From contig NW_027266319.1 in NCBI RefSeq assembly GCF_022045235.1, forward strand, positions 35,092,001 to 35,156,000: a DNA stretch of 64,000 bases, given 5' to 3'. Position 1 is the first letter of the stretch, and each line of letters opens with the position of its first letter. The notes below the pieces were generated by a model. The model did no database searches. It worked only from the letters and a program-made list of their open reading frames with translations, and was not told the DNA's origin. This DNA is from Haliotis cracherodii (Eukaryota). Positions 1-64,000 of this stretch are shown here, one piece after another. Made by a program: the position numbers and the translations under genes.

Positions 1-860
1 CCTCCTTGTCATACACACGCATACAGAGATCTAGTGTCTGTTACAGACCCTCCTAATCTTACAGAGGTCTAGTGTCTGCTAAGACCCTCCTAGCCATACA
101 GAGATCTGGTGTCAGATCCTCCTTGTCATACACACACATACAGAGATCTTGTGTCTGTTACAGACCCTCCTAATCTTACAGAGGTCTAGTGTCACTTACA
201 GACCCTCCTGGTCATACACACGCATACGGAGATCTAGTGTCTCTTACAGACCCTCCTAATCTTACAGAGGTCTAGTGTCACGTACAGACCATACTAGTCA
301 TACACACGCATACTGAGGTCTAGTCTCTCTTACAGACCCTCCTAGTACACATGCATACTGAGATCTTGTGTCTCTTACAGACCCTCCTAGTCATACACAC
401 ACATACATAGGTCTAGTCTCTCTTACAGGCCCTTCTTATCATACACACGCATGAAAAGGTCTAGTCTCTCTTATAGACCCTCCTTATCATACAGACGTCT
501 ACTGTCTCCTAGTCCCTCCTAGTCATACACACGCATACAGAGGTCTAGTCTCTCTTACATGCCGTCCTAATCATACATAGGTCTAGTGTCTCGTACAGAC
601 CCTCCTAGTCATACACACGCATACAGAGGTCTAGTCTCTCATACAGACCCTCCTAGTCATACACACGCATACAGAGGTCTAGTCTCTCTTACAGGCCATC
701 ATAATCATACAGAGGTCTAGTGTATGTTACAGACCATCCTAGTCATACTCACGCATACAGAGATCTAGTGTCTCATATAACGGACCCTCCTGTTCATACA
801 CATGCGCACATATGTCTAGCGTCTCTTACAGACCCTTCTATGCATACAGAGATCTAGAGT
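1..860. repeat. Minisatellite with variable ~30-48 bp units (core acagaccctcctagtcatacacacgcatacagaggtctagtgtctctt)
   Basis: Repeated cores visible directly; runs off the window start. Confidence 0.9.
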
Positions 861-881
861 ATATATATTTATTAACTAACC

Positions 882-1056
882 GGGGCGGTCGGGTAGCCTA
901 GTGGTTGAAGCGTTCGCTCGTCACCCCGAAGACCCGGGTTCGATTCCCGACATGGGTACAATGTGTGAAGCCCATTTCTGGTGTCCCCCGCCGTGATATT
1001 GCTGGAATAATTGCTAAAAGCGGCGTAAAACCATATTCACTCACTCACTCACTCAC
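882..1056 (+). mobile_element. tRNA-derived SINE family 1, full length, (CACT)n tail
   Basis: A box (tagcctagtgg), B box (ggttcgattccc), tail gcggcgtaaaacc(cact)n; flanked by 12-bp TSD TATTAACTAACC. Confidence 0.9.
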
Positions 1057-1094
1057 TATTAACTAACCACCCATCTTCAATTCTCACCCCCTTC

Positions 1095-1385
1095 TCAGTC
1101 TGTAAATAATTGAGTCAGATCAATCCAGTGATTGGCATCATGAGCACAAACCTTCACAAGTGTAGCTTGGCTGCATAACAGTTTAGTCTCCTTTGATATG
1201 GACAACCTTCAGCAGTTCACGCTGGCATATACTTTCTGTCTTGTACGGAGACTCGGGTGACTGTATTCGCTAAAGATGCGTGCATCAACCAAGTCAGCGA
1301 GCCTGACCATGCACCTGATCCCGTTTTTCACCTCTTACGACAAACACGGGTTGCTGGAGACCAATTCTGATCGTTATCTTCACGG
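1095..1385 (-). mobile_element. Interrupted, degenerate SINE-like family 3 copy
   Basis: Blocks match the copies at 28317 and 63760 (aatccagtgattg, tgcatcaaccaagtcagcgagcctgacc). Confidence 0.6.
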
Positions 1386-1539
1386 CGATAACTGGCAATG
1401 TGACATTTCTCTACATGAGGCGGTTTTGTAAAATCCCTGAAATTAATATATTTGAGGAGTCTGTAATCGAGGGCTTCTTCTTGGAATGAGTTTCATCAAA
1501 CCTTACACAATTTTTTTTCGGTGACTGCAAGTCTAACAG

Positions 1540-1715
1540 AGTGAGTGAGTGAGTTTGGTTTTATGTTGATTTTAACACTACCCCCAGTATCCCAGCAAAA
1601 TATCAGACATGGGGTCCACACAATGTGCCTATGTTGAGAATCGAACCAATGTTGGGAACTGAACCAGGCCCAGGCGTGACGAGTGAACGCTTTAACCACT
1701 GACTGGTGTGACAGG
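1540..1715 (-). mobile_element. Diverged SINE family 1 copy
   Basis: (gagt)n tail, gaatcgaacc B box, gaacgctttaaccact. Confidence 0.7.
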
Positions 1716-1762
1716 GCGTCGTTGACATGTAATATAACATACGTTTCCCTATCATCTCTCAG

Positions 1763-1905
1763 CACGGCGTGGGGAGGATGTGGACAGCATCACCAACTGC
1801 TGCATCGCCGGCTGCTGCATCACCCACTGCAGGCACATCCATGTTGCTCACGGCCAGACACGTGATGTTCACCGCCCCAGGGCACCTTCAGAAGGCGACA
1901 CCTGA
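1763..1905 (+). CDS. Probable 3'-terminal coding exon of an upstream gene: (x)RRGEDVDSITNCCIAGCCITHCRHIHVAHGQTRDVHRPRAPSEGDT*
   Basis: Pyrimidine-rich acceptor ccctatcatctctcag at 1762; GC-rich island; 14 consecutive C-ending codons in this frame; TGA 1903-1905; AU-rich downstream region with AATAAA near 2548. Confidence 0.45.
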
Positions 1906-2686
1906 ATAAGTTGTGCTGCGTAGAAGCTCCCTTGTATCACATATAGATTATAATATCATGTAATGAACATGTCAAGGTTAGATGAACAGAAACTCCCCAG
2001 GCTACGCTATGATGTGTTCTATCCTATAGCAACAGTAATTATTTATTTTTTATAACTGTTTATTTCTGTTGCATATTTACACATGGGCTATACAATGTAA
2101 TACATAGGCAGTAAACAAACGTTGAGAACAGAATTATTGTGTGGGAAACAAAAGATGACAAGATGACCAAAATTTGTAGAATTTATCGATACTATAAATT
2201 ATATGTGTATTTTGTAAGCATGTAATATTTGTAAATATCTTTTTTTTAAACTGGAAGCTCGGTACCTTTTTTGAATATCTATATTTAAAAATTACGAATT
2301 TGCAAAGTAAGATAATTACATTTATAGGATCGTTGTGTCGCTAGCAACAATAATGCTATTTATCCATTTCACCTGTGTCAGATTAGCAAAGTTCTTGTCA
2401 GGGTAATCTACTTGTTTATTTATTTCCTGATTAAATCTTTATCAAGCTTTGTTTGAGAAGATGAACTGTTCCGTTGAGAGAACGGATCAATGGTATTGAT
2501 CTATGACTAAATGGCAAAGACTAACGCCCATATAATGTCAACAAATTCAATAAAATAGTTCAAATGTGTACCAAAACATTTGGAAAGTAAGATATACTAC
2601 CGACCAAAAAATAAGAAAACTAGTAATGATTTGAATGTAGCTATCGTTGAGGTGTACATTTACAACGTGACTTTGCATCTGGACGC

Positions 2687-2853
2687 GGGGCGGTCGGGTA
2701 GCCTAGTGATTAAAGCGTTCGCTCGTCCCGCCGAAGACCCGGGTTGTATTCCCGACATGGGTACAATATGTGCAGCCCATTTCTGGTGTCCCCCGCCGTG
2801 ATATTGCTGGAATATTGCTAAAAGCGGCGTAAAACCAAACTCACTCACTCTCA
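2687..2853 (+). mobile_element. SINE family 1, full length
   Basis: Near-identical to 882-1056; 13-bp TSD tgcatctg(g/a)acgc. Confidence 0.9.
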
Positions 2854-3448
2854 TGCATCTGAACGCAACATTTAATGGCAATGAAATTTCCCACCATGAG
2901 CAGGACCAACACGTGTGCGTCTGTAGGGTTACTCACAATCACTGATGCACTTATGTTATAGCTAAATTTCATGTGTCCCGTTACGAATAAAAATATCCAT
3001 GCAATATTCTGCCACGATATTCTGCAAAATGATACCATTTCGCTGCATTAAACTATTATCTCCGTATAAAATCTTATACTGTTGAATTATTACATAAAAC
3101 ATAAACGTATAGTTCGTGTACACGTACACGATCTGGAGATGTAGATGCGTCAATAAATTGTTGATTAATGGATTGGAAATACATACGTCAACTGCGATGC
3201 TAAAGCTGTAGGCAATAAATCGGACTTGTGACATCTCAATTAGCTTCAATCACAAATACATCAATCCTCCAACACACAAAGCAGTGTCTGTCCTGCATGA
3301 CATATCCTGCTGGTGAATGATGCATGTTTACAAGATCGAGTCTGCATGATGCGCTAATACCTGATTCACGGACACTGGTCAGCGATCGATCATCCATCAC
3401 TTCTGACGTGTCGTGACCGGACAAAGGATCCCCCTTCACTTTCGGGGG

Positions 3449-3490
3449 TATATAACGCAGGGGGAACCTCATGTCTTCACATCACACCAG
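3449..3490 (+). promoter_or_regulatory. Gene A TATA box (3449-3455) and very short non-coding exon 1 ending at donor CAG|GTACGT (intron starts 3491)
   Basis: gggTATATAAc about 25-30 nt before an Inr-like tcac; same layout as gene B at 12609-12665. Confidence 0.55.
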
Positions 3491-3551
3491 GTACGTGCAG
3501 TTCTACTCGTGTACTCCTTCATGCAACTCTGTTTCCGAGTGCGATTCTAGA

Positions 3552-3717
3552 GTGGTGAGTAAGTGAGTATGGTTTTATGCCGCTTTTAGCAATATTCCAG
3601 CAATATCACAGCGGGGAACACTAGAAATGGGCTTCATACATTGTGACCATGGGGAATCGAACCAAGCCCTTCGGCATGACGATCGAACACTTTTGCCACC
3701 AGGCTACCCCACCGCTC
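3552..3717 (-). mobile_element. SINE family 1 copy in gene A intron 1
   Basis: Reverse complement of the family 1 consensus. Confidence 0.85.
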
Positions 3718-3756
3718 TTGCCAGTCTAGAACTCTGGTCAACGGTCACTGCTTTTC

Positions 3757-4029
3757 AGTGAGTGAGTGAGTGAGTTGGGTTTAACGCCGCTTTTAACAGT
3801 ATTACAGTTATATCGCGGCGTGTCAGCTTAATGTGGGAGAAAAGCCCGAAGTGATGCAGGTCTTAGACGTTTACCACTTCGGTGAAACCCACGATGGTGC
3901 TGACAAACCTAGAAACATTATCGGGGCGAACAGGGATTCGAACCAATCATAGGTTTGTGGCGTGCCCAAGGGACGCAACTCTGCACAGCGAATCGCTGCG
4001 CCTTAGACGACTCGGCCACCCGTGCCCCC
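3757..4029 (-). mobile_element. tRNA-derived SINE family 2 (~280 bp)
   Basis: Minus-strand head ggggcacgggtggccgagtcgtctaaggcg, B box ggttcgaatccc, (cact)n tail; five copies in the window. Confidence 0.85.
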
Positions 4030-4130
4030 TCATTGCTTTTTAATCATATATGTTGAACATACTGTCTGTTAAATCTATTATGTGTTGTCACTATTCAGGA
4101 TATGTCTTAGGTTGCGCTTTAATATTTACA

Positions 4131-4476
4131 GACCGCCTCCGTGGTCTTGTGGTAGAGCGTACGCCCGGAGAGCGGAAGGTCCGGGGTTCGATCCCCGGCC
4201 GCGTCATACAAAAAGACGTTAAAAGATTGTACTTGTTGTTACCCTGTCTGGCGCTCGGCATTAAGGGGCTAAAGCAAGGACTGGTCGGCTCGGAGTCAGT
4301 ATACTGTGTCTGAGTGGGGTATTCATGTTAAACTGCGGCATGGTATCTCAGTGATACTATAAATCGGCATCAGTCCGGACTAGTACAAGCAGCCACACAC
4401 ACACATACACGTGCATGCATGTCGCTATATAAGTGCAATAATCTTGGACGCGACGTTAAACCCAATTTCACCTCAT
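4131..4476 (+). mobile_element. tRNA-derived SINE family 4; central block resembles the Meta-type SINE domain (from memory)
   Basis: A box (tggtcttgtggtag), B box (ggttcgatcccc), gtcatacaaaaagac...ctggcgctcggcattaag, tail gacgttaaacccaatttcacctca; second copy at 34122-34345. Confidence 0.75.
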
Positions 4477-4541
4477 CTTTAATATTTACAAATGTTGATA
4501 GTTATTACAGTTGTACTGTTTATGGTGTTCCAGGTACAACG

Positions 4542-6583
4542 ATGAAGTTTCTATGTGTTGGAGTGCTCGCTGCGGTTCTTGTTCTCACGAAGGGTAAGTC
4601 AGCCCATGATTCTCATTCCATATACCACCCGCGACGATCCGGGATAGAACAGGCTTCAGCAACCCACGCTTGCCGTAAATGGTGATTATGCTTGTCGTAA
4701 GAGGCGACTAACGGGATCGGGTGGTCAGGCTCACTGACTCGGTTGATACATGACATCGATCCCAATTGCGTGGACCTATGCTCATGACACACTCACTGGT
4801 TTGTCTGGTCCAGACTCGATTATTTACAGACCGCCCTCATATAGTGGGAATATTACTAAGTACCCCGTCAGTCGCCTCATAGGACAAGCATAGTCGCAAG
4901 CATGGATTGCTGAAGACCTATTCTACCCTGGATCTTCACGGGTCTCGCATTATGCGTTTATCGTGAAATGAGGTCGATATGTTCAGGAAACACAATTTAC
5001 CGCATCAGAAAAGTATGATTTATGATCTGCGACTCTTTTATATTTAGAAGTCGGTTTCCGGACAACGGGTCTTTACGTGTGTCATTTGCTTCCATATATG
5101 CATATTAGTACTCATTTACCAAACAATATGTTGATTTATTTTAGGCCAGAGTTCGCCAGGAGCTGGTACCAGTATGCCTACTGATCCAGGTCATGCTCCG
5201 AGTGGAGAGGCAACAGGTCCGCTGGGAGGTAGTGGGCCTGACCCGATGGCATCTGGTCCCCTGGCCAGCGCTGTTAAAGCAATGGGTGGACTGTCAGCGA
5301 CAAACAATGGAGGAATGGGAGGTCAAGCAGGTCCCGCAACATCCGGAATGGGGGGAAATGCTGCCACCAGCGATATGAGTGGAATTACGTCCGGCATGTC
5401 CAACCCAATGGCCGCCATGTATAACTCCATGCCCGGTGGTATGTCCAACTCCATGCTCGGTGGTATGTCCAACCCAATGGCTGCTATGTCCAACTCCATG
5501 TCCGGTGGTATGTCCAACCCAATGGCTGCTATGTCCAACTCAATGACCGGTGGTATGCCCAACCCGATGGCTGCTATGTCCAACCCAATGGCCGCTATGT
5601 CCAACTCTGTGAACGGTGGTATGTCTAACCCAATGGCCGCTATGTCCAACTCCATGAACGGTGGTATGTCCAACTCCATGACCGGTGGTATGTCAAACCC
5701 AATGGGCGCTATGCCCAACCCAATGGCTGCTATGTCTGGCTCCATGACCGGTGGTATGTCCAACCCAATGGCCGCTATGCCCAACCCAATGGCCGCTATG
5801 CCCAACCCAATGGCCGCTATGCCCAACCCAATGGGCGCTATGCCCAACCCAATGGGCGCTATGCCCAACCCAATGGCCGCTATGCCCAACCCAATGGCCT
5901 CTATGTCCAACCCAATGGCCGCTATGCCCAACCCAATGGCCGCTATGCCCAACCCAATGGCCGCTATGCCCAACCCAATGGCCGCTATGCCCAACCCAAT
6001 GGGTCCCATGATGGCAGGAGGTATGTCTGGTAACACTGGTGCCATGTCTGGACCCCTGGACGCCATCGCCGCCATGACAGGAGGACAGATTGCCGGCAAG
6101 CCCGGGTTCGGTAAAGGCCTCTCTGGTCATCCAGCAGGACCATCTATGAGTGCAGCCACCAGAAAGGGGAACAAGAGCCCGATGACAGCCCTGCTTCCGT
6201 ACCTGCTCCGTGGAGGCATCTCTCCCGAGACAAAGAAGATGATCATGATGATGTCCATGATGTCCAGTATGGGCGGCTCCAGCGGCTCCAGCGGCTCCAA
6301 GCAAAACTCAATGATGAGCCTGATGCCTCTGCTGATGGCTACGGGGGGCGGAGGAGAGGGCATGAGCCCCCTGCTGCTGATGGCCTTGACCCAAGGAGGA
6401 GGGTCATCATCATCCTTCATGATGCCGCTGATGATGGCGATGATGTCCGGTGGTGAGATGAACATGAGCACCATGCTCCCCTTCATGATGATGCAGATGC
6501 AAGGCCAAGGTCAAAACAAGGGTGGCCCATGGGGAGGTCACAGGTCAGCTGTTCCGATGATGGGAATGAACAAGGCTGTGTAG
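4542..6583 (+). CDS. Gene A: secreted Met/Gly/Pro/Asn/Ser-rich low-complexity protein, 496 aa; join(4542..4593,5145..6583)
   Basis: Exon 2 encodes signal-peptide-like MKFLCVGVLAAVLVLTKG with phase-1 donor G|GTAAGT; acceptor ttttag at 5144 puts exon 3 in frame with ORF 5174-6583; MPNPMAA heptad repeats; AATAAA at 6801; paralog gene B has the same structure. Confidence 0.85.
4627..4945. mobile_element. SINE-like family 3 copy (+, 4627-4865) followed by an inverted fragment (-, 4868-4945) in gene A intron 2
   Basis: gtcgtaagaggcgactaacgggatcgggtggtcagg core; the second part is the reverse complement of the 5' portion. Confidence 0.8.
5395..6003 (+). repeat. Coding tandem repeats of gene A: 21-bp (MPNPMAA) and ~42-bp (MSNPMAAMSNSMxGG) units
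   Basis: atgcccaacccaatggccgct repeated ~12 times at 5757-6003. Confidence 0.9.
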
Positions 6584-6800
6584 ACGGTTAACACGTTAAT
6601 GGATTACACATATGAAGATTGGACTTTCAGTTTATTTTCTTACTCTTCTCTATTGCTCAGCGTTTCACTGTGTGCCAATATTTGTTTATATACAAATATA
6701 CCAAATTTATCAATATTGCTGTGAGTAATTTGAGTTGTTAGAGATGAACATGCTACTGTGTAGTGTTATATATAAATGTTTGTATATTTGTTAATAAGAT

Positions 6801-6806
6801 AATAAA
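6801..6806 (+). promoter_or_regulatory. Polyadenylation signal AATAAA of gene A
   Basis: 218 nt after the stop codon in an AU-rich 3' UTR. Confidence 0.6.
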
Positions 6807-7261
6807 TATATATTACACCAAATCCTGAGTTTTCATGTCATTCTTTGAAGACAGTTACTGAATAATATAAACAAATAATAAAATACTAATATGTAAATAT
6901 CAATCATCAACGCCAGAGAATAAGCTCGATTATCTGCCTAAACATCTTCCATTGAGCGTTTAAGGCACAATAGTGGTGAAAATTATATGAATGGATCAGT
7001 GCTGACACTAATAGTTGACGAAGAGGATAAGCATGTCCTGCTCTACGGCCAGCACCCGCCACTCACACAATTTGCACAAAGAAGTCAGTGATTGTTACCT
7101 GACACCGCGCAGCAGTACTCCTGCCATATGACGGCGACTTGAGAACAATCGAATCTAGACCAGATAATCTGATGATAGTGGACCAGTCTAGGACCAGATT
7201 CAGTGATTGTGGAAAAAAACCCGCTCTGATGAAATTTTAGAGCAGTGTTCAATACCACATG

Positions 7262-8760
7262 TATCATATACACAGGTAGTATTCTATATCATATACACAG
7301 GTAGTGTTCGATTATCATATACACAGGTAGTATTCTATATGATATACACAGGTAGTATTCTATATCATATACACAGGTAGTGTTCGATTATCATATACAC
7401 ATGTAGTATTCTATATGATATACACATGTAGTGTTCTATATGATATACACAGGTAGTGTTCTATATCATATACACAGGTAGTGTTCTGTATCATACACGC
7501 AGGTAGTATTCTATATCATATACACAGGTAGTGTTCGATTATCATATACACAGGTAGTATTCTATATGATATACACAGGTAGTGTTCTATATGATATACA
7601 CAGGTAGTGTTCTATATCATATACACAGGTAGTGTTCTGTATCATATACACAGGTAGTATTCTATATGATATACACATGTAGTGTTCTATATCATATACA
7701 CAGGTAGTGTTCTGTATCATATACACAAGTAGTGTTCTGTATCATATGCGCAGGTAGTGTTCTGTATCATATACGCAGGTAGTATTCTATATCATATACA
7801 CAGGTAGTGTTCTATATCATACACGCAGGTAGTATTCTATATCATATACACAGGTAGTGTTCGATTATCATATACACAGGTAGTATTCTATATGATATAC
7901 ACATGTAGTGTTCTATATCATATACACAAGTAGTGTTCTATATCATATACACAGGTAGTGTTCGATTATCATATACACAGGTAGTGTTCTGTATCATATA
8001 CGCAGGTAGCGTTCTGTATCATATACACAGGTAGTGTTCGATTATCATATACACAGGTAGTGTTATGTATCATATACACAAGTAGAATTCTATATCATAT
8101 ACACATGTAGTGTTCTTTATCATATACACAGGTTAATGTTCTATATCATATACACAGGTAGTGTTCTGTATCATACACACAGGAAGTGTTCTGTATCACA
8201 CACACAGGTAGTGTTCTGTATCATATACACAGGTAGTGTTCTGTATCATAGACACAGGTAGTGTTCTGTATCACACACACAGGTAGTGTTCTGTATCATA
8301 TACACAGGTAGTGTTCTGTATCACATACATAGGTAGTATTCTATATCATATACACAGGTAGTGTTCGATTATCATATACACAGGTAGTATTCTATATTAT
8401 ATACACAGGTAGTATTCTGTATCGTATACACAGGAAGTGTTCTGTATCATATACACAGGTAGTGTTCTGTATCATATACGCAGGTAGTATTCTTTATCAT
8501 ATACACAGGTAGTGTTTTGTATCATATACACAGGTAGTGTTCTGTATCATATACACATGTAGTGTTCTGTATCATATACACAAGTAGAATTCTATATCAT
8601 ATACACAGGTAGTGTTCTTTATCATATACACAGGTAGTGTTCTGTATCATATACACAGGTAGTGTTCTGTATCATATACACAGGAAGTGTTCTGTATCAT
8701 ATACACATGTAGTGTTCTATATCATATACACAAGTAGTGTTCTGTATCATGTGCACAGGT
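7262..8760. repeat. 25-bp minisatellite (tatcatatacacaggtagtgttcta), ~60 copies
   Basis: Direct observation. Confidence 0.95.
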
Positions 8761-8991
8761 TTTACAGAGCTCTAGTCTATACATTGTAAAAATGTGTTTA
8801 GAATGTAAACACATACAAGACATGTTTAGATATCCTACACGGAATACACATTTGATGTGTTCTATCTGAACACTTTTAAGGTCTAAACACATGAAATGAA
8901 CCTAAACACCACCTAACCACTACATCACCACACTCATGAATAGAATTTAAACACGTTTGAATGTTTAGATTTAAGTAACAGCAGCAGCAAC

Positions 8992-9155
8992 NNNNNNNNN
9001 NNNNNNNNNNNNNNNNNNNNNNNNNNNNNNNNNNNNNNNNNNNNNNNNNNNNNNNNNNNNNNNNNNNNNNNNNNNNNNNNNNNNNNNNNNNNNNNNNNNN
9101 NNNNNNNNNNNNNNNNNNNNNNNNNNNNNNNNNNNNNNNNNNNNNNNNNNNNNNN
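8992..9155. other. Assembly gap (N run)
   Basis: 164 N bases. Confidence 1.
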
Positions 9156-9156
9156 A

Positions 9157-9607
9157 GAGAGTTAACTGACTATAAAAGTCCAGTTTCCACCCTTGCCGAA
9201 CTAGGCTGGTATTACGGAGTTACATTTTGACTGGACTAACGAGTCTATGCATAGTCCAATCAAAACTGCGCAATGAAATCGACATCCGGTTCGTAAACCG
9301 TCGTGCAGATTTCGGTCGATTGAGGGATTTACAAAGCAAGTGCACCGCCAACACGTTGTCAACAGATATTTTCAAAATCTTTTCATGTTTTTAATCAATG
9401 TGCTCGCGTGATTTGATTCCGTTCGGGATGTAAAACCCGTTTTATCACAATGTAGATATTGATTATCGATCAGATTGTCTTGACTTGGCGCCGCCATTTT
9501 GTTTGACATAATTCGTAATAGCCACTGGTGGCGCTACGATAGAGCCCAGGAATTCCAGCCTAGTTCGGCAAAGGTGGAAACTGGACTTTTATGGTCAGTT
9601 AACTCCC
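9157..9607. mobile_element. MITE-like element with ~50-bp terminal inverted repeats
   Basis: gagttaactgactataaaagtccagtttccacccttgccgaactaggctgg versus ccagcctagttcggcaaaggtggaaactggacttttatggtcagttaactc; left end abuts the gap. Confidence 0.75.
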
Positions 9608-9623
9608 TTTGCCTCGGGAAGAT

Positions 9624-9624
9624 A

Positions 9625-9669
<45 letters not shown>

Positions 9670-9690
9670 CAGTACCACCACCACTACTAC
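9624..9690. repeat. (TAG)n microsatellite
   Basis: About 15 TAG units followed by (CCA/CTA)n. Confidence 0.95.
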
Positions 9691-10629
9691 TCAATTACTA
9701 CTACTTCTTAGTTCAATTACGATTTATTGCATATTCTGAATCAGTTATACATATAACAATATGCCAGGCTGAAAGACAAAGAACGACAAAAAACCTTTCC
9801 ATAAAACACTATCCACTGTACGATTATGATTATATCATAACAATGTGTTTATGAATCACTATAACATAGTATTAATACCAGGCATTCGCTTAAAGGTGAG
9901 AATCTTTCTTTCAAATTCATACCAATTTAGCCAAACGTTGTTTTCGTTTTAAAAAATAATTTTGCAGACCTGTTTATTTAGAAACAATGGGGCCATACAT
10001 TTTCTGACGTCATATGGAAGTGGTAAAAATAATGATGTTTTATATATTTAGCTCTAGGCTTAATTTTTATATATCGTCGGGTCATGGGTTTTCGGATATC
10101 ATACGTTTTCGGACGGCCATGTTTATTGCGATTACACGCGCTAGAACAAGGGATGTGGCGTCACACAGACATTGTAGATACTCAGATGATGGCCTATTTT
10201 AAGATAAATTCGTCTTTTATAAGTGTGAGATGTTTTACAGTTGTTCTTGTGATTATGGAGAAAACTGCGAACGTTTTTAAGCGTCCGAAAACCTATACCA
10301 CGGGGATATATTGATTATTACCTAAATATAACATATATGTATACTTAACGTAGCGCATTAAGGGATGTCAGTGGTGCTATGTAACAACAATTGCAACAGA
10401 AAACTTCAATGATTAAAAAGAACGTAGTTTGGTCACTTGTAGAACTGACGCCGCTGATGACGTAGTCACGGCGTGACAGATAGGGTACAAGCATCAACAT
10501 GCCCTGACGGACGGGATATCGCCAGACGGCTGGTCAACACGCTTTGATGCCGTCCAGTTTGCTTATATTGTAACCTCATGACCTCTACGTACTGTACTAT
10601 TAAACCGCGAAGATGGCGTCAGACGTGGG

Positions 10630-10730
10630 TGCCGTTGTACAAAACAACCTCAGCCCTCAACTGTCGTAGGTCGATGTTAAGGTATGGGAGTTAGCTCACC
10701 TTAGCTCTAAGATAGCTTTGTACAACGGCA
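10630..10730. mobile_element. ~100-bp hairpin MITE family (other copies 15150-15246 and 29944-30050)
   Basis: tgccgttgtacaaa...tttgtacaacggca termini; shared internal cttagcNctaag motif. Confidence 0.7.
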
Positions 10731-10808
10731 TTCTGGACATCACGTCTTATTGCCAGGATCCTCGGTCTGCAACACATGTACTTCTGAGCAACACCTGCCC
10801 GCGACCTT

Positions 10809-11040
10809 AAGAGTGAGTGAATGAGTGAGTTGGGTTTAACGCCGCATTTAACAGTATTCCAGTTACATCACGGCGTGTCAGCTTAATGTGGGAGGAAACC
10901 CACGACCACGGGTATGGTGCTGACAAACCTACAAACATAATCGGGGCGAACAGGGATTCGAACCCACAATCATAGGTTTCTGGCGTGCCCAAGGGACGCA
11001 ACTCTGCACAGCGACGACTGGGCCACTCGTGCCCCCCCCC
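10809..11040 (-). mobile_element. SINE family 2 copy with internal deletions
   Basis: Matches 3757-4029. Confidence 0.85.
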
Positions 11041-11474
11041 CCCCCAAAAAAAAAAAAAGGAAGACGACGTCCCAGTAAATAATTTTGACGTCAAAGTTGT
11101 GGCCTTAGACCCAGCCCAATCACTCACTCACTTCACACTAGGTCCTTTTTAATAGGAAGAGATGATCATTATCATGTGGGAATATATCCTTTCAAAATTG
11201 TTTCAGTGATTGCGAATACAGTAAAACTAATTTCTCTATCCCAACCATGTGCCCAGTGTCGTCGTCCGGAGTAACAGTTCCGAGTTGCCTTGGGACCATG
11301 GTTTGTGTTTGATATAAATACATCCACAGCAGCGATCACTCTGAAACCAGTGTTACCGGCGGAAGGTTACTTCAACAGATGTTTATACGTTGTGAACTTG
11401 GGTGGGATACACGTTCTACATGTTCTACAAGTTATATATAGTAAAACAAAATGTACAAGTTGTATTAGTTGTTG

Positions 11475-11633
11475 TGGTCAGGCTCACTGACTTGGTTAAT
11501 GCATGTCATTGTATCCCAATTGCTTGGATCTATGCTCATGATGATCACTGTATTTTCTGGTCCAGACTCGATTATTTACAGACCGCCGTCATGTAGCCTG
11601 AGTATTGCTGAGTGCGGCGTTAAAAAAACAAAC
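11475..11633 (+). mobile_element. SINE-like family 3, 5'-truncated
   Basis: ggtcaggctcactgacttggtt...gagtgcggcgttaaa. Confidence 0.8.
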
Positions 11634-12608
11634 ACATCATACCGTGATAAATATGTTGTTTCTGTTTCTTTTCTTTTCTTTTTTTAAATAAAAAAGTACC
11701 TGTTACATAACACAGGCTTCTGTCCAGGGTAGCAGAAAGTCTGTGACATGAAAAGAACGCTTTGAAAACGTTTTATGGTTGAAATGTGGAGGTCATGTCC
11801 AAATTTGACGCGTCAGTGACAAAAATAATGCCTGATACATTTCCCTACATGCATTGACTTGTACAAATGTTCCCCTGTACTTTTTGTTTTAAACTGAACA
11901 ATTGACTTGCCTTTGCTTGTGTTTGTGACGGATGTCAACGGTAGGGCAGGATACACTCACCATTTCGCAAACACCTGGTATCATCACTGTTTTATAGTGG
12001 TTCAAAACACATGCTCATGATAGTCGGAATCGAACAAAAGACTCAGCTTCAGTTGCGATTTCTTTGCATAAGGAAAGGGTTTTGTAGCTTTTTTTAAAGC
12101 TCTCTATATCCTAGTGGAAGATAACCGCAATACACCTTAAGACTGGGCAGCATCCCACCACGCCCATTTTATTAATGTAGTCACAATAACCTGGAAGTAA
12201 CCCCAGTTGATTATTTGAGTTGTTACCTGCAGATTTTGTCCGAAAGACTGAATTCAGAATGATCAAGGTTTCACTATAATAAATTTCAAACGACACGAGT
12301 GACCCATATTTCAACATGAAAGAACTGACGCCCTGTCACAACTTGTGACATGCGACTTAACCATGTACGTGACCAATGATCAGAAGCCCCCACAAAGCCA
12401 GCTGCCAGGAAAGAGATGATGTTAACGAGTATGTTACCTTTGTCATCCATCACTGTGAAGGCAGTCGCTTCTACAACAGACTCGTTGTGCAACATCCGAC
12501 AGAAAACAAAGACTCCGACAGCAATACCTCTCGTAACGCCGCCGCTTGAAACACAAGGTTCATGTGGTCATCTGGTCAGTGATGGATGGCCTGGCCGTCA
12601 TACCAGGG

Positions 12609-12665
12609 TATATATACACAGGTGGTAGGAAACGTCGTCACTTCTCAGTCAGTCTTCCCACACAG
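12609..12665 (+). promoter_or_regulatory. Gene B TATA box (12609-12616) and short non-coding exon 1 ending at donor CAG|GTGAGT (intron starts 12666)
   Basis: gggTATATATA, Inr-like tcacttc ~30 nt downstream, consensus donor; mirrors gene A. Confidence 0.65.
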
Positions 12666-13816
12666 GTGAGTCGTCTTGCATTCCATGTTTTCTTGATATG
12701 TTTCTTTGATTAGTAACTGCATCTTGTTCAGTGAGAGAGAAATGTGCGAAACGATGTCTTGCTTAAATAATTTAGGAAGCTAGAATATGCTTCTGTGCTT
12801 GTTATTGCTAACATCTTCAGATGAAATATGAGCCTTGGAGCGGAGAGAAATGTTACTTATAGTATAGAAGTTTCAATCGATAAAATGCTAATAAGATCCT
12901 GTGCAGTTAAAACCCGGTAATCCGGACGGTTACCGGAGATAGAAATGTCCGGAAAGGCAAATGTCCGTATTGACAGATTCTGACTACGTAGACACGTCCT
13001 TTCGGGTCCATACAGACCACTGACCGTCAATAAGGCGGTTGTCCAGAATACTGAAGTCGAAGTGTAGGATTTCATTATAAACAGCAGATACTGTAACTAG
13101 CATATTGGCAGAATATATCTCACATATCATAATCAATTCTTATATAATTTGAGGTTGAATTGACATTCTTTATTTCGGAGTAGAGTTGTACAGTCCTTAA
13201 TCTAGGCTCGTTCATTTTAATTTATCCCCGCAGCAATGTTCCAGTAATATGACGGTACTCATTTTAGTGATGTCAAAATGTCATCTGTGGCTGGGTAATT
13301 TTGCGTAGAAAAAGGTAGATTGGTTCAATGAAGACTGGGGTAAGACATGAATTCGCAACCACATGACCCCTACTGTCTTTTGTAATTTTGTCCCGAAAAA
13401 AGTAAATGTATTTATTTTCAAAAATGATGTCTAAGATACCAATGAACAGTTGTGTATTATGCGATTTTCGATTAAGGGTTTAAGTCAAATTATATTTTTT
13501 TAAATAAAACCAAGTAGAAGTATCCTCTGAATGCTAAACGCCAGTACAGATCGTTTCTTGGATATAATATCGATAACTTAAGATGTTTTCATTTGAAAAT
13601 CAAGCATATGATAAAATCAACAGGGAGGTATAGTTTCTTTAGACCTCCAGTTTACACAAATAATCTGTTTGTTGTTAATGTTAATCTTAGAGTTCGCTGT
13701 AATCAGCTAAGTAAGGAAATAGTGCATGATTTAGTTTCTATCGCATTGCATATTACTCACACTGTATACACCGCAATTTCTAGACCAGGCTGGTGTTTTG
13801 GACTGATCCATTACCA

Positions 13817-13978
13817 GTGTGTAAGTGTGGTTTTACGCCGCTTTTAGCAATATTCCAGCAATATCACGGCGGGGGACACCAGAAATGGGCTTCACACATT
13901 GTACCCATGTCGGGAATCGAACCCGGGTCTTCGGCGTGATGAGCGAACGCTTTAACCACTAGGCTACCCGACCGCCCC
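13817..13978 (-). mobile_element. SINE family 1 copy
   Basis: Near-consensus; TSD at(c/t)cattacca. Confidence 0.9.
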
Positions 13979-14094
13979 TATTCATTACCAACAAAGGTAT
14001 GTTATTATATGAGTGCAGGCGAAATACCATATCACCATTTCTGTTGGCAGGGTGGCTGTAGGCGAACTGTACTGTAGGTGACAGTATGGGTATA

Positions 14095-14411
14095 GGGGCG
14101 GTGGGGCAGCCCTGTGCATACAGTGTTCGCTCGTCACGCCGAAGGCCCGGGTTCGATTCCCCACATGGATATAATGTGCGAAGACACGTTTTGGCTACCG
14201 CTAAACAAAGATCTGAGGACATCCCATTACAAGTCACGTCAGGGGGCGGTCGGGTAGCCTAGTGGTTAAAGCGTTTGCTCGTCACGCCGTAGACCCGGGT
14301 TCGATTCCCGACATGGGTACAATGTGTGAAGCCCATTTCTGGTGTTCCCCGCCATGATATTGCTGGAATATTGCTAAAAGCGGCGTAAAACCATACTCAC
14401 TCACTCACTCA
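14095..14411 (+). mobile_element. Partial (14095-14190) plus full-length (14242-14411) SINE family 1 copies
   Basis: A/B boxes and (cact)n tail. Confidence 0.85.
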
Positions 14412-15149
14412 CCTCAGAACGTACACTGACCGATGAAATGGCTAAAGTGAAAAGTTGACTTTAGCCAATCAGAAAGCAACTTTCTCGAGCTATACGGCAC
14501 TAGTTTCAAACTGACGACTACGTTTTGAAAAAATATGTCAAATTTTCGATTCAAAATATGAAAACCGAACAAGAGAACATTCTGGCACCTCTATGAGATG
14601 GCCTAGATTGTATGGCAGTATATCCCACGGGCAATGCAAAGTCACTTTCCTGATGTGGTAAGCGAAACTCTGATTGGTAGGATGAAAGGTCGTTCTGACA
14701 TGACCCGTAATGGGATGTTCTCAAATCTTGGTTTAGCGGTAGCGAGAGTAAGATCTGATTATAATTAGATTGCATAAAACCATACTCACCACTACCTAAC
14801 TATTTGCGCATGAGCAAATCTTTGATCCAACCTGGTTTGCTAAATAGATGAAGGTGAAGGTCGATCAGACATATTAAAAAACAGGGTCATCTCGTGCATG
14901 GATATGTTTTCTCTTGAAGTTCAAAGAACTGGCACTTTTTTCTGTCAGCAACATTTAGGTACTTGATCATATCAAATGTACAAAACTTTCGAGCGTAAGG
15001 TAGAAAAATGGCTGGTTGTCATGAGAATTTTCAAAACAATATTTTGAAAATGTTCCGTATGATTAAAATTAGACATCATGTGTTTCCAAAACAGTTCCAT
15101 CGGTGGCATTGCTGCTTCCGAAAATGGTTTGTCAATATAGTTAGACATA

Positions 15150-15246
15150 CCTGTGCCCCGTTCCTCAAAGCAATCTTAGCGCTACGATGATCTTAAGACT
15201 TACGATCACCTTAGAGCTAAGATCGCTTTGAGGAACGGGGCCCTGG
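15150..15246. mobile_element. Hairpin MITE related to 10630-10730
   Basis: gccccgttcctcaaagc...gctttgaggaacggggc palindrome. Confidence 0.75.
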
Positions 15247-15635
15247 TTACTTTAAGTCGTATTGTCAACTGCTCTGCATCTTTTTGTATTGTATTGAAAA
15301 TAGTTCTTTATTTCAATTTGCCTAATATGATAACATAGGTCCAAATTCTCAGGAAGAAAAGATTTAAGGTTTATTTAGTAACTTGAAGTGACTCTCCAGG
15401 CACAAACTCTGTTGTCAAGAGATACCTGTCGGACTTTCTACTACACGTTAGTCCCTAGTGACAGTGTTAAGGTTGATCCCCGGTATGACGTTATTCGGAT
15501 GACGAGGTCAGTCCTCGCTTTTATTCGTGTGAAGACTAACTTTAGAATAGATACACTGGCGGGTTTATTTGTCCCGTAGCTGACACCAATCCTTTTTGCC
15601 CAATCCATTCGGCGTTACACCGAGCCAAGGCCTTC

Positions 15636-15785
15636 TGGGGTGTGCCGACAACGTGTTTGGGGATGTGTCGACATCATGTGTTTGGGGATGTGTTGACGCC
15701 AGGTGTTTGGGGATGTGCCGACCCCAGGTGTTTGGGGATGTGTTGACGCCAGGTGTTTGGGGATGTGTTGACATCAAGTGTTTGC
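15636..15785. repeat. 25-bp minisatellite (gtgtttggggatgtgttgacgccag), ~6 copies
   Basis: Direct observation. Confidence 0.85.
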
Positions 15786-15919
15786 GGTTGCACCTAGCCC
15801 ATGTGTTACGCGATGCTCAGCCCAATCAAGCATTAGGTGATATCATGCACCAGATTATCCGATGTCACACTACATGTACACCTATTTAAGATGTCATGTT
15901 TGTTTCAGCAGGTGAGAAG

Positions 15920-18581
15920 ATGAAGTTGGCGTTGTTTGGACTTGTCTGTGTTCTGGCGTTGGCTGCTGGTGAGTAGTGTCCCGGTCATGTTAATGTCACA
16001 CTACATCATCATGACACAGGTGTAGTCTCGTTACTACTACTTACAGTGTGTCCCGCACGGATGACACAATGATGCTTCTTCAAGTTCAAAATGTGCCATT
16101 GTCACCATAAGCTTTACTCCAAGATGATGACGCTAAAGCCGCCCGGATTTCTAAACATGGATCAGTATTGACAATTGTGATCACCTCCCTGTCATATTCT
16201 AATGCACAATATTCTTCCCTGCAGGTCAACAGCCTCCCCCTTCACCATACCCAGAAGCACCGTCTGGGGCGCCCTACGATGTCCAAGCTGCACCGTCTGG
16301 GGCGCTCTTCGATCTCCATGCTGCACAGTCTGGAGCGCCCTACGATCCCCAAGCAGCACAGTCTGGAGCGCCCTACGATCCCCAAGCTGCACAGCCTGGA
16401 GCGCCTTACGATCCCCAAGCTGCACAGTCTGGAGCGCCCTACGATCCCCAAGCTGCACAGTCTGGAGCGCCCTACGATGTCCAAGCTGCACAGTCTGGAG
16501 CGCCCTACAATCCCCAAGCCGCACAGTCTGGAGCGCCCTACGATGTCCAAGCTGCACAGTCTGGAGCGCCCTACAATCCCCAAGCCGCACAGTCTGGAGC
16601 GCCCTACAATCCCCAAGCTGCACAGTCTGGAGCGCCTTACGATCCCCAAGCCGCACAGTCTGGAGCGCCCTACAATCCCCAAGCTGCACAGTCTGGAGCG
16701 CCCTACAATCCCCAAGCTGCACAGTCTGGAGCGCCTTACGATCCCCAAGCCGCACAGTTTGGAGCGCCCTACAATCCCCAAGCCGCACTATCTGGAGCAC
16801 CCTATGACCCCCAAGCAGCACAGTCTGGAGCCCCCTACGATCCCCAAGCCGGACAGTCTGGAGCGCCCTACAATCCCCAAGCCGCACTATCTGGAGCACC
16901 CTATGACCCCCAAGCAGCACAGTCTGGAGCCCCCTACGATCCCCAAGCCGCACAGTCTGGAGCGCCCTACAATCCCCAGGCTCCTCTGTCTGGAGGTGGT
17001 CCAGTGGATGTCATCAACAACATGGGCGCCCCTCCGCCTGGAATGCCCAGCTCCTATCCGGATCAATATTCTACGTCAGGTTCTAGTACTAACACTGTTA
17101 ATCATTACCCTGCAGGTCCAAACAACCCCCTCCCCCTTTCATATTCTACAAACTCAAATGGCCTTCTTCCCGTTACATACCCAGCTGACCCAAAAGCCCC
17201 CTTTCCCGTCCAAAGCGCTGCAGGTCCAAATGCCCCCCTTCCAAGTCAATACTTTTCAGGACAAAATGATCTAATGACTCCTTACTACTCCAGCCAAAAA
17301 ACAGGCTCTTCTTCTGGAACCTACCCCATTCAACATAACGGGTCCCCGCCAAACCCGTATTCTGGAACACCAAGCAGTCCTCTGCCTAATTCCTTCAACC
17401 AGTTAAATAATTTTGCTTCTAACCCCCAAGCAGCCCAACAGAGCGGCCCATACTCAGGTCCTGGACTTAACACTTACTCTTCAACACAGAACCAACCCAC
17501 ATCTAATCAAAGTCCACAGAACCACCTTATGCTGAGCTCACAGATTGGTAAAACCACTAACCCATTCTCACATCACCAGAACAGTCTTGGAACCAACCCT
17601 ACGTCTGGCACACAGAATGGACCTATAATGAACACTATGTATAATGCAATGTCAGGCATACAGAACAGTTCAGCAACCAATCCCATGACAGGAAAGAACA
17701 GTTCCCCAGTAAACCCTTACTCTTCGCAACAGAATATGTTCATGTCAGGTGCACAGAACAGTTCAGCAACTAGCCCCTTCTCAAGTCAGCAGCGTAGTCA
17801 CCCTTACCCTGGAATTGCTAACATGAGAGCTACTGGGAGTGCCTATCCTGGTCTCAATCATGGGACTTCAATGCAGAACAGTAATCCAATGTTCAGTGGA
17901 ATGAACATGGCCTCCTCCGGCCCCAACTCTGGTGCTATGCCCTCCCCTTACAGTGCCCGTCCAGCAGGGATGCAACCAATCACAGGCATGCCATCTGGAC
18001 CCCTCTCTGCTATGCTTTCAGGCTTGGGAGGAAGCCCAATGTCCGGGATGGGTTCAGGGTATTCTGGAATGGGTTCACATATGGGAGGCATGGGATCACC
18101 GATGGGAGGAATGGGTTCAAGAATGATGTCAGGGCCTGGCTCAAGAATGTATCCCAGATCAGGAGTAAGTTCAGCCAGCCAACAGAAGTCCAGCAGCCAA
18201 CAGAACCAGTTTGCTTCCTTTCTTCCATTCTTACTTCGTGGTGCCACCCCAGAGACAAGGAAGATGATGATGATGATGTCTATGATGCAAGGAGGGGGTG
18301 GCAACAACAATATGATGAACATGATGCCGCTGCTGTTAATGAACGGAGGAGGGGGAGGAGAGGGCATGAACCCCTTGATGATGATGGCCATGTCCCAAGG
18401 AGGAGGAGGAGCATCCCAAATGATGCCACTCATGATGATGGCGATGTCTGGTGGAGAGATGAACATGAACTCCATGCTCCCTTACATGATGGCCAGCCAG
18501 ATGAATTCCGGGGGTCAGGCACAAGGGGGATCATGGGGTGGTAATCAGGGAATGGCCTCCATGCTACCGTTCCTCTTGTAG
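15920..18581 (+). CDS. Gene B: secreted low-complexity protein, 801 aa; join(15920..15968,16225..18581); AAQSGAPY(D/N)PQ repeats, then P/S/N/Q-rich region, then Met/Gly-rich C-terminus; paralog of gene A
   Basis: Exon 2 encodes MKLALFGLVCVLALAAG with phase-1 donor G|GTGAGT; acceptor ttcttccctgcag at 16224; exon 3 is open and in frame with ORF 17004-18581; C-terminal ~120 aa align with gene A. Confidence 0.85.
16255..16985 (+). repeat. Coding 33-bp tandem repeat, ~22 copies (AAQSGAPYDPQ/AAQSGAPYNPQ)
   Basis: gctgcacagtctggagcgccctacgatccccaa units in the frame fixed by splicing. Confidence 0.9.
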
Positions 18582-18654
18582 CCTCCCTTAAATCTGTCAC
18601 CAGGGGCACTTACAGAGACGTCCTGTCCCCATCAACCAGCAATGTGTATAACAC

Positions 18655-18800
18655 CCAGTGTCATATCACATCCCCTGTGTCTTGATATCACATTCCTGTG
18701 TCTTGATATCACATCCCCTGTGTCTTGATATCACATTCCTGTGTCTTGATACCACATTCCCTGTGTCTTGATATCACATTCCCTGTCTTGATATCACACT
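18655..18800. repeat. 21-23 bp tandem repeat (tgtgtcttgatatcacattccc) in gene B 3' UTR
   Basis: About 6 copies. Confidence 0.85.
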
Positions 18801-19402
18801 GTTTTATGTCATATGTGCTAAGTGCCATGTATACCTTCTTGTAAATACACTGTTGTATTTCCGGTGAACAATTTGATGTCTTTGTTGAACGCAACTAAAT
18901 GATAAATCTTCAAACTCATATTAGTGAACAAGGCACTCTCGTGTCATAGTATATACCACTACACGTTGTACCATGTGGCACACTTGGATGATAAGGCGTA
19001 CCCTTGCCAAAATATACCATGTAAGGAAATATTGATAAAAATAATGTGTCAATATCATTTGTTTTGTTTCTATATCAACATCCTTAAAAGCAAATTATCT
19101 CTGAAGCTGATCACAGTACTGTTGCTGATATACCACTGACCCAAGCAAGATGTCAGTGAGTGAATGTTAGTTTACTGGGGTGTCAAAATATATGCATAGA
19201 AACGTTTGTGGAAAGTTGATATTTTTCACGGGAAGTTTGCCTTTGCAGTTTGCGCACAGATCATGTGGTCAAAATACACGAAGACAAGTACTGTTATCAT
19301 TGTCTAACACCATACTTCATTAAATGATATCATTTTATTGGATGTGATGTCAATAGACAGGAATAGTTTATTGATATAAACGAAAACATTTCCATAACCA
19401 TA

Positions 19403-19554
19403 AGTGAGTGAGTGAGTGAATATGGTTTTACGCCGCTTTTAGCAATATTCCAGCAATATCACGGTGGATTCACACATTGTACCCATGTTGGGAATCGAAC
19501 CCGGGTCTTCGGCGTGACGAACGAACGCTTTAACCACTAGGCTACCCGACCGCC
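19403..19554 (-). mobile_element. SINE family 1 copy with internal deletion
   Basis: Matches the family 1 consensus. Confidence 0.85.
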
Positions 19555-20061
19555 ATAACCATAAGAAATATCTGCTAAAAGCAGCATCTGTACGATTCTG
19601 ACAGCACAAGCATGTCTTGTGGATCACTATCAAATACTGATGACACCAGGGATTGGCGATTAGTCAAAGTGTAAGTGGTCATTAATCACAAATAACTCAA
19701 AATGGTGATTTTCACTTAAATAACTTTAATTCTGGAAAAAGCCACAATATTTATTATTTACTTTCAAATAAAATTTGACAAAGAGCATCACAAGTTCAAT
19801 GAATAATTAATTTTCAATATACCTCCCAGTAGGTATCCTGAAATGAAAGAATAATAATAATTCAGACTTTGTAGAATCACACACACTCTGAGGACACTGC
19901 ACTCACGTAGAGCACAAATACGTGTGCATGGTCAGCAACCTTCCTCACGCAAGAATCACGAAAGACTTTCTGTTGTCAGACCCAACTTATTCTGTTCTCG
20001 TATATTCCATTCCATTTTTCAGACATATTCAGTCTGTTCTCAGATATCTCAGATACATGTA

Positions 20062-20237
20062 CAGTAAACTATGGTTATAACGAAGTCAAAGGGACCACTA
20101 ATTTTAGTTTGTTATAACCATAGTTCGTTAAAATCATATACACATCGTATATACAGCAAATGGACAGGGGAATAAACTCCAGTTTGTTATATCCGTCAGT
20201 TCAATATAAGTGTGTTCGTTATAACTGTAGTTTACTG
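20062..20237. mobile_element. Tc1/mariner-pogo-type MITE
   Basis: TA flanks; TIRs cagtaaactatggttataacgaa / ttcgttataactgtagtttactg. Confidence 0.75.
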
Positions 20238-20257
20238 TATTCTTATCACCCCAACCC

Positions 20258-20680
20258 ATCAACACACAACCCATTCTGTTCTCAGATCCATTCATTCTGT
20301 ATTCAACACACAACCCATTCTGTTCTCAGATCCATTCATTCTGTATTCAACACACAACCCATTCTGTTCTCAGATCCATTCATTCTGTATTCAACACACA
20401 ACCCATTCTGTTCTCAGATCCATTCATTCTGTATTCAACACACAACCCTTTCTGTTCTCAGATCCATTCGTTCTGTATTCAACACACAACCCTTTCTGTT
20501 CTCAGATCCATTCGTTCTGTATTCAACACACAACCCTTTCTGTTCTCAGATCCATTCATTCTGTATTCAACACACAACCCTTTCTGTTCTCAGATCCATT
20601 CATTCTGTATTCAACACACAACCCTTTCTGTTCTCAGATCCATTCATTCTGTATTCAACACACAACCCTTTCTGTTCTCC
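20258..20680. repeat. 44-bp minisatellite, ~10 copies
   Basis: tcaacacacaacccattctgttctcagatccattcattctgtat. Confidence 0.95.
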
Positions 20681-23600
20681 GACACCACCTTAATCACCCT
20701 TGCTGTCACGCACACTATAGTCAACCAACTGTACATTTTACCTCAGTAAACTGAGATGTGCAAATCAATTCATTCATCAATAAATACCATCTTTATCCCA
20801 CTGAATGATACTACACAGACTGATACTGATGAACCATTTACAAATATAAAATAATCTTCAGAATGCAGTCAATTTTGATATATTTATGGATGAAGCCTCA
20901 CTCCATCCAAGATGTGAAATCTTTTGTTGAAGCCTCATCTAATGCCACACAGATGTACTGATGCTGTCATCTTAGGGTGAAGAAGCAAACAAAACATGAT
21001 TCAAGTTTTCCAGAAACAAAGGTTAGAAAAAACCCAATATATCAGATCTTGGGAAATTTCATGTCGGCAGAATATGCGTCAAAGTATCAAAACCTCAGTA
21101 CCTTATTTCATAGCAAAATTCATAAATTAAACTTGAAGTAACTTGAAATAAATACTTCAACATGTTAAAATATATTGTGTCCTATCCAACTATTTGTATA
21201 TGGAATGAATCAGTTAAGTAACTAAGTATCAGGGTATCAAATATACATGGAGATCCATAAATGAAAGTGTGCGTAACAGGTCAAACTTAAATCTTAAAAA
21301 ATGCCTCTTGATAGCTTTAGGGTGGATCTATGGTCAGTCAGCAATATATGATGTGTTGTTGAGGTGACATTTCAGCTTCATAAACTTAAAAGTTAAAATC
21401 ATGATAATTGCTATATATAAGATTTTACTCTACATGAATGACTGTGATATGGTTAAAATCTGATTGGACTTCTGTCAATAAAAACATTGCTCTTGATAGG
21501 ATTGTTAAAACCAGTGCTTTGAGATTTCTAAATTGCTGCACAACTAAATCAGAGGAGAACATGAAGGTTGACAGACTGACCCAGAAGACAACCATTGGCC
21601 TCACACAGATAAAGATGTTCAAAACAAACTTCCTCAAGCTTCTTTCAAGATTTGAAACAACTTTAAAATTTCATAACAATGTTAATTTCTTCTGTGCCAA
21701 AATGTTTTCAAAATTTTATAGTTCAGCCTTTTCCTCTGACGAAGTCAGAGTACAAGAACGGCATTGTAATGTTCAATGGGAAATATGCTCAAGTTTCCTG
21801 CTCATTTAGTGGAATGAATTATGTTTCCTTAGTGACATAAAGGTTGTCGTATTCAGCAGTATATCAATTGGCAATACATAGTTTCATCTTCTCAACAAAA
21901 TAAATACAACACTCTGTATGCTGATTTACCACTATTAAGCTCTGCAGTCTCCAAAACAAAGGGGAGTCTAAGGGTGGTTGAGATTTGTTTCTTTTGTTAA
22001 GAAATAGGAGCCCGTCAATATGTCACCATTGACTATATAGTCATGACAAGTACCCATTCACGCTGCACTTCTTCCAGAAACTTGCTTGGTGGAATGGATT
22101 CTCAAATACCCTTCCTTTCTACAACGCACAACCCTGACTAGCCGACGACAACACACAACCCTGCCTAGCCAAGTACAACACTACATACACAAGCACTGTG
22201 TCATACCCTGTCAGTGAAAGATTTTTCAGGTACATTCTAAATCCAGTGATTAACATACGTCACAAACTATTTGGAATATTATGAGTTCTGATTACATACA
22301 AACATTATATGCAAATCAAAAGAAGTTAAAGAACATCCAGGTTTTTCAGAGACTATAGTTACTCCGTCATTCCATGAACACTTTTCTGTAATCAACATAT
22401 GCAACACAAAGGGTGTTATTTAACAAGGTCAATGACCATGGGGTGCCTAATGAGATGACAGATGACATGTTTATTGAGTTTATTGACTGGTATTTATCTG
22501 GACCTGCTCAGAGACCCGCGTCGCCAGCAGCACATTTGCTTCAGCCCCAGGTCTGCACCAAATGTCATTCAAAATTCCCAAATGGTTACAATAAATTTCT
22601 TAATTCATGTACCGGTAATAACTAATTAGACGGTTTTGAACAGGTAGCCTGCACCTCACTTATAAGAGAATCTCTATGAGGAAAGGGTTTTGATGCTTAG
22701 TTTAATAATCCATTAAATGCAATCTCAAAATACAATAAGTAACTCTGAATTAAAAAAAGTATGAACTATAAAAAAGCCTCAATTTTGAACAAAATAACAT
22801 TTTTGCCAAATTGCCTTCAATGGCACTAAGTTTAGAACCTAGATGAATCCCTGAGTGAACACATGCTTCATTCTTATTTTTCCCATTTGGCTTTACCTCA
22901 TAATACTGCTCACATCATCAAATGTTCCTGATGCAACAAACACAGTTCCACGTGGATGTATGGGTGTGAGAGGGCACATGTACAAAAAAATAATAATAAC
23001 TGGAGCATGTATTAGTGAAGGAGCACCAATATAGCCAATTACAGTATGTAAAACTGGAACACCACATCAAGTCACATAAACCCGTAAACAAGCACAATCA
23101 ATGCCCGTTTTGACATATTCTCTGGGATCTGGTTATACTGTCATATTGTATATACAAAAACCTGGCAGACATCACATCTGGGTAAAATTGTCATCAAAAT
23201 ATATAGTGTTTTACAAACAGTATTTGATCAATCACTCTTCGATTACATACACACTGGTACAGCAAGTTGCAGCATAAGCAGACAACATGACCGGGAAGCA
23301 TACGCTCCAGTGACATGAGAAGTTGTGCAAACAACTAATTCTAAACACTGTACCATGATAAGTACTTTTGTTCAAATTTCAAACCGAACACAATATTTGT
23401 AAAAGTTACATCACGGACGAAATGAATTAAACCTCTTACAAACAAATTCAGACAGGACAACTTTTTCAAGAAAAGACAATATTGAGCAAATTTCATTTGG
23501 AATGACTTGCCAAACACAAATCACAAAAACTATTTATCTCAACATCTTAAACATGATTAGCTCAATAAACATCAGAGAAAAGTGCTTTAATCCTATCAAC

Positions 23601-24055
23601 GTACCATAAAATAACAAATCTTTTACCTATTACCTATTGTATGCCAAACTATTGTACATGTCACAAATGCTATATCCAACAAGACTGGTTAAGACATTTG
23701 CTTATTGATTATATGACGATAATGCCATTGTGATGAGGTCCGGATACACATAAAATTATACATTTCTTTATTACATATCTGCATAACTCTCTTCATCCAG
23801 ACAAGCAATCATTGTGTTACTGTTGAATACATATCACCATACTAACTGGAAAACAGATAACTTTCAATTCAACAAAACTTTGTAACAGCTTTCAGGCATT
23901 TCTTTGTCCAAAAGAAATTCCATGTTGAGAAGACAGATGTCAAGTTTTCACAAAGTTATACTGTGTCTATGCTATTTCAAAGATGATCTATTCTCAAACA
24001 AGTCTCTCCAGACACTGCTGTTGCTATGGTACCTCTAGTCTGTGTTGTTGCTTTA

Positions 24056-24710
24056 CTACATGACCTCCTCTAGTCCATGATATTGCTGTGCTAAATGACC
24101 TTCTCTAGACCATGCTGTTACTCTGCTGTGGGACATCCTACATACCCTACTGTTACTAAGGTACATGACCTCCTCTAGTCCCTGATATTGCTGTGCTAAA
24201 TGACCCTCTCTAGACCATGCTGTTACTCTGCTGTGGGACATCCTACAGACCCTACTGTTACTAAGGTACATGACCTCCTCTAGTCCCTGATATGCTGTGC
24301 TAATGACCTTCTCTAGACCATGCTGTTACTCTGCTATGGCACATCCTCCAGACCCTACTGTTACTAAGGTACATGACCTCCTCTAGTCCCTGATATGCTG
24401 TGCTAATGACCTTCTCTAGACCGTGCTGTTACTCTGCTATGGCACATCCTCCAGACCCTACTGTTACCAAGGTACATGACCTCTTCTCTGCCTTGCTGTT
24501 GCTGTGCTAATGACCTTCTCTAGACCATGCTGTTACTCTGCTGTGGGACATCCTCCAGACCCTACTGTTACCAAGCTACATGACCTCCTCTAGGCCCTGA
24601 TAATGCTGTGCTAAACGACCTTCTCTAGACCACGCTGTTACTCTGCTGTGGGACATCCTCCAGACCCTACTGTTGCCGAGCTACATGAACTCTTCTAGGC
24701 CCTGCTGTTG
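24056..24710. repeat. ~104-bp tandem repeat, ~6 copies, in the proximal PFKFB 3' UTR
   Basis: tacatgacctcctctagtccctgata...gaccctactgttactaagg units. Confidence 0.9.
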
Positions 24711-24772
24711 CTGCACCACACACATCTGATACATGCACATCCTGACAATCATTCATCTTCAGCTAGCTGCCA

Positions 24773-63708
<38,936 letters not shown>

Positions 63709-63759
63709 TTACGGTAGTCTGTAAAGTATCAAGTCTAGACCAGACAAACCATTGACTGG

Positions 63760-64000
63760 ATTGGTTGGTTGGTTTGTTAACGCCGTACTCAGCAATATTC
63801 CAGCTATATGACGGCGGTCTGTAAGTAATTGAGTCTGGACCAGACAATCCAGTGATTGACATCATGATCATCGATCCACGCAATTGGGATACGATGACAT
63901 GCATCAACCAAGTCAGCGAGCCTGACCACCCGATCCTGTTAGTCGCCTTTTACGACAAGCATAGTCACCTTTTATGGCAAGCATGGGTTGCTGAATACCT
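63760..64000 (-). mobile_element. SINE-like family 3, preceded by an older fragment at ~63660-63755
   Basis: Near-consensus match; runs to the window end. Confidence 0.85.

What the first reader, a model, noticed from the sequence alone, without database searches (positions are those of the whole stretch)
4542..18581. Tandem paralog pair of secreted low-complexity proteins: swappable repeat region on a conserved Met/Gly 'PLMMM-GGG' C-terminal domain
Seen: both genes have TATA, tiny exon 1, exon 2 with 8 nt of UTR plus a signal peptide ending in a phase-1 Gly, and a large exon 3 starting with Gln. The C-termini align: A LLPYLLRGGISPETKKMIMMMSMM...MPLLMATGGGGEGMSPLLLMALTQGGG...MMPLMMAMMSGGEMNMSTMLPFMM...GGPWGG; B FLPFLLRGATPETRKMMMMMSMM...MPLLLMNGGGGGEGMNPLMMMAMSQGGGG...MMPLMMMAMSGGEMNMNSMLPYMM...GGSWGG. 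The N-terminal regions are unrelated (MPNPMAA heptads versus AAQSGAPYDPQ 11-mers). The mature chains have no Cys and few charges. Established: Met/Gly-rich low-complexity secreted proteins occur in mollusc shell matrix, ligament (abductin) and other structural secretions. Inference: a possibly uncharacterised structural or self-assembling protein family in which short hydrophobic Met segments drive assembly. The ORF track misses both signal peptides and the true frame of gene B.
Basis: partly seen in the sequence, partly recalled or inferred. Interest (0 to 1): 0.7.

Follow-up and report, generated by a model that had tools for sequence, protein, structure and literature searches.

The report
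Abalone methionine-helix secreted protein family
Two neighbouring genes, likely from an abalone, encode repetitive proteins predicted to be secreted, whose methionine-rich tail recurs in about 20 other genes of the same genome and likely in a major limpet shell protein; the tail likely glues the proteins into an insoluble organic scaffold, but the tissue and the assembly are untested.

Summary
Both genes are intact (496 and 801 aa) and their C-terminal modules align far beyond shuffles. Contigs from runs guessed to be RNA cover both large exons; the splice joints were not seen. The pair is not alone: the genome holds at least 21 such genes plus one diverged copy in three clusters. All 21 have a signal-peptide exon, a phase-1 intron, a cysteine-free arm of 48-660 aa and the module. 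The module is predicted as five or six short Met helices without a confident fold. Its motif order matches peptides of the limpet glycine- and methionine-rich protein (GMP, 9.14% of the identified shell proteome), so it is likely GMP-like rather than new. 'Swappable arms' is not supported: arm and module share one exon and both arms use N/D-P-x-A-A. No member was found in the greenlip abalone shell proteome tables, so the tissue is open. Unrelated phage and environmental proteins use a similar motif, so convergence remains possible.

The parts
3449..3490 (+). Gene A TATA box and short non-coding exon 1 (about 3479-3490, donor GT at 3491)
   Evidence: Sequence; similar context to gene B promoter. 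Start site inferred from TATA spacing.
4534..4593 (+). Gene A exon 2: 8 nt UTR and predicted signal peptide (ATG 4542), phase-1 donor
5145..6583 (+). Gene A exon 3 coding part; mature chain predicted to start with Gln, 478 aa
   Evidence: covered by contigs of run X8 at 5186-5456, 6208-6343, 6378-6753
5423..6002 (+). Gene A arm repeats (21-24 nt units; 15 NPMAA)
6179..6580 (+). Gene A Met-helix module and tail (134 aa)
6584..6806 (+). Gene A 3' UTR up to an AATAAA at 6801
   Evidence: X8 contig reaches 6753
12609..12665 (+). Gene B TATA box and short non-coding exon 1 (about 12640-12665, donor GT at 12666)
   Evidence: Start site inferred.
15912..15968 (+). Gene B exon 2: 8 nt UTR and predicted signal peptide (ATG 15920), phase-1 donor
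16225..18581 (+). Gene B exon 3 coding part; mature chain predicted to start with Gln, 784 aa
   Evidence: contigs of 4 of 4 runs cover about 16930-18900
16257..16995 (+). Gene B arm repeats (33 nt unit, 22.4 copies, Tyr-bearing 11-mer)
18207..18578 (+). Gene B Met-helix module and tail (124 aa); six short helices predicted in the first 100 aa

Best explanation
These are two likely expressed genes for proteins predicted to be secreted, members of a 21-22-gene family that likely shares its C-terminal methionine module with the limpet shell protein GMP, and they likely work as scaffold proteins of an insoluble extracellular organic layer. Steps: (1) shown: intact three-exon genes and the shared module across three genomic clusters; (2) partly shown: transcription of the large exons; (3) predicted: signal peptide cleavage after Gly, leaving N-terminal Gln; (4) predicted: the module is a string of five or six short Pro-started, Met/Leu-rich helices on Gly/Asn/Ser linkers with no fixed fold; (5) inferred: these helices act as hydrophobic stickers between chains, so the proteins condense and set without disulfides, while the disordered arm, grown by repeat expansion in each gene, sets spacing, swelling and extra chemistry (42 Tyr in B, further Met motifs in A); (6) inferred: the source is a mantle-type secretory epithelium and the product an organic layer missed by standard abalone shell proteomics (detergent-insoluble scaffold, periostracum or larval shell).
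For: Family: 2 + 3 + 16 genes and one diverged copy at E 1.2e-8, the next of the other ORFs scoring E 1.3. A hydrophobic ATG exon ending G|gt was found for 21 of 21 (20, 1). Invariant columns across 12 aligned members: L6 P7 M20 M26 P41 G48 M54 P74. A profile built without A and B scores B at 70.1 bits, above 500 of 500 residue shuffles and 500 of 500 block shuffles. No stop among 44 listed read differences; gene A module 4 synonymous to 1 non-synonymous, arm 2 to 6. The 3 listed coding indel rows in B keep the frame. GMP peptides show the same motif order, including MLP-x6-G-x-ENMLP (9 of 16 C34 members, 0 of 1682 other ORFs, 0 of 25 database proteins) and the GG[EN]-x-MLP ending shared with A, B and the 3 C13 genes. 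GMP is 9.14% of the identified limpet shell proteome. Met-rich regions are common to pearl-oyster detergent-insoluble shell proteins, and one recombinant Met/Glu-rich region aggregated with calcium (PMC7591529). A snail mantle-enriched transcript is annotated 'glycine and methionine-rich-like' (PMC5607911; sequence not seen).
Against: No family motif occurs in the greenlip abalone nacre and prism proteome supplements. No tissue label was available for any run. No splice joint was listed, and the one contig crossing B's intron 2 is unspliced (15941-16305). Gene A alone is a weak match to the wider family: 45.0 bits, reversed sequence 50.6, 4 of 500 block shuffles as high, and a genome search with A's module found only A and B. 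Unrelated repeat proteins, one a Bacillus phage protein, also beat every shuffle with the same profile (51-135 bits), so the motif grammar arises by convergence. The GMP comparison is by eye and by patterns written after seeing the peptides, not a scored alignment; A and B lack the strict pattern (0 of 2). B's module shows only 1 synonymous and 1 non-synonymous difference. The modules carry only 3 acidic residues each, unlike the calcium-triggered oyster fragment.
Confidence: 0.5

Rival explanations
1. Same secreted, sticker-type proteins, but made for a non-shell material such as foot or gill mucus, an epidermal coat or an egg coat.
For: Absent from the abalone shell proteome tables; few acidic residues; Ser/Thr/Pro-rich arm in B could be glycosylated (inference); B was covered in 4 of 4 runs laid.
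Against: The closest named look-alike is a major shell protein. Gene A's arm repeat resembles the GMGNPM repeats of the abalone prism protein idb_20008. The limpet mucus paper's main text has no mention of methionine.
Confidence: 0.25
2. The likeness to GMP, and perhaps of this pair to the C13 and C34 clusters, is convergent. A and B are a lineage-specific low-complexity pair whose Met helices are only a compositional habit.
For: Unrelated proteins pass the same profile test; A's reversed module scores as high as the real one; B finds C13 only at E 0.085; the branch to the pair is long (1.04).
Against: C13 finds B at E 5.7e-4; 21 of 21 share the gene layout; spacing patterns shared with GMP are absent from the convergent proteins.
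Confidence: 0.15
3. The module is a binding or protective device rather than a glue: Met clusters scavenge oxidants or bind soft metals, or fold only on chitin or mineral.
For: 22-24% Met in the last 130 aa; Met oxidation and copper binding are general chemistry (recalled); no confident fold alone.
Against: Conserved Leu-Pro helix starts and fixed spacing are more than a sacrificial Met pool needs; no His/Cys ligands in the aligned core. Nothing was tested.
Confidence: 0.1

Closest known systems
Lottia gigantea glycine- and methionine-rich protein (GMP_LOTGI, B3A0R1) and its neighbour glycine-rich protein (GRP_LOTGI, B3A0R2); PMC4094399
   Same: Extracellular, 20% Gly and 18% Met; peptides give the same series of LP/NP-started Met segments with Gly linkers, with matching spacing in two places. 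GRP has an ALSGGE segment like the C13 genes; both limpet models lie on one scaffold.
   Different: GMP is 151-186 aa with little arm; A and B add 344 and 660 aa arms. GMP is abundant in limpet shell, whereas this family was not found in abalone shell tables. Homology was not scored on the full sequence.
Met-rich insoluble shell proteins of Pinctada fucata (NU-5, LMP and others); PMC7591529
   Same: Met-rich region in a low-complexity matrix protein, proposed scaffold role; one ligament protein has a C-terminal Met-rich region.
   Different: No sequence link shown (0 motif hits in 4 supplement files; figures may be images). NU-5 has acidic regions and aggregates with calcium; these modules have 3 acidic residues each.
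Haliotis repetitive low-complexity shell proteins (idb_20008, idb_54497/CLC_12027, Has-GRBP, ML5A7/ML6A10/ML8B1)
   Same: Signal peptide, short Gly/Met/Pro repeats; idb_20008 has 13 GMGNPM-type heptads like gene A's arm.
   Different: idb_20008 and idb_54497 lack the module in the sequences seen. GRBP is described with GMGA and QQQV repeats. The ML sequences were not seen.
Abductin
   Same: Gly/Met-rich secreted structural protein of a mollusc.
   Different: Recalled as a Gly-Phe-Met elastomer of the bivalve hinge without Pro-started helices; not compared by any tool here.

Membership tests
GMP-like gastropod matrix proteins (no formal family) | Secreted, Gly/Met-rich, cysteine-poor chain | tested here: met
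   Hydrophobic N-terminal exon, module 22-24% Met and 18% Gly, 0 Cys in mature chains. SignalP not run.
GMP-like gastropod matrix proteins (no formal family) | Same ordered series of Met segments as GMP | tested here: inconclusive
   Order and two spacings match by eye and by post hoc patterns; strict pattern in 9 of 16 C34 genes, 0 of 2 window genes; end pattern in 2 of 2 window genes.
GMP-like gastropod matrix proteins (no formal family) | Significant full-sequence or profile match to B3A0R1 | not testable with these tools
Shell matrix proteins in the strict sense | Peptides recovered from cleaned shell | tested here: not met
   No family motif in PMC6003135 supplements (12, 26 and 27 of 27 files; different motifs per call). 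One species, bleached or sand-blasted shell, so not final.
Shell matrix proteins in the strict sense | Mantle or shell-field expression | not testable with these tools
   Runs carry no tissue label.
Molluscan repetitive low-complexity (RLCD) secreted proteins | Signal peptide, biased composition, tandem repeats, no known domain | tested here: met
Met-rich detergent-insoluble scaffold proteins (Pinctada type) | Found in detergent-insoluble residue; aggregates in vitro | not testable with these tools
   Needs bench work.
Known Pfam or PDB domain | Profile hit | tested here: not met
   0 Pfam families for 4 of 4 and 8 of 8 sequences; one PDB hit at E 0.052 to an unrelated hydrolase.

The most novel reading that the evidence does not exclude
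The module is an old gastropod assembly domain, shared by limpet GMP and 22 abalone genes, that lets differently armed proteins co-condense through short Met helices into a cysteine-free insoluble scaffold. It would be a true homology among low-complexity matrix proteins usually taken to be convergent, and a minimal 75-100 aa handle on why Met-rich regions dominate the insoluble shell fraction.
Probability: 0.25. Interest if true: 0.7.

Novelty: new variant of a known kind. Interest (0 to 1): 0.42.

Why it matters
The role of Met-rich regions in mollusc matrices is described as hardly investigated (PMC7591529), and low-complexity shell proteins of different lineages are usually read as convergent (PMC6003135). 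A short alignable module with natural variants (75 aa in C34, about 100 aa here) and arms from 48 to 660 aa gives a ready series for testing sticker-driven assembly. As it stands it is one more expanded family of secreted low-complexity genes in a mollusc, with tissue and function unknown.

Tried and rejected
One search used the wrong reading frame and is ignored; one search repeats it correctly. Pfam: nothing for A, B or 8 modules. Word-based protein searches: none at E 0.001 among 7991 and 7990 candidates for A and B; the profile search gave one 93% identical relative of a C34 gene and two weak repeat proteins. The full HMMER search gave 15 hits, none below 1e-10: ankyrin and other chance hits plus Met-repeat proteins, rejected as homologues. 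Protein Atlas gave no answer. Complex prediction for two copies of B's module: no verdict, alignment not used; it is no evidence either way. Fold search was not run because both models are low-confidence (pTM 0.18 and 0.23). No RNA holder is on record as RNA. Gene A exon 3 had no cover in X1, X2 and X6, which is not evidence of silence. Joint tables were filled by interspersed repeats (483 and 301 rows hidden), so splicing could not be read. A DNA alignment of the two repeat units showed no convincing likeness. Motif searches found nothing in supplements of PMC4944945 (7 files) or PMC7591529 (4 files). Literature searches listed no paper describing this family; B3A0R1 occurs in 1 paper. The library lacks most subscription journals, and supplements of PMC2989941, PMC9365450, PMC11401363 and PMC7333891 were not seen and could hold members. 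Rejected: chance ORFs, exon shuffling of arms, identity with GRBP, idb_54497 or idb_20008.
Full report
Observation. Spliced in a script, gene A (4542-4593 + 5145-6583) gives 496 aa and gene B (15920-15968 + 16225-18581) gives 801 aa, both without internal stops. Each has a TATA box in a similar context, a short untranslated exon, a second exon with 8 nt UTR and a hydrophobic leader ending in a phase-1 Gly, and a large third exon starting with Gln. A is 19.8% Met and 16.3% Gly; B is rich in Pro, Ser, Ala, Gly and Gln. Mature chains have no Cys. The C-terminal modules share 61 of 122 residues and score 339 against at most 116 in 2000 shuffles. The organism is taken to be an abalone from a recalled interspersed repeat and from earlier AI notes on this genome; no call of mine names it.

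Expression. Eighteen runs hold part of gene B's 3' region; none is on record as RNA, 14 are guessed to be. I laid 4 of the 24 listed runs. X8 contigs cover gene A exon 3 at 5186-5456, 6208-6343 and 6378-6753, with zero cover in the adjoining intron bin 5038-5154. All 4 runs cover B from about 16930 to 18900. The 3 listed coding indel rows in B (33, 21, 21 nt) keep the frame, and none of 44 listed substitutions makes a stop. In A the module has 4 synonymous and 1 non-synonymous change, the arm 2 and 6; in B the counts are 1 and 1 against 9 and 20 (the tables hid 16 and 163 rows, and changes were scored one at a time). Against a clean result: no splice joint was among the rows shown, and one X8 contig runs unspliced through B's intron 2 (15941-16305). 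Its start is where a 31-mer graph would branch at the donor, since exon 3 also begins GT; that is my inference only. Transcription is therefore likely and splicing is unproven.

The family. A genome search with B's module found A and, at E 0.085, a locus on contig C13 that proved to be a similar protein. Searching with it gave 20 matches. A profile scan of 424 kb of fetched sequence and window (1703 ORFs) gave 2 genes here, 3 on C13 and 16 within about 130 kb on C34, and a diverged 22nd on C34 at E 1.2e-8. Counts are lower bounds. No further copy lies in the 70 kb fetched upstream of the window or in the rest of the window. A hydrophobic ATG exon ending G|gt was found for 21 of 21; a Gln-starting acceptor passed my filter in 19 of 21 and is visible in the sequence of the other two. 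None was found for the 22nd. In 11 members measured, arms run from 48 to 660 aa with different biases and no Cys. A tree of modules supports the A+B pair (100/99), the C13 trio (98/92) and one C34 group (100/99); deeper forks are weak.

How firm is the link to the wider family? A profile built without A and B scores B at 70.1 bits, above all 500 residue shuffles and all 500 four-residue block shuffles. A scores 45.0, below its own reversal (50.6) and matched by 4 of 500 block shuffles. A is tied in through B (65% over the aligned core). The same profile also lifts 5 of 5 database repeat proteins above their shuffles, one of them a Bacillus phage protein. Pro-started Met helices on Gly linkers are thus a recurrent grammar, and the shuffle test shows motif, not descent. 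Shared gene layout and spacing carry the homology argument.

Arms. The arms are tandem DNA repeats within the same exon as the module. A has 15 NPMAA, B 8 NPQAA and 9 DPQAA, and two C13 genes carry 6 NP-M/V units each. A's unit resembles the module's own NP-started segment. The linkers are weakly alike (65 of 2000 shuffles); the DNA units are not convincingly alike. Expansion in place explains this; nothing shows swapping.

Structure. AlphaFold2 gives five helices for a C34 module (pLDDT 53.9, pTM 0.18) and six for B (pLDDT 55.6, pTM 0.23), separated by flexible linkers. With 8 and 12 sequences these are weak models. They fit short helices without a fixed fold but do not exclude folding on a partner.

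Known relatives. Pfam and PDB give nothing. In the limpet shell proteome, GMP (B3A0R1) is the third most abundant entry at 9.14% and GRP is 5.91% (PMC4094399, passages). Their peptides in the supplement, ordered by flanking residues and Met positions, run through the same series as the abalone alignment: an LP-M-M-GG-D start, a Met helix, MLP-x6-G-x-ENMLP, then NP-Met-GG and a final MLP. The strict middle pattern is in 9 of 16 C34 genes, 0 of 5 C13 and window genes, 0 of 1682 other ORFs and 0 of 25 database proteins; the end patterns are in A, B and the 3 C13 genes and in none of the controls. I wrote these patterns after seeing the peptides, so this is a strong lead and not a statistic. I put homology with GMP at about 0.65. 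A land-snail mantle-enriched transcript carries a 'glycine and methionine-rich-like' label (PMC5607911, section 13; no sequence seen). In pearl oyster, most proteins of the detergent-insoluble fraction have Met-rich regions, NU-5 knockdown disturbed nacre, and a Met/Glu-rich fragment aggregated with calcium (PMC7591529, parts 1-3 of 6).

The main result against a shell role. Motifs from A, B, C13 and C34 were not found as family sequences in the supplements of the greenlip abalone nacre and prism proteome (PMC6003135; I also read passages, section 7 part 1, section 14 and parts 1-2 of 4 of the repeat figure). A and B have several tryptic peptides of usable length, so the blank counts. It is softened by a different species or database, cleaned shells and heavy Met oxidation. 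Passages only were seen for PMC3374290, PMC4944945, PMC2989941, PMC9365450, PMC11401363, PMC7333891 and PMC13544226.

Mechanism. Most likely the proteins are secreted and the module's short Met/Leu helices stick chains together into an insoluble, disulfide-free organic layer, with arms acting as disordered spacers (0.5). Rivals are the same chemistry in mucus or another coat (0.25), convergence with no GMP link (0.15), and a binding or antioxidant role (0.1). Gene structure and family are shown; transcription is partly shown; secretion, helices, assembly and tissue are predicted or inferred.

Verdict. A real finding and larger than reported, but of a known kind: secreted low-complexity mollusc proteins, likely GMP-like, with long repeat arms that GMP lacks. 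The searches listed under Tried and rejected found no paper on the family. Interest 0.42; 0.7 if the module proves to be a conserved assembly domain.

Noticed in passing
G000:C34:30715900-30847019 (L011-L025, L027, L028-L042): Array of 16 short family genes on both strands plus a diverged copy at 30724912-30725529; two near-identical subgroups (6 and 9 genes) suggest recent amplification.
   Followed up: yes
G000:C13:17144948-17179065 (L008-L010): Three family genes; two lie on opposite strands and differ by one residue, a recent inverted duplication or an assembly duplicate.
   Followed up: partly
window 39050-63708, minus strand: Exons of a 6-phosphofructo-2-kinase/fructose-2,6-bisphosphatase gene (PF01591, PF00300) pointing towards gene B; no link to the pair seen.
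   Followed up: partly
window 1760-1905, minus strand: GC-rich exon-like segment with a splice-acceptor-like start and a short Asp-Ala repeat frame; if it is a terminal exon of a minus-strand gene, A and B would be nested in an intron. No Pfam hit for the neighbouring ORF 1499-1789; the segment itself was not scanned.
   Followed up: no
P0004-P0006, P0008-P0010, P0012-P0015, P0024, P0025: Many unnamed environmental proteins and a Bacillus phage protein (gp209) are built from repeated LP/NP/DP-started Met helices with Gly linkers, with no Pfam family named; possibly a widespread, undescribed assembly motif.
   Followed up: partly
window 15941-16305: One contig of run X8 reads unspliced through gene B intron 2: retained intron, pre-mRNA or DNA.
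   Followed up: no
window 7262-8760, 20259-20679, 34365-35391, 39645-40374, 48024-51123, 52865-54971: Minisatellite arrays that create long spurious ORFs.
   Followed up: no
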